Part shown: positions 1 through 52,880 of the stretch, piece after piece
Layout: each line of letters begins with the position of its first letter
How positions within the stretch are numbered: the stretch's first letter is position 1
Assembly: GCA_964636345.1 (NCBI GenBank)
Contig: CAZWRL010000002.1
Location: 1 to 52,880 of the forward strand
Source of the DNA: an uncultured Gammaproteobacteria bacterium
GTDB lineage: Bacteria; Patescibacteriota; Patescibacteriia; Magasanikbacterales; JBBTXJ01
DNA length: 52,880 nucleotides
Direction of reading: 5' to 3'
Made by a program: the position numbers and the translations under genes
Notes under the pieces: model-generated
Seen by the model: only the letters and a program-made list of their open reading frames with translations
The model's database searches: none
What the model was told of the DNA's origin: nothing

Positions 1-204
1 AGTTTGGGGCGCGAGACCACCAAGCGCGATATTGATTATGTGATGAACATATTGCCGGCCGTGGTGGAACGATTGCGCGAGATTTCGCCGGTCAATTTGC
101 AATTGGATGAACAGGGGAGGCCGAAAGAAGATGAGCGAAAGCCGGTATTTGCCGCGGCGTTTGTTGGTGACGGCATGCCGCATTGGATGAGTAGGAAGCC
201 GTAA
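1..204 (+). CDS. cysteine desulfurase (NifS/IscS family), C-terminal fragment; the 5' end lies outside the window
   Basis: Frame 1 is open from base 1. SLGRETTKRDIDYVMNILPAVVERLREISP resembles the conserved C-terminal segment of class I cysteine desulfurases. The fragment sits directly upstream of the NifU/IscU scaffold gene. Confidence 0.65.
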   Translation, partial: SLGRETTKRDIDYVMNILPAVVERLREISPVNLQLDEQGRPKEDERKPVFAAAFVGDGMPHWMSRKP

Positions 205-251
205 AGCCATAGAGCTATAAAGCATTAAAGCCGTTAGTTATTTTAACTCCT

Positions 252-2066
252 ATGCCAAATCTTGTTGCAAAAAAACAAGGGAATGATGTGGTGAATGAAA
301 AAACCGGACAATCGTGGGTGTATTCGGCCATTGTGAAAGATCACTTTTTCCATCCGCGGAATTTACTGTTGGAAGAACCCGCAGAAGATGCGTTTGACGC
401 ACGCGGAACCGTGGGTAGCCCCGCATGTATTGTTCCTAAAACATTGGTGGACGGCCGTGAAGAAACAAGGGCAATCTCCGAAGCAATGATTGGCCAAGAA
501 GTTTACACCCATGACGGCCACTGCCAGGCGGTAACAAAAATTTATCGTCCGCAATATAAAAAACAATTGGTAACACTCAAAAATCAACTTGGCCAACTCA
601 CCGCAACCGCCGATCATTTGATTTACGGCCTTGTATTACCGCGAAGCGCCTCTTACTTCATGAAAACGTCAGCTAAAAAAAGAGTACCTCCCGCGTGGCA
701 TCATGCATCGGAATATAAAAAAGGTGATATCACCATGTATCCGTTACAAAAAGAAATGACGGAAGAGACGGAAATAGCCCTTCCGAAGTGTGTAAGGAAC
801 GCATGGGATTTTAGAAGCAAATCGTTACCACAGAAATTAGTACTTACTGCAGAAACTCTTGAATTATTTGGCTATTTTGTCGCGGAGGGGCATACCAAAG
901 AAGACGGAAGCGAGGTTGGTTTTACTTTTGCACAGCATGAAGGGCACTACGTGAAACGCGTACAAAAATTAATGGAAAAGTACTTTGGGATTCAAGTGTC
1001 TTATAAAGAAAGACCTTTGAATCATCGTGTTGATGTCATTGCATATAATGTTCACCTTGCTCGCCTATTTAAAACATGGTTTGGTAGGTGTGCGCAAGAA
1101 AAACAGGCGCCAGCATTTTTAATGAATCTTACTCCTGTTATTCAGGCGGGATTTATTAGGGGTGTCTGGCGTGGCGATGGTTGTGTTAACTTAAAACGCG
1201 CGTATCCTCGTGCGGAGTTTGCGACGACGTCATACAAATTATCGCAACAACTGCGCCGTCTTCTCTTACGACAAGGCATCATACCCTCTGTGTATCAAGA
1301 AAAAGAAAAGACGGTAAAGGGTGTACATCATGAAAAATCATACCGACTTCACGTGGGCGACACGACTTCGCTTGCAAAATTATGTAAATTGTTGGGTATG
1401 CCTTTCGTAAAACGAACCGGTCGAAAATCTACGCAGGAAGTTTGGATGGATGAACATTACGTTTATCTACCGGTACGAGAGGTCAATGAAACGGCGTGGA
1501 AGAGCGAACGATTATACAATTTTGAAATTGCAAATGCTCATACGTATACTACTGATGCCTTTTTGGTGCATAATTGTGGAGACGTTATGGACGTATGGAT
1601 TAAAGTTGAACCCAAAACTGAACGCCTCGTTGATTTTAAATGGAAAACTTTTGGGTGTGGTTCCGCTATTTCTGCGACATCAATGTTTTCTGTGATGCTC
1701 ATGGAAAATGGCGGCGCAACGCTGGAAGATGCGCTGAAAGTAAGGCCGCAACACATTATGGAGCGTTTAGGCGGATTGCCTAATCGGAAAATTCATTGTT
1801 CGGTGTTGGTAGATAAAGCGTTTCGCAAAGCCGTCAACACATATTTTCGCAACACGGGGCAGTATGGCCGTATTATCAATGAAACCGGCCGTGTGGTTGA
1901 CGAAAAATTAAACATCACTGACCACGATATTGAAGAGGCGGTTTTAGAAGGCGCGACCACGCTTGAGGAAGTGCAGAAAAAATTAAAAGTTGGCGTCGGC
2001 TCGCCCGAGGCGATTCCGGATATTGAACAGTTAATCAGATTTTATAGCGAGAAATATTATGGGTAA
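252..2066 (+). CDS. nifU: NifU/IscU-type Fe-S cluster scaffold protein interrupted by an intein (604-aa precursor, about 221 aa after splicing)
   Basis: Extein sequence VKDHFFHPRN...GTVGSPA / CGDVMDVWIKV...FKWKTFGCGSAISATS...KIHCSVLVDKA matches the IscU motifs (GxPACGD, GCGSAI, HCS). 383 aa are inserted between GSPA and CGD. Confidence 0.9.
   Translation: MPNLVAKKQGNDVVNEKTGQSWVYSAIVKDHFFHPRNLLLEEPAEDAFDARGTVGSPACIVPKTLVDGREETRAISEAMIGQEVYTHDGHCQAVTKIYRPQYKKQLVTLKNQLGQLTATADHLIYGLVLPRSASYFMKTSAKKRVPPAWHHASEYKKGDITMYPLQKEMTEETEIALPKCVRNAWDFRSKSLPQKLVLTAETLELFGYFVAEGHTKEDGSEVGFTFAQHEGHYVKRVQKLMEKYFGIQVSYKERPLNHRVDVIAYNVHLARLFKTWFGRCAQEKQAPAFLMNLTPVIQAGFIRGVWRGDGCVNLKRAYPRAEFATTSYKLSQQLRRLLLRQGIIPSVYQEKEKTVKGVHHEKSYRLHVGDTTSLAKLCKLLGMPFVKRTGRKSTQEVWMDEHYVYLPVREVNETAWKSERLYNFEIANAHTYTTDAFLVHNCGDVMDVWIKVEPKTERLVDFKWKTFGCGSAISATSMFSVMLMENGGATLEDALKVRPQHIMERLGGLPNRKIHCSVLVDKAFRKAVNTYFRNTGQYGRIINETGRVVDEKLNITDHDIEEAVLEGATTLEEVQKKLKVGVGSPEAIPDIEQLIRFYSEKYYG
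426..1574 (+). mobile_element. intein with LAGLIDADG homing-endonuclease domain (383 aa) inside nifU/iscU
   Basis: Starts with Cys (TGT at 426) and ends with HN (AAT at 1572-1574), followed by a +1 Cys (TGT at 1575). Block B TxxH is present (LTATADHLIYG). Two LAGLIDADG motifs are present (LFGYFVAEGHT and AGFIRGVWRGDGCV). The terminal block is NFEIANAHTYTTDAFLVHN. Confidence 0.85.
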
Positions 2067-2409
2067 ATGCAACAATTGCCATTGTTCCGGTGAAAAGGAT
2101 CATATTCAAGTGTGCGAATCCAAAACCTGCGGACCCAAGTGGAGTAGAGATATTATGAGCGAGCTTGAACGTTCTTTGGGTTTAAAAGCGGGCGAAGAAA
2201 ACAATACCGCGCGTTTGGAATACCGCGGTTGCCTGGGGTACTGCGAGGAAGCAAACAACGTGGCGGTGAATGGCAATATTCTGTCCAGCGTGATACCATC
2301 AGAGGCGGTGGCGCGTGTTGAAGAAGCGCGCAAACTCCCGCCGGGGGATTACACTAAGGGCGAGTTTAAAAATCTTAATTTGGACGATGACGCGTTTCTT
2401 GGCCTCTAG
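2059..2409 (+). CDS. thioredoxin-like [2Fe-2S] ferredoxin family protein
   Basis: Cys pattern VCESKTCGP ... GCLGYCEEANNVAV (C-x4-C ... C-x3-C) is typical of NuoE/thioredoxin-like 2Fe-2S ferredoxins. Overlaps the nifU stop by 8 nt. Confidence 0.6.
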   Translation: MGKCNNCHCSGEKDHIQVCESKTCGPKWSRDIMSELERSLGLKAGEENNTARLEYRGCLGYCEEANNVAVNGNILSSVIPSEAVARVEEARKLPPGDYTKGEFKNLNLDDDAFLGL

Positions 2410-2417
2410 TATAGTAT

Positions 2418-2699
2418 ATGCCCGATGTAAAACGAGAAAACAATCAAGATATAGGTCTTCGTAAAAAGGGAAAATATAGAAAAGTTGTTATAGACCGCGA
2501 TACGTGCATCGGCGCGGCAAGTTGCGTTGCAGTTGGACCGGGTTCGTTTCAGCTTGACGCGGAAAACAAGGCGTATCTGGTAGATCCGGAAAAATACGAT
2601 GACGCAACATTGCTCCTCGCGGCGCAATCATGTCCCGTGAACGCCATTTCCGTGTTTGATGAAGAAGGAAATCAAATTTGGCCGCCGAAACAACCATAA
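2418..2699 (+). CDS. small single-cluster ferredoxin (3Fe-4S/4Fe-4S type)
   Basis: VVIDRDTCIGAASCVAVGPGSFQLD...AAQSCPVNAISV matches the CxxxxxC...CP ferredoxin signature. Confidence 0.75.
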   Translation: MPDVKRENNQDIGLRKKGKYRKVVIDRDTCIGAASCVAVGPGSFQLDAENKAYLVDPEKYDDATLLLAAQSCPVNAISVFDEEGNQIWPPKQP

Positions 2700-2704
2700 T
2701 CACT

Positions 2705-3364
2705 ATGGCCTCGCTGTTTATTGTTGCAACGCCCATTGGTAATTTGGGGGACATCACGCTTCGGGCGCTTGAGACACTTAAAAGCGTTGATTTGATTGTT
2801 GCTGAAGACACGCGTCACACGCGGAAACTCCTCGCGCATTTCGATATTCACAAGCCCTTGCTTTCGTGCGAGGAGCATGTCACCGAAACACAGTCGCGTA
2901 AAGTACTAGCGCTTCTTGAAGAGGGAAAAAACCTCGCATTTGTTACGGACGCGGGCACACCAGCCGTGTCTGATCCGGGCGCGCGGCTCGTTGCCAAAGC
3001 CGTTGCCGCGGGGCATACTATTGTTACCGTGCCAGGAGCCTCTGCGGTGACGGCCGCGCTCTCTGTTTCCGGTTTTCCGGCAGACAATTTTGTGTTTTTT
3101 GGATTCCTGCCCCACAAAAAAGGGCGCGAAGCGTTTTTGAAAAAAGTGGCGGGCGCGAAGCGAACCGTGGTATTTTTTGAGTCAACACATCGCATCGGTA
3201 AATTATTGGAAGAATTAGAACAGTTAGTGCCACAGGATCGTCATCTCATTATTGCGCGCGAGCTGACCAAACAGTTTGAAACGATTTACCGCGGAACCAT
3301 CAAAGATATTAAGGAACAGCTTAAAGAAACGCGTGGAGAGTTTACGATTGTCATAGCCCCATGA
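2705..3364 (+). CDS. rsmI: 16S rRNA (cytidine1402-2'-O)-methyltransferase RsmI
   Basis: LFIVATPIGNLGDITLRALETLKSVDLIVAEDTRHTRKLL is a canonical RsmI N-terminus. The ATG at 2705 avoids overlap with the ferredoxin gene; the ORF is open from 2678. Confidence 0.9.
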   Translation: MASLFIVATPIGNLGDITLRALETLKSVDLIVAEDTRHTRKLLAHFDIHKPLLSCEEHVTETQSRKVLALLEEGKNLAFVTDAGTPAVSDPGARLVAKAVAAGHTIVTVPGASAVTAALSVSGFPADNFVFFGFLPHKKGREAFLKKVAGAKRTVVFFESTHRIGKLLEELEQLVPQDRHLIIARELTKQFETIYRGTIKDIKEQLKETRGEFTIVIAP

Positions 3365-4818
3365 AAAAGAAAAAATTTTATCTCACAACTCCCATTTACT
3401 ATGTAAACGATGTGCCGCACATCGGCCATTCATATTCAACCATTGTCGCGGATGTGCTGGCGCGTTATTATCGTGACCAAGGAAAAGAGGTGTTCTTTTT
3501 GGCCGGAACTGATGAAAACGCGCAAAAGAATGTGGAGTCCGCCCTGAAGAGTAATCTTGAGCGCACGACTGATACCCGCACCATGGTGCGGAAATACGTG
3601 AATACCATGTCAAAAAAATGGCAAGAAACCTGGAAAAAGTTGGACATCTCAAACGATGATTTTATCCGTACTACCGAAAAACGCCACACAAAGGCAGTTG
3701 AAAAATTTTGGGCCGCTTGTCTTGCCCGCACGGACATTTATAAAGCAACGTATGATGGTTTGTATTGCATCGGCTGTGAAGGATATGTAACCGAATCAGA
3801 TTTAATAGATGGTTTGTGCCCTCACCACAAACGCAAACCGGAAAAATTAAGCGAAGAAAACTATTTTTTTCGTCTTTCACGGTATAAAAAACCGATTTTA
3901 GAACACATAAAAAAATACCCGGAGTTTGTCCAGCCGGATTCTCGCCGTCATGAGATAATCGCGTTTTTGCGCAACCACGCGAATGATTTTTCTATCTCCC
4001 GCAAAAATCTAGCATGGGGGATACCGGTGCCGGGTGATTCATCGCAAACGGTGTATGTGTGGTTTGACGCGCTCATTAATTACATCAGCGCTATCGGTTA
4101 CAACACAAATAGAAAACAATTTAAAAAGTTGTGGCCCGCGGATATTCATATCGTCGGGAAAGATATCATCAAATTTCATTGCGTCTATTGGCCGGCCATG
4201 CTGCTCTCCGCGGGCTTACCGTTGCCAAAAACCATCTTCGCGCACGGTTTCTTCACCATAGATGGACAAAAAATCAGCAAGTCATTGGGCAATGTTGTAG
4301 ACCCACTGGCTATTGTGAAAAAATACAGTAATGATACGTTGCGGTACTATTTGTTGCGTGAAATCACCTTTGGTGAAGACGGGGATTTTTCATTTGATCG
4401 TTTGCAAAAGCGCTACGAAACCGACCTTGCCAATAATTTGGGAAATTTGCTCATGCGCGTGATTACGCTTTGCGTAAAGGGACGCTCGTTGTCAACGCCG
4501 AGACGAGGAGTCACTATGGAGCTCCCAAAAAGAATGAATAGGATGTGGCGCACCTACCATAAAGCGATGCAGAATTTGGCGTTTCACACGGCGCTTGATA
4601 GTGTGTGGAATCTTATAGCGGCCGCTAATAAACGCTTAACGGATGAAAAACCGTGGGAAAATCTTGCGTCCAAAAAAAGTGAAAAATGCGTATCAGAAAT
4701 TTTAGTTGAGCTTTTTCATGTTGCGTATCTTGTTGCGCCGTTTATGCCGGAAACGTCAGAAAAAATGCTGAAACAAATTAAAACTTTGAAAACGGAGCCG
4801 CTTTTTCCGCGGCTCTAA
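3361..4818 (+). CDS. metG: methionyl-tRNA synthetase (short form)
   Basis: HIGH-type motif (VPHIGHSYS), KMSKS-type motif (KISKSLGN) and a CxxC...CPHH zinc knuckle. ATGA overlap with rsmI. Confidence 0.95.
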   Translation: MKKKKFYLTTPIYYVNDVPHIGHSYSTIVADVLARYYRDQGKEVFFLAGTDENAQKNVESALKSNLERTTDTRTMVRKYVNTMSKKWQETWKKLDISNDDFIRTTEKRHTKAVEKFWAACLARTDIYKATYDGLYCIGCEGYVTESDLIDGLCPHHKRKPEKLSEENYFFRLSRYKKPILEHIKKYPEFVQPDSRRHEIIAFLRNHANDFSISRKNLAWGIPVPGDSSQTVYVWFDALINYISAIGYNTNRKQFKKLWPADIHIVGKDIIKFHCVYWPAMLLSAGLPLPKTIFAHGFFTIDGQKISKSLGNVVDPLAIVKKYSNDTLRYYLLREITFGEDGDFSFDRLQKRYETDLANNLGNLLMRVITLCVKGRSLSTPRRGVTMELPKRMNRMWRTYHKAMQNLAFHTALDSVWNLIAAANKRLTDEKPWENLASKKSEKCVSEILVELFHVAYLVAPFMPETSEKMLKQIKTLKTEPLFPRL

Positions 4819-4822
4819 AAGT

Positions 4823-5326
4823 ATGTCCTATTTTGATGTTGTTATTGTTTGTATCCTATTCGGTTTTACGCTGTTTGGTTTGTGGGCTGGTTTGATTCAG
4901 TCCGTTGGTTCCATTGTCGGCACCATTGCCGGCGCGTATATCGCCGGACATTATTTTCAGCCAATTGCCGCGTGGGTTATCACGCGATCCGACTGGAGTG
5001 AAAATATCGCGCGCATTGTGGTGTTTTTTCTTCTCTTTGTGGTGATCACACGCGTTGTCGGTGCGATTTTTTGGTTCGCTCAAAAATTTTTGCGGCTCAT
5101 TCCATTTGGCCGTCTCGTCAATAGAATTTCTGGGGCAATTCTTGGTTTGATTGAGGGATTAATTCTACTCGGTCTGTTTGTATATCTGGTACAAAAATTT
5201 CCGCTTGGCGAAAAACTCATGCCAGCAATTAACGCGTCGCGGGTGATTGACTGGACGGAGCCGGTAGTTCGTTTCATCGTAGAAAAATTCCCATGGCTGT
5301 TTTCTAAACTGCTGCAATTGTTATGA
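4823..5326 (+). CDS. CvpA-family membrane protein
   Basis: 167 aa with four predicted hydrophobic helices. The N-terminus (DVVIVCILFGFTLFGLWAGLI) is typical of colicin V production protein family members. Confidence 0.65.
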   Translation: MSYFDVVIVCILFGFTLFGLWAGLIQSVGSIVGTIAGAYIAGHYFQPIAAWVITRSDWSENIARIVVFFLLFVVITRVVGAIFWFAQKFLRLIPFGRLVNRISGAILGLIEGLILLGLFVYLVQKFPLGEKLMPAINASRVIDWTEPVVRFIVEKFPWLFSKLLQLL

Positions 5327-6177
5327 GTTATTTTGATACACATTGTCATCCGCAGTTTAAAGCATTTGATAATGACCGCGACGAGGTATTGTGGCGTTGC
5401 AAGGAGCGCGATATGCGCATGATAGCGGTAGGCACGCAACGAGACACAAGTCAAGCCGCTCTTGAACTTGCACAAAAAAATCCAAAATATATTTTTGTGT
5501 CCGTGGGACTGCATCCCGTGCATCTGCATCCGCGTTTTGTTGATGAACAAGAGGGGGCGTTTAAAAGCAGAGAAGAAAATTTTGATGTTGATTATTATCG
5601 CACACTCGCCCGCGCGCCTGAAGTAGTGGCAATAGGGGAGACCGGCTTGGATTTTTATCACTTGCCAAACGATGTGTCGCGCGATGTCGTTATCAAAAAA
5701 CAGCACGAAGTTTTTTTAGCGCATATCGCGCTCGCGCAAGAAATGCAAAAACCACTGATTATTCATTGTCGTGAGGCATATCGTGAACTTGCGGATGTAA
5801 TAGAGCACCAGTACGGCGCTCACACCTTGCGCGGCACCGTTCACTGCTTTACCGGAAATGAAGAAGAAGCGGAACGCTTGGTCGCACTTGGATTCTACGT
5901 CGGTTTTACCGGCGTTATAACATTTCCGCCGAAAGCAAGCAACCCGGAGGCGCACGCGCGCTTACTTGAGGCGGTACGTCGCGTGCCGTTGGAACGCCTG
6001 CTGGTAGAGACCGACGCGCCGTACCTGGCGCCCGCGGCCTATCGCGGTAAGAAATGTGAGCCGTGGATGGTAGAGGAAGTGGTCAAAAAAATCGCTGAAA
6101 TAAAAGTAATTGATGCAGTAACTGTAGAGACAGCTACCGCGGAGAATGCCACGCATCTCTTTACCTCAAAACCGTAA
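5323..6177 (+). CDS. TatD-family metal-dependent hydrolase/DNase
   Basis: FDTHCHPQF start motif, GETGLDFY, IIHCREA and ETDAPYL motifs. Confidence 0.9.
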   Translation: MSYFDTHCHPQFKAFDNDRDEVLWRCKERDMRMIAVGTQRDTSQAALELAQKNPKYIFVSVGLHPVHLHPRFVDEQEGAFKSREENFDVDYYRTLARAPEVVAIGETGLDFYHLPNDVSRDVVIKKQHEVFLAHIALAQEMQKPLIIHCREAYRELADVIEHQYGAHTLRGTVHCFTGNEEEAERLVALGFYVGFTGVITFPPKASNPEAHARLLEAVRRVPLERLLVETDAPYLAPAAYRGKKCEPWMVEEVVKKIAEIKVIDAVTVETATAENATHLFTSKP

Positions 6178-6190
6178 AAAACTTATCCCC

Positions 6191-6219
6191 TTGAAACTTT
6201 TGTCAATACCGTCTATACT
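6191..6219 (+). promoter_or_regulatory. sigma70-type promoter of the atp operon
   Basis: TTGAAA (6191-6196), a 17-nt spacer, then TATACT (6214-6219). The ATG of atpZ lies 11 nt downstream, so the leader is very short. Confidence 0.6.
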
Positions 6220-6230
6220 AGGTGCGCTTT

Positions 6231-6461
6231 ATGAACGACCGCCGTTATTGGCTTTTTGGACTGCGCATAGCCGGTGATTTTGGCATAACTCTGGCACTTC
6301 CCGTTGTGATTTTGGCGTATTTTGGCAAGCGTTTAGATACTCGTTTTGATACCGCCCCATGGTTACTGATTGCTGGATTTGCATCGGCCGCTCTTACGTC
6401 AGGCATACTTATCTATCGTAAAGCAAAACGCTACGGCAAAGAGTATCAGCAGTTAAAATAA
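6231..6461 (+). CDS. AtpZ/AtpI-family small membrane protein of the ATP synthase operon
   Basis: 76 aa, two transmembrane helices, first gene of the atp operon. The ORF is also open from a GTG at 6222. Confidence 0.6.
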   Translation: MNDRRYWLFGLRIAGDFGITLALPVVILAYFGKRLDTRFDTAPWLLIAGFASAALTSGILIYRKAKRYGKEYQQLK

Positions 6462-6462
6462 T

Positions 6463-7248
6463 ATGGTGCTTCCCCCACTTGCGGCCGAATCACTATTTAA
6501 TCTTGGGTCACTCCCTGTCACGAACGCGATGATTAACGCGTGGGTTGCGCTTGCGTTTTTTGTAGGCATTGCCGGAACACTTCGCGCGCGAATTACGCGC
6601 ATGCCGCGTGGTTTACAAAACGTAGCTGAATGGCTCCTTGAACGTTTGCTGGAATTTTTTGACCAAGTGACGAACGATCGCGCGAAATCAGAACGCTTCT
6701 TGCCGTTTGTTGGGACGCTTTTTTTCTTCATTCTGTTTTCAAACTGGATTGGCATTTTGCCGGGGATTGGATCAATTGGCATGTGGCTCCGTGTGCATGG
6801 CGAAATAGAATTGGTTCCGCTCTTTCGTCCCGCCAACAGTGATCTCAACATGACACTTGCGATGGGCGTGCTTGCCGTGACACTCTCGCACGTTTTTGGC
6901 ATCGTTACCATTGGTTTTTTCAAACACACCGGTAAATTCATCCAACTCGGGCATATTTTTCACAGTATTAAAAAGGGGCCCATGGCAATCTTTACGGCGC
7001 TGATTGAATTTTTCGTGGGGCTTCTTGAAATTATCAGCGAAATTGCTAAAATGGTATCTCTCTCGCTTCGGTTGTTTGGGAATATTTTTGCGGGCGAGGT
7101 CTTATTGACCGTGATGGCCGGTTTGATCGCTGTGCTAGTTCCCGTGCCATTTATGGCGCTTGAATTAATTGTTGGGTTGATTCAGGCGATGGTTTTTGCT
7201 ATGCTAACTCTCGTTTATTTAACCGTGGCGACATCAGAGCCACATTAA
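6463..7248 (+). CDS. atpB: F0F1 ATP synthase subunit a
   Basis: LSLRLFGNIFAGEVLL motif containing the essential Arg; multi-pass membrane protein. Confidence 0.93.
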   Translation: MVLPPLAAESLFNLGSLPVTNAMINAWVALAFFVGIAGTLRARITRMPRGLQNVAEWLLERLLEFFDQVTNDRAKSERFLPFVGTLFFFILFSNWIGILPGIGSIGMWLRVHGEIELVPLFRPANSDLNMTLAMGVLAVTLSHVFGIVTIGFFKHTGKFIQLGHIFHSIKKGPMAIFTALIEFFVGLLEIISEIAKMVSLSLRLFGNIFAGEVLLTVMAGLIAVLVPVPFMALELIVGLIQAMVFAMLTLVYLTVATSEPH

Positions 7249-7255
7249 CGTATAG

Positions 7256-7486
<231 letters not shown>

Positions 7487-7492
7487 GAAGGT

Positions 7493-8044
7493 ATGCTTAT
7501 AGAGATCGTCCACGCGGCAACAGAAGCAGTGGGTGAAACCGGGGCGGCAACCGGTCCTATTGGAACCCTCGGCATTAACCTCAAACTGTTCATCGCGCAG
7601 CTCATTAACTTCGCGGTGATTCTTCTTGTGTTGTGGCGATGGGCGTATCGGCCACTTTTGCGCATTATGCATGAACGGCAAAAAACGATTGCGGAAGGGC
7701 TGGATAACGCCAAAAAAATTGAAACGCGTCTTGGAGAAACCGAGCAGGAGTATCGTACAAAAATCAACGCGGCAAAAAAAGAAGCCATTGCTATTATTGA
7801 GCAGGGGAAAACGGACGCGGCCGCGCGTGCGGCAACCATGAAAAAGAAAGCTGAAGAAGATATGCAGGCGCTTCTTGCATCCGCGCGTGCGCACATTAAC
7901 GCGGAAAAAGATGCATCCCTGCGCGCGGTGCGAGAACATGCCGCGGCGCTTATTACGGAAACGGTGCGGCGTGTGGTTTCGGAAAAAATGAGCACGAAAG
8001 AAAATGAAGAGTTTATCCGTTCCGTGTTGAAAAAAGAGGTATGA
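7493..8044 (+). CDS. atpF: F0F1 ATP synthase subunit b
   Basis: One N-terminal transmembrane helix followed by a long charged Ala/Lys/Glu-rich helix; correct operon position. Confidence 0.85.
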   Translation: MLIEIVHAATEAVGETGAATGPIGTLGINLKLFIAQLINFAVILLVLWRWAYRPLLRIMHERQKTIAEGLDNAKKIETRLGETEQEYRTKINAAKKEAIAIIEQGKTDAAARAATMKKKAEEDMQALLASARAHINAEKDASLRAVREHAAALITETVRRVVSEKMSTKENEEFIRSVLKKEV

Positions 8045-8436
8045 AAAATAAAGTGACCGATACTGAACTCGCACGTGCGCTCTGGCAGATAACGCGCGAC
8101 ACAACAGAAGAAGATCTCGCGGAACGCGTGCGGGTATTTGTGGAATATTTACACAGGTACGCGATGCTCCATCGTGGAGAGCGTATTGCGGCCTGTTTTC
8201 CTGATGTGGCGCGGAGATGTGAAGGTGCCGCGGAGATCGTTCTGGAAAGCGCGCAACCGATAGCAAAGGCCTTGATTGCTGACATACAACAGACCTTGTC
8301 CTGTGCCGATGCCACCGTTATCGTAAAAGAAAATCCCGCTATTGCTGGCGGCGTCATCGCGCGCGTGAACGATGTGGTATATGATATGAGCGTCATCGCG
8401 CAACTGCAACGTTTAACAGCGCACATGATTGCCTAA
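8041..8436 (+). CDS. atpH: F0F1 ATP synthase subunit delta (short, 131 aa)
   Basis: The C-terminal OSCP-like segment ([27 protein letters not shown]) and operon position support the call. The N-terminal domain is about 45 aa shorter than typical delta subunits. Confidence 0.75.
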
Positions 8437-8447
8437 CGAATCACCGT

Positions 8448-9944
8448 ATGCAAACCAACATGATCGTAGAACATCTTGAAAAACAATTGGCTGCCTTTAA
8501 AAAGGAAGTTGTTGTTGCTGAAATTGGAACGGTGCGGGAGGTGGGCGACGGCATTGCGCGCATGAGCGGCCTTGCGCGTTGTCAGGCATCGGAAATGTTG
8601 GAATTTCCCGGCGGTATCATGGGTGTGGCGCTCAATCTGGAAGAAGAAACGGTCGGCGCCATGATTTTAGGCGATTATTCCGGTATTAAAGAAGGGGATA
8701 CCGTCAAACGCACGGGTCGCATTTTATCCGTGCCGGTTGGTGACGAACTCGTTGGTCGCGTCGTGAACCCGCTTGGTGAGGCGATTGACGGCAAGGGCAC
8801 GTTAAAAACAAAAGAATTTTATCCGGTTGAAAAAATTGCGCCGGGTGTTATGAAACGACAACCGGTTAATCAGCCGGTGCAAACGGGCATTAAAGCAATT
8901 GACGCCATGATCCCGATTGGCCGCGGACAACGTGAGCTTATTATCGGCGATCGCCAAACCGGAAAAACCGCCGTCGCGATTGATACCATTATTAATCAAA
9001 AAGGGCAGGACATGATTTGTGTTTATGTTGCCATCGGACAGAAGGAATCCAAAGTTGCGCGTATGGTGGCGAAATTGGAGGAGGCCGGTGCTATGGCGTA
9101 CACGATTGTGGTCGTGGCAGGCGCGTCTGATCCGGCGTCCCTTTCCTTTATTGCGCCCTATGCCGGATGCGCCATGGGAGAATTTTTCATGGATAAAGGC
9201 AAGGATGCGTTGATTGTTTTTGACGATCTTTCAAAACAAGCGTGGGCGTATCGCGAAATTTCGCTTCTGCTCCGTCGTCCGCCCGGCCGCGAGGCATACC
9301 CGGGAGATGTCTTTTACTTGCATTCTCGTTTGCTTGAACGCGCCGCAAAATTGAATAAAGAAAACGGTGGCGGTTCAATGACGGCTTTGCCGATTATTGA
9401 AACGCAGGCCGGTGATGTATCGGCGTATATTCCTACGAACGTCATTTCAATTACTGATGGACAGATTTATCTGGAAACGGATTTATTTTATCGCGGTATT
9501 CGTCCGGCGTTGAACGTTGGGCTTTCCGTATCGCGCGTTGGCGGCGCGGCGCAAACAAAAATCATGAAAAAAGTTGCGGGTAAATTGCGTTTGCAACTCG
9601 CGCAATTCAGAGAACTTGAAGCATTCGCGCAATTTGCCACCGATCTTGATCCCCAAACGCGCGAGCAAATTGAACGCGGACGACGTACGGTTGAGGTGTT
9701 AAAGCAAAAACAGTACGACACTATGAATGTGGCACAGCAAGTGTGTATTTTATACGCCGTGACCAATGGTTATTTGGATGATGTGCCGGCACCGGAAGTA
9801 GGCGAGTGGGAGCAAAAATTTCATCAGTATCTTGATACCGCACAGGAAAAATTGCTTGATTTGATTCGCGAAAAGCAAGAACTGACGGAAGATGTTGAAA
9901 CCGCGATGAAGAAAGCGATTGAAGATTTTAAGAGTGCGCTTTAA
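8448..9944 (+). CDS. atpA: F0F1 ATP synthase subunit alpha
   Basis: Walker A GDRQTGKT, plus conserved blocks [45 protein letters not shown]. Confidence 0.97.
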
Positions 9945-9945
9945 T

Positions 9946-12212
<2,267 letters not shown>

Positions 12213-12218
12213 TCGTGT

Positions 12219-12635
12219 ATGCCACTGCATCTCACCATGCTCACGCCCGAACGTGTTGTCTATGATGCTGACATTTTAGAAATGACCGTTCCCACTGCCA
12301 TGGGCGAGATTGGCATACTGCCAAATCATCTGCCGCTGGTCTCACTTTTGAAACCGGGTGAGCTGCGCGTAAAAAAAGATGGAACGGAAATTCAGCTTGC
12401 CATTACCGGCGGATTTATTGAGGTAAAACCAGGAAACCAGATACAACTGCTCGTCGATGCCGCTGAACGTGTTGAAGAAATTGATGTTGAACGCGCGGAA
12501 CAAGCGCGCGCGAGAGCCGAAGAGTATCTGCGTGAAAAGAAATTCCAAAATGATGTTGAATACACGGCACTGCAAGCGCAACTGGAACGCGCGCTGGCCC
12601 GCATTCGCATAGCCAAGAAATACCGACGTTCTTAA
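12219..12635 (+). CDS. atpC: F0F1 ATP synthase subunit epsilon
   Basis: 138 aa; beta-sandwich N-terminus (GEIGILPNHLPLVSLLKPGELRV) plus a helical C-terminus; last gene of the operon. Confidence 0.9.
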   Translation: MPLHLTMLTPERVVYDADILEMTVPTAMGEIGILPNHLPLVSLLKPGELRVKKDGTEIQLAITGGFIEVKPGNQIQLLVDAAERVEEIDVERAEQARARAEEYLREKKFQNDVEYTALQAQLERALARIRIAKKYRRS

Positions 12636-12738
12636 AAGGTGCGCTCATGTCCATTCGACTTATCCACTTTTCATTTACCATACTCCATTGCAGAGAGTAC
12701 AATTAAATTACAGATTCTGGCGCCCTGGTCAGGCGCCG

Positions 12739-12790
12739 CGCGGCTCTTGTAGGTCCCCACAACCTGCAAAAGCCGCGCTTCTTTTTTTAT
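12739..12790 (+). terminator. Rho-independent terminator of the atp operon
   Basis: GCGCGGCT (12739-12746) pairs with AGCCGCGC (12772-12779) around an extended inner stem, followed by TTCTTTTTTTATTT. Confidence 0.8.
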
Positions 12791-12815
12791 TTAATCTACG
12801 ATACAATAGCATCCC

Positions 12816-15788
12816 ATGAATGAAAACACACGCGCAAATCTTAATAAAGAACAGCAGGTGGCCGTAGAGCACGGAACGGGCGCATTGCTCATTATTGCCG
12901 GCGCTGGCACCGGAAAAACCACGGTGATTACGCGGCGCATCGCGTATCTTGTTGAAACGAATGCCGCCAAGCCGGAAGAAATTGTCGCGCTTACATTCAC
13001 GGAAAAAGCAGCGCGCGAAATGAGCGATCGCGTTGATGCGCTCATCGGGCCGAACGAGGCAGCAATCACCATCAGCACGTTCCATGCGTTTTGCCAACAA
13101 ATACTTGAACGCTACGGTCTTGATATTGGACTTCCGGTGCCGTTTAGACTGATAACGCCGGCGGTGGCATGGCAACTCGTCAAAAAAAATTTCAATCGTT
13201 TTTCACTCAATTATTACCGTCCCCTCGCGTCACCAACACGCTTTATTCAAGCGCTTATCCAACATTTTGCGCGTTGCAAAGACGAATTAATTTTGCCCGA
13301 GGCCTATCTTCAATACGCCGACCAAGAACAGGGCGACACGGATCTTGCTGAATTTGCTCGGGCACGGGTAAAAACCACCGATGAACGCATTCTTAATATA
13401 GCGAAAACGCGTGAAATCGCCGACGCGTACCACACCTACACGCAACTGTTGCTTGAAAATCACGCGCTTGATTTTGGCGACCTTTTGCTCTACACGCATA
13501 CCCTGCTTGATACACGTCCGGCCATCGTTCGCGCGCTTCAAAATCAATATCGTTACTTTATGGTAGATGAATTTCAAGATACCAACTGGGCGCAGTACCA
13601 ATTACTCAAAAAATTGCTCGGAACCGGCAATAATCTTGCGGTCGTGGGGGATGATGATCAATCAATTTATAAATGGCGCGGCGCTTCCATCAGCAATATT
13701 CTTCAATTTACCAAAGATTTTCCGAATGCAAAAACGGTGGTACTCTCGGAAAACTATCGCTCGCGGCAGATTATTCTTGATGCGGCTTACGAATTGATTC
13801 AACACAACAATCCACATCGTCTTGAGGTGCGGCAGGGGATTTCCAAGCGTCTGAACGCGACCGCGCATGGTGATGGCACCGTTCGCCATCTGGTCGCCGC
13901 AACCGGTGACGACGAAACGCGCGCGGTCACTACTGCCATCCGCGATTTCGCGCAGGCGGGAACCCCGTTTGGCGAAATCGCAATTCTCGCGCGCGCCAAT
14001 GCCCATCTGGAACCGTTTGTCCAATCACTGTATCGCGCCGGCATACCATATCAATACCAAGCGGCAACGGGTCTCTTCAGAAAACCGATGGTTATTGATT
14101 GCCTTGCCATACTCCGGTTACTGGCGAGCACACTGGATCATCGCGCCCTGCATCGCGTACTTCAATTGCCCCCGTATGTATTGAATCACGAGGATCAAAC
14201 CGCTCTCTGGTGGCTGGAACGAAAACGCGGTTGTTTTCCCTTTGAAACGCTCAATCTCGCGCTCGGCGGAGCCGCCAAACTATCAGACGACGGCCGCGTA
14301 CGAATAACTCAATTTTTACACACCCTCGGAAACGTCACCGCGCAAGCGCACCAAAAAAATGTGGGCGTGCTCCTTCTTTCGTTTCTTGAACAATCAGGTT
14401 ACCTTGCCGACCTGGCCGGGCGCTCTAACAAAAACGACAACACCGCAACTGACGCACTCATTCATCTTCGAGCGTTTTTTGATGTGATTGAAGCGTTTGA
14501 CAAGGAAAACGCGGGCGCGGGCGCCACAGATTTCCTTGAATACATGACGGATATGCTTGACGCGGGTGATGAGGGCGCCGCTCCGGCGGGCATCACTGAA
14601 AAAGAAAACGCCGTCCAGCTTTCAACCATTCATGGGGCGAAGGGTCTGGAGTTTCAACACGTATTTGTGGTGAATGTGGTAGAACGCCGTTTTCCCACGG
14701 ATGCGCGCAGTGATTTGATTTCAATTCCCGACGCGCTGGTATCTGAAATGATTCCGGAAGGGGATCATCATCTTGAAGAGGAGCGCCGATTGCTTTACGT
14801 GGCAATGACGCGCGCGCGGGAGTCGCTTACCTTAACAAGCGCGCAGAGTTATGGTGGCGCGCGCGACAAAAAACCGTCGCGTTTTTTATCTGAATTTTCT
14901 ATGCCGAAAACACAAACGGTCACACCGCAAACTACGCTACCCACGCTGAAGAACACGGAGGTTTTGCACACGGAAACCGCGCTCCCGCTTCCCAATCAGT
15001 ACAGTTTTTCGCAACTTAAATCCTACGAAACCTGTCCGTTGCAATATAAATTTGCGCACATTCTTCGTGTGCCTACGTTTGGTAAGGGGCTTTTTACGTT
15101 CGGACAAACCATGCATCGCACCCTACAACTTTTTTATGAGCGTCTGCGCCAGTTAAACCAAAGCCAACAAACGGATCTTTTCGGTTCAGCCATACCCGCT
15201 GAAGAAAAAACAGGCATCCACGTGCCTACCGAAGAGGATTTGCTGACGATCTATCGCGAGACGTGGCGCGATGAATGGTACGCGGATGATAACGAACGGA
15301 AACGGTATTACGAAGAGGGAATACAGATGCTCGCACGTTTCTATCAACAAAATACAGCCGCCGGATGGTCTATACCCGCATTTCTTGAAAAAGATTTTAT
15401 GGTTCGCGTCGGCGCCCACACCATACACGGTAGAATTGATCGCATTGACACCACACCTGACGGCGGCATCGTTATTATTGATTACAAAACGGGCAAACCA
15501 AAAACCACGCTTGACACCGACGAAAAAGATCAACTGTTTTTGTATCAAATAGCCGCGCAAGAAATTCCTTTTTTCAAGACACCCGGGCGGGTTGTTGAAT
15601 TGACTTTTTATTATCTTGCCGACGGCACTCGGCAATCCTTTCTGGGAGCGCCTGTTGACCTCGCGCGCTATAAAGAAAAAATATTGACTACCATTGCGCG
15701 CATTGAAACACGCGACTTTACCGCTGACCCTAACCCTTTCAAATGCCGCTCCTGCGATTTTCGTGATATCTGCGAATTTAGACAGTAG
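12816..15788 (+). CDS. UvrD/PcrA-type superfamily 1 helicase fused to a C-terminal PD-(D/E)XK (Cas4/AddB-like) nuclease with a Cys cluster
   Basis: Walker A AGAGTGKT, DEFQDTN, and the VGDDDQSIYKWRGA helicase motifs. The C-terminus has YETCPLQYKF, IDRID...IIDYKTGK, QLFLYQ and CRSCDFRDIC. Confidence 0.88.
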   Translation: MNENTRANLNKEQQVAVEHGTGALLIIAGAGTGKTTVITRRIAYLVETNAAKPEEIVALTFTEKAAREMSDRVDALIGPNEAAITISTFHAFCQQILERYGLDIGLPVPFRLITPAVAWQLVKKNFNRFSLNYYRPLASPTRFIQALIQHFARCKDELILPEAYLQYADQEQGDTDLAEFARARVKTTDERILNIAKTREIADAYHTYTQLLLENHALDFGDLLLYTHTLLDTRPAIVRALQNQYRYFMVDEFQDTNWAQYQLLKKLLGTGNNLAVVGDDDQSIYKWRGASISNILQFTKDFPNAKTVVLSENYRSRQIILDAAYELIQHNNPHRLEVRQGISKRLNATAHGDGTVRHLVAATGDDETRAVTTAIRDFAQAGTPFGEIAILARANAHLEPFVQSLYRAGIPYQYQAATGLFRKPMVIDCLAILRLLASTLDHRALHRVLQLPPYVLNHEDQTALWWLERKRGCFPFETLNLALGGAAKLSDDGRVRITQFLHTLGNVTAQAHQKNVGVLLLSFLEQSGYLADLAGRSNKNDNTATDALIHLRAFFDVIEAFDKENAGAGATDFLEYMTDMLDAGDEGAAPAGITEKENAVQLSTIHGAKGLEFQHVFVVNVVERRFPTDARSDLISIPDALVSEMIPEGDHHLEEERRLLYVAMTRARESLTLTSAQSYGGARDKKPSRFLSEFSMPKTQTVTPQTTLPTLKNTEVLHTETALPLPNQYSFSQLKSYETCPLQYKFAHILRVPTFGKGLFTFGQTMHRTLQLFYERLRQLNQSQQTDLFGSAIPAEEKTGIHVPTEEDLLTIYRETWRDEWYADDNERKRYYEEGIQMLARFYQQNTAAGWSIPAFLEKDFMVRVGAHTIHGRIDRIDTTPDGGIVIIDYKTGKPKTTLDTDEKDQLFLYQIAAQEIPFFKTPGRVVELTFYYLADGTRQSFLGAPVDLARYKEKILTTIARIETRDFTADPNPFKCRSCDFRDICEFRQ

Positions 15789-15816
15789 TTCGCTCGCATG
15801 ATACAATCAAAAGTAA

Positions 15817-16107
15817 ATGGAAAAGCTTCATCATCTCATCACCCAATCCGTGCGTCGTTCCGGCGTCGAACCGTCGGTTGAGGCAGCCAAAATTGTTGGG
15901 GAGGCGACCACGACCCTTGCCTCCCTTTTTGGCGCCGATCTTGCGTCCCACATGAAACCGCTCTATATAAAAAATCGTACGCTGACCGTGAGCTGTACCA
16001 GTTCAACAGTCGCGCAAGAACTTAAACTCCGCGAAACTGAAATTCTTGACAAACTCAATCTAAAACTCGCCGGACGATTGGTGGATCGTATCCGCTATTT
16101 TTCCTAG
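15817..16107 (+). CDS. dciA: DUF721/DciA-family protein (candidate replicative-helicase loader)
   Basis: 96 aa. The pattern LTVSCTSSTVAQELKLRETEILDKLN...VDRIRY is typical of DUF721. Confidence 0.65.
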   Translation: MEKLHHLITQSVRRSGVEPSVEAAKIVGEATTTLASLFGADLASHMKPLYIKNRTLTVSCTSSTVAQELKLRETEILDKLNLKLAGRLVDRIRYFS

Positions 16108-16117
16108 CACGCTTTCT

Positions 16118-16504
16118 ATGAGCCTCCGTTTGTACCTCACCGCCATGTCACTCGGCACACTCCTCTGTGTTACGGCATGGGTGCAGATTATCCGTACGTC
16201 GGATCCGCATACCGCGCCGTGGTTTATTTTTTCCTTTTTCTATGCTACGCTTTTCCTTGCGCTGGTTGGCGGTTTCTCGTTGGTTGGATTTGTCTGGCGC
16301 ATTTGGCGTAAACGTGAAGCAATGATACTGTTCCGCCACGTGCGTAAAACGTTTCGTCAAGGTGTACTCTTTGCCATTCTCGTTACGAGTGCGCTCTATC
16401 TCAAATCGCACACATGGCTCACCTGGTGGAGCGCTGTCATACTTATTCTGGCGCTGGTTCTCATTGAATCTATCATCATCACTAAAACTAAACCGGCACA
16501 CTAA
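16118..16504 (+). CDS. hypothetical membrane protein (4 predicted transmembrane segments)
   Basis: 128-aa hydrophobic ORF tightly packed between dciA and proS; no recognisable family. Confidence 0.5.
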   Translation: MSLRLYLTAMSLGTLLCVTAWVQIIRTSDPHTAPWFIFSFFYATLFLALVGGFSLVGFVWRIWRKREAMILFRHVRKTFRQGVLFAILVTSALYLKSHTWLTWWSAVILILALVLIESIIITKTKPAH

Positions 16505-16507
16505 TCT

Positions 16508-17740
16508 ATGCGTCAATCAACCTTGTTTGGCAGTACGAGAAAAAAAGCTCCCAAAGATGAGGTGAGCGTGAATGCGGAGCTCCTTATACGCGCCGGCTTT
16601 ATTGATAAAGTTTCTGCCGGTATATATACCTATCTGCCGCTTGGTCTTCGAGTGCTCACGGCTATCCAAAATATCATTCGCAAAGAAATGAATGATCTTG
16701 GCGCGATGGAAATTCGTATGCCCGCGCTCCACCCTAAGGAGCCGTGGGAAAAAACGGGACGTTGGAGTAAACCGGGAAAAGAGGTCATGTTTCAATTTAA
16801 AGGACATGGCGACCGCGCATACGGACTTGGGTGGACGCACGAGGAAATAGTGACACCCCTCGTTAAGCAATATGTGAATTCCTACCGCGATCTGCCATTC
16901 GCGGTGTATCAAATACAGGACAAATTTCGCGATGAACCGCGCGCAAAATCCGGCTTATTGCGCGGACGCGAATTCAACATGAAAGATCTCTACAGCTTTC
17001 ACGCCGATGAAGAAGACCTGGAGCGCTATTATGAAAAAGTTATGCAGGCGTATGGACTGGCGTTTGATCGTTGCGGACTTGTTGCGCTCGTGACCGAAGC
17101 GTCCGGTGGCGCCTTCTCACCGCGCTCGCATGAATATCAGGTTGTCACACCCCATGGAGAAGATCTTATTTTTTCATGCCATCACTGCAATAAACATCAA
17201 AATAAAGAGATTGTCACTGATACACACTGCCCCGAATGTGGTACCGAGCGTGAGGAACAAAAGGCAATTGAAGTGGGAAATATTTTTAAACTGGGCACGC
17301 GATTCAGCGAAGCATTTCATGCGACGTACCAAGATCGCGAAGGCAAAGAACAGTTAGTTCTGATGGGTTGCTATGGTATGGGGCCTAGCCGCATCATGGG
17401 CGCCATTGCGGAAGTGTATCACGATGATACGGGACTCATGTGGCCTGTGTCAGTTGCGCCGTTCACCGTTCATCTCTTGCAACTGGGCACGGACGACGCG
17501 GTCAAAAAACAAGCCGAAGAATGGTATGGTGCGCTTACCGGTGCCGGTATTGCGGTGCTGTTTGATGAGCGTGATCTCTCGGCCGGAGAAAAATTTGCCG
17601 ACAGCGACCTGATTGGTATACCGTATAGATTAGTCATCAGCAAAAAAACAGGGGAGGGGGCAGAATTAAAATTACGCACCTCTCCGGATATGCAGGTTAT
17701 AACACGCACGGAGGGGCTGAAACGTCTCTCCCATGTTTGA
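16508..17740 (+). CDS. proS: prolyl-tRNA synthetase, short bacterial type lacking the INS editing domain
   Basis: N-terminus STLFGSTRKKAPKDEVSVNAELLIRAGFI, class II motifs (FRDEPRAKSGLLRGREF; GCYGMGPSR) and an anticodon-binding C-terminus. A CHHC...CPEC mini-insert replaces INS. Confidence 0.92.
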   Translation: MRQSTLFGSTRKKAPKDEVSVNAELLIRAGFIDKVSAGIYTYLPLGLRVLTAIQNIIRKEMNDLGAMEIRMPALHPKEPWEKTGRWSKPGKEVMFQFKGHGDRAYGLGWTHEEIVTPLVKQYVNSYRDLPFAVYQIQDKFRDEPRAKSGLLRGREFNMKDLYSFHADEEDLERYYEKVMQAYGLAFDRCGLVALVTEASGGAFSPRSHEYQVVTPHGEDLIFSCHHCNKHQNKEIVTDTHCPECGTEREEQKAIEVGNIFKLGTRFSEAFHATYQDREGKEQLVLMGCYGMGPSRIMGAIAEVYHDDTGLMWPVSVAPFTVHLLQLGTDDAVKKQAEEWYGALTGAGIAVLFDERDLSAGEKFADSDLIGIPYRLVISKKTGEGAELKLRTSPDMQVITRTEGLKRLSHV

Positions 17741-18779
17741 TAAATTTTTTGGTAAGTTCAGCAAAGATATCGGCGTTGATCTTGGCACCGTAAACACCCT
17801 TGTATATGTGAAAGACAAGGGGATTGTTATTAATGAGCCAAGTGTTGTGGCCATTAATGTACGCACCGAGCAGATTCTTTCCGTGGGAAAAGAAGCGCGT
17901 GAAATGGTGGGGAAAACACCGGCGCACATTAGTATCAGTCGGCCGCTCTCGCATGGCATTATCGCGGATTTTGAGGTAACGGAAAAAATGCTCCGTTACT
18001 TTATTGATAAAGTTCACGAGGAAAGTTTTACGTTTGTTCCGCGCCCGCGCGTCGTCATCGGCGCGCCGCTTGAAATTACGGAGGTGGAACGCAAAGCCAT
18101 TGAAGATGCCACGTTGGCCGCTGGCGGACGCGAAGTATTTATTGTTGAAAGTCCCATGGCTGCCGCGATTGGCGCGCGCATGCCCATTGAAGAAGCCGTG
18201 GGAAATTTCATTGTTGATATTGGCGGCGGCACCACGGAAATCGCTACGGTCTCACTCGGCGGCGTGGTTACCTGGAAATCAATCCAGATTGCCGGTGAAG
18301 AAATGAACAAAAATATTATTCATTACGCGCGTGATGTTTTTAATGTCCTCATTGGTGAACGTCACGCAGAGAAAATAAAAATACAAGCTGGATCCGCGCT
18401 TCCGCCCAAGGAACCGATCACCTATGCCATGCGCGGTCGCGATCTTATCACCGGCCTGCCGAAAGAGGTGCCCATTACTGATGGAGAAATTCGCGAAGCC
18501 CTCGCGCGCTCTATGAACACGATTATTGAAAGCATCAAAGCCACTCTTGAAATGACGCCACCGGAACTCATCGTTGATATTCATGAACGTGGCATGCTGT
18601 TAACCGGCGGGGGAGCGCTCCTTCGTGGTATTGATCGTGTGATCGCGCAAGCGACGGGTATTCCCGTGCGTATCGCCGATGATCCATTAAGTTGTGTCGT
18701 TATTGGCATGGGTATTCTTTTGGATAATGCAAACCTCCTCCACGAAGTAGCCGTTCCTTCATCACGAGAACGTGAATAG
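17733..18779 (+). CDS. mreB: rod shape-determining protein MreB
   Basis: DIGVDLGTVNTLVYV, DIGGGTTEIA and LTGGGALLRGID actin-fold motifs. Confidence 0.95.
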   Translation: MFDKFFGKFSKDIGVDLGTVNTLVYVKDKGIVINEPSVVAINVRTEQILSVGKEAREMVGKTPAHISISRPLSHGIIADFEVTEKMLRYFIDKVHEESFTFVPRPRVVIGAPLEITEVERKAIEDATLAAGGREVFIVESPMAAAIGARMPIEEAVGNFIVDIGGGTTEIATVSLGGVVTWKSIQIAGEEMNKNIIHYARDVFNVLIGERHAEKIKIQAGSALPPKEPITYAMRGRDLITGLPKEVPITDGEIREALARSMNTIIESIKATLEMTPPELIVDIHERGMLLTGGGALLRGIDRVIAQATGIPVRIADDPLSCVVIGMGILLDNANLLHEVAVPSSRERE

Positions 18780-18801
18780 AGGTTGTCGCCGAATAACGCA
18801 T

Positions 18802-19605
18802 ATGCTCAAAACCTTCACGCGCAAGCATCTCGTCGCATCTGTTTTTATACTCCTACTTCTCCTCGTTGGACATTACACCCGTTTTCTTGAACCACTTGAA
18901 CAGAGTATTATTTGGATAACGAATCCTCTCATACGAGGTGTCGCGAGTATCAGTTCACCTATCCGAACCGCAATCGGTTATTTCGCAAACAAAAATAACC
19001 TGCTCACACACATTCAGGAATTGGAGGAAACATTGAAACAACGGGAAACCGCGTTGGGTGAACAAACGATCCTGGTAGAAGAAAATAATGCCTTGCGTAA
19101 AAAACTGCTGTTTACCAAGCGAACCGGACGCATCCCTCTCATCAGTTATGTGGTGGGAAAAACGATTGATAACACAGGAAACACGCTGATTATTGATAAG
19201 GGCGCTCGCGATGGCGTGCAAGAGGAGAGCGCGGTGATTGTCGGCGATGGTATACTCGTCGGCAAAATTGCTAAAGTCAACCCGAAGACCGCTATCGTGC
19301 GCCTGATAAATGACCCGCACAGTAAAATTGCCGCCACTGTATTGAATAGTGATAAAAGTATTGGTCTTGTCGAAGGTGGTTTTGGTATTAGTGTGAAACT
19401 CACCACGGTTCTTCAGACCGAAGTGCTCAAGAAAGGTGATTTGATTATTACGTCTGGTCTTGAAGAGACCGTGCCACGCGGTTTATTGATTGGCCATATC
19501 ACCAGGGTTGAAAAAGAAGATTATGGTCCCTTTCAAGAGGGAATCATTCAGCCGGCTGATTCACTGGCGCGCCTCACATTGGTCGGAGTACTGCCACCAG
19601 AATAA
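18802..19605 (+). CDS. mreC: rod shape-determining protein MreC
   Basis: N-terminal transmembrane helix, coiled coil, and conserved GDLIITSGLEETVPRGLLIGHI. The ATG at 18802 follows the mreB stop; the ORF is open from 18772. Confidence 0.85.
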   Translation: MLKTFTRKHLVASVFILLLLLVGHYTRFLEPLEQSIIWITNPLIRGVASISSPIRTAIGYFANKNNLLTHIQELEETLKQRETALGEQTILVEENNALRKKLLFTKRTGRIPLISYVVGKTIDNTGNTLIIDKGARDGVQEESAVIVGDGILVGKIAKVNPKTAIVRLINDPHSKIAATVLNSDKSIGLVEGGFGISVKLTTVLQTEVLKKGDLIITSGLEETVPRGLLIGHITRVEKEDYGPFQEGIIQPADSLARLTLVGVLPPE

Positions 19606-19606
19606 T

Positions 19607-20128
19607 ATGCGTCTTTTCCTTGCCATGCTTGCCGTTGTGGCGATCACGGCGCTTCATATCGCGCTTGCCACAACGCTTCCGTGGCCTTTTTCTACGATGA
19701 ATATTACCATGATAGCGTTGGTCTATTTTTTGCTTTCCAGGCACGTTTCACTGGCGATTACCACTGCATTCTGTATGGGTATCATCATGGAACTCTACGC
19801 GCTCACTCCCTTCGGCGTACTCATCACATCGCTCATGATTGCGCTCATCGTAGGAAGCGTTATTGCGTCCTATCTCGTGACGACCATTTCACCGCTCGGT
19901 ATGATTGCCGTAACGTTTGCCATGGTCGCGACCTACCGCATTTGTTTTTTGGTATTAGTTGGCATCATGGCGTTTTCAGGAAAACAAATAGCCGTCTCCG
20001 TACAGCAAGCGTTTGAAATAATCGCAACCGAAGGAGTAACGACAACCGCGCTCGTCACGCTCCTCGTGGGTGTGGCAACCGTTCTCCGTCACAAAACCCG
20101 CGCGCGGCTTTCCACAAGATCACTATGA
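19607..20128 (+). CDS. mreD: MreD-like membrane protein
   Basis: 173-aa polytopic hydrophobic protein between mreC and PBP2. The ATG at 19607 lies immediately after the mreC stop. Confidence 0.6.
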   Translation: MRLFLAMLAVVAITALHIALATTLPWPFSTMNITMIALVYFLLSRHVSLAITTAFCMGIIMELYALTPFGVLITSLMIALIVGSVIASYLVTTISPLGMIAVTFAMVATYRICFLVLVGIMAFSGKQIAVSVQQAFEIIATEGVTTTALVTLLVGVATVLRHKTRARLSTRSL

Positions 20129-22098
20129 TTGCCGCCTACCTTCGTAAATTATTTCATCGCGACCCTCGGGCGCCGAGCGTCTATGGCGTTCTACGGTACC
20201 GCTGGGTTGAAGAGTCATTTTCGGCAACACAGCCACTCCGGAATCAACGGCCGCTTCCGGGAAGTGCGTTGTTTATGGGCAATGCCATGGTGGAAGGGAC
20301 GATACGATTGATGCGCGGCGCACTCCTCGTGATGATACTCGTCATGATGGGACGCATCATCTATCTGCAGGGTGTGCGAGGAAACTATTTTTTTGAAACC
20401 GCGGAAGATAATCGCATTCGTATTCATGTGATTCCGGCAAAACGAGGAAGTATTTTTGATCGTCAAAATCGACCACTCGTGACCAACACCACCAGCTTCG
20501 CGCTTGTCATTGTTCCGCAAGATCTTCCACGCGATCCTCGCGAACGCACCCATGTCTTGCAAAAAACGGCAGCGCTAACGGCGCTCCGCGAGGAAGACCT
20601 GACGTCCATTTTGGAAGAATATAAAAAATATTCTTTTGAAGCCATTACGGTACGTGAAGGTATTCCCTATGAAACAGCGCTCACGGTGCAGGTGAAAAGC
20701 GCTGACTTACCGGGTATTCGCGTTGAAAGTGGCAGTGATCGTCGCTATACCAACGTGTATGGCGCGGTAACGACATCAACACCGCAAAGTTTATCGCATC
20801 TGATTGGCTATGTGGGTAAATTAAGCAAAAAAGAACTGGAAGAAAAATACATGCTTGGGTACACGCCATTAGATCGCATAGGAAAAATTGGTATTGAAGC
20901 GCAGTATGAGGATTTCCTGCGCGGAAATTACGGCAAAAAAAAGGTAGAGGTTGATGTCAGCGGAAGAGAGCAACTGGTGCTCGCGGAAATTGCGCCTACC
21001 GCTGGTCGTCATGTCGTGCTTGGTATTAATAGCGAGTGGCAAAAACACCTTGAAGACGCCTTAAAACGCGCGCTCCGCGCGGCAAACGCCAAACGCGGAA
21101 GCGCCATCGCCCTGGATCCGCAAACCGGTACGATACGAGCGTTCGTCAGTCTCCCCACGTACGATAATAACGATTTCATCGGCGGCATCAGCGCGGAAAA
21201 ATATCAGGAATTGGTGCAGGATTCCAACCAGCCACTCTTTAATCGTGCGCTCTCCGGGCAGTATCCTTCAGGTTCAACCATAAAACCAATGCTTGCTACC
21301 GCGGCGCTTGAAGAAAGCATCATCACCAGAGCAACAACCGTTCTTTCAACCGGAGGATTGGAAGTTGGACAGTGGTTTTTCCCTGATTGGAAAGCAGGCG
21401 GCCACGGCGCAACCACGATCGTTAAAGCCCTTGCTGAATCTGTCAACACATTCTTTTACATTATTGGTGGCGGGTATCGCGACACGAAAGGATTGGGTGT
21501 TGAAAAAATAACCACCTATCTTCATTTCTTTGGTTTTGGCGATCGTCTCGGTATTGATCTGCCTGGTGAAGCAACGGGCTTTATACCATCACCCACATGG
21601 AAAGAACAAGCAAAACATGAGCAATGGTACATTGGCGATACATATAATATTTCCATTGGACAAGGCGACCTCCTCGTTACACCACTTCAAATCGCGGTAG
21701 CAACCGCCGCCATCGCTAACGGTGGCACTCTGTACCGTCCGCATCTTGTTGAACGAATTATTGATCCCGTCAGTGGAGAAGTGCAACCCGTAGAACCGCA
21801 GATAATTCGTGAACTACCCATTAAAAAAGAACATCTCGCGCTTGCGCGAGCGGGTATGCGCGCGTGTGTGCAAACCGGCAGTTGTCGCGCACTCGCGGTG
21901 TTGCCGATATCGGTTGCTGGCAAAACGGGAACTGCCCAATGGTCACGAGAAAAAAATACCCACGCGTGGTTTACTGGTTTTGCGCCCCACGATGATCCCC
22001 GTTTTGTTATTACCATTATGATTGAAGAGGGAGGAGAGGGCAGTAAAACAGCACTACCGGTCGCGGCAGAATTCCTCCGTATCGTGGCTAAAGAATAA
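20125..22098 (+). CDS. mrdA: penicillin-binding protein 2 (elongasome transpeptidase)
   Basis: SGSTIKP (SxxK), SVN and KTGTAQ motifs, with a PBP dimerisation domain upstream. Confidence 0.9.
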   Translation: MIAAYLRKLFHRDPRAPSVYGVLRYRWVEESFSATQPLRNQRPLPGSALFMGNAMVEGTIRLMRGALLVMILVMMGRIIYLQGVRGNYFFETAEDNRIRIHVIPAKRGSIFDRQNRPLVTNTTSFALVIVPQDLPRDPRERTHVLQKTAALTALREEDLTSILEEYKKYSFEAITVREGIPYETALTVQVKSADLPGIRVESGSDRRYTNVYGAVTTSTPQSLSHLIGYVGKLSKKELEEKYMLGYTPLDRIGKIGIEAQYEDFLRGNYGKKKVEVDVSGREQLVLAEIAPTAGRHVVLGINSEWQKHLEDALKRALRAANAKRGSAIALDPQTGTIRAFVSLPTYDNNDFIGGISAEKYQELVQDSNQPLFNRALSGQYPSGSTIKPMLATAALEESIITRATTVLSTGGLEVGQWFFPDWKAGGHGATTIVKALAESVNTFFYIIGGGYRDTKGLGVEKITTYLHFFGFGDRLGIDLPGEATGFIPSPTWKEQAKHEQWYIGDTYNISIGQGDLLVTPLQIAVATAAIANGGTLYRPHLVERIIDPVSGEVQPVEPQIIRELPIKKEHLALARAGMRACVQTGSCRALAVLPISVAGKTGTAQWSREKNTHAWFTGFAPHDDPRFVITIMIEEGGEGSKTALPVAAEFLRIVAKE

Positions 22099-22157
22099 CA
22101 CTAGGCAACGCTATCCACCCATGCTACACTAGCGTACATAACCACCATTTATTTTTT

Positions 22158-22616
22158 ATGCAAAATCCAACGTATCTCACCCCCGCAGGACTCGAAAAAC
22201 TCAATCAAGAATACAAAAAATTAAAAACAGAAACCATCCCGGATATCGCCGCACGCATTGACGAGGCGCGCCAACTGGGAGATCTGTCAGAAAATGCGGA
22301 ATACCACAGCGCTAAAGAAGAAATGTCGTGGGCGCAGACACGCCTTATCGCACTGGAAGAAGCGCTCCACGAAACACGCATCATTCAAAAGGCCCACGAT
22401 GAAACCATCGTCATCGGTTCAACGATTATCGTGGAAACAGACGGTAAAGAAAAGCAATATACCATCGTCGGTCCGAATGAAGTTGATCCAAAACAAGGCA
22501 AAATTTCCAACGAATCTCCCATCGGAAAAGCATTCATCGGCCATCACGTCGGTGAAACCGTCACCATTGCCGTGCCTGACGGAGAGCGGCAGTACACGAT
22601 AAAACGTGTCGTGTAA
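22158..22616 (+). CDS. greA: transcription elongation factor GreA
   Basis: LTPAGLEKLNQEYKKLK...GDLSENAEYHSAKEE coiled-coil finger, and a C-terminal SNESPIGKAFIGHHVGE. Confidence 0.93.
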   Translation: MQNPTYLTPAGLEKLNQEYKKLKTETIPDIAARIDEARQLGDLSENAEYHSAKEEMSWAQTRLIALEEALHETRIIQKAHDETIVIGSTIIVETDGKEKQYTIVGPNEVDPKQGKISNESPIGKAFIGHHVGETVTIAVPDGERQYTIKRVV

Positions 22617-22617
22617 A

Positions 22618-22646
22618 TTGACGTTGACTAACGCTCTCTTTATACT
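22618..22646 (+). promoter_or_regulatory. sigma70-type promoter of lysS with a leaderless configuration
   Basis: TTGACG (22618-22623), a 17-nt spacer, TATACT (22641-22646), then 6 nt to the ATG at 22653. No Shine-Dalgarno sequence. Confidence 0.65.
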
Positions 22647-22652
22647 ATTGCT

Positions 22653-24158
22653 ATGACTCTCGCTACTGCACACCATCAAAACGAAGCGGCAACACGCCTG
22701 AAAAAACTTCATGCATTACAAGAGCAGGGGATCAATCCCTTCCCTTCCTGGAACGAGGAACGCGTTACCTGTCAAGATTTTTTAAATCGTTTTACACTCC
22801 TACCAGCCGACCATACGGTCACGCTTGCGGGCCGACTCATGAGCATTCGCCTCCAAGGTGGAACGACGTTTGCGCATCTCCAAGATCAATCAGGGAACGT
22901 GCAACTCTTTTTCAAAAAAGATCTTCTGGGTGAACCGTCCTATTATCTCCTCAAAAACGACCTCGATCGCGGTGACATCGTAGCGGTTTCGGGTACGTCC
23001 TTCACTACCAAAAGTGGTGAAAAATCACTCTTGGCACAAACGCTAACCGTCCTTGCAAAAAGCGTCTTGCCGCTCCCGGAAAAATGGGACGGGCTCAAAA
23101 AAACTGAAACCCGTTTTCGCCAACGATACCTTGACATGCTCTCAAACGAAGAGAGTGCTAAACGTTTCTTGGTCAAGAGCGCGCTTATCGCCGCGATTCG
23201 CGAATTCTTTAATGAACGAGGGTACGCGGAAGTGGAAACACCTATCCTTCAGCCGCTTTATGGCGGGGGACTGGCACGGCCTTTTTCAACGAGACATAAT
23301 GCACTCGGCATACCGCTCTATCTTCGCATCTCTCCGGAATTATATCTGAAACGTCTTGTCGTGGGTGGCCTTGAACGCATTTTTGAAATCGGCAGAATGT
23401 TTCGCAATGAAGGCATTGACCACGATCATAATCCGGAATTCACCATGCTTGAAACCATGGCCGCGTATCATGATTATCATTACAACATGGATCTGGTTGA
23501 GGAGTGTTATGAATTCTGCGCGCAAAAAATTTTAGGTACGACGGATATTGTCTACGGCCCGCATACTATTCGCGTGGCACGCCCATGGAAACGCATGACG
23601 ATGGTGGAATCAATTCGTGCAACAACCGGCATTGATGTTATATCATGGAAAACAGCCGCCGAAGCACAGAACGTACTCACTGCCTTGAAGATAGACAAGA
23701 AAAAAATTAAACAGGCGCACACACTCGGTCTCACTATCGCACTTTTATTTGAAGAAAAGGTGGAAGAGACGCTCCTGCAACCCACCATTATTTATGAGCA
23801 TCCCGTTGAGACCTCGCCACTCGCAAAACGGTGCGCGCATAATCCGCATTTCGTGGAACGCTTTGAACATTTTATCTTGGGAAGCGAGCAAGGCAATCAT
23901 TATTCGGAGTTGAATGATCCGGTTGAACTCAAGGAACGTTTTGTGGAAGAGCAGAAAAAAATAAAGAAGGGGAGTGCCATTGAAGACGTGCACCAACCCG
24001 ATAACGATTTTCTTCTGGCCGTGAAACACGGTATGCCACCAACCAGTGGTCTTTCTATCGGTATTGATCGCATGGCCATGCTCTTTACCAACGCGGAACA
24101 TATCAAAGAAGTAATTCCGTTTCCACTCCTCCGGCCGAAACGTTCCGCCTCCGTATGA
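22653..24158 (+). CDS. lysS: lysyl-tRNA synthetase, class II
   Basis: N-terminal OB anticodon-binding domain and class II motifs (FRNEGIDHDHNPEFTMLE; GLSIGIDRMAMLF). Confidence 0.95.
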   Translation: MTLATAHHQNEAATRLKKLHALQEQGINPFPSWNEERVTCQDFLNRFTLLPADHTVTLAGRLMSIRLQGGTTFAHLQDQSGNVQLFFKKDLLGEPSYYLLKNDLDRGDIVAVSGTSFTTKSGEKSLLAQTLTVLAKSVLPLPEKWDGLKKTETRFRQRYLDMLSNEESAKRFLVKSALIAAIREFFNERGYAEVETPILQPLYGGGLARPFSTRHNALGIPLYLRISPELYLKRLVVGGLERIFEIGRMFRNEGIDHDHNPEFTMLETMAAYHDYHYNMDLVEECYEFCAQKILGTTDIVYGPHTIRVARPWKRMTMVESIRATTGIDVISWKTAAEAQNVLTALKIDKKKIKQAHTLGLTIALLFEEKVEETLLQPTIIYEHPVETSPLAKRCAHNPHFVERFEHFILGSEQGNHYSELNDPVELKERFVEEQKKIKKGSAIEDVHQPDNDFLLAVKHGMPPTSGLSIGIDRMAMLFTNAEHIKEVIPFPLLRPKRSASV

Positions 24159-24580
24159 AAACCGTTCTCGTTACCGGCACGTTTGATTTCCTCCACCGCG
24201 GACACCTCTCGTTTCTTACGCAAGCAAAACGATACGGAGACCACCTCACGGTCATCGTCGCGCGCGACAGCACCGTCAAAAAAATAAAAGGACGCGCGTC
24301 CATTCATTATGAAAAAGAACGGCTCGCGCTTGTCAAAAGTATCAGAATCGTGGATCACGCCGTGTTAGGCGATCGCAACGATCCGTATAAAATAATAGCG
24401 CGTCTCCGTCCGCAGGTTATTTGTTTAGGATATGATCAAACACATGCCTTCGCGCGTGGACTTGAAAGTGCGTTGAAACATCGCCATCTCACCACGCGCA
24501 TCGTAACCTTGAAACCCTTCCATCAAAAACGGCTCAAAAGCACACAACGCTCAAAACTTCTCGCGCAGGTAGGCACCTGA
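24155..24580 (+). CDS. cytidylyltransferase-family nucleotidyltransferase (RibL/TagD-like)
   Basis: VLVTGTFDFLHRGHLSFL contains the (H/T)xGH motif; 141 aa; ATGA overlap with lysS. Confidence 0.7.
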   Translation: MKTVLVTGTFDFLHRGHLSFLTQAKRYGDHLTVIVARDSTVKKIKGRASIHYEKERLALVKSIRIVDHAVLGDRNDPYKIIARLRPQVICLGYDQTHAFARGLESALKHRHLTTRIVTLKPFHQKRLKSTQRSKLLAQVGT

Positions 24581-24606
24581 CCACAAAGCGTGATACTATA
24601 ATGTGT

Positions 24607-25845
24607 ATGCTCGACTCATCACTTTTGAGAGAACACCCGGAACTCATTCAAAAAGCCCTCCGCGATCGCGCCATGGATTTTGATATACGCGCGCTCTTAA
24701 CATTAGATGAGGAGCGTCGAACGCTTCTGAAACATTTGGAAGGGCTCCGCGCCGACCGCAACAGCCGTTCAAAAGAAAAACCGAGTCAGGCAGAGATAGC
24801 GCGCCTCAAAAAATTATCCGAAACCATCAAACAAGCGGAAGAAGAACTGACCACCCTTTTGTCATCGTACCATGACGCACTGCTTCGTATTCCAAATATT
24901 CCGGACAAAAGCGTGCCCATAGGGAAGGATGACACGGGCAATAAGGTGTTAAAAAAATGGGGGAAAAAATCAACCCTCAAAAAACCGCGTGAATATTTTG
25001 ATCTCCCATCGGTGCAACCATATTTTGAATTGGATCGCGGCGCGCGCACCTCGGGCGCCAGGTTTTATTACCTCCGCGGTCCGCTGGCTCTCCTTGAACA
25101 CGCGCTCATGCGTTATGCCGTTGACTTTATTACCAAAAAGGGCTTTGAGCTTCTCGTCACACCCATTCTCGTTCAAGAAAGTGCGCTTCTTGGCACCGGC
25201 TATTTTCCCAATGGAAGGCAAGAGGTATACGCCGTGAACCCGGGACAAGACGACCTCTATCTTATTGGTACGTCTGAACAAGCCATCACGGCTTTTCATC
25301 AACAGGAATTATTAGAGGCGGATGATTTACCGCGTCGCTATACCGCGTGCACCCCCTGTTTTAGAAGAGAAGCGGGGGGCTACGGCAAAGATACGCGCGG
25401 CATCTTGCGCGTTCACCAATTCAATAAGGTTGAGATGGTGGTATTTTCTAAACCCGACGATTCATGGAAGATACTCACAGAAATGATTGCTATCTCTCAA
25501 GAGTTTTATCAATCGCTTGGCATACCGTATCAGCTGGTGGCGCTCTGCACCGGCGATCTCGGTTTTCAGTCGGCAAAAACCATTGATATCGAAGGATGGT
25601 TTCCCGGGCAAGGACGCTATCGTGAACTCGGCAGCGCATCAAACACGACGGATTTCCAAGCACGCCGATTAAACATTCGCTTCAAAAATGAGAAGGGAGA
25701 AAAACAGTTCGTTCATACGCTGAATAATACCGTGGTGGCTGATCGCGCGCTCCTCGCCATTCTAGAAAACCAGCAACAAAAAGACGGATCCGTTGTCGTG
25801 CCGACGGTCTTGCAAAAATACACGCGATTCAAAAAAGTGGGATAA
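24607..25845 (+). CDS. serS: seryl-tRNA synthetase
   Basis: N-terminal coiled-coil arm and class II motifs (FRREAGGYGKDTRGILRVHQF; GSASNTTDFQARRL). The MLDSSLL start at 24607 is preferred over the ATG at 24601, which overlaps a TATAAT box. Confidence 0.95.
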   Translation: MLDSSLLREHPELIQKALRDRAMDFDIRALLTLDEERRTLLKHLEGLRADRNSRSKEKPSQAEIARLKKLSETIKQAEEELTTLLSSYHDALLRIPNIPDKSVPIGKDDTGNKVLKKWGKKSTLKKPREYFDLPSVQPYFELDRGARTSGARFYYLRGPLALLEHALMRYAVDFITKKGFELLVTPILVQESALLGTGYFPNGRQEVYAVNPGQDDLYLIGTSEQAITAFHQQELLEADDLPRRYTACTPCFRREAGGYGKDTRGILRVHQFNKVEMVVFSKPDDSWKILTEMIAISQEFYQSLGIPYQLVALCTGDLGFQSAKTIDIEGWFPGQGRYRELGSASNTTDFQARRLNIRFKNEKGEKQFVHTLNNTVVADRALLAILENQQQKDGSVVVPTVLQKYTRFKKVG

Positions 25846-25868
25846 CCGTCACGCACGTGAGTTTCGCT

Positions 25869-26840
25869 ATGCCCATGAATTATCGCGGCTATGCTCATAT
25901 TGAATATCAACAGCGAAAACGCTGGTTTAAACGACGGGGAAGAACTGCCGCGCGGGCGGACGTGAGCTACGCCAACCCTTACAATAGAAAAGAAAAGCGT
26001 GCGGTGCGTCCGATCTTCACCGGCATCGCGCTTTTTATAACCCTGATAATCTGGGCAGCGCTTCTTGTGTTTCATCCGTACTTTACCATTAAACACATCG
26101 CCGTTTCCGGTGTGAGCACCATTCAACCACACGATATACAGCAAACGGTTCGCACCGCGCTTGAACGAAAACAACTCTGGTTTATTCCGCAAAATAATTT
26201 TTTCCTGCTGAAACGCGACCGACTTACCACGGTACTTTTGACGCGTTTTCCGCTTGAACAGGTAATCATTACCACGTCGTTTCCCAACACCGTACATCTT
26301 GAAGTAACCGAGCGTCTTGCCTACGCGATTTATGATGACGGTGCCAAATATGTGTTGATTGACGAAGGCGGCATTCCACAAAAAACACTGCGCCCCGTGG
26401 CAATTCATGAAAAACAAACCGGCACAGGAACCATAGGAGTAGGGGAGGAGGCGCACGTTGTTTCAACCACATGGCATTATCCTGATGTGACCGCGCTTCA
26501 CGCGGTTTATGGGACCTATCCAGTCGTGCACAATCAACAAACCGCGCGCACCAGTTCCTATCTTCTGGACCCCGTTGTGGTGAGGGGAGTACTACAGATT
26601 TATGTATCTCTAAAACAGAATACAGATTTTGCGACACATCACTTTGTTTATCCACCCGATTACCAGACACTCCTCGCAGTAAGCGAAAACGGCCCAACGG
26701 TCTCATTTAATCCTTTTGAAAATTTAGAAAAACAACTGGAAACGTTTAAACACGCCTGGCAACGTGAACTCCGTAAAGAAAAGCGTCGTAAGATACAAAT
26801 CAATGCCCGTTTTCCGGGCCGTGTGTATGTAGAGGAGTAA
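25869..26840 (+). CDS. ftsQ: FtsQ/DivIB-like cell division protein (transmembrane helix plus POTRA)
   Basis: A basic N-terminus, one transmembrane helix, then FTIKHIAVSGVSTIQPHDIQQTV (POTRA-like). The start is uncertain (GTG 25857 or ATG 25869/25875). No ftsA/ftsZ gene follows. Confidence 0.65.
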   Translation: MPMNYRGYAHIEYQQRKRWFKRRGRTAARADVSYANPYNRKEKRAVRPIFTGIALFITLIIWAALLVFHPYFTIKHIAVSGVSTIQPHDIQQTVRTALERKQLWFIPQNNFFLLKRDRLTTVLLTRFPLEQVIITTSFPNTVHLEVTERLAYAIYDDGAKYVLIDEGGIPQKTLRPVAIHEKQTGTGTIGVGEEAHVVSTTWHYPDVTALHAVYGTYPVVHNQQTARTSSYLLDPVVVRGVLQIYVSLKQNTDFATHHFVYPPDYQTLLAVSENGPTVSFNPFENLEKQLETFKHAWQRELRKEKRRKIQINARFPGRVYVEE

Positions 26841-26901
26841 TGTAAGCCATCTAGAAACTTGCGGCATCGTCAATGGGGAAGTAACGCGAGTACTGATACC
26901 C

Positions 26902-26923
26902 GGGTCTTAAAAAGACTCTTTTT
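26902..26923 (+). terminator. Rho-independent terminator after ftsQ
   Basis: GGGTCT-taaaa-AGACTC hairpin (one G-U pair) followed by TTTTT. Confidence 0.55.
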
Positions 26924-27090
26924 ATGGAGACGCACAATATAGGTTATGCGACGCATATAGTGACGTACCTAGCTAGTTAAATACTATAATAGGTGTCCCC
27001 CTAGTAATCGCTTCTCTTTAAAATATTTTTGTTTTGGCATTGTCTATTTCCAAGCGGGAGGGCAGGCGACCTCATGGGACTAAGTGTCGT

Positions 27091-27120
27091 AAAATAAAAT
27101 CCCGATGTAATTCGGGATTT
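27091..27120 (-). terminator. Rho-independent terminator of the orphan minus-strand gene
   Basis: A 9-bp stem, AAATCCCGA (27097-27105) with TCGGGATTT (27112-27120). On the minus strand it is followed by TTTTATTTT. Confidence 0.75.
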
Positions 27121-27123
27121 TCT

Positions 27124-27576
27124 CTACACGCGTACGGCAACCTGCTCGAGCAAAAACGGCATCGCCTCGAGCGAACGAAAGAGCTCTTCATCAAGCATGA
27201 CCACATGGTAATCCACTCGCTCCCCTGCCATACCTTCCACTACACACGCAAGCGGCTCAATAACTTCGCGATGTAGAAATATTGCGGAACGATCGTACAA
27301 CATGCGAAATCGTTCTTCCGCAACAACGGCTAACACCACGAGCACCGGCTCGTGATCAACCACCTCAAGAGTGATCATGTGCGCAAGCGCCGAGACAAAC
27401 GCGCCATACTCATCTTGCGCTACAATACGTTTCACACACGGGAGGTAGGTATCTACGAGTGTTTTCAGGTGACAAACACGATACCGAACCTTGAAAGGAA
27501 TCTCTTCACGACGCAAAAACGAACAATGCACGCGGAGATTAACGACACCCTCAACCCAAGCCGTTTCAGCCGTCAT
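27124..27576 (-). CDS. hypothetical protein (150 aa), orphan accessory gene
   Basis: Clean ORF with SD-like GAGGGGG 8 nt upstream of the ATG at 27576 and its own terminator. No family recognised. The ORF is open to 27606. Confidence 0.5.
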   Translation of the reverse strand: MTAETAWVEGVVNLRVHCSFLRREEIPFKVRYRVCHLKTLVDTYLPCVKRIVAQDEYGAFVSALAHMITLEVVDHEPVLVVLAVVAEERFRMLYDRSAIFLHREVIEPLACVVEGMAGERVDYHVVMLDEELFRSLEAMPFLLEQVAVRV

Positions 27577-27681
27577 TCTTGGACCCCCTCGCATGGCGCG
27601 TCCCACTCGGGATGAGACGCTAACTCATAACGTCAAAGTATACTCTCCCCAATGAGAGATGTCAATGCTACAATACACTAC

Positions 27682-29424
27682 ATGTCCCACATTACCAATC
27701 AGGATGTCGCACGCATTTTTTATGACATTGCCGCAATCTTGGAATTGCAGGATGCTGACCCGTTTCGCGTTCGCGCCTACAACCAAGCGGCCACGGTTAT
27801 TGAGGGACTTATTGAGGATGTAACAGCCATCTATCATGAAGATGGTCTGCGCGGTCTTGAAAATATTCCAAGCGTCGGTAAAGAACTCGCGCTCAAAATT
27901 GAAGAACTCGTCAAAACAAACGACCTTAGATTCTATCGCACGCTTAAGAAAGAAGTGCCGCAAGGATTGCTTGCGATACTTGAAATAGAAGGCATCGGTC
28001 CGCAAAAAACAAAGTTTGTCTGGAAAAAATTTGGTGTTACCACGCTCAAACAACTGGAACACCTCTGTCGTGGACAGAAATTGCAGCAGCAAAAAGGATG
28101 GGGACAAAAAACCGTGGACAATATTCTGCGCGCCATCAAACTCAAGCAAGCGTTCGGGACGCGTAAACCGCTCGGCCTCATTTACCCTATCGCGTTTGGC
28201 ATACAAACCGCGCTTGAAAAAAGCGGCTTTGCGATTCGCGTAGAAATAGCCGGTAGTTTGCGCCGCATGAAAGAAGATGTTGGCGATATTGATATTCTCG
28301 CCACGTCAAAACATCCTCAAAAACTCATCAATGTCTTCACCGCGCTTCCTGAAATTAAAGCGGTCAAAGCAAGGGGCGACACCAAATGCATGGTATTTTT
28401 GCGCGCGGGCATTGATGCTGACTTGCGTGTGGTCTCACCTGATGAGTTGGGCGCGGGTTTGTGTTATTTTACCGGATCGCAACAACATAATGTCCGCGCG
28501 CGCGAGCTGGCCATCAAAAAAGGACTCACCATCAATGAATACGGCATTTTCCGCGGCACGGCAGAACGACACGGCGCACGTGTTGCCGCGCGCACAGAGG
28601 CAGCTGTCTTTCGCGCGCTCGGTCTCCCCTATATTCCACCGGAATTACGTGAGGATCGCGGTGAATTTGACGCTGCAAAAACACGCACACTCCCCCACCT
28701 CATTGAATATACGGATCTGCAAGGCGATCTTCACGCGCACACAAGTTGGTCTGGCGACGGACACAACACACCGCTTGAAATGATTCGCGCCGCAAAAGCA
28801 AAGGGGCTCAAATACATTGCGATCACCGATCACTCCTCCCCTCTTGGAATGTTAAAAGGCATTAAAACACACAACATTAAAAAATATATTAATGACATAC
28901 GAAGTGCGGCGGCCAAAGTGAAAGGAATCCGCGTCCTTATAGGAGCTGAAGTTGACATCCTCCCTGACGGCAGACCCTACTTGCCTGACGGGACGCTCAA
29001 ACAGCTGGATTGGGTGGTTGCGTCAGTGCATACGGCATTCAGACAGTCCCAAGAAGTAATGACAAAACGCGTGATCCGCGCCATTCAAAACCCGTACGTC
29101 TCTGCCATTGGCCACCTCACGGCGCGTATTTTGGGTCGGCGTGAACCAACAGGAGTGGATGTACACGAGGTGTTTGCGGCCGCAAAAAAATATGGCACCG
29201 CGATGGAAATCAACGCCTCCTGGTATCGCCTTGATTTGAATGACGTGCATTGTCGCGCGGCAAAAGAAGCGGGCGTAAAATTAGTAATGAGTACGGATTC
29301 GCATGACGTGGATAATTTTGATTTTACCTTTGGTGTTGGTACCGCGCGGCGTGGATGGATTGAAAAAAAGAATGTGCTGAACACGTTGCCATTTGGAAAA
29401 TTTGTAAAGGCAATTAAAAAATAG
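27682..29424 (+). CDS. polX: DNA polymerase X family protein with C-terminal PHP phosphoesterase domain
   Basis: N-terminal HhH region (IFYDIAAILELQDADPFRVRAYNQAA), GSLRRMKEDVGDIDIL nucleotidyltransferase motif, and PHP motifs (GDLHAHTSWSGDG; ITDHS). An alternative ATG exists at 27652. Both starts abut -10-like boxes. Confidence 0.9.
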   Translation: MSHITNQDVARIFYDIAAILELQDADPFRVRAYNQAATVIEGLIEDVTAIYHEDGLRGLENIPSVGKELALKIEELVKTNDLRFYRTLKKEVPQGLLAILEIEGIGPQKTKFVWKKFGVTTLKQLEHLCRGQKLQQQKGWGQKTVDNILRAIKLKQAFGTRKPLGLIYPIAFGIQTALEKSGFAIRVEIAGSLRRMKEDVGDIDILATSKHPQKLINVFTALPEIKAVKARGDTKCMVFLRAGIDADLRVVSPDELGAGLCYFTGSQQHNVRARELAIKKGLTINEYGIFRGTAERHGARVAARTEAAVFRALGLPYIPPELREDRGEFDAAKTRTLPHLIEYTDLQGDLHAHTSWSGDGHNTPLEMIRAAKAKGLKYIAITDHSSPLGMLKGIKTHNIKKYINDIRSAAAKVKGIRVLIGAEVDILPDGRPYLPDGTLKQLDWVVASVHTAFRQSQEVMTKRVIRAIQNPYVSAIGHLTARILGRREPTGVDVHEVFAAAKKYGTAMEINASWYRLDLNDVHCRAAKEAGVKLVMSTDSHDVDNFDFTFGVGTARRGWIEKKNVLNTLPFGKFVKAIKK

Positions 29425-29482
29425 TTATTTTTGCTTTCGCAAAAATAACAAAACGCCCCGTCCCGATAAATCGGGACGGGGC
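29424..29482. terminator. tandem hairpins forming a bidirectional terminator region between polX and the high-GC island
   Basis: An 11-bp AT-rich stem (29424-29449) and a 12-bp stem, GCCCCGTCCCGA-taaa-TCGGGACGGGGC (29455-29482). On the minus strand each is followed by a T-rich run. Confidence 0.75.
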
Positions 29483-29488
29483 TGAACT

Positions 29489-29947
29489 TCAGATCCGGTA
29501 CTGCGGAGCCGGCGTTTCGTGCCAGGGACGAAACTCGCCCATGGCCATCACCATGACTCGCCGATCCAGCTCACGCGCGAACGCGCGAGCGCTACGACGA
29601 TACTTTCCGCGCCACAGATCCTCACGCACCCACGAGCGCCGCACGTGCCGCTGCCACTTCCAGGAGGCGAACGGGACACGAGAGACACGCTCCGATTCTT
29701 CCCAGGCGATCTTCCTGAAGCTTCGCCGCTCGATGTCCTCCTGGATCATCTCAAGCTCAACTTCACGCGCTTCCAGAGCGGCGTCCCCCCGCTCCGCTGC
29801 CGACTCCCACATCCGATCCTCCGGCTCTTCGTCCAGGTCCAACAATGACAGAGCGGTATCGCCATCCGCCTCCAGTTCGTCTGGGTAGTCCTCCTCGGCA
29901 TCGCGGTCCGAGAAGAGGTCATCTTCCAGATCTTGCGCCCACGGCAT
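29489..29947 (-). CDS. hypothetical protein, island ORF B (152 aa; strongly acidic N-terminal half, Trp/Arg-rich basic C-terminal half)
   Basis: ATG at 29947 preceded by AAGGAGG (8-nt spacer). High G+C. No family recognised. The ORF-track extension to 30019 runs through an intergenic hairpin. Confidence 0.55.
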   Translation of the reverse strand: MPWAQDLEDDLFSDRDAEEDYPDELEADGDTALSLLDLDEEPEDRMWESAAERGDAALEAREVELEMIQEDIERRSFRKIAWEESERVSRVPFASWKWQRHVRRSWVREDLWRGKYRRSARAFARELDRRVMVMAMGEFRPWHETPAPQYRI

Positions 29948-29980
29948 AAACCGTGCCTCCTTGTTGTGGAAGAGAAAGGC

Positions 29981-30030
29981 CCGGCGTCCCACGTGTGTCC
30001 CGACAAGTCGGGATGACATGGGAACGCCGG
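29981..30030 (-). other. structured intergenic element between island ORFs A and B
   Basis: Outer stem CCGGCGTCCCA/TGGGAACGCCGG encloses the palindrome TCCCGAC-aa-GTCGGGA (29998-30013). Confidence 0.6.
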
Positions 30031-30040
30031 GCCGGTTCGA

Positions 30041-30859
30041 CTAGAAGAGCTCGAGGTCCCAGCGCTGCTTCTCGGCGCGGAACTTGCCCGGGATCACCCG
30101 GACGCGCATCCCCACGGTGTTGCCGTGGAGGAAGGCCAGGGCCGCGTTGCGCGAGCCCATGCCGCGGACCGTGTCCACGTGCACCAAGCCGACGTCGCGG
30201 CCGCTCTGCACGAAGATCCCGTAGTCCGCGTGGCGGACCACGGTCCCCTCGACCGTCTTGGCCAGGCGCTCCGCGCGCTGGCCGACGGCCGCCACGAGGT
30301 TCCGTCCGAAGTTCCGGCTGCAGTCCTCCACCCGCCGCCGCCAGGCCCGCCTAGGCGCCCCGTTCTGGTGCCACTCCTGGGGCGCGACCATGAACTGGCC
30401 GTCCTTGAAGACCATCACCGCCCGCGGGTTGGCGTCCTCGTCGTCGGGGTAGTCGTCCCCGTCCTCGTCGTCGTCCTCGCGGTACTCGATGCCCGCCGCC
30501 GCGAGCTCCTGCCGGACGAACGCCCGGGCCGCCATCTCGCCGTCCTCGTCGGACTGCGGGAGGGACGCGGGGTCCGCGAACTCCTCGCCGAACGCCTCGA
30601 GGGCCTCCAGCGAGATCTCGCGGGGGCGGCGGGCATCGACCGCGAGGTCGCACTCCTCCGACCGCGCCTTGTCGGCGCCGCCATGCGCCTGCGCGGCCTC
30701 GTCCCCGTCCTCCTCGGAGTCCGAGGTCAGCTTGAATCCGGCCCAGCCTGGCCCGAGGGCGATGAACGCCCGCCGCCGCGCCTCGCGCGGCGAGAAGCCC
30801 ATGTCGAACACCGGCCCCGTGGCCAACTTCCGATCCGTGGAACGCAGGGACGTACTCAT
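30041..30859 (-). CDS. hypothetical protein, island ORF A (272 aa) with acidic low-complexity centre and C-terminal S1/OB-fold-like domain
   Basis: ATG at 30859 preceded by GGAGGG (5-nt spacer). Codon third positions are almost all G/C. The C-terminus VEGTVVRHADYGIFVQSGRDVGLVHVDTV resembles S1 RNA-binding domains. An EDDDEDGDDYPDDEDANP run is present. Confidence 0.6.
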   Translation of the reverse strand: MSTSLRSTDRKLATGPVFDMGFSPREARRRAFIALGPGWAGFKLTSDSEEDGDEAAQAHGGADKARSEECDLAVDARRPREISLEALEAFGEEFADPASLPQSDEDGEMAARAFVRQELAAAGIEYREDDDEDGDDYPDDEDANPRAVMVFKDGQFMVAPQEWHQNGAPRRAWRRRVEDCSRNFGRNLVAAVGQRAERLAKTVEGTVVRHADYGIFVQSGRDVGLVHVDTVRGMGSRNAALAFLHGNTVGMRVRVIPGKFRAEKQRWDLELF

Positions 30860-30965
30860 GATTGCCCTCCAAGGCAATTGGGCCCGTGTTTATCACGGGC
30901 CACAGTTATGGGTAAAAAGACCATTTCACAAGGCAGGGACTTGCCCCCCACTTTGTGAAGAAAAC

Positions 30966-30994
30966 AGTATACCACAACCAGACCTTTTTGTCAA
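30966..30994 (-). promoter_or_regulatory. near-consensus sigma70 promoter driving the high-GC island
   Basis: On the minus strand: TTGACA (30994-30989), a 17-nt spacer, then TGgTATACT (-10 at 30971-30966). A structured leader of roughly 100 nt follows. Confidence 0.7.
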
Positions 30995-31004
30995 GGCCTG
31001 CTTA

Positions 31005-31036
31005 CAGATACTTGGCTAGTTTTAGCCAAGTATCTG
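31005..31036. other. perfect 14-bp inverted repeat (terminator-like hairpin without a U tract, or an operator)
   Basis: CAGATACTTGGCTA-gttt-TAGCCAAGTATCTG lies between the M23 stop codon and the island -35 box. Confidence 0.6.
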
Positions 31037-31061
31037 CTATTTGCACTTAGTGTACTAGACG

Positions 31062-32315
31062 TTACAGAAGATAATTCAAAGGATTCACCGGAATACCGTT
31101 TAATCGTATTTCAAAATGCAGATGAGGGCCGGTGACGAAAGGTCCGGCGCCGGCAGTCCCCGGCGTGCCGCCCGAATAGCCAATGAGGTCTCCCCGCCCT
31201 ATAAACTGATCCTCGTTTACGGAAACCTGTGACAAATGCCCGTACACCGTAGACAGTCCATCGCCGTGCACAATCACCACATAGCTGTAACACCAGGATT
31301 CACTGCATCGTTTGGCGCGCGCGACATATCCCGACGCCGCAGCGCGAATAGCGGTTCCTTGTCCGCTGCGAATATCAACGCCCGCATGTTCAAACACATG
31401 GCGGAACGGATACTCCGGATCGTGAAAATACGCGGTGATATGGTTACTGGGTGTTGGCCATGAAAACACCACATCGCCGCCCTGTTCAAATTTATCATTT
31501 CCCTCCAATTTACTCCGAATCTGACGTTCAATCGTCTGGATCTCATTTTCAACGGCCTGATACTGCTGCCGCAAATCAGCCAACACACCCTGGAACATTT
31601 CTTCATTTTGCTTGGTTTCGTCCAGCAGATTTTCTTTGTAATCTTTTTGGCCACGCAACTTTTGCTCCTTCTCTCCAAGCGATTCGCGCAATTCCTTGAG
31701 CGATGTCTCTTTCTCCAAAACATTTTTTTCTTGCTCTTCCAATTCAGTACGCGCGATGCGCAATTGCCGCGCCTGGGCGCCGATATCCCCATACACCTCT
31801 TCCAGATACCGCACCGCGCCAAAAAAATCTGAGAAATTATTGTTGGAAAGCAGGAGTTCCAGATAGTTGCGATCGCTCTCGCGCTGTATGGTACGAATGA
31901 GTTCGGAAAGTATTTCCTTATGCCGATCTATTTTCTTGGTGGCTTCATCAATTTCCAGTCGCAGTTGCTTTAATTCCAGTTCAACCGTTTCAATTTCCAG
32001 TTGCGTGCTTTGAATATCCAGCCGCACCGCCTCCAAACGTTCATCAATAATAGTAATTTGGTTCTTGAGCGACAGGCCTTCAACCCGTTTACGCTCAATA
32101 CTCTTTTTCATGACGCCAATTTTTTCTTCAAGCGCCGCCGATTCATCTTTCTTTGCCTTGATTTCATCCTGCAACTTCTTCAAAATCTCTTCGCGCACAC
32201 TGGAAGGCGCGTAGCTTTGCTCTTCTGCTTGAAGTGGCACGGTAAACGCAAAAAATACCCCTATGAAAACGAGGGCTACGGGTATCTGAACAAAACGGCG
32301 AAACGTACGAGCCAT
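31062..32315 (-). CDS. M23-family metallopeptidase with N-terminal coiled coil (EnvC-like)
   Basis: Signal/transmembrane N-terminus and a long coiled coil. LytM domain motifs are HAGVDIRSG, GLSTVYGHLS and GPHLHFEIR. Confidence 0.9.
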   Translation of the reverse strand: MARTFRRFVQIPVALVFIGVFFAFTVPLQAEEQSYAPSSVREEILKKLQDEIKAKKDESAALEEKIGVMKKSIERKRVEGLSLKNQITIIDERLEAVRLDIQSTQLEIETVELELKQLRLEIDEATKKIDRHKEILSELIRTIQRESDRNYLELLLSNNNFSDFFGAVRYLEEVYGDIGAQARQLRIARTELEEQEKNVLEKETSLKELRESLGEKEQKLRGQKDYKENLLDETKQNEEMFQGVLADLRQQYQAVENEIQTIERQIRSKLEGNDKFEQGGDVVFSWPTPSNHITAYFHDPEYPFRHVFEHAGVDIRSGQGTAIRAAASGYVARAKRCSESWCYSYVVIVHGDGLSTVYGHLSQVSVNEDQFIGRGDLIGYSGGTPGTAGAGPFVTGPHLHFEIRLNGIPVNPLNYLL

Positions 32316-32323
32316 TACGAACT

Positions 32324-32332
32324 AGTATACCA
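32324..32332 (-). promoter_or_regulatory. extended -10 promoter element of the M23 peptidase gene (leaderless configuration)
   Basis: Minus strand TGGTATACT, then 7 nt to the ATG at 32315; no SD. Confidence 0.5.
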
Positions 32333-32338
32333 TGAATA

Positions 32339-33763
32339 TTAAAGTTTGCGGAACGCCTCGTCCACGCGGGCAAGCGTTTTTTCCTTACCGAGCACCATAG
32401 CCGCCTCAAAAGGGCCGGGAGATTTCTCGCGGCCAGTCAGCGCGACACGGAGCGGCCACAGCGTTTGCGCGTTACCCAGATTGTTTTCCTTAATCCATTC
32501 CAGCACGGCACCGCCGAGTTTTTCATGATCGTTATAGACGCGCTCCGGTGTGTCGCCCAAAAACGCGCGCACTTTTTTCAGACGATCTTTTGCTTCTTCT
32601 TTTGAAGATTCTTTGGGGACCAACAGCGCGTTCAAGTAGGTGATATCGCCAAATGCAAAACTGGTTTCTTCACCCACCTGCGATAATTTCACGGCTCTCC
32701 CCTGTTCAACGCGCATTAAGCGTGCAAGCCACGCGTCATCCGGATACGGTAACCCTTTCGCTTCCACAAACGGCTTTACCGCTTTCGCGAGCTCTGCGGG
32801 ATTCGCCTTTTTCATGTGCTCACCCGCAATCCAATCCAATTTTTCCATTGAAAATATCGCCCCGCCTTTGTTTACTTTGTTAATATCAAAAGACGCAATC
32901 AACTCACTAAGAGCATAAACCTCCTGATCGCCCCGCGGGTTCCACCCCAGAAGCGCCAAAAAATTGAGGAGCGCTTCTGGCAAATAACCTTCTTTCACAT
33001 AATCCACGGCCGCCGCATGTCCCGAGCGTTTAGAAAGTTTTCCACCGCCCTCACTTAAAATAAGCGGCAAATGAGCAAGGGCAGGCACCTTCCAACCAAA
33101 CGCTTCATACAACAAAACATGTTTTGGTGTTGATGAAAGCCATTCCTCACCGCGAATAACATGCGTAATCTTCATGAGATGATCATCAACGACGTTCGCG
33201 AGATGATACGTTGGGAACCCATCGGATTTCAAAAGCACCTGGTCATCAACATCCGCACTATGAAAAGAAACCTCGCCGCGGATGCTATCAACAAATGTAA
33301 TGGTGCGTCCGATTGGAACTTTCAATCGCAGAACCGCGCCTTTCGCTGCGCCATTGAGCTCCCTGCAGTGTCCATCATACTTTGGCACAGCGCCGCGTTT
33401 TTTTTGTTCTTCGCGCATTTTTTCCAGCCGTTCTGCGGAACATCTGCACCAATATGCCGCGCCATTTTTTGCCAGCTCTTCTGCGTGTTTGCTATAGAGT
33501 TCAAACCGCTCGGATTGCACATACGGTCCATACTTACCGTCGACAGCCGGACCTTCATCGTACGTCAAACCAACCGCCTTCAAAATATTCAAAATTTCCT
33601 CCTGTGCGCCCGGAACAAGACGCGTCCGGTCCGTATCTTCAATACGAATAATAAATTTCCCCTTATGATGCCGCGCAAACAAAAAATTATAGAGCGCGGT
33701 ACGCAACCCGCCGATGTGTAGGTGCCCAGTGGGACTGGGAGCAAACCGTGTTCTTACCTGCAT
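32339..33763 (-). CDS. gltX: glutamyl-tRNA synthetase
   Basis: VRTRFAPSPTGHLHIGGLRTALYN (HIGH motif) and KLSKRSG (KMSKS motif). The ATG at 33763 gives a canonical N-terminus; the ORF is open to 33844. Confidence 0.95.
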   Translation of the reverse strand: MQVRTRFAPSPTGHLHIGGLRTALYNFLFARHHKGKFIIRIEDTDRTRLVPGAQEEILNILKAVGLTYDEGPAVDGKYGPYVQSERFELYSKHAEELAKNGAAYWCRCSAERLEKMREEQKKRGAVPKYDGHCRELNGAAKGAVLRLKVPIGRTITFVDSIRGEVSFHSADVDDQVLLKSDGFPTYHLANVVDDHLMKITHVIRGEEWLSSTPKHVLLYEAFGWKVPALAHLPLILSEGGGKLSKRSGHAAAVDYVKEGYLPEALLNFLALLGWNPRGDQEVYALSELIASFDINKVNKGGAIFSMEKLDWIAGEHMKKANPAELAKAVKPFVEAKGLPYPDDAWLARLMRVEQGRAVKLSQVGEETSFAFGDITYLNALLVPKESSKEEAKDRLKKVRAFLGDTPERVYNDHEKLGGAVLEWIKENNLGNAQTLWPLRVALTGREKSPGPFEAAMVLGKEKTLARVDEAFRKL

Positions 33764-33770
33764 AGGTATA

Positions 33771-33779
33771 TGGTATACT
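33771..33779 (+). promoter_or_regulatory. extended -10 element (TGGTATACT) 6 nt upstream of the DUF1003 start codon
   Basis: It lies in the 22-nt divergent gap between gltX and the DUF1003 gene. The spacing implies a leaderless mRNA. Confidence 0.5.
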
Positions 33780-33785
33780 ATCAAT

Positions 33786-34199
33786 ATGAAACCTCTTCGT
33801 AAAGAGACGGGTGGAAAATCACACCATATCTCCACCATACACAACCCGCGAACTCATGGACAACGCATGGCGGATCGCCTTTCTAAAATTGCGGGCAGCT
33901 GGAATTTTATCGGCGGCATCGGCCTCTTCTTGTTCTGCTGGATAGTTATCAATATCGTTGCGTTTGAACTCCGGTGGGACCCCTATCCTTTTATTTTGCT
34001 CAATTTTATTTTGTCTACCATTGCTGCCATCCAAGGACCAATCATTTTGATGAGCCAAAACAGACAAAGCGAGATTGATCGTCTCCGTTCCGAATATGAT
34101 TATACCGTCAACCGCAAAGCGGAACGCGAAATAGAAAAAGTGCGCGAAGAGCTTGCGGCGCTTCACAAAAAAATAGACGAGCACATCATTGTCAAGTAA
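33786..34199 (+). CDS. DUF1003-family membrane protein
   Basis: MADRLSKIAGSWNFIGG...DPYPFILLNFILSTIAAIQGPIILMSQNRQ is the DUF1003 signature. Confidence 0.75.
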   Translation: MKPLRKETGGKSHHISTIHNPRTHGQRMADRLSKIAGSWNFIGGIGLFLFCWIVINIVAFELRWDPYPFILLNFILSTIAAIQGPIILMSQNRQSEIDRLRSEYDYTVNRKAEREIEKVREELAALHKKIDEHIIVK

Positions 34200-34202
34200 A
34201 AC

Positions 34203-34949
34203 TCAACCACGGAGCGCCTTCCACAAAAATACTACCGTAGCGCGCCATACTCGCCGCGCGCGCCATGGCTGACAGAAAAGACGCCAGAGCCACTCAAGTC
34301 CTACTTTTTGCATCCACCGTGGCGCGCGACGCACTCGGCCCGCAATAAAATCCAACGCGCCGCCCACACCCACAAAAATACGCACCTCGGGAAGCATTTT
34401 TTTATATTGCCAAATCCATTTTTCCTGTTTGCCATGTCCAAACGCCACAAACACCACCGCCGGATTGGTTTCGCGGATGCGCGCGAGCATCGCCTGATGC
34501 TCCGTTTCATCAGACGGAATAACACCGTATGGTTTTTCAGTTAAACGAATACCCGGATGGGTGCCTGCAATTTTGAGCCCGGGATAGCGTTTTTGCAAAT
34601 TTTTTGCGGCCTGCATCAAAACGATGCTATCACCGGTACCCAAAAGAAAAACGCGCGCGTCTTCCTCTTTTGCCAAACCCGAAAGCCGGCCAACCAGGTC
34701 AACGCCGGTGAATCGGTCAATTTTAAAGCCGTGGAACCGCGCCACCAGTTGCACGCCCACCCCATCAATCACTTGCACATCCGCGCTGTGAAGGATCGTT
34801 TTATACAGCGTGTCACGCGTAGCATGTACTATCATTTCCGGATTGATAGTGACCACATGACTCCCCTGCCCCGTGCGCAACAAACCAGCCACAGTTGTCA
34901 TGGTGAGCGTGCGCGACAGCGGACGAAGTTGTATACCAGCGATTTTCAC
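34203..34949 (-). CDS. WecB/TagA/CpsF-family (GT26) glycosyltransferase
   Basis: VVTINPEMIVHA, KIAGTHPG, VFVAFGHGKQEKWI and APRWMQKVGLEWLWRL motifs. Probable GTG start at 34949. Confidence 0.85.
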   Translation of the reverse strand: MKIAGIQLRPLSRTLTMTTVAGLLRTGQGSHVVTINPEMIVHATRDTLYKTILHSADVQVIDGVGVQLVARFHGFKIDRFTGVDLVGRLSGLAKEEDARVFLLGTGDSIVLMQAAKNLQKRYPGLKIAGTHPGIRLTEKPYGVIPSDETEHQAMLARIRETNPAVVFVAFGHGKQEKWIWQYKKMLPEVRIFVGVGGALDFIAGRVRRAPRWMQKVGLEWLWRLFCQPWRARRVWRATVVFLWKALRG

Positions 34950-35015
34950 AGGTAAACTTTAGCTTAAACTGCAACAAATTTCAAATGCACCTATTGTCTG
35001 ATTTGACTTGACACC

Positions 35016-35042
35016 CTAGCACTCTCAGTGGTAGAGTGCTAA
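35016..35042 (+). promoter_or_regulatory. CIRCE operator (HrcA binding site) upstream of clpB
   Basis: CTAGCACTC-N9-GAGTGCTAA compared with the consensus TTAGCACTC-N9-GAGTGCTAA. It ends 5 nt before the -10 box. Confidence 0.8.
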
Positions 35043-35044
35043 TC

Positions 35045-35053
35045 TGATATACT
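35045..35053 (+). promoter_or_regulatory. extended -10 promoter element of clpB (leaderless configuration)
   Basis: TGATATACT, then 6 nt to the ATG at 35060; no SD. Confidence 0.6.
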
Positions 35054-35059
35054 GTCACC

Positions 35060-37696
35060 ATGAACCCACAGCAGTTCACCACAAAATCCCAAGAGGCCAT
35101 TCAGCGGGCGCATCTTTTGGCCCAGGAAAATGGCCAGCCGCACATTGAACCGCCCCATCTCTTTTTTGCCCTGCTTGAACAAGAAGAAGGCGTGGTGATA
35201 ACCGTGCTCAAAAAATTGAACATCAATCCCCTGCACTTAAAAGCCGGAGTGCAGGCGTTGATTGACCTGCTTCCCAAAACCGTAGACCAACCGGGCGGCG
35301 GCATCGGACAAATTTTTATGGGCCATGACATGGCGCATATTTTGAACGCGGCGGGTCAAGAAATGCAACAGATGGGTGATCAGTATGTGAGCACCGAACA
35401 TCTTTTGCTTGCCTATTTTAAAAGCGGGGGTCCACTTGAGCCGCTCTTCCAAAAACACGGTTTGAATTATGAACAAGTGCTCAAAGTGCTCGTAACCGTA
35501 CGTGGCAGTGAAACGGTTGACTCGCCGGAGCCGGAAGGAAAATATAACGCGCTTGAAAAATACAGCAAAAATCTCACAGCCCTTGCCCGCGCCGGAAAAT
35601 TGGATCCGGTGATTGGCCGTGGCGACGAAATTCGCCGCGTGATGCAAGTATTATCTCGCCGCACCAAAAACAATCCGGTGCTCATTGGCGAACCGGGTGT
35701 TGGAAAAACCGCCATTGTTGAAGGGCTTGCGCAGCGCATTGTGGATGGCGATGTTCCTGAATCATTACGTGATAAGGAAGCCGTCGCGTTAGATGTTGGC
35801 GCGCTCGTGGCGGGCACTAAATTTCGCGGTGAATTTGAAGAACGCTTAAAAGCGGTTTTGAAAGAAATCAATCAAGCCGCGGGCAAGATTGTACTCTTTA
35901 TAGATGAACTGCACACTATTGTGGGCGCGGGAGCATCAGAAGGCGCGGTTGATGCCGCTCATATGCTAAAACCGGCGCTTGCTCGCGGAGAATTGCGCGC
36001 GATTGGCGCAACCACGTTGAAAGAATACCAAAAATACATTGAAAAAGACGCGGCGTTGGAGCGGCGTTTTCAACCGGTTTTTGTGTCTGAACCAACGGTG
36101 GATGATACCATCGCCATTCTCCGCGGCATCAAAGAAAAATACGAAGTGCATCACGGCGTGCGCATTACGGATGCCGCGATTATTGCCGCGGCAGAATTAT
36201 CAAGTCGCTATATTAGTGATCGCTTTTTGCCGGATAAGGCCGTTGATTTGATTGATGAAGCAACCTCGGCGCTCCGTATGGAAATTGATTCCATGCCGGA
36301 TGAACTGGACGCGCTCAAGCGCAAACAGATTAAGCTTGAAATTGAACGCCAGGCCTTGAAGAAAGAAACGGATGCGGAATCGCAAGAGCGCCTCCACGAA
36401 TTAGAAAAGGAGCTTGCGGAAGTCACGGAACAAACAAAAGAACTGGAACTGCACTGGAAACACGAAAAAGAAATTATTGGCGCAATTCGTGAGTATCAAA
36501 AAACCATCGATCGCTTGAAACAAGAAGCGGACATTGCGGAACGCGGTAGCGAATTGCAAAAAGTTGCTGAAATTCGCTATGGAAAAATTCCTACCGTGGA
36601 ACAGGCGTTGCGTGAAGAACAAAAAAAGTTAGCCGAGGTGCAAAAAGGACGAAAAATATTAAAAGAAGAAGTGACCGAAGAAGATATCGCCGCGGTGGTG
36701 TCGCGCTGGACGGGCATTCCGATGCTTCGCATGTTGGAAGATGAGGTTAAAAAACTGGCACGCATGGAGGAAGCGGTGCAAAAACGCGTGGTGGGGCAAG
36801 CTGAGGCCGTTCGAGCGGTGTCCAACGCCATCCGCCGTTCGCGCGCGGGTGTTGGCGAAGCGGGCCGCCCTATTGGATCGTTTATCTTCATGGGGCCAAC
36901 CGGCGTAGGTAAAACAGAGCTCGCCAAAGCGCTTGCTGAATTTTTGTTTAACGACGAAGAGGCGCTCGTTCGCATTGACATGTCGGAATACATGGAAAAA
37001 CACGCGGTGTCTAAAATGATTGGATCGCCACCGGGCTACATTGGCTACGAAGAAGGCGGACAATTAACGGAGATTATCCGCCGCCGTCCGTACGCCGTGG
37101 TGCTCTTTGATGAAATTGAGAAAGCGCATTCTGATGTGTTCAATATGTTGCTTCAAATTTTGGATGACGGACGCCTGACGGACGCAAAAGGCCGCGTGGT
37201 GAATTTCAAAAATACAGTTATCATCATGACCTCAAATATCGGAAGTGAAATTATTGCGCAAGCCGCGCAACATGGTGATCTTGGTTTTGAGCAGGATCAT
37301 CGCGATGCCAAGAATCCCGAGATGCGCGCCAAAGATAAAATTCTTGAAGCGCTCCGCGATCATTTTAAGCCGGAATTTTTAAACCGTGTTGATGAGTTGA
37401 TCGTTTTCCATTCACTAAAAGAAGCGCAAATTCGCGCCGTGGTTGATTTGCAATTGCAACGCGTGATTGAGCGTTTACTGGAAAAGAAAATTACGCTGGA
37501 TATTACTGACGCGGCAAAAGCGTGGTTGGCGTATAAAGGATATGATGAAAAATACGGCGCCCGGCCACTCAAACGCGTCATCCAACAGGAATTGCTTGAT
37601 CCTTTGGCGCTTCGTATTATTGAAGGAGCCGTGGAAGAAGGCGCGAGCGTGCGCGTTGACGTAGAAAAAGAAGCGCTTGCCGTGACAAGGCAGTAA
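35060..37696 (+). CDS. clpB: ATP-dependent chaperone/disaggregase ClpB
   Basis: Two AAA+ modules (GEPGVGKT; GPTGVGKT), a middle coiled-coil domain and a Clp N-domain. Confidence 0.97.
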
Positions 37697-37725
37697 AAAA
37701 CGAAAAATGTTATACTACCCCCGTT

Positions 37726-39087
37726 ATGAAAAAACTACTTGCCGTAGCATCTTTGGTGATACTGCTCCCCGCTCGGCTTGAAGCGGCTACCTTTAATCCC
37801 AACAACATCATTTCTAACCATGAACTCACGGACTATACCTCCATGGGCCGTGATGCCATCCAACAATTTTTGGAAGCCAAAAAAAGTTTTCTGGCAAAAC
37901 TCACCACACCGGATTTAAATGAGGTGATGATGGATGCGGCACAAATTATTTTTAACGCCGCCACCACCGCGCGTATCAATCCAAAATATATCTTGGCGCT
38001 TCTTCAGAAGGAACAAAGTTTGATTGAGCACGGCCCCACCAATCCCTCACAATCTCGCCTGGATTGGGCAACCGGATACGCGATATGTGATGGATGCAGT
38101 ACCGATGATCCGTTACCACAAAAATACAAAGGATTCGGCAAACAAGTGGATGGCGGAGCGGGCGCAAACCGTTTCTACTTTGATAATCCCGGAAAATTTA
38201 GCTTTCGTGTTGGTGTGACAAGCCAGGTGGATGACACATCGGTCACACCGGAAAATCAAGCGACGGCAAATCAATATATTTACACACCGCATATTCACGG
38301 CAATGAGAACCTGTGGACAATATGGAATCGGTGGTGGAATCGCAAATATCCAAACGGCGTGGTGCTCCAAGCCAAGAATGCACCGGAACTTTGGCTCATC
38401 CGCGACAGTAGACGCCATCGTTTTGCCAGCAAGAGCGTTTTTGCGAGCCGTTATAACCCGACAGAAGTGATTGTTGTTGAACCGGCAGAATTACAAAATT
38501 ATGAAGAGGGCGCGACCATCAAATTTCCCAACTTTTCGCTCATCAAATCCGAACGCGGCATGACGTTTTTGTTGGTTGATGAAACCAAACGGCCATTTCT
38601 CTCCGACAAAATCTTCCGCCAGTTTGGCTATCACCCCGACGAGGTGTTGACGGCGACGGATGATGAGTTAAACGAATACAAAAATGGGCGGTTTATCAGC
38701 GAAGCGGACATATATCCATTGGGCGCGGTGGTAAAAAGTCCGGTAAGCGGTGAATTGTACTATGTGCACAATGGCGAAAAAGCACCCGTGGTAAGCGAGG
38801 CCATTGTCAAAAATAATTTTAGAAAACAAAAGGTGCTCACCATATCCGCCGACGAATTAAAATCTTTCAAATTGGTGAAGGCGCTAAAATTCCGCGACGG
38901 ATCGCTTGTTAAAGCGCCAGAAGACCCAACGGTCTATGTCATTTCAGACGGTATGAAACGGACGATACCATCGGAAGCAACATTCCTTGGCATGGGCTGG
39001 AAATGGGAAAATGTGCAGACGGTTGATCGTCTCTCCATCATGATTCACCCAACCGGACCGAAGATTGAGTTGAACCACGTCAATTAA
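37726..39087 (+). CDS. secreted hypothetical protein (possible cell-wall-associated or hydrolase-like)
   Basis: Signal peptide MKKLLAVASLVILLPARLEA. The INPKYILALLQKEQSLI segment resembles wall-hydrolase accessory regions. The functional call is weak. Confidence 0.55.
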   Translation: MKKLLAVASLVILLPARLEAATFNPNNIISNHELTDYTSMGRDAIQQFLEAKKSFLAKLTTPDLNEVMMDAAQIIFNAATTARINPKYILALLQKEQSLIEHGPTNPSQSRLDWATGYAICDGCSTDDPLPQKYKGFGKQVDGGAGANRFYFDNPGKFSFRVGVTSQVDDTSVTPENQATANQYIYTPHIHGNENLWTIWNRWWNRKYPNGVVLQAKNAPELWLIRDSRRHRFASKSVFASRYNPTEVIVVEPAELQNYEEGATIKFPNFSLIKSERGMTFLLVDETKRPFLSDKIFRQFGYHPDEVLTATDDELNEYKNGRFISEADIYPLGAVVKSPVSGELYYVHNGEKAPVVSEAIVKNNFRKQKVLTISADELKSFKLVKALKFRDGSLVKAPEDPTVYVISDGMKRTIPSEATFLGMGWKWENVQTVDRLSIMIHPTGPKIELNHVN

Positions 39088-39105
39088 TCCATCGGAACGA
39101 TACCT

Positions 39106-40971
39106 ATGATTGCAGAAGTAGTGCCGCTCCGCAGATTACCACGAAAACTCTCCACCCTGGACTATAAAATCCCGACGGGTCTTTCGGTGAAACCCGGCTC
39201 ATTGGTGGCCATTCCTTTCCGGGGCAAAAAGGTTTTTGGAGTGGTCATTGGCACAAAAACAAAAATAACCGTGCCTAAAACAATGCTTCAAAACATTACT
39301 GAAGCGGTTTTTTTGGAGCCGCTGCTCGCGTCCCAACATCTCGCGCTCGCACGCTCTATTTCGGAACACTATCAAACGCCGCTTGGCACTGTTATGGCCG
39401 CGCAGTGTCCGCCGCTTCAACCGCGCAAACTACGCGATATAAAAATTTCGCCTTTTTCTGCGATTAAACGGAAGGTCGGCGAGGAGCGGTACTTGTGGTA
39501 TCACCAACCCGAAGAAAAACAGCGCTGGGTTATCGCCAATCTTTCCGCAAGCACGCCTGGACAAACGCTCATTGTGGTGCCGGAAAAATGGCATATTCGC
39601 GAATGGCAGATCATACTCTCGTCATTTGTGGCGGCAGAACAGATTGCGGTTATCACCAGTGACGCGTCAGTTAAAGACGCTTTTACCTCGTACTTCACGG
39701 CGCGCAACGGTGAGGCGCGAGTTATTCTGGGAACTAAAACTGCGCTTTTTGCGCCTTTTCATAATCTCACGTCCGTCATTCTAGATTTTGAACACCATCC
39801 GTCGCATAAAAACTGGGATCAGGCGCCCCGATACCACGCAGGGGAGGTTGCAGGACAACTCGCGGCGCTTTCACATGCATCGCTTTTTGTCATGAGCCAC
39901 ACACCGTCCGTAACAAGCGCGGTACGGTTGCAAAATCATCCGGCAATGCGGAGCGGCGATACTCAAAATATCGTCGTTGCTGATTTAAAAGAAGAACGCC
40001 AGAAAAAAAATTATGGTGTCTGGAGTGATACCGCCGCGGGCGGTTTACAAAAAGCACTATTGGAACGCAAAGATATTGTTGTGTTTAATCATCGCCGCGG
40101 AGCGCACACGAGCGTCGTGTGTCAGGATTGTGGACGCGCGGCACGTTGTCCAAACTGTTCACTGCCGCTCATACACCACGAACACGCCAATATACTTGCC
40201 TGCCATCCATGTCATCTGACGCAACCCATGGTAGCGACCTGTGCCTTCTGTCACGGACCGTCAATGAAATTTTTAGGAGTGGGAACCGAGCAGGTTGCAA
40301 ACGAACTCACAAAAATACTTCATGGACATCCGTACCACATGATAACTATTGAAGGTGAGACCATTCCGGCATCGCTGCCGGTAGATAAACCCGTGGCAAT
40401 TATTGGCACCTCGCGCGCGTTCCCATTTATTCGCTTTGGACGCGTTGGAGCCGTGTGTATCATTGATGCGGACAACTATCTTTCTATTCCAGAATTTCAT
40501 GCAAGCGAAGAATTTTTAGGATTCATCAGGGATATTCATTACGCCATGCCACGCGCGGCAACGCTCTATCTACAAACCCGAGAGCCGTATCGTCCTCTCA
40601 TTACCGCGCTCAAAACGGGTGCGCTTGGCGGTTGGTATCGCGAAGAATTATCCCTGCGACGCGCGCTGCATTATCCGCCTTTTTGGTCTATACTCAAGTT
40701 AAGCTACCTTGCCCAAACACGCGAGGAAACGGAAAAAACTGCCACGCTTGTTTTTGCTAAACTGAAGATGTTGACGAAAGACAAGCGGAGCGTTATGCTG
40801 ACTCCTCCGTACGGAATCCATCCGCCGCGCAAAATTAACCAACACGGAGTAGTGTTACTCGTGCGCATGCCGCCGGAGGAAGCAAAGATACATTTTCCAA
40901 ATATGCTTGAAAAATTAAACCTAGCTGTCGGCTGGAAAATAGATGTTAACCCGTTGCAGTTATTAAGCTAA
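39106..40971 (+). CDS. priA: PriA-like primosomal protein N' with degenerate helicase/ATPase motifs
   Basis: N-terminal 3' DNA-binding domain (VVPLRRLPRKLSTLDYKIP). The Cys-rich zinc region (CQDCGRAARCPNCSLPLIHHEH...CHPCH...CAFCHG) and the RVILGTKTALFAP block are retained. No GxGKT motif is present, DEEH is replaced by DFEHH, and QVAGRAGR is replaced by DIHYAMPR. Confidence 0.8.
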   Translation: MIAEVVPLRRLPRKLSTLDYKIPTGLSVKPGSLVAIPFRGKKVFGVVIGTKTKITVPKTMLQNITEAVFLEPLLASQHLALARSISEHYQTPLGTVMAAQCPPLQPRKLRDIKISPFSAIKRKVGEERYLWYHQPEEKQRWVIANLSASTPGQTLIVVPEKWHIREWQIILSSFVAAEQIAVITSDASVKDAFTSYFTARNGEARVILGTKTALFAPFHNLTSVILDFEHHPSHKNWDQAPRYHAGEVAGQLAALSHASLFVMSHTPSVTSAVRLQNHPAMRSGDTQNIVVADLKEERQKKNYGVWSDTAAGGLQKALLERKDIVVFNHRRGAHTSVVCQDCGRAARCPNCSLPLIHHEHANILACHPCHLTQPMVATCAFCHGPSMKFLGVGTEQVANELTKILHGHPYHMITIEGETIPASLPVDKPVAIIGTSRAFPFIRFGRVGAVCIIDADNYLSIPEFHASEEFLGFIRDIHYAMPRAATLYLQTREPYRPLITALKTGALGGWYREELSLRRALHYPPFWSILKLSYLAQTREETEKTATLVFAKLKMLTKDKRSVMLTPPYGIHPPRKINQHGVVLLVRMPPEEAKIHFPNMLEKLNLAVGWKIDVNPLQLLS

Positions 40972-41480
40972 TGAAACACCGCTTACCCATCGTCACCCAC
41001 CCTGAAAACCACTCACTCCACGAGCGGTGTCGTGACGTCTCCCCGGAAGAATTACCGACGGCAAAAATGAAACAATTAATCCGCGACATGATTCACACCA
41101 TGTATAAAGATGACGGCATCGGTATTGCGGCGCCGCAAGTTGGTCTCAATATGCGGTTTGCGATTATTGGCAAAGCGGCAGCCGGGACACGCAAAGATTT
41201 GGTGGTTTGCAATCCCACGTATGTGCCGTTAAATGCTGAAACGACAACCGAACAAGAGGGGTGTCTATCGGTGCCCGGCGTGTGGGGCGATACGCCGCGC
41301 CATACTAAAATACAGGTGCGTTACCTGGCGGAGGACGGCACGTCACATGAGGGGGTTGCCACTGATTTTTTCGCGCGCGTGCTCCAGCACGAAATTGATC
41401 ATCTTGATGGCGTCTTATTTATTGACCGCGCCAAAAAAACCTGGAAAGCGGATCGAAAACCAACGTATCCAATGGTATGA
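40971..41480 (+). CDS. def: peptide deformylase
   Basis: GIGIAAPQVG, EGCLSVPG and HEIDHLDG motifs. Confidence 0.95.
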   Translation: MKHRLPIVTHPENHSLHERCRDVSPEELPTAKMKQLIRDMIHTMYKDDGIGIAAPQVGLNMRFAIIGKAAAGTRKDLVVCNPTYVPLNAETTTEQEGCLSVPGVWGDTPRHTKIQVRYLAEDGTSHEGVATDFFARVLQHEIDHLDGVLFIDRAKKTWKADRKPTYPMV

Positions 41481-42439
41481 AGATAGTATTTTTTGGCACC
41501 CATACGCTTGCAATCGCCATTCTTCAAACGTTGACACAAGCATCAACGTTTGAGATTTGCGCGGCGGTGACACAGCCGGATAAACCGGCGGGGCGCGGTT
41601 ATAAATCCGAATCGCCACCCATCAAACGTTTTGCTGAAAACGCCGGGCTACCGGTTTTGCAATATAAAAAATTGAACGACGATGCCGTGGCCGCACTCCG
41701 CGCGTATAACGCTGATATTTTTATTGTCGCTGAATATGGCGTGCTCATACCCGAAGTCATACTTTCCATTCCGCGACATGGTACGCTGAATGTGCACCCA
41801 TCGCTTTTGCCGAATTATCGTGGCGCCTCGCCCATTCAATCCGCTATTTTTGCCGGTGAGACAAAAACCGGTGTCTCAATTATCCTACTTGATAAAGAAA
41901 TGGATCACGGGCCCATCCTCGCCCAAAAAGAATGCGCCATCGATGACCGGGATACGGCAGTGACGCTTGAGGCAACGCTCGGCCGATTGGGCGCGCGTCT
42001 TTTAATTGATATGTTGCCAAAATGGGTTACGGGCAACATACAACCCCGCGAACAAGATCACGCGCGCGCGACGTTCTGTAAAAAACTCACACGAGAATCC
42101 GGACGCATTGATTGGACGCAATCCGCAGAAAAAATACATCGTATGTGGCGGGCTTACCTTCCGTGGCCGGGAATTTTTACGATGTGGAATGGGAAACGGT
42201 TGAAGTTGACGTCTCTACTTTTGGAGATGCTGAAACGGGCCTGCCCCGGACCGCGATCCGGTGTTCAGCATGACAAAGAACCCGGCATCCCCTTTCTCAC
42301 TCCCGATAAAAACCTCGCCATCGCCTGCGGCACCGACGCCATTATCGTGGAGCGCCTGCAGTTGGAAGGCAAAAAGGAACTTGACGCCGCCGCCTTTCTC
42401 CGCGGCTCTACAACATTTATTGGCGCAAAACTCGGTTGA
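41477..42439 (+). CDS. fmt: methionyl-tRNA formyltransferase
   Basis: KIVFFGT, the TQPDKPAGRG motif and NVHPSLLPNYRGASPIQ. ATGA overlap with def. Confidence 0.95.
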   Translation: MKIVFFGTHTLAIAILQTLTQASTFEICAAVTQPDKPAGRGYKSESPPIKRFAENAGLPVLQYKKLNDDAVAALRAYNADIFIVAEYGVLIPEVILSIPRHGTLNVHPSLLPNYRGASPIQSAIFAGETKTGVSIILLDKEMDHGPILAQKECAIDDRDTAVTLEATLGRLGARLLIDMLPKWVTGNIQPREQDHARATFCKKLTRESGRIDWTQSAEKIHRMWRAYLPWPGIFTMWNGKRLKLTSLLLEMLKRACPGPRSGVQHDKEPGIPFLTPDKNLAIACGTDAIIVERLQLEGKKELDAAAFLRGSTTFIGAKLG

Positions 42440-42456
42440 TTAGGCACACTATTCCC

Positions 42457-43866
42457 ATGTCTCGTGTTACTAAGCACACCCTTCTCTTTACCACTGCCTT
42501 TCTTGCGTTGCACGAACTCTCACTCATTGCGTTTTTTGTTGAGCCGCTCCGGCCGGTGTTATTTTTGATCCTGCTCGGTGCAGTAGCAGTATTCGTATTT
42601 TGGAAACCACACTATGCGGCAATTCCCATTATTCTTGAACTCCTGCTTGATTCCAGCGGCCATTTGTTTGAGTGGCGTGGATTGTCGTTGCGACTTTTAA
42701 CACTTGTGGTTGCGATAGTTGCGTGGTTATATCACGCAATCCGCGCGCGACAACTTGTTACTAAATTAAAAACACCGTTTACATTATTCTACCTGGCCAT
42801 TCTCACGATTGTTGCGCTGGCGGCGTATAACGGTTATCACAGTGGGCATGCGGTACAATCAATCATTGCGGATGCGATACCATTTTTGTATTTGGCGCTG
42901 TGGTATCCATTTCGTGAATTATTCCCTGAACGGAGCGGAGCGGAGTCGAAGGGTAGCGCTTCAACAAGCTCAGCGCACAATTTATTGATGTCACTCATCC
43001 TCGGCTCCTTCCTCGGCGCCGCGATATTGTCGCTCATAACACTCTTTCTTTTTTCATCCGGCTTGCAGGAAATTCACGGGTCGTTCTACACCTGGTGGCG
43101 TGATTGGGTGGCTGGAAAAGCAACAAGCACCGGCTTTGGATTTTTTCGCATCGTAACACCGTTGCATTTGTTCTTGACCGCGTTGGTGCCATTCGTGGTG
43201 CACCAACTACGTCATCAGCGATATGGCGCATTGCTTATCGTGACAACCCTCCTTGTCCCCGTTCTCAACTTCTCCCGCATTTATTTTCTCGCCATCATTC
43301 CCTCGACACTCGTGATGGCGTGGAAATTACCGTGGAAAAAAGTGGCGCTCACGCTTATTTTAATCGGCACTATTTCACTTGCCGAATACACACTTATCAA
43401 TCTCGCTGCATCGCGCGGTACATCGCTCGGATTTGAATTTATCACCAAACAATCGCGTGGAATTATCGACCCGGAATCAGAGGCATCCGCCTCCGCGCGC
43501 GCGGCCATACTCCCCCATTTGATTGAAAAAATAAAAAATCGCCCTGTGTTGGGCGAGGGACTCGGCACAACGGTCACCTATTACAATACATTTTTACAAA
43601 AAAAATTAGCCACCCCGCATCTTGACTGGGGGTACTTAGAGCTTGCGGTGGAATTTGGCATTATCGCCGCAATCTTCTTCCTCGCTGTGCTCATTTGGCT
43701 TCTGTGGTGGATCCGCGAGAGCACTCTCGGCGCCAGCGTCCTTGTGTTTCTTCTTGTAACAACACTCACCGCCCCCACACTTTTTCACGCCTACGGAATT
43801 TCGCTTATTTTAGCGATTTTTATGACAACTTTCCAACCAAAACTTGACAAGAATTCTCCGGCGTGA
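42457..43866 (+). CDS. O-antigen ligase/polymerase-like (Wzy_C) polytopic membrane protein
   Basis: At least 10 hydrophobic segments and a periplasmic-loop region. The ORF is open from a TTG at 42436. Contains an in-frame repeat-derived segment (ERSGAESKGSASTSSAHN). Confidence 0.7.
   Translation: MSRVTKHTLLFTTAFLALHELSLIAFFVEPLRPVLFLILLGAVAVFVFWKPHYAAIPIILELLLDSSGHLFEWRGLSLRLLTLVVAIVAWLYHAIRARQLVTKLKTPFTLFYLAILTIVALAAYNGYHSGHAVQSIIADAIPFLYLALWYPFRELFPERSGAESKGSASTSSAHNLLMSLILGSFLGAAILSLITLFLFSSGLQEIHGSFYTWWRDWVAGKATSTGFGFFRIVTPLHLFLTALVPFVVHQLRHQRYGALLIVTTLLVPVLNFSRIYFLAIIPSTLVMAWKLPWKKVALTLILIGTISLAEYTLINLAASRGTSLGFEFITKQSRGIIDPESEASASARAAILPHLIEKIKNRPVLGEGLGTTVTYYNTFLQKKLATPHLDWGYLELAVEFGIIAAIFFLAVLIWLLWWIRESTLGASVLVFLLVTTLTAPTLFHAYGISLILAIFMTTFQPKLDKNSPA
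42926..42985 (+). repeat. palindromic repeat element inserted in frame in the ligase-like gene
   Basis: GAACGGAGCGGAGCGGAGTCGAAGGGTAGCGCTTCAACAAGCTCAGCGC shares the GAGCGNAGTCGA(A/G)GG core with the element at 44498-44553. It contains an AGCGC/GCGCT hairpin. Confidence 0.5.
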
Positions 43867-43872
43867 TACTGT
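43844..43872 (+). promoter_or_regulatory. candidate promoter of the structured RNA
   Basis: TTGACA (43844-43849), a 17-nt spacer, then TGaTACTGT (-10 at 43867-43872). It overlaps the ligase-like gene stop codon. Confidence 0.45.
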
Positions 43873-44126
43873 ATTAAACATAAAAGTAAACCCCGTTGGC
43901 TCAAGGCGGCTGGCGGGTACCATCAACCGAAGAAAGGCGGGCGATAAAAAATGCGCGTTTCCACGTCCTGACAAGGCCGAGGACGCGTCATTGTGCTCCG
44001 CGGCCACGGAGCACCTCCCGTCTTGAAGGAAGATGGTCTTAAGCCGGAACACCCGCGGGGCTTGGAGGGCGCCCCCTCTGAGTCCCGCGGGTACACATTC
44101 AAATCCCGCGCCGTAAAGACGATGGG

Positions 44127-44142
44127 TCCCGACTTGTCGGGA
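44127..44142. repeat. 16-nt palindrome TCCCGACTTGTCGGGA (copy inside the structured RNA)
   Basis: The stem sequence is identical to the copy at 29998-30013, and a close variant lies at 45022-45039. Confidence 0.7.
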
Positions 44143-44436
44143 TGATACCGTCGGCACACGGCGCGAATGAACGGGGGCTCGTGACGGGAAACCGTGCGCG
44201 CTCCACAGTCCTGCCGCTAGGGGAAAGCACCGGAGACGTCCGGAACGCTACTAGCGGTATCTTCCCCTCGTGTGGTGCTGCAGCACCGTAGTCCGCCGTT
44301 GGACGACGGCGTGCCAATACTCCCCAGTTGGGGTGAGGTGGCGAGGTTAGTTTTCCTTCCCTTGTGTGACGGGTACAAACCGTTTCTGGGCTGCCTGTCA
44401 GTGGTCCAGACATCCTCTGGGTGCGCAGAGGACTTG

Positions 44437-44488
44437 CCCCTCGTGAGCGCTGATCGACGGATCAGTACTCGCGAGGGGTTTTTTATTT
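44437..44488 (+). terminator. strong Rho-independent terminator
   Basis: A 19-nt arm, CCCCTCGTGAGCGCTGATC, a gacg loop, then GATCAGTACTCGCGAGGGG (one U-G pair and one 2x2 internal loop), followed by TTTTTTATTT. Confidence 0.85.
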
Positions 44489-44497
44489 GACGCGAAG

Positions 44498-44553
44498 CGT
44501 CATTGAGATTCCTCGACTCCGTTCGCTTTCGACTCACTTCGCTCGGAATGACG
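44498..44553. repeat. palindromic repeat element at the GT2 gene 3' end (supplies its last codons and stop)
   Basis: CGTCATT (44498-44504) pairs with AATGACG (44547-44553). Inside are two tandem units of about 17 nt (minus strand AGCGAAGTGAGTCGAA and AGCGAACGGAGTCGAG). The GT2 stop codon TGA (44534-44536) lies within the element. Confidence 0.55.
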
Positions 44554-45319
44554 AAAGGCCGTGTTTTTCCAAAATAACCCGCTCCGCTTCGCGATACCGC
44601 CGCACTTCGCGCGGTGTCCAGCCGAAGATGGGCCATGGAATTTTGTGAACAAATGATGGCAACCACACGCTCATGCCGCTTTTACGTGGCGTGATAGAAA
44701 ACAACACCTCCGGCACCCACACGCCGGTTTTTTTTTGCGCAAGCATCATGAGCCACAAATCCCAGTCCTGAAATTTTTTTAATGATTCATCGAATCCTGA
44801 AAAATCTTTTGCGCGAATCAAACTCGTCGTCGTAATATACGGCATTTCCCGCAAGCGCTCTGCAGAAAACGATCCACACGTAAATGTTTTGAATCCAAAT
44901 TTGAACGACGAATACGCGTACGACACCTCCGGATGTTCCGCAAGCGCGCGATGCATTTTTTCTAAATAGTCGGGATGCATGGTGACATCGGCGTCGCAGA
45001 AGATAATATGGTCATCCTGGAGCCCCGACTTGTCGGGGCGATAGGATCCCGACTGGATTCTATCGTCGCCCGCGGCAGGCTCCTCCAGAATGACAGAAAA
45101 TCCTCTGTTTCTCGCCGCCGCCGCGCCGCGATTTTCTTGCCGAACAAACGTGATAGGCAATTTGTTCTCCCATGCACGGACAACCACTTCCGGATTATCC
45201 GTACTGCCGTCATCCACAATGACAATACGATCCGGCCGTAGCGTTTGCCCATTCAAAGAAGAAAGGCACTCCCCGAGTGCCTCCGCGTGATTGTAAACTG
45301 GAATAACGACGTAAAGCAT
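44534..45319 (-). CDS. family 2 glycosyltransferase
   Basis: VVIPVYNHAEALGECLSSL...IVIVDDGSTDN...ENRGAAAARNRG...FCDADV is a GT-A fold signature. An in-frame insert of about 25 aa lies between the ARN and DxD motifs. Confidence 0.9.
   Translation of the reverse strand: MLYVVIPVYNHAEALGECLSSLNGQTLRPDRIVIVDDGSTDNPEVVVRAWENKLPITFVRQENRGAAAARNRGFSVILEEPAAGDDRIQSGSYRPDKSGLQDDHIIFCDADVTMHPDYLEKMHRALAEHPEVSYAYSSFKFGFKTFTCGSFSAERLREMPYITTTSLIRAKDFSGFDESLKKFQDWDLWLMMLAQKKTGVWVPEVLFSITPRKSGMSVWLPSFVHKIPWPIFGWTPREVRRYREAERVILEKHGLSSFRAK
45022..45039. repeat. variant palindrome GCCCCGACTTGTCGGGGC inserted in frame in the GT2 gene
   Basis: Translated on the minus strand as YRPDKSG. A half-copy, GGATCCCGAC, follows at 45045-45054. 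Confidence 0.65.
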
Positions 45320-45322
45320 ATC

Positions 45323-46462
45323 CTATTTTTTCAATGCATCAAGCACTTTCTTTGCCTGCGCTTCCCACGTGAATTCCTTCAAAACGCGCTGCCTGGCGGC
45401 CTCCCCAAGCTGCTGCCGCAACGCCACGTCTTTCATGAGCTTTAACACAGCATCGCGCACCTCTTCGGGCTTCTCGCCATCAACGAGCACTCCTGTTTTA
45501 CCATCAAGCACCGCCTCCGGACAACCGCCCGCTCTTCCGGAAATAACGGCCTTGCCAAACAACCCCGCTTCCAAATAGACAATCCCCCATCCCTCAACAT
45601 CGGCGCCAATCTGGATTGATGGCATCACAAAAACATCGCAGAGGGTGTACCACGCGGCCAAATCCGTGTCATCAACGCGCCCAATGAACCGCGTGGCATG
45701 CTGCAAATCATATTTGTTAATAATCTTTCCGAGTTCATCCGCGTAATCGCCCAAGCCAATAATACACCATACGATACTCGGGTCAACCTTCAGAATGTCC
45801 GGCAACACTTCCGCCACGCTCTGAAGTCCCTTGCGTTTCACCAAACGCGCAACGCTCAATAACACTTTACGAGTGCCGAGCACATAGCGATTCCGTAAAT
45901 TATTCAACGTGTCTTTACTCACCTGTACGCCAATAATATTGGTATTGGGACAGGGATACGCAACAACCGCGCGACGCACCGGAAATCCCTCTAATTGTTT
46001 CCGCGCGAAATTACTGTTTGCCACAATAAAATCCGCGCCCGCGAGCACGCGACGCAACCACCATCGCTTGATACGGCTCTTACGAGCAAGCGACACATCC
46101 AAACCATGAACGTGCACCGCATACTTTATCTTTTTTAATTTGCCAACGAGCCACGCCACTTGGCCAATGGGAAGCACGTGATGGACAAGAATATAATCAT
46201 AGGAATCCGGCCGGAGATCGCGGTACAAATACCATGCCAAACGCAACCAGTGCGGAAAAATGAAACGAAAGAAAAATGGCAAGCGCCGCAATTGTTTGTC
46301 CGCAAGATTCTCGGCGGTCTCTTGATCATCCTCGCCAAGCGGTAACGCGGCCACCCACACCTCTTCTCCCGCCTTACGAAATTCTTTAATTTCGTTCTCA
46401 ATATAGGTGGCGATGCCGCCGCGATCAGGTGGATATTCAACCGTCAAAAAAAGATGTCTCAT
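45323..46462 (-). CDS. family 4 (GT-B, GT1-like) glycosyltransferase
   Basis: C-terminal EGWGIVYLEAGLFGKAVISGRAGGCPEAV matches the E-x7-E region of GT4 enzymes. Confidence 0.9.
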   Translation of the reverse strand: MRHLFLTVEYPPDRGGIATYIENEIKEFRKAGEEVWVAALPLGEDDQETAENLADKQLRRLPFFFRFIFPHWLRLAWYLYRDLRPDSYDYILVHHVLPIGQVAWLVGKLKKIKYAVHVHGLDVSLARKSRIKRWWLRRVLAGADFIVANSNFARKQLEGFPVRRAVVAYPCPNTNIIGVQVSKDTLNNLRNRYVLGTRKVLLSVARLVKRKGLQSVAEVLPDILKVDPSIVWCIIGLGDYADELGKIINKYDLQHATRFIGRVDDTDLAAWYTLCDVFVMPSIQIGADVEGWGIVYLEAGLFGKAVISGRAGGCPEAVLDGKTGVLVDGEKPEEVRDAVLKLMKDVALRQQLGEAARQRVLKEFTWEAQAKKVLDALKK

Positions 46463-46466
46463 AGTG

Positions 46467-47894
46467 TTATGCCTTCACCCGATTCAAAAAATAACGAATT
46501 TCCTCGGTCTTGACAAGGCCCGTCATAACCAATCCACCACAGTATAACACGCCGCCAATGACGAGGGTAAGATACCACGGAATAATACTTTTTCCGAACC
46601 ACATGAGCGCGCCAATGACGGCAGCAAGCAGACCAGTGGCAAATATCCACGCAAGCAAACGACCTTGATGAATGCGGGCAATTTTTGGCACAAACACATA
46701 GCCCACAACAAAAAGTGTTATATTGCCACATAAAGCGGCAATGGCAGCGCCAATCACACCATAGGAGGGAATCAACATAATATTGGTAGCCACATTTACT
46801 GCCATCGCGATACCCATGGCGGTTGTTTGTGTGCCTTGCCGATTACACCCATTCAACAGTGATCCGACAGGGAAATCGATAAACGCAAAAAGAAGAGACG
46901 CGAGCAAAATTTGCATCGGCACAATGGCCGGCGCGTATTCCGCCGTATAAATGGTGAGAATAATTTCTTGCGAAAGAACGCCAAGAAATACGGCGATCGG
47001 CATCGCCACGATAATCAAATACTTCATCGCGCGTTCAAACAAATAGGTGAGATGCGCACGATCAGACACAAAGGCCTCGCTCATGCGTGGATAGAGAGCG
47101 GCGGACAAGGCAAGCGGAATAAATTGAAACGCAAACGTGATTTTATTGGGAATACTGTACCACCCGACCGCCGCGTTCCCCGCTAATTTAGAAAGAAACA
47201 CGGTATCACTGTACGAATACACACGCGCAAAAATACCCGCGAGCGCAAACGGAAACGCCGCCATAAGCAACGACGCGATCAGCGGCCGATTCCAGCCAAG
47301 CGTAATCCGCACGTGCGCCTTGTAGCGTAACATATATGACGCGTAGAGCACGTTCAGAAAACTTGAAATAATAAACGCAATAATCAGCCACATCAGCGGC
47401 TGACCAAGGAGGAGCGCAACCGTGCCGATACAGAGCGTGGTGAATTGGCTCATCACAATAGCAAGCGCTTCGTATTTCAATTTATGCAAACCGCGTAATA
47501 CCGCATAGAATGAGAGATGCAAGGAATCAAAAATCATGGTAATGCCGGATAACGCGATCAGGAGTTGCATTTCGGCAGAATACTCCAAAAGAGACGCCAC
47601 CAGCATCATCACCACATAGGTACCGGCTATCAGCAGTGTTTTCACCGCGAGCACTGAACCGAGATGTTTTGACGCCTCCTCCGGTTTACGCGCCACTTCC
47701 CTATTCAAACTTGGCGAGAGGCCAAAATCCGTTATCACCGCAAAAATGGTGGTAAACGAAAGCGCAAGAAAGTATTTACCGGTATCCTCGGCGCCCACCA
47801 TGCGCGCGATAAACGTAAAATACAAAAAGGACAGAATTTTCTGCCCGACAGACGCGAGCGTCATGTATGCTGTATTCCGTGCGACTGAAGCCAT
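46467..47894 (-). CDS. polysaccharide flippase (Wzx/MOP superfamily)
   Basis: 475 aa with about 14 transmembrane segments. The N-terminus ARNTAYMTLASVGQKILSFLYFTFIARMVG is typical of Wzx-like proteins. The ATG at 47894 follows the rpsI terminator; the ORF-track extension to 48185 overlaps rpsI. Confidence 0.85.
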   Translation of the reverse strand: MASVARNTAYMTLASVGQKILSFLYFTFIARMVGAEDTGKYFLALSFTTIFAVITDFGLSPSLNREVARKPEEASKHLGSVLAVKTLLIAGTYVVMMLVASLLEYSAEMQLLIALSGITMIFDSLHLSFYAVLRGLHKLKYEALAIVMSQFTTLCIGTVALLLGQPLMWLIIAFIISSFLNVLYASYMLRYKAHVRITLGWNRPLIASLLMAAFPFALAGIFARVYSYSDTVFLSKLAGNAAVGWYSIPNKITFAFQFIPLALSAALYPRMSEAFVSDRAHLTYLFERAMKYLIIVAMPIAVFLGVLSQEIILTIYTAEYAPAIVPMQILLASLLFAFIDFPVGSLLNGCNRQGTQTTAMGIAMAVNVATNIMLIPSYGVIGAAIAALCGNITLFVVGYVFVPKIARIHQGRLLAWIFATGLLAAVIGALMWFGKSIIPWYLTLVIGGVLYCGGLVMTGLVKTEEIRYFLNRVKA

Positions 47895-47923
47895 AACTTC
47901 ACCTAGTGTAGCAAAATAAAGGC

Positions 47924-47956
47924 AAAAAAAGAAGGCCGCTGATAGAGCGGCCTTCT
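47924..47956 (-). terminator. Rho-independent terminator after rpsI
   Basis: Minus strand AGAAGGCCGC-tctatca-GCGGCCTTCT followed by TTTTTTTG. Confidence 0.8.
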
Positions 47957-47967
47957 TGTGCACCCAA

Positions 47968-48381
47968 TTACCGCTTGCTCCACTGTGGAGCGCGGCGGGC
48001 GCGTTTGAGACCCGGTTTCTTCCGTTCCTTGGCGCGTGGATCGCGACGCAAGAATCCTTCAGCTTTGAGTGATTTGCGCAAATCAGCGTTCCATTTGATG
48101 AGCGCGCGCGCAATGCCATGACGCGCCGCTTCCGCTTGACCGCGGATACCGCCGCCGGCAACGCATATGGAAATATCAAAAACATCTTCCTTGCCTACGG
48201 TGCGGAGTGGCGCGCGTACCGCGTCCTGCAATTCAAACAATGTGAAGTAGTTTTTGAGCGGTCGATCATTCACCGTAATGACGCCGGTGCCGCTCGGCAT
48301 TAATCGAACACGCGCGGCTGCGGTTTTACGTCTGCCAAGCGCGCGAACGAATGAGTTTTCTGTACCAGTTTCTTTATCCAT
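47968..48381 (-). CDS. rpsI: 30S ribosomal protein S9
   Basis: The C-terminus GFLRRDPRAKERKKPGLKRARRAPQWSKR is diagnostic. Confidence 0.95.
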   Translation of the reverse strand: MDKETGTENSFVRALGRRKTAAARVRLMPSGTGVITVNDRPLKNYFTLFELQDAVRAPLRTVGKEDVFDISICVAGGGIRGQAEAARHGIARALIKWNADLRKSLKAEGFLRRDPRAKERKKPGLKRARRAPQWSKR

Positions 48382-48384
48382 AGA

Positions 48385-48735
48385 TTATTTTACAACTGTC
48401 AAATGTTTCATCCGGGGATCACGCAATTTATTTTTGGGCAACATCTTGCGCACCGTTTCATGCAAAAGCCGTGCGCTATCACGCGCAAATGCCTCTTTGA
48501 GCGGAATGCGCTTTAAACCACCGGGATATCCTGAATGAGTAATACGCTCATTTTTTTCTAACTTCTTACCGGTAAATTTCATCTGACCAACGTTGATGAC
48601 GCGCACCTGATCGCCTGAAACAACGTTTGGCGCAAAATCCGGCTTATGTTTTCCACACAAAATACTCACCACGGCGGTGGCGATTCTTCCCGGCGTTTTA
48701 CCGGCCGCGTCAATTTCAATAATCTGCGCGTTCAT
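48385..48735 (-). CDS. rplM: 50S ribosomal protein L13 (short N-terminus)
   Basis: IDAAGKTPGRIAT...CGKHKPDFAPNVVSGDQVRVIN...HSGYPGGLK. The ATG at 48735 overlaps the rplQ stop; the ORF is open to 48786. Confidence 0.9.
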   Translation of the reverse strand: MNAQIIEIDAAGKTPGRIATAVVSILCGKHKPDFAPNVVSGDQVRVINVGQMKFTGKKLEKNERITHSGYPGGLKRIPLKEAFARDSARLLHETVRKMLPKNKLRDPRMKHLTVVK

Positions 48736-48736
48736 A

Positions 48737-49087
48737 TTATACGAGTTCAATTTGTGCGACAGCGGCGCCATCACCCTTACGCTCACCCAGTTTCACGATG
48801 CGCGTATAACCGCCCGCGCGCTCTTTGTAGCGCGGTCCCAACACCTCCATGCACTTACGCACCGCATTATCCGTATAGAGCGTCTTTGAAATTTCCCGGC
48901 GCGCGTGCAACGTATTCTCCTTGCAACGAGAAATTATCTGTTCAACCAAGGGTCTAACCGCCTTGGCTTTTGCTTCCGTGGTTTTTACCTTTTCGTACAA
49001 AATAACATTTTCTAGAAGACCACGAAGAAGCGCCCGGCGTGGACCAGCCTTTCTATCAAGGGTGACGCTTTTATCGCGATGACGCAT
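48737..49087 (-). CDS. rplQ: 50S ribosomal protein L17
   Basis: MRHRDKSVTLDRKAGPRRALLRGL...TTEAKAKAVRPLVE...AGGYTRI. Confidence 0.95.
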   Translation of the reverse strand: MRHRDKSVTLDRKAGPRRALLRGLLENVILYEKVKTTEAKAKAVRPLVEQIISRCKENTLHARREISKTLYTDNAVRKCMEVLGPRYKERAGGYTRIVKLGERKGDGAAVAQIELV

Positions 49088-49093
49088 ACGTAA

Positions 49094-49945
49094 TTATTCT
49101 TCTTTTGATTCTTCTTCCGCCACTGCCTCATCCGCTTTAATTTCTTCCTCTTCTTCAACCTCGGGAGCAACATCCTTGGAAACCGCTTTCGTATCTGTTG
49201 CCTCTTCTGCGATTTCTTCCGCAGATGGCGCCTCTTCCTTTTCAAGCCCAACCGATTCCATACCACCCTGAATAATGCGCAGATGATCCATCAAAATTTC
49301 AACCGCCTGATTTAAGGCATCTTTTGGCAACATGGTGCCGTCCGTTTCAATATCAAGCGTCAGTTTCTCATAGTTTGTTACGTCACCAACGCGCGTAAAA
49401 TCAACCGAGTAACCCACATCAACAATAGGGGTATACATGGCGTCAATGGCTATGGTGCCAATATCCATGGTTGCGCGTTTACGCTCTTCAACCGGCACAT
49501 AGCCACGTCCCTGGCTTACGGTTAACTCCATGTCAAGTTCCGTCTTGGTATCAGTAATAGTGGCAATCACAAAATCTTTGTTGATAATTTCCACATCCGA
49601 CGTTGTTTTAATGGCCTCAGCCGTTATTTCCCCCACGCCTTTCGCGCGCAAATTAATGGTAACCGGTTCAGCGGAAAAAACGCGCAAACGCAGTTTCTTA
49701 AGATTCAAAACAATGTCAACAATATCCTCTTTAACACCGGGAACTGTTGAAAATTCATGTTGCACACCCTTGATTTTGACCGCGGTCACCGCAGCACCTG
49801 GCAGGGACGACAAAAGTACGCGCCGGAGGGCGTTCCCCAGAGTGGTGCCATAGCCGTGGTAACACGGCGTAATAACCACACGCCCCCGGTGCGGTTGGTC
49901 ACCATCCTGGATTTGGATCGTTGATGGAAGAAGAAGTTTTTCCAT
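49094..49945 (-). CDS. rpoA: DNA-directed RNA polymerase subunit alpha, N-terminal domain only plus an acidic tail
   Basis: NTD motifs (GYGTTLGNALRRVLLSSLPGAAV; SQGRGYVP) are present. The last 50 aa or so are Glu/Ala-rich low complexity, and no alpha-CTD HhH sequence is present. Confidence 0.88.
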   Translation of the reverse strand: MEKLLLPSTIQIQDGDQPHRGRVVITPCYHGYGTTLGNALRRVLLSSLPGAAVTAVKIKGVQHEFSTVPGVKEDIVDIVLNLKKLRLRVFSAEPVTINLRAKGVGEITAEAIKTTSDVEIINKDFVIATITDTKTELDMELTVSQGRGYVPVEERKRATMDIGTIAIDAMYTPIVDVGYSVDFTRVGDVTNYEKLTLDIETDGTMLPKDALNQAVEILMDHLRIIQGGMESVGLEKEEAPSAEEIAEEATDTKAVSKDVAPEVEEEEEIKADEAVAEEESKEE

Positions 49946-49950
49946 AAAAA

Positions 49951-50562
49951 TTAACGTGAATAAAATTCAATAATAGGACGTGGGTCAAACAACATGCGCA
50001 ATTCTTCCGTGTTTGGTTTCCCGAGCACCGTGCCGCTCCACGCTGCCGGATCAAAACGAAGCCAACTTGGCGTCTCGCGGGATGCTAAGGATTCGCGAAC
50101 GGTATCAAACAATTTACTCTCGCGTTTTTCCATCCGCACGCTCACGACATCGTTGGGTCGCACCTGATACGAAGGAATGTCAATCCGCTTGCCGTTCACT
50201 TCAACATGACCGTGATTCACCAGTTGACGCGCGGCCGCACGAGTTTTTGTTAACCCCAAACGATACACCACATTATCCAAGCGCATCTCAAGCAATTCTT
50301 TGAGGAGCAGACCGGTGTCACCTTTGGTGGCGGTTGCGCGTTCAACATACGCGCGAAATTGACGTTCCAATAATCCGTATAAATGACGCGCCTTTTGTTT
50401 TTCTTGCAATTGAAACGCAAATCCCGCGCTCACACGACGCGCACTGGCGCCGTGCACGCCAGGAGGCGTGCCTCTCCGTTTGAGGGCACATCGCTCGCGT
50501 CCGCACACTGACATGCCGAGACGCCGGCACACCGTACATGTTCTTTTAGTGATACGTCCCAT
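49951..50562 (-). CDS. rpsD: 30S ribosomal protein S4
   Basis: The N-terminal Cys-containing segment CTVCRRLGMSVCGRERC, then FRAYVERA and an S4 domain (LDNVVYRLGLTKTRAAARQLVNHGHVEVNG). The ATG at 50562 abuts the rpsK stop. Confidence 0.93.
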   Translation of the reverse strand: MGRITKRTCTVCRRLGMSVCGRERCALKRRGTPPGVHGASARRVSAGFAFQLQEKQKARHLYGLLERQFRAYVERATATKGDTGLLLKELLEMRLDNVVYRLGLTKTRAAARQLVNHGHVEVNGKRIDIPSYQVRPNDVVSVRMEKRESKLFDTVRESLASRETPSWLRFDPAAWSGTVLGKPNTEELRMLFDPRPIIEFYSR

Positions 50563-50563
50563 A

Positions 50564-50974
50564 TTAGACCCTTCGTGGTTTAGGCGGCCGACAACCATTA
50601 TGCGGAATCGGCGTCACATCCTTAATTGATTTCACAAAAAACCCATTGGCATTTAACGCGCGCATCGCGCCTTCGCGACCGCCGCCGATACCCTTGACTT
50701 GCACATGCAACTCTTTGACACCGCACGAGACAATCTTATCCGCAACATCCTTAACCACGAGTGACGCGGCATAGGGCGTTGCTTTCTTCGGACCCTTAAA
50801 ACCCACTACACCCGCGCTTGACCATCCGAGCACATTGCCCTCTAAATCGGTAATCGTAACAATCGTGTTGTTGTAACTTGCCTGAATATAGGCATTGCCT
50901 TGCGCCACCTGACGCACGGTCTTTTTCTTTGCCCTCACTTTTTTCTCTTTTTTTTCTTGCACTGCTTCAGTCAT
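50564..50974 (-). CDS. rpsK: 30S ribosomal protein S11
   Basis: GNAYIQASYNNTIVTITD...GFKGPKKATPYAA...IKDVTPIPHNGCRPPKPRRV. Confidence 0.96.
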   Translation of the reverse strand: MTEAVQEKKEKKVRAKKKTVRQVAQGNAYIQASYNNTIVTITDLEGNVLGWSSAGVVGFKGPKKATPYAASLVVKDVADKIVSCGVKELHVQVKGIGGGREGAMRALNANGFFVKSIKDVTPIPHNGCRPPKPRRV

Positions 50975-50977
50975 ACA

Positions 50978-51367
50978 TTAGGTCTTTTGTGCCGACGGTT
51001 TACGTCCAGAACCCATGGTGTGACGCACATTCCCGCGCACGGTACGGGTATTCGTGCGTGTACGCTGGCCGCGCACCGGCAAGCGTCTCAAATGGCGAAC
51101 ACCGCGATACGATTTAATATCCGTTAAACGTTTAATATTGCTCCGCACTTCGCGACGTAAATCACCTTCCACCTTATAACTCTTTTCTACCAACTGACGA
51201 AGCGCGTTTTCTTCTTCGGGCGTTAAATTTTTAGTGCGCGTATCCGGATTAAGGTTCGCGGCAGTAACAATACGCGCAGCGGTGGTTGGACCGATACCAT
51301 AAATATAGGTGAGCGCCACCACGATACGTTTATCTTGCGGGATTGTGACACCGGCAATACGAGCCAT
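50978..51367 (-). CDS. rpsM: 30S ribosomal protein S13
   Basis: [26 protein letters not shown]...[21 protein letters not shown]. Confidence 0.96.
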
Positions 51368-51371
51368 AGGA

Positions 51372-51485
51372 TTACCCTTGTCGCTGTTTATGCTTTGGTT
51401 TTTTGCACATCACAATCACCCGCTGTTTGCGACGGGTAATTTTGCAATCCTTGCAAATTTTTTTTACGGATGCGCGAACTTTCAT
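51372..51485 (-). CDS. rpmJ: 50S ribosomal protein L36 (37 aa; below the ORF-track cutoff)
   Basis: Manual translation of the minus strand gives [37 protein letters not shown], with a stop at 51372-51374. Confidence 0.93.
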
Positions 51486-51503
51486 TGTCGTCAGACCTTT
51501 GTT

Positions 51504-51575
51504 AATGAAAACGAACAACCGATGTCGTGATATCAACGCTCAAGAGAGCTACACCACAACGGTTGTTCGTTTTCA
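51504..51575 (-). promoter_or_regulatory. long perfect hairpin in the infA-rpmJ spacer (candidate processing or attenuation structure)
   Basis: ATGAAAACGAACAACCG (51504-51520) pairs perfectly over 17 bp with CGGTTGTTCGTTTTCAT (51559-51575). The loop contains a GCTC-aaga-GAGC mini-hairpin. Confidence 0.55.
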
Positions 51576-51582
51576 TGTTTAA

Positions 51583-51798
51583 TTAAAAACGGTATGTAAT
51601 TCTGCCTTTTGAAAGATCATAGGGTGTCAATTCCAACTTTACTTCATCGCCAACCAAAAGACGTATGCTATTCCGACGCATTTTTCCGGCAAGATAGGCA
51701 ATAATTTTGTGCCCACCATCCAGCTCAACCGAGAATTTAGCGCCGGGTAGAAGTTCAAGAACCCTACCGCGCGCCTCTACCACGTCTTGTTTTGCCAT
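51583..51798 (-). CDS. infA: translation initiation factor IF-1
   Basis: [71 protein letters not shown]. Confidence 0.96.
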
Positions 51799-51846
51799 GA
51801 GTACAGATTACTTACCGCCCCATGGCGGTCCCTATAGGATGGGTAT

Positions 51847-51875
51847 ATTCTACCAGGGTCTATTTTTGCTGTCAA
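51847..51875 (-). promoter_or_regulatory. sigma70 promoter of the infA-rpmJ-rpsMKD-rpoA-rplQ-rplM-rpsI operon
   Basis: Minus strand TTGACA (51875-51870), a 17-nt spacer, then TGgTAGAAT (-10 at 51852-51847). A leader of about 45 nt with an ACCGCC-atgg-GGCGGT hairpin follows. Confidence 0.7.
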
Positions 51876-51922
51876 CCACGCCAATCGGATGGTGGGGATA
51901 AACGGCCAAAGACAGCCAAAAA

Positions 51923-52351
51923 TCAGTCCTTATACACCCAGTAATTATACAACAAAAAGTTCCAGCTTACCGCAAGCGCTACGGTTGCCGCGCGAATCAA
52001 GAGATGATGAACGCCGAACACTTCATTTCCAACATACATGGCGGCTTCACCAAAAAGATAGTTAAAACCGAGTACTACACTATAGCGCACAAGTTGCCGG
52101 CCATGTGCTCCTCTACTTCCAAATGACCAATATTTATTCAGGAGATAATTATACGTGATAACCATAATTTGCGTTACCAAAAGCGCAACAAGCGGCCGAA
52201 TGCGCAACACATCGCTTGCGATATACAGAAGTCCAAGATCCAAGATAAGGCCGCTGATGCCAACAAAAAAATACTTTACAAATTTCTTTTTGTGCGCCCG
52301 GCCCCATGCGATGGAACGAACAAGTGTTTGATGCATCTTATTTCTTTTCAT
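51923..52351 (-). CDS. GtrA-family membrane protein
   Basis: FVKYFFVGISGLILDLGLLY...LNKYWSF... is typical of GtrA-like proteins. Start at ATG 52351 (14-nt overlap with alaS) or ATG 52336. Confidence 0.75.
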   Translation of the reverse strand: MKRNKMHQTLVRSIAWGRAHKKKFVKYFFVGISGLILDLGLLYIASDVLRIRPLVALLVTQIMVITYNYLLNKYWSFGSRGAHGRQLVRYSVVLGFNYLFGEAAMYVGNEVFGVHHLLIRAATVALAVSWNFLLYNYWVYKD

Positions 52352-52880
52352 CGGCCAGCACGGCGGCCTTAATGCGCCGCACGCCAGCAGAGACCGCCTC
52401 TTCTTTCTGTATGGTAAAACCACCCAGTTCTCCGGTATGGGTTACATGCGGACCGCCGCAGATTTCTTTTGAAAAAAATCCGCGCTTCTCGTCTCCGACA
52501 AAATACACTTTTAATTTGTTATCAAGCGTGGCGTATTTGTCGTCAAAATAACCAATGGCGCCGCGCTCTTTCGCTTCTTCCGGCGTGAGTTCTTCAAAGT
52601 GCACCGGGAGGTCTTTTTTTATTTGCTCATTCACCATATCTTCAATTTCTTTGAGTGTATCGGCTGGAATTTTTTCTCCGTAGTTGAAATCAAAACGAAG
52701 GCGTTCCGCCGTGATATTACTCCCCTTTTGTTCTATTTTCTCGCCTAATACATTTTTGAGCGCGCGATGAAGGAGGTGTGTTGCTGTGTGGAGTCGCACC
52801 ACTTCCGCGCTGTGGTCCGCGAGTCCGCCCGCGAATTTCTGCTCGGCGCCTTTGCGAGAGAGTTCCTGGTGATTTTTGAA
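52338..52880 (-). CDS. alaS: alanyl-tRNA synthetase, C-terminal (editing domain) portion; the 5' part lies outside the window
   Basis: The reading frame is open to the window edge. GGLADHSAEVVRLHTATHLLHRALKNVLG...RLRFDF...CGGPHV...GVRRIKA are the AlaRS second-additional/editing-domain motifs. The protein stops about 8 aa later, with no C-Ala domain. Confidence 0.85.
   Translation of the reverse strand, partial: FKNHQELSRKGAEQKFAGGLADHSAEVVRLHTATHLLHRALKNVLGEKIEQKGSNITAERLRFDFNYGEKIPADTLKEIEDMVNEQIKKDLPVHFEELTPEEAKERGAIGYFDDKYATLDNKLKVYFVGDEKRGFFSKEICGGPHVTHTGELGGFTIQKEEAVSAGVRRIKAAVLADEKK

Follow-up and report, generated by a model that had tools for sequence, protein, structure and literature searches.

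A LAGLIDADG intein at the first cluster-ligand cysteine of a NifU/IscU-type Fe-S scaffold gene

The locus and its interrupted scaffold gene

The window, that is, the whole stretch of 52,880 nucleotides analysed here, opens inside the 3' end of a nifS/iscS-type cysteine desulfurase gene, which is followed on the same strand by an open reading frame (252..2066, +) encoding a 604-aa product of the NifU/IscU Fe-S scaffold type (Table 1). An Aminotran_5 gene on G000:C24 (E 1.9e-75) terminates in ...SLGRETTKRDIDYVMNIL, the very residues that open the window, and from this identity of the 3'-end residues it follows that nifS and nifU are adjacent, with nifS immediately upstream. Two ferredoxin genes lie downstream, the first of which, for a thioredoxin-like [2Fe-2S] ferredoxin, is likely an operon partner or a client of the scaffold.

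The scaffold frame is split between GSPA and CGD by an insert of 1149 nt, or 383 aa (426-1574). In the precursor, the NifU_N match is restricted to profile positions 32-123; once conceptually spliced, the resulting 221-aa extein matches NifU_N (PF01592) over positions 2-123 (E 4.3e-33, 114.6 bits against a cut-off of 22). The N-extein aligns with residues 5-59 of the intein-free alleles of relatives, and the GSPACGD motif of the spliced extein aligns without gaps to the solved IscU/NifU chains 4eb5_C, 7c8m and 9wfy. The +1 Cys thereby falls on the first ligand Cys of the solved IscU proteins, equivalent to Cys37 of E. coli IscU. A first-pass annotation, made from the letters alone, had proposed both this split of the motif and the identity of the +1 nucleophile with the first cluster ligand, and both proposals are borne out, the former by the full NifU_N domain and intact GSPACGD that excision restores, the latter by the alignment to solved IscU.

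The cluster-site residues C442, D444, C469, H515 and C516 (three Cys, one Asp and one His), and likewise G443, are invariant in the homologue alignment. The C-extein ends in a Cys-less BFD-like tail, with a weak Fer2_BFD match under the Pfam cut-off. The scaffold scores below the cut-offs of both TIGR02000, for the three-domain NifU proper (124.5 bits against 273.3), and TIGR01999, the IscU equivalog (94.6 bits against 192.4); since both were missed, we class the protein as U-type, a scaffold whose C-terminal tail is BFD-like and free of Cys, and set it apart from NifU proper as well as from canonical IscU.

Table 1. Features of the scaffold locus, with positions counted from the first letter of the window; A1 (n = 67) and A2 (n = 20) are the two homologue alignments.
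Feature	Position	Strand	Evidence or remark
nifS/iscS-type cysteine desulfurase, 3' end, cut by contig start	1..204	+	67-aa open frame; rest on G000:C24
N-extein of NifU/IscU, 58 aa, C-terminal residues GTVGSPA	252..425	+	Domain search; alignment to solved IscU
Class-1 intein, 383 aa, with LAGLIDADG homing endonuclease	426..1574	+	Profile matches, conservation, fold, absence in same-order relatives
Block A, CIVPKTLV	426..449	+	Cys1 invariant in 67/67 and 20/20 aligned sequences
Cys1 codon TGT, first nucleophile	426-428	+	In frame with ATG at 252
Block B, GQLTATADHLIYG; TADH at 606-617 with Thr61 and His64	591..629	+	G56, H64 invariant; T61 at least 90% conserved
LAGLIDADG motif 1, LELFGYFVAEGHT (LFGYFVAEG), predicted catalytic Glu154	858..896	+	G149, E154, G155 invariant in A2; Pfam LAGLIDADG_3
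Block D, Lys226 nearly invariant	within 1092-1112	+	
LAGLIDADG motif 2, GFIRGVWRGDGCV (IRGVWRGDG), predicted catalytic Asp251	1149..1187	+	G246, W248, D251, G252 invariant in A2
Block F, RLYNFEIANAHTYTT	1509-1553	+	N365, E367, H372 invariant
Block G, DAFLVHN	1554-1574	+	H382, N383 invariant; TIGR01443 over cut-off
Terminal His-Asn	1569-1574	+	Asn codon alone at 1572-1574
C-extein of NifU/IscU	1575..2066	+	NifU_N positions 32-123; alignment to 4eb5_C, 7c8m, 9wfy
+1 Cys codon TGT (first cluster ligand), opening CGDVM	1575-1577	+	
Second ligand Cys, FGCGS within TFGCGSAI	1647-1670	+	
His and third ligand Cys, KIHCS within KIHCSVL	1788-1808	+	
Joined insertion-site flanks (empty-site form), GGTAGCCCCGCA / TGTGGAGAC			
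Thioredoxin-like [2Fe-2S] ferredoxin gene	2059..2409	+	PF01257, E 4e-9; downstream of scaffold
Single-cluster [4Fe-4S] ferredoxin gene	2418..2699	+	PF13370, E 2.3e-10; PF13459, E 8.5e-10

Splicing blocks, endonuclease motifs and predicted fold of the insert

Pfam LAGLIDADG_3 (PF14528) matches the insert with E 4.6e-19, and TIGR01443 (intein_Cterm) passes its cut-off in the precursor (17.2 bits against 15.6). The Pfam families Hint_2 and Intein_splicing match weakly and under their cut-offs, so that it is TIGR01443, together with the conserved blocks and the fold prediction, that carries the Hint assignment. In alignments A1 and A2, whose lowest overall identity is 34-35%, the residues C1, H64, N365, H372, H382 and N383 and the +1 Cys are invariant throughout (67/67 and 20/20), while E154 and D251 are invariant in A2 (20/20) and at least 90% conserved in A1. 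No further conserved Cys besides Cys1 was seen inside the intein in A2 (n = 20). The terminal His-Asn of the first-pass annotation is present, although the three nucleotides assigned to it cover the Asn only.

The AlphaFold (AF2) model has a pLDDT of 87.9, and its best PDB fold match in Foldseek is the TliVMA intein 7qsu (E 1.2e-21, TM 0.77), the other leading matches being PI-SceI, PI-PfuI and PI-PkoII and, after them, IscU (4eb5, 2z7e) and I-DmoI. The endonuclease fold is matched by I-DmoI, I-Tsp061I and the nuclease domains of PI-SceI and PI-PfuI. Fold comparison was needed here, as PI-PkoII is the sole PDB sequence match of the intein alone, and a weak one (E 5.5e-4). With the solved LAGLIDADG homing-endonuclease inteins TliVMA/PhoVMA (7qsu/7qss/7qst), PI-SceI (1vde/1lws), PI-PfuI (1dq3) and PI-PkoII (2cw7), the insert shares both the overall fold and the division into two domains (Foldseek E 1e-21 to 1e-13, TM at most 0.77 on the target). 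It differs from these archaeal and yeast inteins in sequence, with an identity of 12-19%, in the Asn of block F, and in its host, a NifU/IscU scaffold as against V-ATPase, RNR and DNA polymerase. The identification of a LAGLIDADG intein in an IscU/NifU scaffold is thus upheld on four sides, by domain searches, the alignment to solved IscU, conservation and fold. A lineage-specific domain of non-intein nature was rejected, as was a BIL or Hint-only domain.

It might be argued that the insert is a decayed or non-splicing Hint/LAGLIDADG relic, that nifU is effectively a pseudogene and that clusters are made by an unrecognised system or supplied by a host cell, since CPR bacteria are thought to be host-dependent, the Hint Pfam matches are weak, and Asn replaces Asp in block F. 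The fourth position of block F is, indeed, Asp in many class-1 inteins; here, however, the Asn is invariant across the family and is therefore a family trait and not a mark of decay. Moreover, the 604-codon frame is open, all catalytic residues fit the family consensus, the extein, at 92% identity to the nearest relative, retains all of its ligands, and Fe-S client genes lie alongside. On the open frame, the consensus catalytic residues and the intact ligands we rejected the pseudogene reading, which strikes us as very improbable.

Occupied and empty sites, and signs of homing

Genomes of the same order carry nifU in about 36 of 60 cases, and all of these ~36 alleles lack the intein and run uninterrupted through the site. 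The site is occupied in one of ~37 NifU-bearing genomes of the order and in two of 401 genomes in a sample of the phylum; on the other hand, no fewer than 181 GTDB species of both domains have the intein allele, among them Patescibacteria, Omnitrophota, and archaea of DPANN and other groups. The earlier description of the insertion as uncommon consequently holds per genome, while the allele as such is widespread. At least 180 protein clusters share this architecture and these junctions, and the architecture recurs in no fewer than 73 genomes assembled independently of one another; such identity among at least 180 database proteins puts the observation far beyond chance. The start of the contig inside nifS, some 425 nt ahead of the insertion site, could nourish the suspicion that a chimeric metagenome assembly had joined the insert into nifU. 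With junctions that are in frame and codon-exact, and with an architecture so often met, the chimera was rejected, and we give it almost no credence.

In a carefully built extein tree, filled and empty alleles whose exteins are identical or nearly so interleave, with five changes, of which four are forced by supported branches, and one pair of filled and empty alleles has identical exteins. Bacterial and archaeal hosts likewise interleave in the intein tree (at least seven supported label changes); the large trees are quick builds, and the NCBI organism labels of some related loci are placeholders. The GC3 of the intein, at 0.371, lies well below that of the contig's remaining long ORFs (0.500 +/- 0.028, z = -4.7). 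Mini-inteins of 144-164 aa were found at the same NifU site, together with a copy, P0142, whose LAGLIDADG motifs have decayed, and forms of this kind at one site are what the homing cycle predicts. No recent donor was found, the best intein identity among the sampled copies being ~52-53%. Homing of the endonuclease into empty alleles would explain a distribution that is sporadic, polymorphic and cross-domain; the conservation of the endonuclease residues points to selection for mobility, and the intein appears, on this indirect support, to be still mobile.

The closest extein, P0098 at locus L101 (92% identity, collinear DNA), adds a further empty first-ligand-Cys site to the ~36 of the order. 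It is the same host gene, and it also carries a LAGLIDADG intein directly before a cluster-ligand Cys, inserted, however, at the second one (KTFG/S...HN/CGSAI, the slashes marking the junctions). That intein starts with Ser1 instead of Cys1, has 358 aa and is unrelated to the window's intein, to which it is only 21% identical. The nearest inteins outside NifU come from metagenomes and reside in proteins unrelated to NifU, namely beta subunits of 2-oxoacid:ferredoxin oxidoreductase, or OFOR-beta (P0138, P0146 and P0158), and TrxR-like flavoproteins (P0151 and P0182); over their full length they are 28-34% identical to the window's (E 1e-42 to 1e-29). They, too, are inserted directly before a functional Cys, that of the CxxC in the TrxR-like proteins, and the OFOR-beta site WCPG/CGDFGI has the residues CGD at +1 to +3 in common with the NifU site GSPA/CGDVM. 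An intein might conceivably have jumped between OFOR-beta and NifU by way of the similar P-x/C-G-D target.

Splicing, cluster assembly and significance

The assembly revealed a single NifU_N gene and no SUFBD protein (SufB/D). Lacking a second NifU_N gene and SufB/D, the organism should depend on splicing for its Fe-S assembly; the assembly comprises 57 contigs with an estimated completeness of 97.7%, and a second scaffold could sit in unassembled sequence. The claim that scaffold function hangs on splicing, first made from the split motif, is thereby strengthened.

We are therefore highly confident that 426-1574 is a canonical class-1 Hint/LAGLIDADG intein, a selfish homing element, predicted to splice, within the single nifU/iscU-type scaffold gene of a reduced Patescibacteria (CPR) genome. 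Sequence comparison supports its placement between the Ala and the first cluster-ligand Cys of G-x-P-A-C-G-D. Following the mechanism of the family, translation would yield the 604-aa precursor, in which an N-S acyl shift at Cys1 would form a thioester to be attacked by the +1 Cys, the future Fe-S ligand; the terminal Asn would then cyclise, aided by the penultimate His, and an S-N shift would leave the 221-aa scaffold with GSPACGD intact and GTVGSPACGDVMDVWIK as the expected junction peptide. Sulfur uptake from the adjacent NifS and the building of clusters would be possible only thereafter. The freed endonuclease, for its part, would cut intein-free nifU at the conserved site, and repair would copy the intein in. 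With no alternative scaffold apparent in the host, even a selfish intein must splice efficiently.

A different view would see in the intein a regulatory device of conditional protein splicing, retained for its benefit, such that the supply of mature scaffold tracks the redox or metal state; it is plausible that arrest could come from a Cys1-Cys+1 disulfide, from Zn or Fe binding, or from a nascent cluster. A link between Fe-S assembly and redox state had already been surmised in the first-pass annotation. Both nucleophiles are thiols, that of the +1 position doubling as a cluster ligand, and the scaffold is the sole one in the assembly; redox or ligand Cys likewise mark the insertion points of the nearest inteins outside NifU (OFOR-beta CPG/CGD and the TrxR-like CxxC). 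Cys1 and the +1 Cys are, furthermore, invariant in every copy seen, yet this invariance is uninformative on gating since splicing and the scaffold require the two residues anyway. As for precedents, oxidative as well as nitrosative stress reportedly affects splicing of the M. tuberculosis SufB intein, and archaeal inteins trapped by a disulfide are also known. The SufB (Pps1) intein of M. tuberculosis, the studied precedent for stress-sensitive splicing (PMC8891592), resembles the present one in being class-1, with Cys1 and a +1 Cys, inside an essential Fe-S assembly protein, so that Fe-S biogenesis there is likewise dependent on splicing. It differs in its host protein, SufB of the SUF system, as compared with a U-type scaffold partnered with NifS, and in that the +1 Cys is here a direct [2Fe-2S] scaffold ligand.

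Against a device of this kind stands the selfish type of distribution: the intein is missing from almost every close relative and comes and goes between alleles whose exteins are identical, whereas a switch of adaptive value ought to have become fixed within a clade; the intein has no extra conserved Cys, and its endonuclease residues are kept, pointing to selection for mobility. We thus consider regulation unlikely. Equally doubtful, in our judgement, is the broader proposal that the intein gates the maturation of the one Fe-S scaffold in this minimal genome and is a member of a lineage specialised on ligand or redox Cys (NifU Cys37, OFOR-beta CPGC and TrxR CxxC), which may have moved between them via similar P-x/C-G-D targets. 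If the gate were true, splicing would need Cys1 and the future ligand Cys reduced and metal-free, and new scaffold would be released only when usable.

Replication and repair proteins and SufB are the best-known hosts of inteins. An intein of IscU/NifU is nowhere described in the full-text literature searched, a silence that does not prove that no description exists, and the main text of a survey of inteins from 2015 (PMC4760082) likewise makes no mention of one. As an intein, then, that of the window is of an ordinary type; it is the NifU/IscU host gene for which no literature description was found. Public records bear the allele unremarked, named only "iron-sulfur cluster assembly scaffold protein", and several hundred such "scaffold protein" records carry the intein unannotated.

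The selfish homing element described here adds the U-type Fe-S scaffold to the host range of inteins, with one residue serving as splicing nucleophile and cluster ligand and with no apparent backup scaffold, and, being compact and easy to express, it lends itself to experiments on whether redox state, metals or cluster loading can gate splicing. The sister alleles, moreover, bear two different inteins at two ligand Cys. Lastly, filled and empty alleles between identical exteins suggest a case of ongoing homing, in an element that would appear to have spread between CPR bacteria and DPANN archaea with common habitats.

The insert and its host protein

An intein had been claimed in this gene, placed exactly at the first Fe-S ligand cysteine of an IscU/NifU scaffold, and both halves of that claim hold. 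All named intein motifs were located in the insert (see the table); Pfam LAGLIDADG_3 matches it with E 4.6e-19, the NCBIfam intein C-terminal splicing model TIGR01443 scores above cut-off in the precursor, and the intein portions of the NCBIfam models for intein-bearing Tes, DnaB, RNR, PolII and GyrA match the insert as well. The coordinates of the first-pass annotation were correct overall, except that 1572-1574, assigned there to His-Asn, is the Asn codon alone. Hint_2 and Intein_splicing (Pfam) matched weakly, under their cut-offs, and a fold comparison was therefore run on an AlphaFold2 prediction for the complete precursor, built from 67 homologues (mean pLDDT 87.9). Its top PDB match is the homing-endonuclease intein TliVMA (7qsu, E 1.2e-21, TM 0.77 on target); the other best matches are the inteins PI-SceI, PhoVMA, PI-PkoII and PI-PfuI, followed by IscU (4eb5, 2z7e, 7c8m, human ISCU) and free-standing LAGLIDADG enzymes, e.g., I-DmoI.

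Features of the intein-bearing nifU gene and the adjoining nifS end in the window
Feature	Position	Strand	Details
Cysteine desulfurase (nifS) 3' end	1-204	+	remainder at end of contig C24 (locus L099, 1339-2631), overlapping sequence
Precursor ORF	252..2066	+	604 aa, ATG at 252, open frame
Intein segment	426-1574	+	1149 nt = 383 aa
Intein Cys1 codon	426-428	+	TGT, in frame with ATG at 252
Block A			CIVPKTLV
Block B			TADH
LAGLIDADG-1			LELFGYFVAEG
LAGLIDADG-2			FIRGVWRGDG
Block F			RLYNFEIANAHTYTT
Block G			DAFLVHN
Terminal His-Asn	1569-1574	+	CAT-AAT
+1 Cys codon	1575-1577	+	TGT, first residue after insert

Conservation was read from two alignments, one with 67 homologues over their full length (identity to the window protein 35-59%) and one restricted to 20 inteins (identity 34-53%). 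Neither shows any variation in Cys1, the His of block B, the Asn, Glu and His of block F, the His-Asn terminus or the +1 Cys; the block B Thr is kept in at least 90%, and the acidic residues of both LAGLIDADG motifs are invariant among the 20 inteins and kept in at least 90% of the 67 homologues. At all these splicing and nuclease positions the window intein carries the consensus residue, gap-free. Its sequence and these comparisons show the insert to be an endonuclease-bearing class-1 intein, complete and under constraint, and splicing is predicted. The invariant Asn of block F occupies a position that is Asp in many class-1 inteins; decay is ruled out as its cause, the Asn being a trait of the whole family.

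The Pfam NifU_N profile matches the unspliced precursor at profile positions 32-123 only and, after conceptual excision, at positions 2-123 (E 4.3e-33). Excision restores the host motif exactly, and over GSPACGD the spliced 221-aa extein shows no gap when aligned to A. fulgidus IscU (4eb5_C, E 1.4e-29) and to the solved IscU/NifU chains 7c8m and 9wfy. The cluster ligands of E. coli IscU are Cys37, Asp39, Cys63, His105 and Cys106, and the +1 Cys therefore corresponds to Cys37; the five ligand positions (C442, D444, C469, H515, C516) are invariant in the family alignment. The window NifU lies under the NCBIfam equivalog cut-offs of both NifU proper and IscU, its BFD-like C-terminal tail (1881-2063) gives a weak Fer2_BFD ([2Fe-2S]) match below cut-off, and the host protein is most aptly described as a U-type (NifU N-domain) scaffold.

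Gene neighbourhood and probable dependence on splicing

The window is the entire contig G000:C2 of a fragmented MAG (782 kb, 57 contigs, estimated completeness 97.7%). The contig break falls within nifS, ~425 nt upstream of the intein insertion; the 3' end of C24 overlaps the window start by ~54 nt (SLGRETTKRDIDYVMNIL), and the two contigs are therefore neighbours. On its downstream side nifU is followed by genes for a thioredoxin-like [2Fe-2S] ferredoxin and a [4Fe-4S] ferredoxin and by rsmI and metG. Within this MAG the window holds the sole NifU_N gene and no SufB/D-type protein was found, and we therefore infer that Fe-S assembly in the organism requires intein splicing.

The genome's one other LAGLIDADG intein sits at the classical site of the DnaB helicase (G000:C3:16342-19596, locus L001, minus strand), with the junctions LRESG/CLTGDT...IIVHN/SIEQDAD (slashes mark junctions throughout). 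One window ORF of at least 250 aa has a GC3 of 0.967, compared with about 0.50 in other long ORFs, and may be a spurious reading frame.

Empty sites, sister alleles and a putative homing cycle

Intein-free alleles at the homing site, for which the first-pass annotation had suggested surveying related genomes, were found. Of 60 same-order species genomes, about 36 have nifU, and in all of these the intein is absent: the match passes directly from query residue 59 to 442, with an empty GSPA/CGD. The joined window flanks share 45-48 of 60 nt with six of the seven recovered empty sites and 34 of 60 with the seventh. On a carefully built extein tree of 36 close alleles, intein-bearing metagenomic and intein-free genome alleles are intermixed, requiring five presence/absence changes, four of them forced by well-supported branches; the exteins of P0008 (intein) and G042 (empty) are identical, and those of P0034/G003 and P0021/G019 nearly so.

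The nearest extein anywhere, P0098 (92% protein identity), lies on the 3-kb contig L101 (SRR22388089), which is collinear with the window at 72-84% DNA identity and whose GSPA/CGD site is empty. Its gene (890-2629) carries a different 358-aa LAGLIDADG intein, with Ser1 and 21% identical to the window's, at KTFG/S...HN/CGSAI, before the second ligand Cys (window position 1654/1655). Sister nifU alleles thus carry unrelated inteins at two different ligand cysteines.

GC3 is 0.371 in the intein (z = -4.7) and 0.452 in the extein, against a contig background of 0.500 +/- 0.028 (minimum 0.446) from 64 equal-sized in-frame windows of other long ORFs. At the same NifU site, the metagenomic relatives P0086, P0089 and P0091 hold mini-inteins of 144-164 aa that have no endonuclease, and in the full-length P0142 the acidic residues have disappeared from the LAGLIDADG motifs (GYLLGYGD, LWNNRGC); such copies would represent late steps of a homing cycle. 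In the tree of inteins, the window clusters with P0008, P0066 and P0026 (support 96); judged by their exteins, P0008 and P0066 belong to the same-order clade of the window and P0026 branches close outside it, an agreement that points to a resident intein lineage. The extein of P0034 is among the two nearest, but its intein is distant. Jointly, the empty sites, the interleaving, GC3, the decayed copies and the trees fit a putative homing cycle in which the intein invades, becomes fixed, decays and is lost.

Relatives, distribution and the redox question

An exhaustive HMMER search with the intein returned 4441 representatives at E <= 1e-3, of which 53 reached E <= 1e-30. The nearest inteins beyond the NifU group include those of OFOR/PFOR beta subunits (WCPG/C...HN/CGDFGI) and of TrxR-like flavoproteins (C-A-V/C...HN/C-D, inside CxxC), represented by P0138, P0146, P0158, P0151, P0179, P0182 and locus L096; a UDP-glucose dehydrogenase (GGS/C) and radical-SAM proteins host further near relatives. 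The OFOR-beta and NifU sites have the +1 to +3 residues CGD in common, and this P-x/C-G-D context could have enabled an ectopic jump. Inteins generally sit before a functional cysteine, and placement at the NifU ligand Cys is in that respect not special.

Among 5.8 billion proteins, at least 180 clusters matched, nearly all split at GxPx/C...HN/CGD; when one genome per GTDB species was scanned, a relative turned up in 181 species, and at least 73 of the best 80 loci have the intein at this NifU site. By record title, some of them placeholder names, the hosts comprise Patescibacteria (Sungiibacteriota, Nealsonbacteria, Gribaldobacteria, Paceibacterota), DPANN (Woese-, Pace-, Nano-, Iain-, Micr- and Undinarchaeota), other archaea (Methanomassiliicoccales, Bathyarchaeia, two Asgard lineages), Omnitrophota, Elusimicrobiota, Planctomycetota and WOR-1. 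On the large trees, which are quick builds, the Bacteria/Archaea label changes at least 11 times for the intein, at least 7 of them forced; the extein tree also needs 9 changes, so that in some transfers the gene may have moved as a whole. Counted by genome, the insertion is as uncommon as had been supposed: 2 of 401 genomes in an evenly drawn sample of the phylum, one of them the genome of the window itself.

A full-text literature search found no description of an IscU/NifU intein, nor is one found in the main text of the 2015 intein survey (PMC4760082). Public records title the intein-bearing proteins only 'iron-sulfur cluster assembly scaffold protein'. The kind of element is well known, and what is new here is the host protein and the insertion site.

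Redox coupling of splicing is reasonable on chemical grounds, with known precedents in the M. tuberculosis SufB intein and in disulfide-trapped archaeal inteins. That the intein has been kept in order to regulate splicing is nonetheless improbable, since its sporadic distribution argues for a selfish element. The intein, polymorphic in its presence among close nifU alleles, would splice by the standard four steps, in which Cys1 and the ligand Cys serve as nucleophiles, and would home through cleavage of an empty nifU allele, and the host would rely on efficient splicing.

Follow-up and report, generated by a model that had tools for sequence, protein, structure and literature searches.

We lean towards the view that ORF A, a gene with G or C at almost every third codon position, is an old, vertically inherited gene specific to a lineage related to Uhrbacteria and Magasanikbacteria, and that its GC content is kept up by ongoing selection on its mRNA. 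Local GC anomalies are commonly taken as a sign of horizontal transfer. The initial annotation of this DNA, made from the sequence alone, did the same: it proposed that ORF A and its neighbour, ORF B, were recently acquired from a high-GC donor and wired into host transcription. That proposal fails, because the same gene, with the same composition, sits at the same locus throughout the relatives of its carrier.

The window analysed here is the whole stretch of 52,880 nucleotides. Its carrier belongs to the CPR/Patescibacteria, as had been suspected, and its nearest relative is Candidatus Uhrbacteria RIFCSPLOWO2_02_FULL_51_9. The carrier is a small groundwater bacterium of the candidate phylum Uhrbacteria. 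ORF A lies between genes for an M23 peptidase and PolX. The features of the unit, all on the minus strand, are:

30966 to 30994, minus strand: promoter of the A(-B) unit (TTGACA, 17 nt, TG-n-TATACT)
30860 to 30959, minus strand: structured 5' leader of ORF A, about 100 nt from a putative transcription start
30865 to 30870, minus strand: Shine-Dalgarno (SD) site of ORF A, GGAGGG, 5 nt upstream of the ATG
30041 to 30859, minus strand: ORF A, 272 aa, with a conserved N-terminal motif, an acidic disordered middle and a C-terminal S1 domain
30410 to 30712, minus strand: middle segment of A (approximately aa 50-150), acidic, of low complexity and rich in indels, including EDDDEDGDDYPDDEDANP (pLDDT below 50)
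30074 to 30262, minus strand: RNA-binding S1 domain of A with an OB fold, approximately aa 200-262, from the AF2 model, profile search and Foldseek
29978 to 30035, minus strand: very stable nested hairpin directly 3' of the ORF A stop codon, followed by UUUCUCUU, from folding and inverted repeat I5
29956 to 29962, minus strand: SD site of ORF B, AAGGAGG, 8 nt upstream of the ATG, as read from the sequence
29489 to 29947, minus strand: ORF B, 152 aa, a clade-restricted orphan whose N-terminal half is acidic and whose C-terminal half is helical and rich in Trp and Arg
29445 to 29482, minus strand: intrinsic terminator of the A-B unit, in the gap that separates ORF B from the convergent polX (inverted repeat I4)

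The compositional anomaly is sharp. Background GC in the window is 49%, against 63-71% at 29.5-30.9 kb; in 500-nt segments over 29501-31000 the values are 0.63, 0.71 and 0.67, and nearly all others lie at 0.43-0.54. At 60-nt resolution, GC climbs from about 29500 and falls back at about 30820. The rise therefore matches ORFs A and B and leaves out the transcribed 5' leader, which has 47-55% GC; the 3' ends of the M23 and polX genes are not enriched. ORF A has GC1/2/3 values of 0.73/0.48/0.967, with A or T at the third position of just 9 of 273 codons, and ORF B has values of 0.71/0.45/0.73. Among the 37 other genes of the window, GC3 is 0.501 +/- 0.037 with a maximum of 0.587; both ORF A (z=12.5) and ORF B (z=6.2) are outliers, and in composition the pair is as atypical as a recent genomic island. 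The initial annotation was thus right about the high-GC island and the third positions of ORF A, as it was about the acidic run, the S1/OB-like tail, both SD sites, the consensus promoter and the terminator.

Several simple explanations for this composition can be set aside. General translational codon bias is ruled out, since native highly expressed genes have a GC3 of about 0.5 (0.46-0.51 in ATP synthase alpha and beta, RpoA and the neighbouring ORF at 49951-50598, 215 aa). G-quadruplex motifs number just 0-1 per gene. A putative overlapping antisense gene at 30125-30958 on the plus strand (277 aa) is rejected too: its codon positions mirror those of ORF A, with a GC1 of 0.97, and the frame is open simply because the A-ending sense codons TTA, CTA and TCA are missing from ORF A. 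Four-fold sites in ORF A also swap G and C freely.

The mRNA of ORF A folds well beyond what its protein and codon usage require. For the copy in the window, permuting synonymous codons as the null gives a z of -4.7, and permuting codon order gives -4.0. Across seven orthologues, with nulls that keep protein and codon usage, the scores are -4.7 (window), -3.0, -3.6, -5.7, -4.9, -5.7 and -5.7, each from 20-24 shuffles and with the close orthologues not independent of one another. The excess covers the whole coding region in all seven. For the M23, polX and gltX genes and ORF B, z ranges from +0.01 to -0.85. The antisense strand of ORF A shows a smaller excess (z = -1.0 and -3.2), and therefore G-U pairs in the sense RNA count. 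Over nine orthologues, 36 of the 97 A/T-ending codons lie within the first 20 codons, about 7% of the gene. The longest run of A/T is 2-5 nt in ORF A, against 8-18 nt in flanking genes. GC1 and GC2 of ORF A are raised too, and a composition rich in Arg, Ala, Gly, Asp and Glu could supply part of the signal.

Selection on synonymous sites for mRNA structure is known from the coding regions of ssRNA phages and from structure-dependent mRNA half-life. Like those systems, ORF A folds beyond its synonymous permutations and relaxes its structure at the 5' end of the reading frame. It differs in being extreme (GC3 of about 0.97 in a genome of about 50% GC), in being one cellular gene and in having been kept that way over family-level divergence.

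Could the GC content instead be upheld non-adaptively, in a gene that is either native or anciently acquired, through a recombination hotspot with GC-biased gene conversion or through a mutational bias peculiar to the locus? Several facts fit this idea: GC1 and GC2 are elevated alongside GC3; at the protein level ORF A evolves 3-4 times faster than the flanking genes, like hypervariable, often-recombined loci; and ORF B, in the same unit, is moderately GC-enriched with no excess of structure (z=-0.8). However, the enrichment ends exactly at the ORF limits, sparing the leader and the 3' ends of both neighbours, and A/T-ending codons are tolerated specifically within the first ~20 codons of ORF A. 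The choices between G and C are not random as regards sense-RNA folding, a pattern that neither mutational nor conversion bias predicts. We regard a non-adaptive origin as unlikely.

Another alternative holds that the transcript is chiefly a functional structured RNA, either a dual-function RNA or a ribonucleoprotein scaffold, that encodes its own S1 binding partner. The extent of the excess structure, over the entire coding region in every orthologue tested, is consistent with this, as are the predicted RNA-binding S1 domain of the product and the predicted strong promoter upstream. Furthermore, conserved peptide motifs of ORF A overlap local palindromes, for example CGCCGCGCGAGGCGCGGCGG and TCCGGGTGATCCCGGG. 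Yet ORF A shows strong codon periodicity, and purifying selection clearly acts on the peptide segments at both its N- and C-terminus. Nor does covariation support a conserved specific fold: RNAalifold gives a covariation term of +6.6 over the coding region, with 31 of 177 pairs compensated, and weak covariation with 3 compensated pairs in the leader, neither of which is convincing. Covariance-model searches of the leader and coding region against Rfam return no match at the gathering threshold; at E<=1, matches gather at the terminator, with one weak match to a miRNA model in the A-B spacer, and look like noise. A chiefly structural RNA thus seems doubtful to us. Under selection on the mRNA, the reading we prefer, the conserved property may be overall stability instead of one structure.

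The expression signals of the unit are strong and, in part, unusual for this genome. The promoter matches 11 of 12 consensus positions and carries the TG of an extended -10 element. Such sites number 0.3 when the region is shuffled. Its -35 and -10 boxes are kept in nine of nine aligned orthologous loci, the distant L015 and L018 among them. It is of native type: other genes of the window have the same TTGACA-17-TATACT form. The SD sites are another matter, since GGAGG occurs upstream of just 1 of 37 other window genes. Many of those genes carry TATACT 6-9 nt ahead of the ATG, and judged from these motifs the native genes look leaderless and SD-less.

The leader of ORF A has a minimum free energy of -46.2 kcal/mol (z=-3.1; none of 200 shuffles is equally stable). 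In the predicted fold its last hairpin, ATTGCCT/GGGCAAT, occludes the SD sequence GGAGGG. The leader stem TTCGC...GCGAA and the hairpin before the SD are retained, with differing sequences, in L011/L013 and L015/L018. The gene for ribosomal protein bS1, rpsA, has an autoregulated multi-hairpin leader that affects access of the ribosome. ORF A is likewise an S1-domain gene behind a leader with several hairpins, according to the predicted fold, but its leader has no sequence or Rfam similarity to that of rpsA and contains a strong SD that is predicted to be occluded. Downstream, the A-B spacer folds at -57.7 kcal/mol (z=-6.7). Sequence equivalent to the region of its post-stop hairpin is also found 3' of ORF A in L010 and L011; the hairpin is probably a partial terminator or a 3' stabiliser of the mRNA. 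The unit ends at 29482-29455 with a 12-bp stem (10 G-C pairs) and a T tract.

These signals raise the question of whether the message is meant for another cell. We think it a long shot that the transcript is itself the selected product, a compact, nuclease-proof, SD-led RNA, in an organism with otherwise leaderless mRNAs, that is stored (in dormancy, for example) or handed to a high-GC host for translation. If this were true, bacteria would have an equivalent of the gene expression across cells that is known from T-DNA. The genes of T-DNA carry plant signals. By analogy, the signals and codon usage of ORF A might be tuned to another translation system, its mRNA or DNA being delivered to a high-GC host. 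Such delivery would account for the long-maintained codon usage of an organism of ~72% GC and for a canonical SD and long leader among genes that look leaderless and SD-less; a compact GC-rich RNA would also be robust outside the cell. But neither transfer machinery nor border repeats nor a signal sequence is linked to the locus, its promoter is of native type, and its carriers, with background GC from 42% to 54%, give no hint of a shared high-GC partner. Codon matching, moreover, fails to predict excess folding. We regard tuning for, and delivery to, a host as very unlikely.

What does ORF A encode? Its N-terminal motif is conserved (SPR-D/E-AR..F-I/V-A.GPG.AGF ... PE.DGD.AAQ). The middle differs in length and sequence between orthologues and contains direct repeats of family D1 (GTC/GTCC type); the gene also has a perfect 15-nt inverted repeat (30486-30500 / 30625-30639). 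The S1 domain is the sole confident part of the AF2 model (pLDDT 81-89), with strands at 203-211, 214-219, 222-227 and 252-255 and a helix at 237-245. The order beta1-3/helix/beta4 agrees with the five-stranded barrel of an OB fold, in which a helix separates the third strand from the fourth, on both the model and Foldseek. All top Foldseek matches in the PDB are S1 domains (probability 0.96-1.0, rmsd 2-3.8 A over 56-63 columns), though with E-values of merely 0.02-0.1; the best are GSP13, bS1 domains, RNase R and Rpb7. In a search with a profile of 13 sequences of the A family, the match to bS1 has E=1.7e-10 (i-E of 0.012 for its best single repeat) and that to the full-length PNPase S1 domain has E=3.5e-4. 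Taken alone, the sequence of ORF A reaches 15 bits (E=0.033) against the Pfam S1 family (PF00575), below its cut-off of 22 bits, and searches of Pfam, PHROGs, NCBIfam and PADLOC with ORF A return sub-threshold S1 matches alone.

The protein is a member of neither of two known families of S1 proteins. It is not ribosomal protein bS1, which has 4-6 tandem S1 repeats in ~400-560 aa: it has one S1 domain in 272 aa and scores 10-17 bits against NCBIfam rpsA models with cut-offs of 368-711. Nor is it CvfD/Ygs/GSP13 (NF040579, ~110-130 aa), with 12 bits against a 117-bit cut-off and a 200-aa N-terminal extension. With the single-S1 proteins GSP13/YugI, CvfD/Ygs and YabR and with the repeats of bS1 and PNPase, it shares the OB fold in its C-terminal ~65 aa and the motif G-x-V...YG-x-FV...G-L-V-H. 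Unlike them, it has ~200 further residues at its N-terminus, which comprise a separate conserved motif and a disordered acidic linker. Far under every curated cut-off, with a single domain and confined to one group of Patescibacteria, ORF A defines a new Patescibacteria-specific family of S1-domain proteins.

The history of the gene is written in its neighbourhood and its silent sites. ORF A lies between the M23 peptidase and polX in at least 12 lineages of Patescibacteria, at protein identities down to ~30%. L001-L007, L010, L015/L016, L018, L020 and L021 share the order M23-A-(B)-polX; all related contigs recovered carry ORF A at this site, and patchiness is limited to ORF B. Across lineages its GC3 is always 0.91-0.98, in flanks of 42-56% GC whose genes have a GC3 of 0.45-0.64. 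Seven close orthologues have values of 0.92-0.98; L015 (0.964) and L018 (0.968) keep theirs at 29-42% identity to the close orthologues (the window, L001 and L007), and L019, L020 and L021 have 0.946, 0.964 and 0.905. The identity pattern of ORF A, ((window, L001, L007), (L015, L018)), agrees with that of polX.

Is this conservation or simply slow decay? At conserved four-fold sites, distant pairs of ORF A differ at p4=0.39-0.47, where a two-state exchange of G and C saturates at 0.5. Both members of a pair have G or C at 41-64 of 43-66 such sites, and A/T stays below 5%. In flanking genes, p4 is 0.51-0.64 and A/T occupies about a third to half of the sites. From the flank distances, we calculate that neutral decay would have brought GC3 to ~0.82-0.90 in the close trio and ~0.7-0.8 across the deep split. 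With the same slot and GC3 across lineages and silent turnover with no gain of A/T, the GC of ORF A is therefore not a relic of transfer.

These data leave little of the recent-acquisition model, in which a high-GC donor, for instance an actinobacterial host, supplied both genes as an island that came under a native promoter. The codon positions of ORF A resemble those of a ~72% GC genome, the GC boundaries are sharp and the SD sites are unusual for the carrier. Like horizontal-transfer islands, the unit has a sharp GC/GC3 anomaly and its own promoter and terminator; unlike them, it is syntenic and constant in composition across deep relatives, congruent with polX and saturated for G-C exchange at silent sites that have turned over with no amelioration. 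It is bracketed by no repeats, direct or otherwise, and no integrase or tRNA gene accompanies it; the window has no tRNA genes at all. An integrase lies beyond polX in L007 and L015 and is absent at the window locus. Nor is there a donor. Among 5.8 billion and 1.84 billion proteins, ORF A has no homologue beyond the Patescibacteria group, its relatives being Patescibacteria or unnamed metagenomic sequences only. No related locus turned up when GTDB representative genomes, JGI metagenomes and IMG/VR were scanned by sequence pattern, and tblastn against phage and plasmid collections found nothing. We consider recent acquisition highly improbable. A very ancient transfer may have occurred, which would leave the present composition unexplained.

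An assembly chimera or high-GC contamination, for which the step in composition is the one argument, deserves practically no credence: identical junctions recur in contigs of at least six independent samples and three assemblers or sources, independent ENA, NCBI and Logan assemblies have them too, and short Logan contigs span M23-A-polX. As to population variation, six contigs of the L001 strain show zero differences among them.

ORF B has a different history. Just three relatives were found, and a profile search adds no more; searches of Pfam, PHROGs, NCBIfam and PADLOC return nothing. Its C-terminal half is well conserved, and its AF2 model has three helices at low confidence (pLDDT 57). It is not a duplicate of ORF A, as hhalign shows just a 14-column match of acidic low complexity. 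ORF A is present without it in L010, L011, L015, L018, L020 and L021. ORF B is best read as a dispensable, clade-restricted add-on. The earlier suggestion of a toxin-antitoxin or anti-restriction pair fares poorly: no PADLOC, Pfam or PHROGs family is matched, and six lineages have ORF A by itself.

How might the unit work? The near-consensus promoter of native type would produce a leadered mRNA, whose ~100-nt leader would fold to hide a strong SD. Silent sites in ORF A are kept free of A/U except in the first ~20 codons, and choices of G over C, or the reverse, are those that favour folding of the sense RNA well beyond chance. The likeliest purpose would be a message that is compact, nuclease-resistant, long-lived and/or translationally throttled. 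The S1 protein may act back on its own structured mRNA. Such autoregulation, what the structure is for and what the protein does in the cell are inferred; conservation, silent-site turnover, excess mRNA structure, the S1 fold and the signals are what the analysis shows. ORF B would be a younger, dispensable partner in some lineages, with translation starting at an SD of its own beyond a strong hairpin.

A search of the literature on GC3, codon usage or horizontal transfer in Uhrbacteria and Patescibacteria found nothing relevant, and no description of a comparable case of GC3 and mRNA structure in Patescibacteria. The rule that a GC anomaly means transfer fails at ORF A, where the anomaly predates the divergence of an entire group within the Patescibacteria and has persisted through continued change at the silent sites. 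This is a caution for tools that predict islands or screen for contamination in metagenome-assembled genomes. The group that carries it is uncultured, and its rules of expression, which are barely known, seem to involve leaderless mRNAs and a scarcity of SD sites. Within it, ORF A would be a natural and quantifiable case of one cellular gene whose synonymous sites are under very strong selection for the structure of its mRNA.

In 500-nt windows spanning 29501-31000, G+C content is 0.63, 0.71 and 0.67; in the rest of the 52.9-kb window it lies between 0.43 and 0.54, with a single further exception around 44 kb. Resolved at 60 nt, the increase extends from about 29500 to about 30820. The GC-rich stretch consists of two minus-strand ORFs, A and B, with the 5' leader lying outside it. 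The unit is laid out as follows:

30994-30966, minus strand: promoter TTGACA-17-TG-n-TATACT (sequence match)
5 nt before the ATG of A, minus strand: Shine-Dalgarno (SD) site of A, GGAGGG
30041-30859, minus strand: ORF A, 272 aa, GC at codon positions 1/2/3 of 0.73/0.48/0.967
8 nt before the ATG of B, minus strand: SD site of B, AAGGAGG
29489-29947, minus strand: ORF B, 152 aa, GC at codon positions 1/2/3 of 0.71/0.45/0.73
29482-29455, minus strand: terminator with a 12-bp stem, closing the A-B unit

GC at third codon positions (GC3) in the 37 other genes of the window is 0.501 +/- 0.037 (maximum 0.587), giving z-scores of 12.5 for A and 6.2 for B; only 9 of 273 third positions in A are A or T. 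The initial annotation had described a high-GC island over two ORFs, almost exclusively G or C at the third positions of A, and a promoter, a terminator and two SD sites. The compositional step is indeed large, and every signal was found as described.

Elsewhere in the window, 43844-44500 (plus strand) looks, from its sequence, like a large structured non-coding RNA without an Rfam family. A promoter-like TTGACA-17-TGATACT (43844-43872) is followed by about 600 nt with 58-66% GC in which no convincing ORF, no tRNA and, even at E<=1, no Rfam match was found. For this stretch the folding energy is -312 kcal/mol (z = -7.5), and a strong hairpin with a T tract closes it near 44455-44500. At 252-2066 (plus strand) lies the gene of a NifU_N/IscU-type iron-sulfur scaffold protein in which a LAGLIDADG_3 domain (aa 298-376) precedes the matched NifU_N part (aa 440-534); the insertion looks like an intein. 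The cumulative GC skew reaches its maximum at about 12 kb (~12000-12500) and declines steadily from there, which suggests a replication terminus or strand-switch point.

Where does the A-B island come from? Relatives of A are few; those with a taxonomic label are all Patescibacteria, and the rest are metagenomic contigs. Identity to A is 66% in Candidatus Uhrbacteria RIFCSPLOWO2_02_FULL_51_9 and 53% in a 'Magasanikbacteria' MAG. B has only three relatives, profile search included. The order gltX - M23 peptidase - A - B - polX is found in the window and in all context-bearing contigs of close relatives. In the two named genomes GC3 is 0.96-0.98 for A, 0.78-0.81 for B and 0.45-0.51 for the flanking genes; across seven close orthologues that of A is 0.92-0.98. 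An exhaustive profile search yielded distant members of 276-352 aa (E 1e-34 to 1e-8), one annotated 'Patescibacteria group bacterium'. Those with context lie at the equivalent position, in the order M23 - A-like - (GIY-YIG) - polX, and B is missing. GC3 of the distant A genes is 0.964, 0.968, 0.946, 0.964 and 0.905, the last from locus L021, whose called start takes in part of the leader; their flanks have 42-56% GC. The small GIY-YIG nuclease gene (GC 0.39-0.41) lies between A(-B) and polX at 3774-4061 in the Magasanikbacteria locus (L007) and at 11072-11365 in the distant locus L015; the window has none between A-B and polX.

An assembly chimera is excluded, since the M23-A-polX junctions are identical in independent assemblies. 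The initial annotation proposed a recent horizontal acquisition of A-B from a high-GC donor. This is refuted by the same gene, slot and composition throughout the relatives, a pattern that the annotation had itself held to be incompatible with acquisition; in the collections searched, moreover, high-GC organisms, phages and plasmids all lack a homologue of A. Between the three closest genomes the flanking proteins share 87-94% identity, and with the distant group 72-75%; the values for A are 60-69% and 29-42%. A groups the genomes as the flanking proteins do, so its descent is vertical. These comparisons show an old, vertically inherited, fast-evolving gene, an evolutionary conclusion that we regard as highly probable.

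In the flanking genes, the proportion of conserved four-fold sites that differ (p4) is 0.27-0.44 between close relatives and 0.51-0.64 between distant ones, and about a third to a half of four-fold sites are A/T. For A, p4 is 0.20-0.27 and 0.39-0.47. Because p4 saturates at 0.5 for a site limited to G or C, A is near saturation, and still nearly all its compared four-fold sites are G/C in both members of a pair. We infer that the silent sites have been rewritten many times, with A/T never accumulating. By our own calculation, Jukes-Cantor decay from a GC3 of 1 towards ~50% GC over the flank distances would bring an unconstrained gene to about 0.82-0.90 among the three close genomes, and to 0.7-0.8 between the two sides of the deep split; the GC3 of A in this comparison is 0.95-0.98. 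The composition of A is, it appears, actively maintained.

What maintains it? A non-adaptive local GC drive, whether a regional mutational or a gene-conversion bias, could set the composition of A, but the following results favour selection on the message. Enrichment is bounded by the ORFs and extends neither into the transcribed leader nor into the ends of the adjoining genes. A/T runs in A reach at most 2-5 nt, as against 8-18 nt in the flanking genes. The A/T-ending codons in nine orthologues are also unevenly placed, 36 of 97 falling within the first 20 codons (~7% of the gene); this clustering is the usual relaxation of structure around the start codon. General translational codon preference was rejected as a cause: genes for ATP synthase alpha/beta and RpoA, and an adjacent 215-aa ORF (49951-50598), have GC3 of 0.46-0.51.

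Folding of the A mRNA gives z = -9.2 against dinucleotide shuffles. Two nulls retain codon periodicity. Codon-order permutation gives z = -4.0 and -4.8; synonymous-codon permutation, which fixes protein and codon usage, gives -4.7, -3.0, -3.6, -5.7, -4.9, -5.7 and -5.7 for seven A orthologues, and +0.01 (M23), -0.85 (polX), -0.14 (gltX) and -0.84 (B) for controls. The antisense strand of A has a smaller excess (z = -1.0 and -3.2), and the sense strand is ~60 kcal/mol more stable. The larger sense excess implies that G-U pairs matter and that the selected molecule is the sense RNA, not DNA. Long-range perfect complementarity occurs within A, for example between 15-nt arms at 30486-30500 and 30625-30639. 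RNAalifold finds 31 of 177 pairs in the coding region compensated, with a positive covariation term; overall compactness may be conserved rather than one specific fold. The silent sites of A are kept G/C, and their arrangement gives the sense RNA more structure than the nulls predict.

The expression signals of A are also unusual. SD sites had been called scarce among native genes, and GGAGG lies upstream of only 1 of the 37. In many window genes the -10 box TATACT sits merely 6-9 nt before the ATG (examples at 27636-27651, 32316-32331, 35046-35059 and 37708-37725), the signature of leaderless mRNAs. Together these features suggest that most transcripts of this Uhrbacteria-like genome are leaderless. 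A is among the very few leadered, SD-bearing genes; the rest of the genome looks leaderless. Its promoter boxes are kept even at distant loci. The leader (~100 nt) is predicted to form four hairpins (-46.2 kcal/mol, z = -3.1), in the last of which ATTGCCT pairs with GGGCAAT, so that part of the SD is buried. At the position of hairpin 3, loci L011 and L013 have a different, longer hairpin; the distant loci L015 and L018 retain a TTCGC...GCGAA stem plus a hairpin ahead of a purine-rich SD. Formal covariation support for the leader structure across orthologues is weak. Directly 3' of the A stop codon stands a very stable hairpin (-57.7 kcal/mol, z = -6.7) followed by UUUCUCUU; its role could be to reduce read-through into B or to shield the 3' end.

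A perfect 14-bp hairpin at 31005-31036, between the M23 stop codon and the A promoter, is presumably the M23 terminator. The palindromic AGTATACT at 27630-27665 appears to be the -10 box of polX (plus strand), about 10 nt before its ATG, and seems to belong also to a minus-strand TTGACA-17-TATACT promoter facing the divergent ORF 27124-27606; it would be a shared bidirectional -10 element. An unannotated small gene divergent from polX has GC3 of 0.71-0.73 versus 0.53-0.64 for its neighbours (L015, 13251-13790; L018, 3204-3749); the window ORF matched to it by position, 27124-27606, has 0.52.

Protein A comprises a conserved N-terminal segment (motifs SPR-D/E-AR..F-I/V-A.GPG.AGF and PE.DGD.AAQ), an acidic, indel-rich middle and a conserved C-terminal ~65 aa. 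AlphaFold is confident only for the C-terminal part (pLDDT 81-89), with a beta-beta-beta-helix-beta layout. With the family profile, matches are obtained to the bS1 S1 repeats (E=1.7e-10) and the PNPase S1 domain (3.5e-4), and the top Foldseek matches are all S1 domains (GSP13, bS1 D3/D4, RNase R, Rpb7). The S1/OB-like C-terminus noticed initially is borne out, and by model, profile and structural matches A is a predicted S1-domain RNA-binding protein, a new family on a known domain. Unlike the multi-domain bS1 it has a single S1 domain, and it falls outside the small GSP13/CvfD family. B has the acidic N-terminal half and the conserved Trp/Arg-rich C-terminal half, predicted to be helical, that had been described; it is unrelated to A, and profile search found no wider family. 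Its absence from six A-bearing loci (L010, L011, L015, L018, L020, L021) marks it as a dispensable accessory. Loci lacking B have at its position an SD-like site, GAGAGGAG or AAAGGAG, and a mini-ORF of ~8-12 codons running into the terminator (L010 1320-1380; L011 1118-1180; L020 2938-3100; L021 1391-1550), either what is left of B or what B arose from.

Why would a cell need a compact A message? It may serve one or more purposes: resistance to A/U-directed endonucleases and a prolonged functional half-life; translation that is throttled or made conditional, with the occluded SD contributing; or binding of the message by its own S1 protein. Less probably, the A transcript might be a dual-function RNA, or its composition might reflect cross-cell expression. 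The full mechanistic statement built on a compact message could as easily prove wrong as right. In kind, the phenomenon is not new: it is selection on synonymous sites for mRNA structure. What we found described nowhere in the literature, whether for Patescibacteria or for other organisms, is how strong it is here, its confinement to one gene and how long it has persisted. A also plainly contradicts the rule by which a GC island is equated with horizontal transfer.

Follow-up and report, generated by a model that had tools for sequence, protein, structure and literature searches.

To our knowledge, only a handful of large, intricate bacterial RNAs of obscure role have been described, namely OLE, ROOL, GOLLD, HEARO and raiA. 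OLE is an RNA of Bacillota hosts and is linked to oapA. Cryo-EM studies have shown that OLE, ROOL and GOLLD form dimers or larger assemblies via kissing loops (PMC12286853). OLE dimerises through the symmetric kissing loop L9.3, which has the internal palindrome GGCC in many members (PMC12286853) and in which switching of adjacent nucleotides exchanges one palindrome for another, GGCC becoming GAUC or AGCU; a GC/CG dinucleotide switch occurs in the L21a kissing loop of GOLLD (Kretsch et al. 2025, PMC12286853). ROOL and GOLLD are large ornate RNAs without a protein partner that form RNA-only multimers held by kissing loops, and they occur in phages or prophages, often close to tRNA islands (PMC12286853).

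Here, we describe a heavily folded RNA in an intergenic gap of about 600 bases (positions 43878-44484, plus strand) in the genome of an uncultured groundwater bacterium; positions are those of the window, the whole stretch of 52,880 nt that was analysed, and all features of the RNA are on the plus strand. On balance, we think it probable that the gap is the gene of a stand-alone RNA, non-coding and about 605 nt long, which represents a new and lineage-restricted family of 'large ornate RNA' that would act in trans as a folded particle and probably self-associates. The term denotes a descriptive kind rather than a homologous family. Of its hallmarks, a length above about 500 nt, many covarying helices and the lack of a conserved reading frame are found in this RNA; for another, expression as a discrete stable RNA, what is seen is a conserved promoter and terminator. 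The preliminary description had weighed a divergent known RNA against an undescribed large ornate RNA, and the negative Rfam and ARAGORN searches, the compensatory changes and the lack of a frame, all detailed below, favour the second.

Like OLE, the RNA is about 600 nt long, is chromosomal rather than phage-borne, intersperses many helices with invariant sequence and adjoins the gene for a multi-pass membrane protein. It differs from OLE in lacking any sequence or covariance-model similarity to it, in its host (Patescibacteria), and in its neighbours, which are a Wzy_C-family protein, GT2, GT4 and a flippase, with no oapA/oapB/oapC-type partners seen; its distribution is also far narrower and its turnover far faster. 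In contrast to ROOL and GOLLD, it occupies a housekeeping chromosomal region, has no phage or plasmid similarity, and has no tRNA gene within the 52.9 kb of the window, as judged by ARAGORN.

The gene order at the site is an O-antigen-ligase-like (Wzy_C-like) gene, the RNA, and a convergent GT2 gene (44534-45319), such that the site separates the convergent operons priA-def-fmt-wzy and GT2-GT4-flippase. The GC content of the RNA region is 0.63 versus 0.49, and 200-nt windows range from 0.58 to 0.65 over the element and from 0.45 to 0.53 in the flanks; the earlier impression of a gap much more GC-rich than its surroundings, with 42 of 60 G or C at 44041-44100, is thereby borne out. Transcription would start at a sigma-70-type promoter of the RNA's own, overlapping the stop codon of the Wzy_C-like gene, and would stop at an intrinsic terminator that lies short of the convergent GT2 gene. 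In this reading the product is neither an mRNA, nor a riboswitch, nor an antisense RNA.

The putative promoter (43844-43872), already recognised in the preliminary description, consists of a -35 element TTGACA (43844-49), a 17-nt spacer, an extended -10 TG (43864-65) and the -10 hexamer TACTGT (43867-72), and the TGA stop of the upstream gene (43864-66) sits within the extended -10. The pattern cTTGACA-N17(with TG)-TAnnnT is kept in eight loci (the window, L083, L085, L089, L092, L097, L093 and L096), and the promoter columns TGATA..T are invariant in alignment A2. The putative terminator (44437-44484) has a stem of 19 positions, 18 of them paired, with a GACG loop (stem-loop 44437-44478) followed by U6, in agreement with the hairpin and T6 noted before. 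Its sequence is near-identical in L083 and L089, and L085 and L097 have different hairpins, each then followed by U7. A simple consensus scan missed both signals, the promoter because its -10 hexamer matches the consensus at only 3 of 6 positions and the terminator because its stem carries a mismatch. The predicted primary transcript (43878-44484, about 605 nt) runs from 6-9 nt past the -10 hexamer to the U-tract of the terminator, and the RNA is presumed to be made and to be stable.

Since the element lies directly after the Wzy-like gene, read-through from that gene must enter it, and its position between convergent operons is what one would expect of a cis-acting 3' UTR or insulator, in which stable structure and a strong terminator would keep the operons priA-def-fmt-wzy and GT2-GT4-flippase apart and the RNA as such would have no role. 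We consider this very unlikely: a near-consensus promoter is conserved ahead of the element, a terminator would need far less than twenty helices that carry compensatory changes and invariant loops, and the relative L094 copes with a gap of 16 nt at the site.

Homologous RNAs are present at the syntenic site in four or five related groundwater Patescibacteria (loci L083, L085/L105, L103/L109, L088-90/L100, L092 and L097), where the order of Wzy_C-like gene, RNA and convergent GT2 gene, proposed earlier as a point to check, also holds. The family amounts to five sequence variants from one small clade, with flanking genes 73-90% identical, and statistical power is therefore low. Among these close relatives there is a natural deletion series, with either module on its own, both together, or neither. 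L083 has only the 3' module, directly behind the same promoter and without the 5' module and its hairpin H1; L097 has only the 5' module; L085/L103 are without about 110 nt of the middle; L094 has no RNA but keeps all of the genes; and L096 and L093 have unrelated sequence at the site (z = -1.2 for the fold of L096). Judged from these comparisons, the RNA is dispensable or replaceable, modular and fast-evolving.

How does this modularity relate to the single transcript proposed above? One possibility, which we hold only tentatively, is that the gap contains a tandem of two or more independent RNA genes or modules that share a promoter and are maybe processed apart, giving a 5' RNA of about 170 nt that includes H1 and a 3' RNA of about 400 nt. 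The solitary modules of L097, where the 5' module ends in a hairpin and U7 terminator of its own, and of L083, together with the shortened middle of L085/L103, all argue for such an arrangement, as does the finding that consensus folding of the homologs revealed no conserved long-range pairing between the two modules. However, the window, L085 and L089 have no terminator or conserved processing signal between the modules, and the L097 locus contains an N10 assembly gap. The tandem arrangement is in any case compatible with, and not exclusive of, the stand-alone RNA that we favour.

The RNA is predicted to fold into about twenty helices arranged in two modules. The minimum free energy of the plus strand is -301.4 kcal/mol, whereas dinucleotide shuffles average -243.3 ± 6.6 (z = -8.8); the minus strand also folds below its shuffles (z = -7.4), and the RNA of homolog L085 gives z = -7.3. 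A pairing check of the window found every helix listed in the preliminary description at its coordinates, including the hairpins at 44230-43, 44294-311, 44322-33, 44368-84 and 44414-31. The covariation suggested earlier as a check is also present: helices of the 5' module (12 of 28 pairs), together with P1, S1, P13, P17 and P19, are kept via compensatory changes. The plus sense of the RNA had been argued from G-U pairs, of which those at 44060:83, 44063:80 and 44064:79 stand and the one at 44068:84 reflects a coordinate slip, the two positions being G and C; the conserved promoter and terminator agree with the G-U pairs on this orientation.

The earlier statement that the gap has no credible ORF is confirmed, and no reading frame is conserved between the homologs and the window. 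Stop-free frames of 114-197 codons do occur on the minus strand, and gene callers placed ORFs there in L089 and L086. However, of the 37 gaps in the alignments of the window with its homologs, 35 have a length that is not divisible by three, so that indels shift the frame, and the long minus-strand frames read the conserved blocks in differing phases among the homologs. Judged from the alignments, these frameshifting indels and inconsistent phases rule out coding, and the region is non-coding.

Such a minus-strand protein gene is one of several further readings, the others being a highly divergent RNase P RNA, tmRNA, SRP RNA, 6S RNA, riboswitch or intron; taken together, we regard them as barely credible. 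The size and stability of the RNA are like those of a housekeeping RNA, and GAUGAAAG loosely resembles, by direct reading, the RNase P CR-I motif GAGGAAAG. Nevertheless, searches with these families gave no Rfam match even at E = 10, in the window or in five homologs. Rfam 15 returned nothing at the gathering threshold anywhere in the window, with a permissive best of E = 1.6 on the element, and nothing relevant on the five homologs; ARAGORN found neither a tRNA nor a tmRNA in the window. The claim that the RNA matches no known family thus survived the Rfam 15 check of window and homologs and the ARAGORN check of the window.

Particular candidates were also considered one at a time. RNase P RNA (RF00010 / RF00011) gave no model match at E up to 10, and the element is absent in L094. 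For the P4 helix of RNase P (CR-I GAGGAAAGUCC, CR-V ACAGAA..CGGCUUA), the look-alike strands GAUGAAAG and AGAAGG flank one helix as an internal loop, and because the GAUGAA/AGAA strands form an internal loop around a single helix, the topology is unlike that of P4. Absence or partial presence of the element in close relatives also implies that it is not an essential RNA. For tmRNA (RF00023), there was again no model match, and the T-loop-like UUCAAAU at 44097-44103 is not conserved, the homologs having UGCAAAU, UUCCAAU and CUGAAAU. A riboswitch or cis-regulatory leader is excluded because no gene lies downstream in the sense direction, the next gene (GT2) being convergent and the terminator ending the RNA. 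The hammerhead-like CUGAUGA..GAA of L085, L092, L097 and L103 is CGAAGAA in the window; these strands form a two-way internal loop, unlike the three-way junction of a hammerhead, and have no Rfam match, and a hammerhead ribozyme was rejected. OLE (RF01071) had no match in the window at the gathering threshold or at E up to 10, and none on the homologs, and ROOL (RF03087) and GOLLD (RF01998) had no covariance-model match in either.

The 5' part of the RNA (43892-44042) would form a hairpin followed by a three-way junction. The hairpin, P1 (CCCGUUGG / CUGGCGGG, 43892-43917), keeps its pairing with changed sequences in the homologs, being CACCAG/CUGGUG in L089 (three changes on both sides relative to the window) and CGCCGUCU/GGAUGGCG in L097 (five). 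In the RNAalifold consensus, the 5' module (domain 1, 43916-44042) comprises an outer helix P2 (43920-28 with 44028-36), P3 (43935-41 with 44017-23) and a variable hairpin P4 (about 43948-43990) at a three-way junction shared with H1, and its purine-rich internal loop is GAUGAA / AGAA in the homologs. The 12 pairs changed on both sides, out of 28 in this module, compare with 5.0 ± 1.5 in shuffles, none of 500 of which reached 12; slid controls gave 0-3 such pairs, and 95.2% of cells are paired in the real alignment. A covariance model of the module, R1, scores 97.6 bits on the window.

H1 (43993-44014; GUGCUCC-GCGGCCAC-GGAGCAC) has eight contiguous pairs and a loop with the self-complementary tetranucleotide GGCC, which makes it a candidate symmetric kissing loop. 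Loop positions G87, G88, C89, C90 and A91 are invariant in six homologs (loop consensus NAAGGCCAY). The invariant GGCC within a loop of 8-9 nt recalls the sequence of OLE L9.3. In the kissing hairpin of the HIV-1 dimerisation initiation site (DIS), the loop measures 9 nt and has a self-complementary centre of 6 nt between unpaired purines (AAGCGCGCA). H1 has (N)AAGGCCAC; the analogy is structural only, with no evolutionary relation, and it differs in that the palindrome is 4 nt in H1 versus 6 nt in DIS, which belongs to a viral genomic RNA.

The exact 19-mer of H1 in L097, GCUCCAAAGGCCACGGAGC, is found in 55 viral contigs of IMG/VR, with fewer than one expected by chance. These viral copies occur in many flank contexts, often directly after or between tRNA genes, as ROOL and GOLLD often do; a variant with the stem GCGCC/GGCGC was seen as well. 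Neither the viral H1-bearing RNAs nor the window RNA match the ROOL or the GOLLD model. A scan with the loop tetranucleotide left free recovered 70 viral loci, with GGCC in 47, GUAC in 16 and seven other tetranucleotides. Pooling these with the exact matches gave 16 flank clusters with GGCC and 8 with GUAC, one cluster having both. Palindrome switching was seen in the viral copies only, and GGCC never varies in the Patescibacteria copies. In one uncatalogued phage RNA motif, H1-UGAC-H2 (IMG/VR loci L191-L300), the hairpin GCUCC-AAAGGCCAC-GGAGC is identical to that of the window RNA, and an AAAGAC-containing loop is also found in the window's invariant block CCGUAAAGACGAUGG; a relative of this motif is present in Flavonifractor phage Castelnaud (ON453903). 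All outside the 19-nt hairpin is unlike, however: the viral elements vary in size between about 50 nt and 1 kb, and the Patescibacteria RNA adjoins no tRNA gene.

Such a switch between palindromes, here GGCC and GUAC in the viral loops, is the signature that the symmetric kissing loops of OLE and GOLLD are reported to have, and it provides a lead to self-association. In a symmetric kissing interaction, the purine-flanked GGCC of the H1 loop would bind its counterpart in another copy of the RNA, leading to dimers or larger assemblies. By extrapolation from the phage copies to the Patescibacteria RNA, we infer that the latter probably self-associates, and self-association appears to be its most likely mechanistic feature. 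Alternatively, the palindromic loop could be the site of a dimeric protein, or its GGCC could find a partner in another GGCC loop within one molecule; the P4 loop of the window also contains AAGGCC.

The shared hairpin also raises the question of origin: was the RNA, or at least its H1 module, acquired from phage or mobile DNA and is it related to the uncatalogued phage RNAs beside tRNA genes? The identical 19-nt hairpin in so many viral contigs would fit, as would the patchy presence, modular turnover and fast evolution of the RNA. We nonetheless regard such an acquisition as unlikely, considering that the two have nothing beyond the hairpin in common: matches of R1 to viral loci are confined to model positions 78-96, nhmmer finds nothing, BLAST gives no match in phage or plasmid collections, blocks of the 3' core occur in viral contigs only at chance level, and no integrase, tRNA or other mobile-element gene was seen near the RNA in the window.

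In the 3' module (44052-44431), a long variable helix would be followed by an invariant block of 15 nt and a pseudoknot candidate, then by an almost invariant multi-helix junction, and finally by a pyrimidine tract and several hairpins. The long helix, P6 (44052-44091), pairs at 18 of 18 positions in the window; its base, CCCGCGGGG/CCCCGCGGG, is kept, and its distal part is wholly different in length and sequence in L085, L103, L083 and L089. Next, the region 44107-44165 combines the invariant block AAUCCCGCGCCGUAAAGACGAUGG (core 44111-25), defined by the alignment of homologs, with the window helices CGCGCCGU/ACGGCGCG and GACG/CGUC, and CCGTAAAGACGATGG is identical in all five full-length variants. 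The outer helix proposed earlier for this region, CGCGCCGU/ACGGCGCG, indeed pairs at 8 of 8 positions in the window, but its 3' partner is absent in L085/L103, and the outer helices are thus not universal. For CGCGCCGT/ACGGCGCG, the 5' strand is invariant but has no 3' partner in these homologs, which makes this part of the model doubtful; a small hairpin CCGU[AAAGACG]AUGG is a possible alternative by direct reading. P9 (44126-44143) is a CUUG-loop hairpin, and P10 (44174-44205), predicted by the fold and the pairing check, is a GAAA-tetraloop hairpin with four pairs at 44184-44195, whose position in L083 and L089 is taken by a hairpin of unrelated sequence, CCUCG..GAGCCC-GUG-GGGCUC..CGGGG.

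The H-type pseudoknot candidate put forward in the preliminary description (44214-44267) is formed by S1 (44214-20 with 44251-57, 7 of 7) and S2 (44221-25 with 44262-66, 5 of 5). It gained some support, in that a C-G pair of S1 is U-A in L083 and S1 is rebuilt in L089; the segment is wholly missing in L085/L103. The GACG-loop hairpin that it encloses, P13 (44230-43), is CCGGA/UCCGG in the window and CUGGG/CCCAG in L089, a difference of two compensatory changes. The 3' core (44266-44346) is a multi-helix junction closed by CCUCG/CGAGG (44266-70 with 44342-46), with all 78 cells paired. Within it are P15 (44274-87), GGUGC-UGCA-GCACC, which includes a 12-nt palindrome, P16 (44294-311), CGCCGUU-GGAC-GACGGCG, and P17 (44313-39), whose outer pairs change on both sides (G-U/C-G to C-G/A-U). 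P14-P16 do not vary among four distinct sequences and are hence uninformative on pairing, their sequence being strikingly conserved. The pyrimidine tract UUUUCCUUCCCUU (44351-44363), predicted to be single-stranded, is kept in the window, L083 and L089 and is UUCCUUUCUUUCU in L085; sites complementary to it are not enriched elsewhere in the window. Three hairpins follow: P18 (44368-84), found in the pairing check and with a GUAA tetraloop in L083/L089, P19 (44385-44410), with a U-A pair changed to C-G in L083, and P20 (44414-31), rebuilt in L083 and L085 with an uncertain register.

The invariance of P14-P16, while neighbouring helices are rebuilt, suggests sequence-specific recognition, and the RNA might accordingly serve as a protein-binding scaffold or decoy, either an RNP in the manner of OLE or a sponge comparable to CsrB or 6S. 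The invariant hairpins H1, GGUGCUGCAGCACC, CGCCGUUGGGCAACGGCG and the CUUG hairpin would then be candidate protein sites, possibly involving the adjacent membrane protein. The P9 sequence TCCCGACTTGTCGGGA does recur in these genomes, in sense orientation in intercistronic mRNA gaps (window 29998-30013, minus strand; L089 7096-7111, minus strand), with 6 matches at up to 3 mismatches versus 0.38 expected. Moreover, the RNA is always 3' of the Wzy_C-family membrane-protein gene, which parallels the location of OLE beside oapA. On the other hand, no gene linked to the RNA is a candidate for an RNA-binding protein, gene order across the whole region is preserved in any case (L094 has every gene without the RNA), and the CUUG hairpin is replaced in L085. 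We therefore consider a scaffold or decoy rather improbable, and return to the stand-alone, probably self-associating particle.

OLE, ROOL, GOLLD, HEARO and raiA each opened new biology, most recently the RNA-only cages and dimers, and the RNA described here would be the first candidate large ornate RNA from the Candidate Phyla Radiation, in which genomes of 1 Mb can afford little ballast. Its role may be accessory, given how small the family is and how fast it evolves. The 19-nt hairpin shared with phage RNAs, with a loop that switches between two palindromes, constitutes a testable module, since self-pairing predicts such switching. More speculatively, and with less confidence than we attach to the RNA itself, the ultra-small Patescibacteria may carry an as yet unseen class of large self-assembling RNA, in which a 5' module with a portable GGCC kissing hairpin, shared with an uncatalogued family of phage RNAs, builds RNA-only dimers or cages like those of OLE, ROOL and GOLLD. 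If so, quaternary RNA assembly would reach a new phylum, seemingly built from exchangeable modules.

The element at positions 43878-44484 of the plus strand, a predicted transcript of ~605 nt between a Wzy_C-like gene and a convergent GT2 gene, is very probably genuine: a structured non-coding RNA that represents a new family. Direct reading of 43873-44488 located all of the helices listed in the preliminary description, including an 8-bp stem at 43993-44014, an 18-bp helix at 44052-44091, a GAAA hairpin, two interleaved pairings (S1, 44214-20/44251-57, and S2, 44221-25/44262-66), six further hairpins, and a terminator stem in which 18 of the 19 positions are paired, followed by U6. The GC-richness claimed for 44041-44100 (42/60) was reproduced exactly; the element ranges from 0.58 to 0.65, compared to 0.45-0.53 in the flanks and 0.49 in the whole window. 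The plus strand has a folding energy of -301.4 kcal/mol versus -243.3 ± 6.6 for dinucleotide-preserving shuffles (z = -8.8), and the minus strand reaches z = -7.4. Four G-U pairs had been cited in support of a plus-sense RNA; three are correct, and the fourth (44068:84) is G and C.

The plus strand carries priA, def, fmt and then the gene for the Wzy_C-like protein. This membrane protein is 469 aa long, and PF04932 (Wzy_C, O-antigen ligase family) is present in its homologs. The minus strand carries GT2, GT4, a Wzx/MurJ-like flippase and then rpsI-rplM-rplQ-rpoA. The host is placed in Patescibacteria by fmt, and 80 fmt loci from Patescibacteria and others contain no similar element detectable by nhmmer or by R1, a covariance model of the 5' module (43916-44042). 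In a set of 5.8 billion proteins, only ~10 clusters of homologs reach at least 50% identity to the Wzy_C-like protein. Synteny, which the preliminary description had raised as a question, does extend to relatives: gene order is preserved on the contigs of these homologs, and a homologous element occupies the same gap in several groups. Full-length variants occur in the Uhrbacteria genome RIFCSPLOWO2_02_FULL_51_9 (L088-L090 = L100) and, without ~110 nt of the middle (window 44150-44262), in two Hainich groundwater loci that are 94% identical (L085 = L086 = L105, and L103 = L109). Only the 3' module is found in L083, a MAG labelled Magasanikbacteria, and only the 5' module in L097, also from Hainich groundwater (ERZ1292627); L092 reaches a contig end and holds the 5' part only. 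Two JGI contigs (L081 and L082) duplicate the window exactly and add no information. When JGI metagenomes were scanned for a pattern made of two invariant blocks of the 3' core (44266-44346), the matches came from the same organisms only, plus 8 chance matches in high-GC coding DNA, and the known range of the RNA is five variants in one clade.

Does the element have its own promoter and terminator, as had been proposed? A simple consensus scan of the window flagged neither, because the -10 hexamer TACTGT matches at 3/6 positions and the terminator stem has one mismatch. The comparative data settle the matter in favor of both: cTTGACA-N17-TAnnnT with a TG at -15/-14 is common to all homologous loci, and every homologous element closes with a hairpin and a U-run. 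The Wzy_C-like gene stops at a TGA (43864-43866) that doubles as the TGn of the extended -10, an overlap that is kept in all relatives. There is no sense-orientation gene downstream, which excludes a leader or riboswitch. A purely cis-acting insulator is unlikely.

The element belongs to no Rfam family; the preliminary description had likewise seen no match to known large RNA families. Rfam 15 at the gathering threshold gave zero matches over the whole 52.9-kb window, and in permissive mode (E up to 10) the best matches to 43700-44650 were to unrelated families (E = 1.6-6.3); Rfam 15 was equally negative on the homolog loci, and ARAGORN found no tRNA or tmRNA in the whole window. The defining models of OLE, ROOL, GOLLD, RNase P, tmRNA and other Rfam families were thus tried and found no counterpart here. 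Look-alikes of RNase P P4, the hammerhead (CUGAUGA/GAAA), the K-turn and the T-loop were picked out by eye and rejected on grounds of topology or non-conservation. Positions 1-52880 as a whole contain no tRNA, rRNA or Rfam family at the gathering threshold, despite the presence of ribosomal-protein and rpoA genes.

A protein gene is also unlikely. Long stop-free frames do exist on the minus strand (114-197 codons), and gene callers called minus-strand ORFs at the element in two relatives; such frames are expected in GC-rich DNA. Of 37 gaps in the pairwise alignments, 35 have lengths that three does not divide, and conserved blocks sit in differing phases of the open frames among homologs, which together rule out a minus-strand protein and uphold the earlier view that the region is non-coding. 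In L083, AAGGAGGU-N8-AUG lies in the apical part of the variable helix P6 (5500-5565) and leads into an ORF of 13 codons; no other homolog keeps this ORF, which is probably fortuitous.

The relatives also reveal a modular organization. In L097 the 5' module stands alone with its own terminator, and in L083 the 3' module stands alone behind the same promoter, with a 150-nt insert in addition. The main reading of a single folded RNA is compatible with another, in which two independent modules share one promoter. The intergenic site itself appears to be a hotspot for the turnover of small transcription units. It behaves differently in more distant relatives. One of them (L094), with a Wzy-like protein 53% identical to that of the window, has only a 16-nt gap (5383-5399) and no RNA. 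In two others, L096 (5320-5950) and L093 (3245-3540), this gap does hold a consensus promoter, with a terminator as well in L096, but the RNAs there have no similarity to the window RNA. The stability of the L096 RNA is not unusual (z = -1.2); that of the homologous L085 RNA is far above shuffles (z = -7.3). Alignments of the window with L083, L089 and L085 cover just 35-67% of the RNA (74-85% identity) and nearly all of the flanking genes (73-90% identity). Judged by these comparisons, the RNA is lineage-restricted, dispensable and fast-evolving, yet structurally constrained where present. This rules out an essential housekeeping RNA, and a divergent housekeeping RNA is unlikely.

The 5' module was analyzed in alignment A4 of six sequences. 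In the RNAalifold prediction, a purine-rich internal loop separates the outer helix from a second one, and a three-way junction bears one variable hairpin and the conserved hairpin H1 (43993-44014, with a GGCC loop); 95.2% of the cells are paired. Covariation bears out this fold, with both-side changes in 12/28 pairs compared to 5.0 ± 1.5 after column shuffling (0/500 shuffles reach 12), and slid controls in which partners are shifted by 1-3 columns have 0-3 such pairs. Pairing is also kept through compensatory or wobble changes in P1, the base of P6 (44052-44091), S1, P13, P17 and P19. Stem S1 of the proposed pseudoknot shows a compensatory C-G to U-A change in L083, and P13 changes from CCGGA/UCCGG to CUGGG/CCCAG. 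At P10 and distal P6, hairpins of unrelated sequence substitute at the same positions in homologs.

Other parts of the model are less uniform. The previously listed CGCGCCGU/ACGGCGCG helix is paired at 8/8 positions in the window, but L085 and L103 lack its 3' strand and that of the GACG/CGUC helix, so neither helix is universal. The block AAUCCCGCGCCGUAAAGACGAUGG does not vary, in L085/L103 either, and could alternatively fold as a small hairpin, CCGU[AAAGACG]AUGG. A long-range pairing of 44139-50 with 44255-66 (92% complementary in the window) was rejected, being lost in L083 and L089, and a target search for the pyrimidine tract gave no enrichment. In the 3' core, a junction closed by CCUCG/CGAGG encloses GGUGCUGCAGCACC, CGCCGUUGGRCRACGGCG and P17. 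This core is fully paired, and formal covariation has no power there since 17/20 tested pairs never vary; its sequence is strikingly fixed and its structure is a predicted one.

Exact sense-oriented copies of the RNA's CUUG-loop hairpin TCCCGACTTGTCGGGA (44127-44142) occur in intercistronic mRNA gaps: in the window at 29998-30013 (-), separating two ORFs of a GC-rich island, and in the Uhrbacteria relative L089 at 7096-7111 (-), in the GT4-GT2 gap. Allowing up to 3 mismatches, there are 6 matches versus 0.38 expected; window 29461-29476 (-) and 45023-45038 (+) are further recorded sites. A REP-like element is one possible identity of the hairpin, a protein-binding hairpin another. Its recurrence and the invariant stems of the RNA point towards a protein-binding scaffold or decoy, a reading compatible with the main one. 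The GC-rich island (29450-30900) is a 1.4-kb region with GC up to 0.76, against 0.49 for the genome, flanked by genes for a PolX-type polymerase and an M23 peptidase. Its two minus-strand ORFs (30041-30877 and ~29489-29951) have no Pfam match, and the island looks like foreign DNA.

Hairpin H1 has a wider distribution than the rest of the RNA. An IMG/VR scan with the H1 consensus GCTCCNNNGGCCAYGGAGC identified 73 viral loci, and 55 of these contain the exact 19-mer GCTCCAAAGGCCACGGAGC of L097; any one 19-mer should turn up less than once in IMG/VR. The viral copies (loci L191-L300) have many differing flanks and often lie immediately behind a tRNA gene or between two of them. In most cases UGAC comes next, and then a second hairpin with a GAAAGA loop and a covarying stem (CCUCG/CGAGG, CCCCG/CGGGG, GUG/CAC). 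The viral motif, GCUCC-AAA[GGCC|GUAC]AC-GGAGC, takes one of two forms, a spacer element of ~50 nt or the opening part of a non-coding stretch of 0.3-1 kb (for example L196 192-235, L193 4024-4388 (-), L191 297-1317 (-) and L279 1546-1600), and stem variants such as GCGCC/GGCGC confirm that it is a hairpin. No Rfam family covers the H1-bearing viral elements. Flavonifractor phage Castelnaud (L264, ON453903.1, 22244-22744) has a relative of the longer viral RNA that lacks H1, located upstream of the genes for the HNH endonuclease and the small terminase; this region is annotated as three small hypothetical proteins, has no Rfam match, and is probably a mis-annotated RNA. A phage origin of the module would be compatible with the main reading. 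H1 is the sole feature common to the Patescibacteria RNA and the viral elements: model R1 and nhmmer detected no similarity beyond H1 in the viral loci, phage and plasmid BLAST gave no match, viral scans with CCGTAAAGACGATGG, the P15+P16 block or P16 alone returned zero or chance-level matches, and 3'-core blocks were not enriched in viral DNA.

What might H1 do? With the loop tetranucleotide left free (GCTCCAAANNNNACGGAGCTGAC), the scan returned 70 loci, 47 with GGCC, 16 with GUAC and seven with other tetranucleotides; when flanks were clustered at 90% identity, GGCC occurred in 16 clusters, GUAC in 8, and both in one. GGCC and GUAC are both self-complementary, and the switch alters two adjacent loop nucleotides jointly. 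This palindrome switching in the viral motif suggests a symmetric kissing loop; Kretsch et al. 2025 (PMC12286853) report such switching of adjacent nucleotides (GGCC to GAUC or AGCU) in the symmetric kissing loop L9.3 of OLE, and a GC/CG dinucleotide switch in L21a of GOLLD. In the window RNA, the conserved GGCC loop of H1 would most plausibly pair with the same loop of a second RNA molecule, and such loop-loop pairing could build dimers or higher assemblies by analogy with OLE, ROOL and GOLLD, which form them. Self-association through H1 is possible, if somewhat short of probable.

Palindromes are also found at other apices. The invariant hairpin GGUG-CUGCAG-CACC (44274-87) is a perfect 12-nt palindrome, GUGCUGCAGCAC, and apical CUGCAG and GUGCAC palindromes cap hairpins of the unrelated L093 RNA (3360-3380, 3445-3480). 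These apices are candidates for a second self-pairing site.

We conclude that the element very probably encodes a folded RNA belonging to a new family, which would stand alone and act in trans. It fits the undescribed large ornate RNA envisaged in the preliminary description, and takes its place as a new family within the large ornate RNAs of unknown function. Literature searches on structured RNAs of Patescibacteria and on the hairpin sequence gave nothing relevant, and to our knowledge this is the first large ornate RNA candidate in Patescibacteria.
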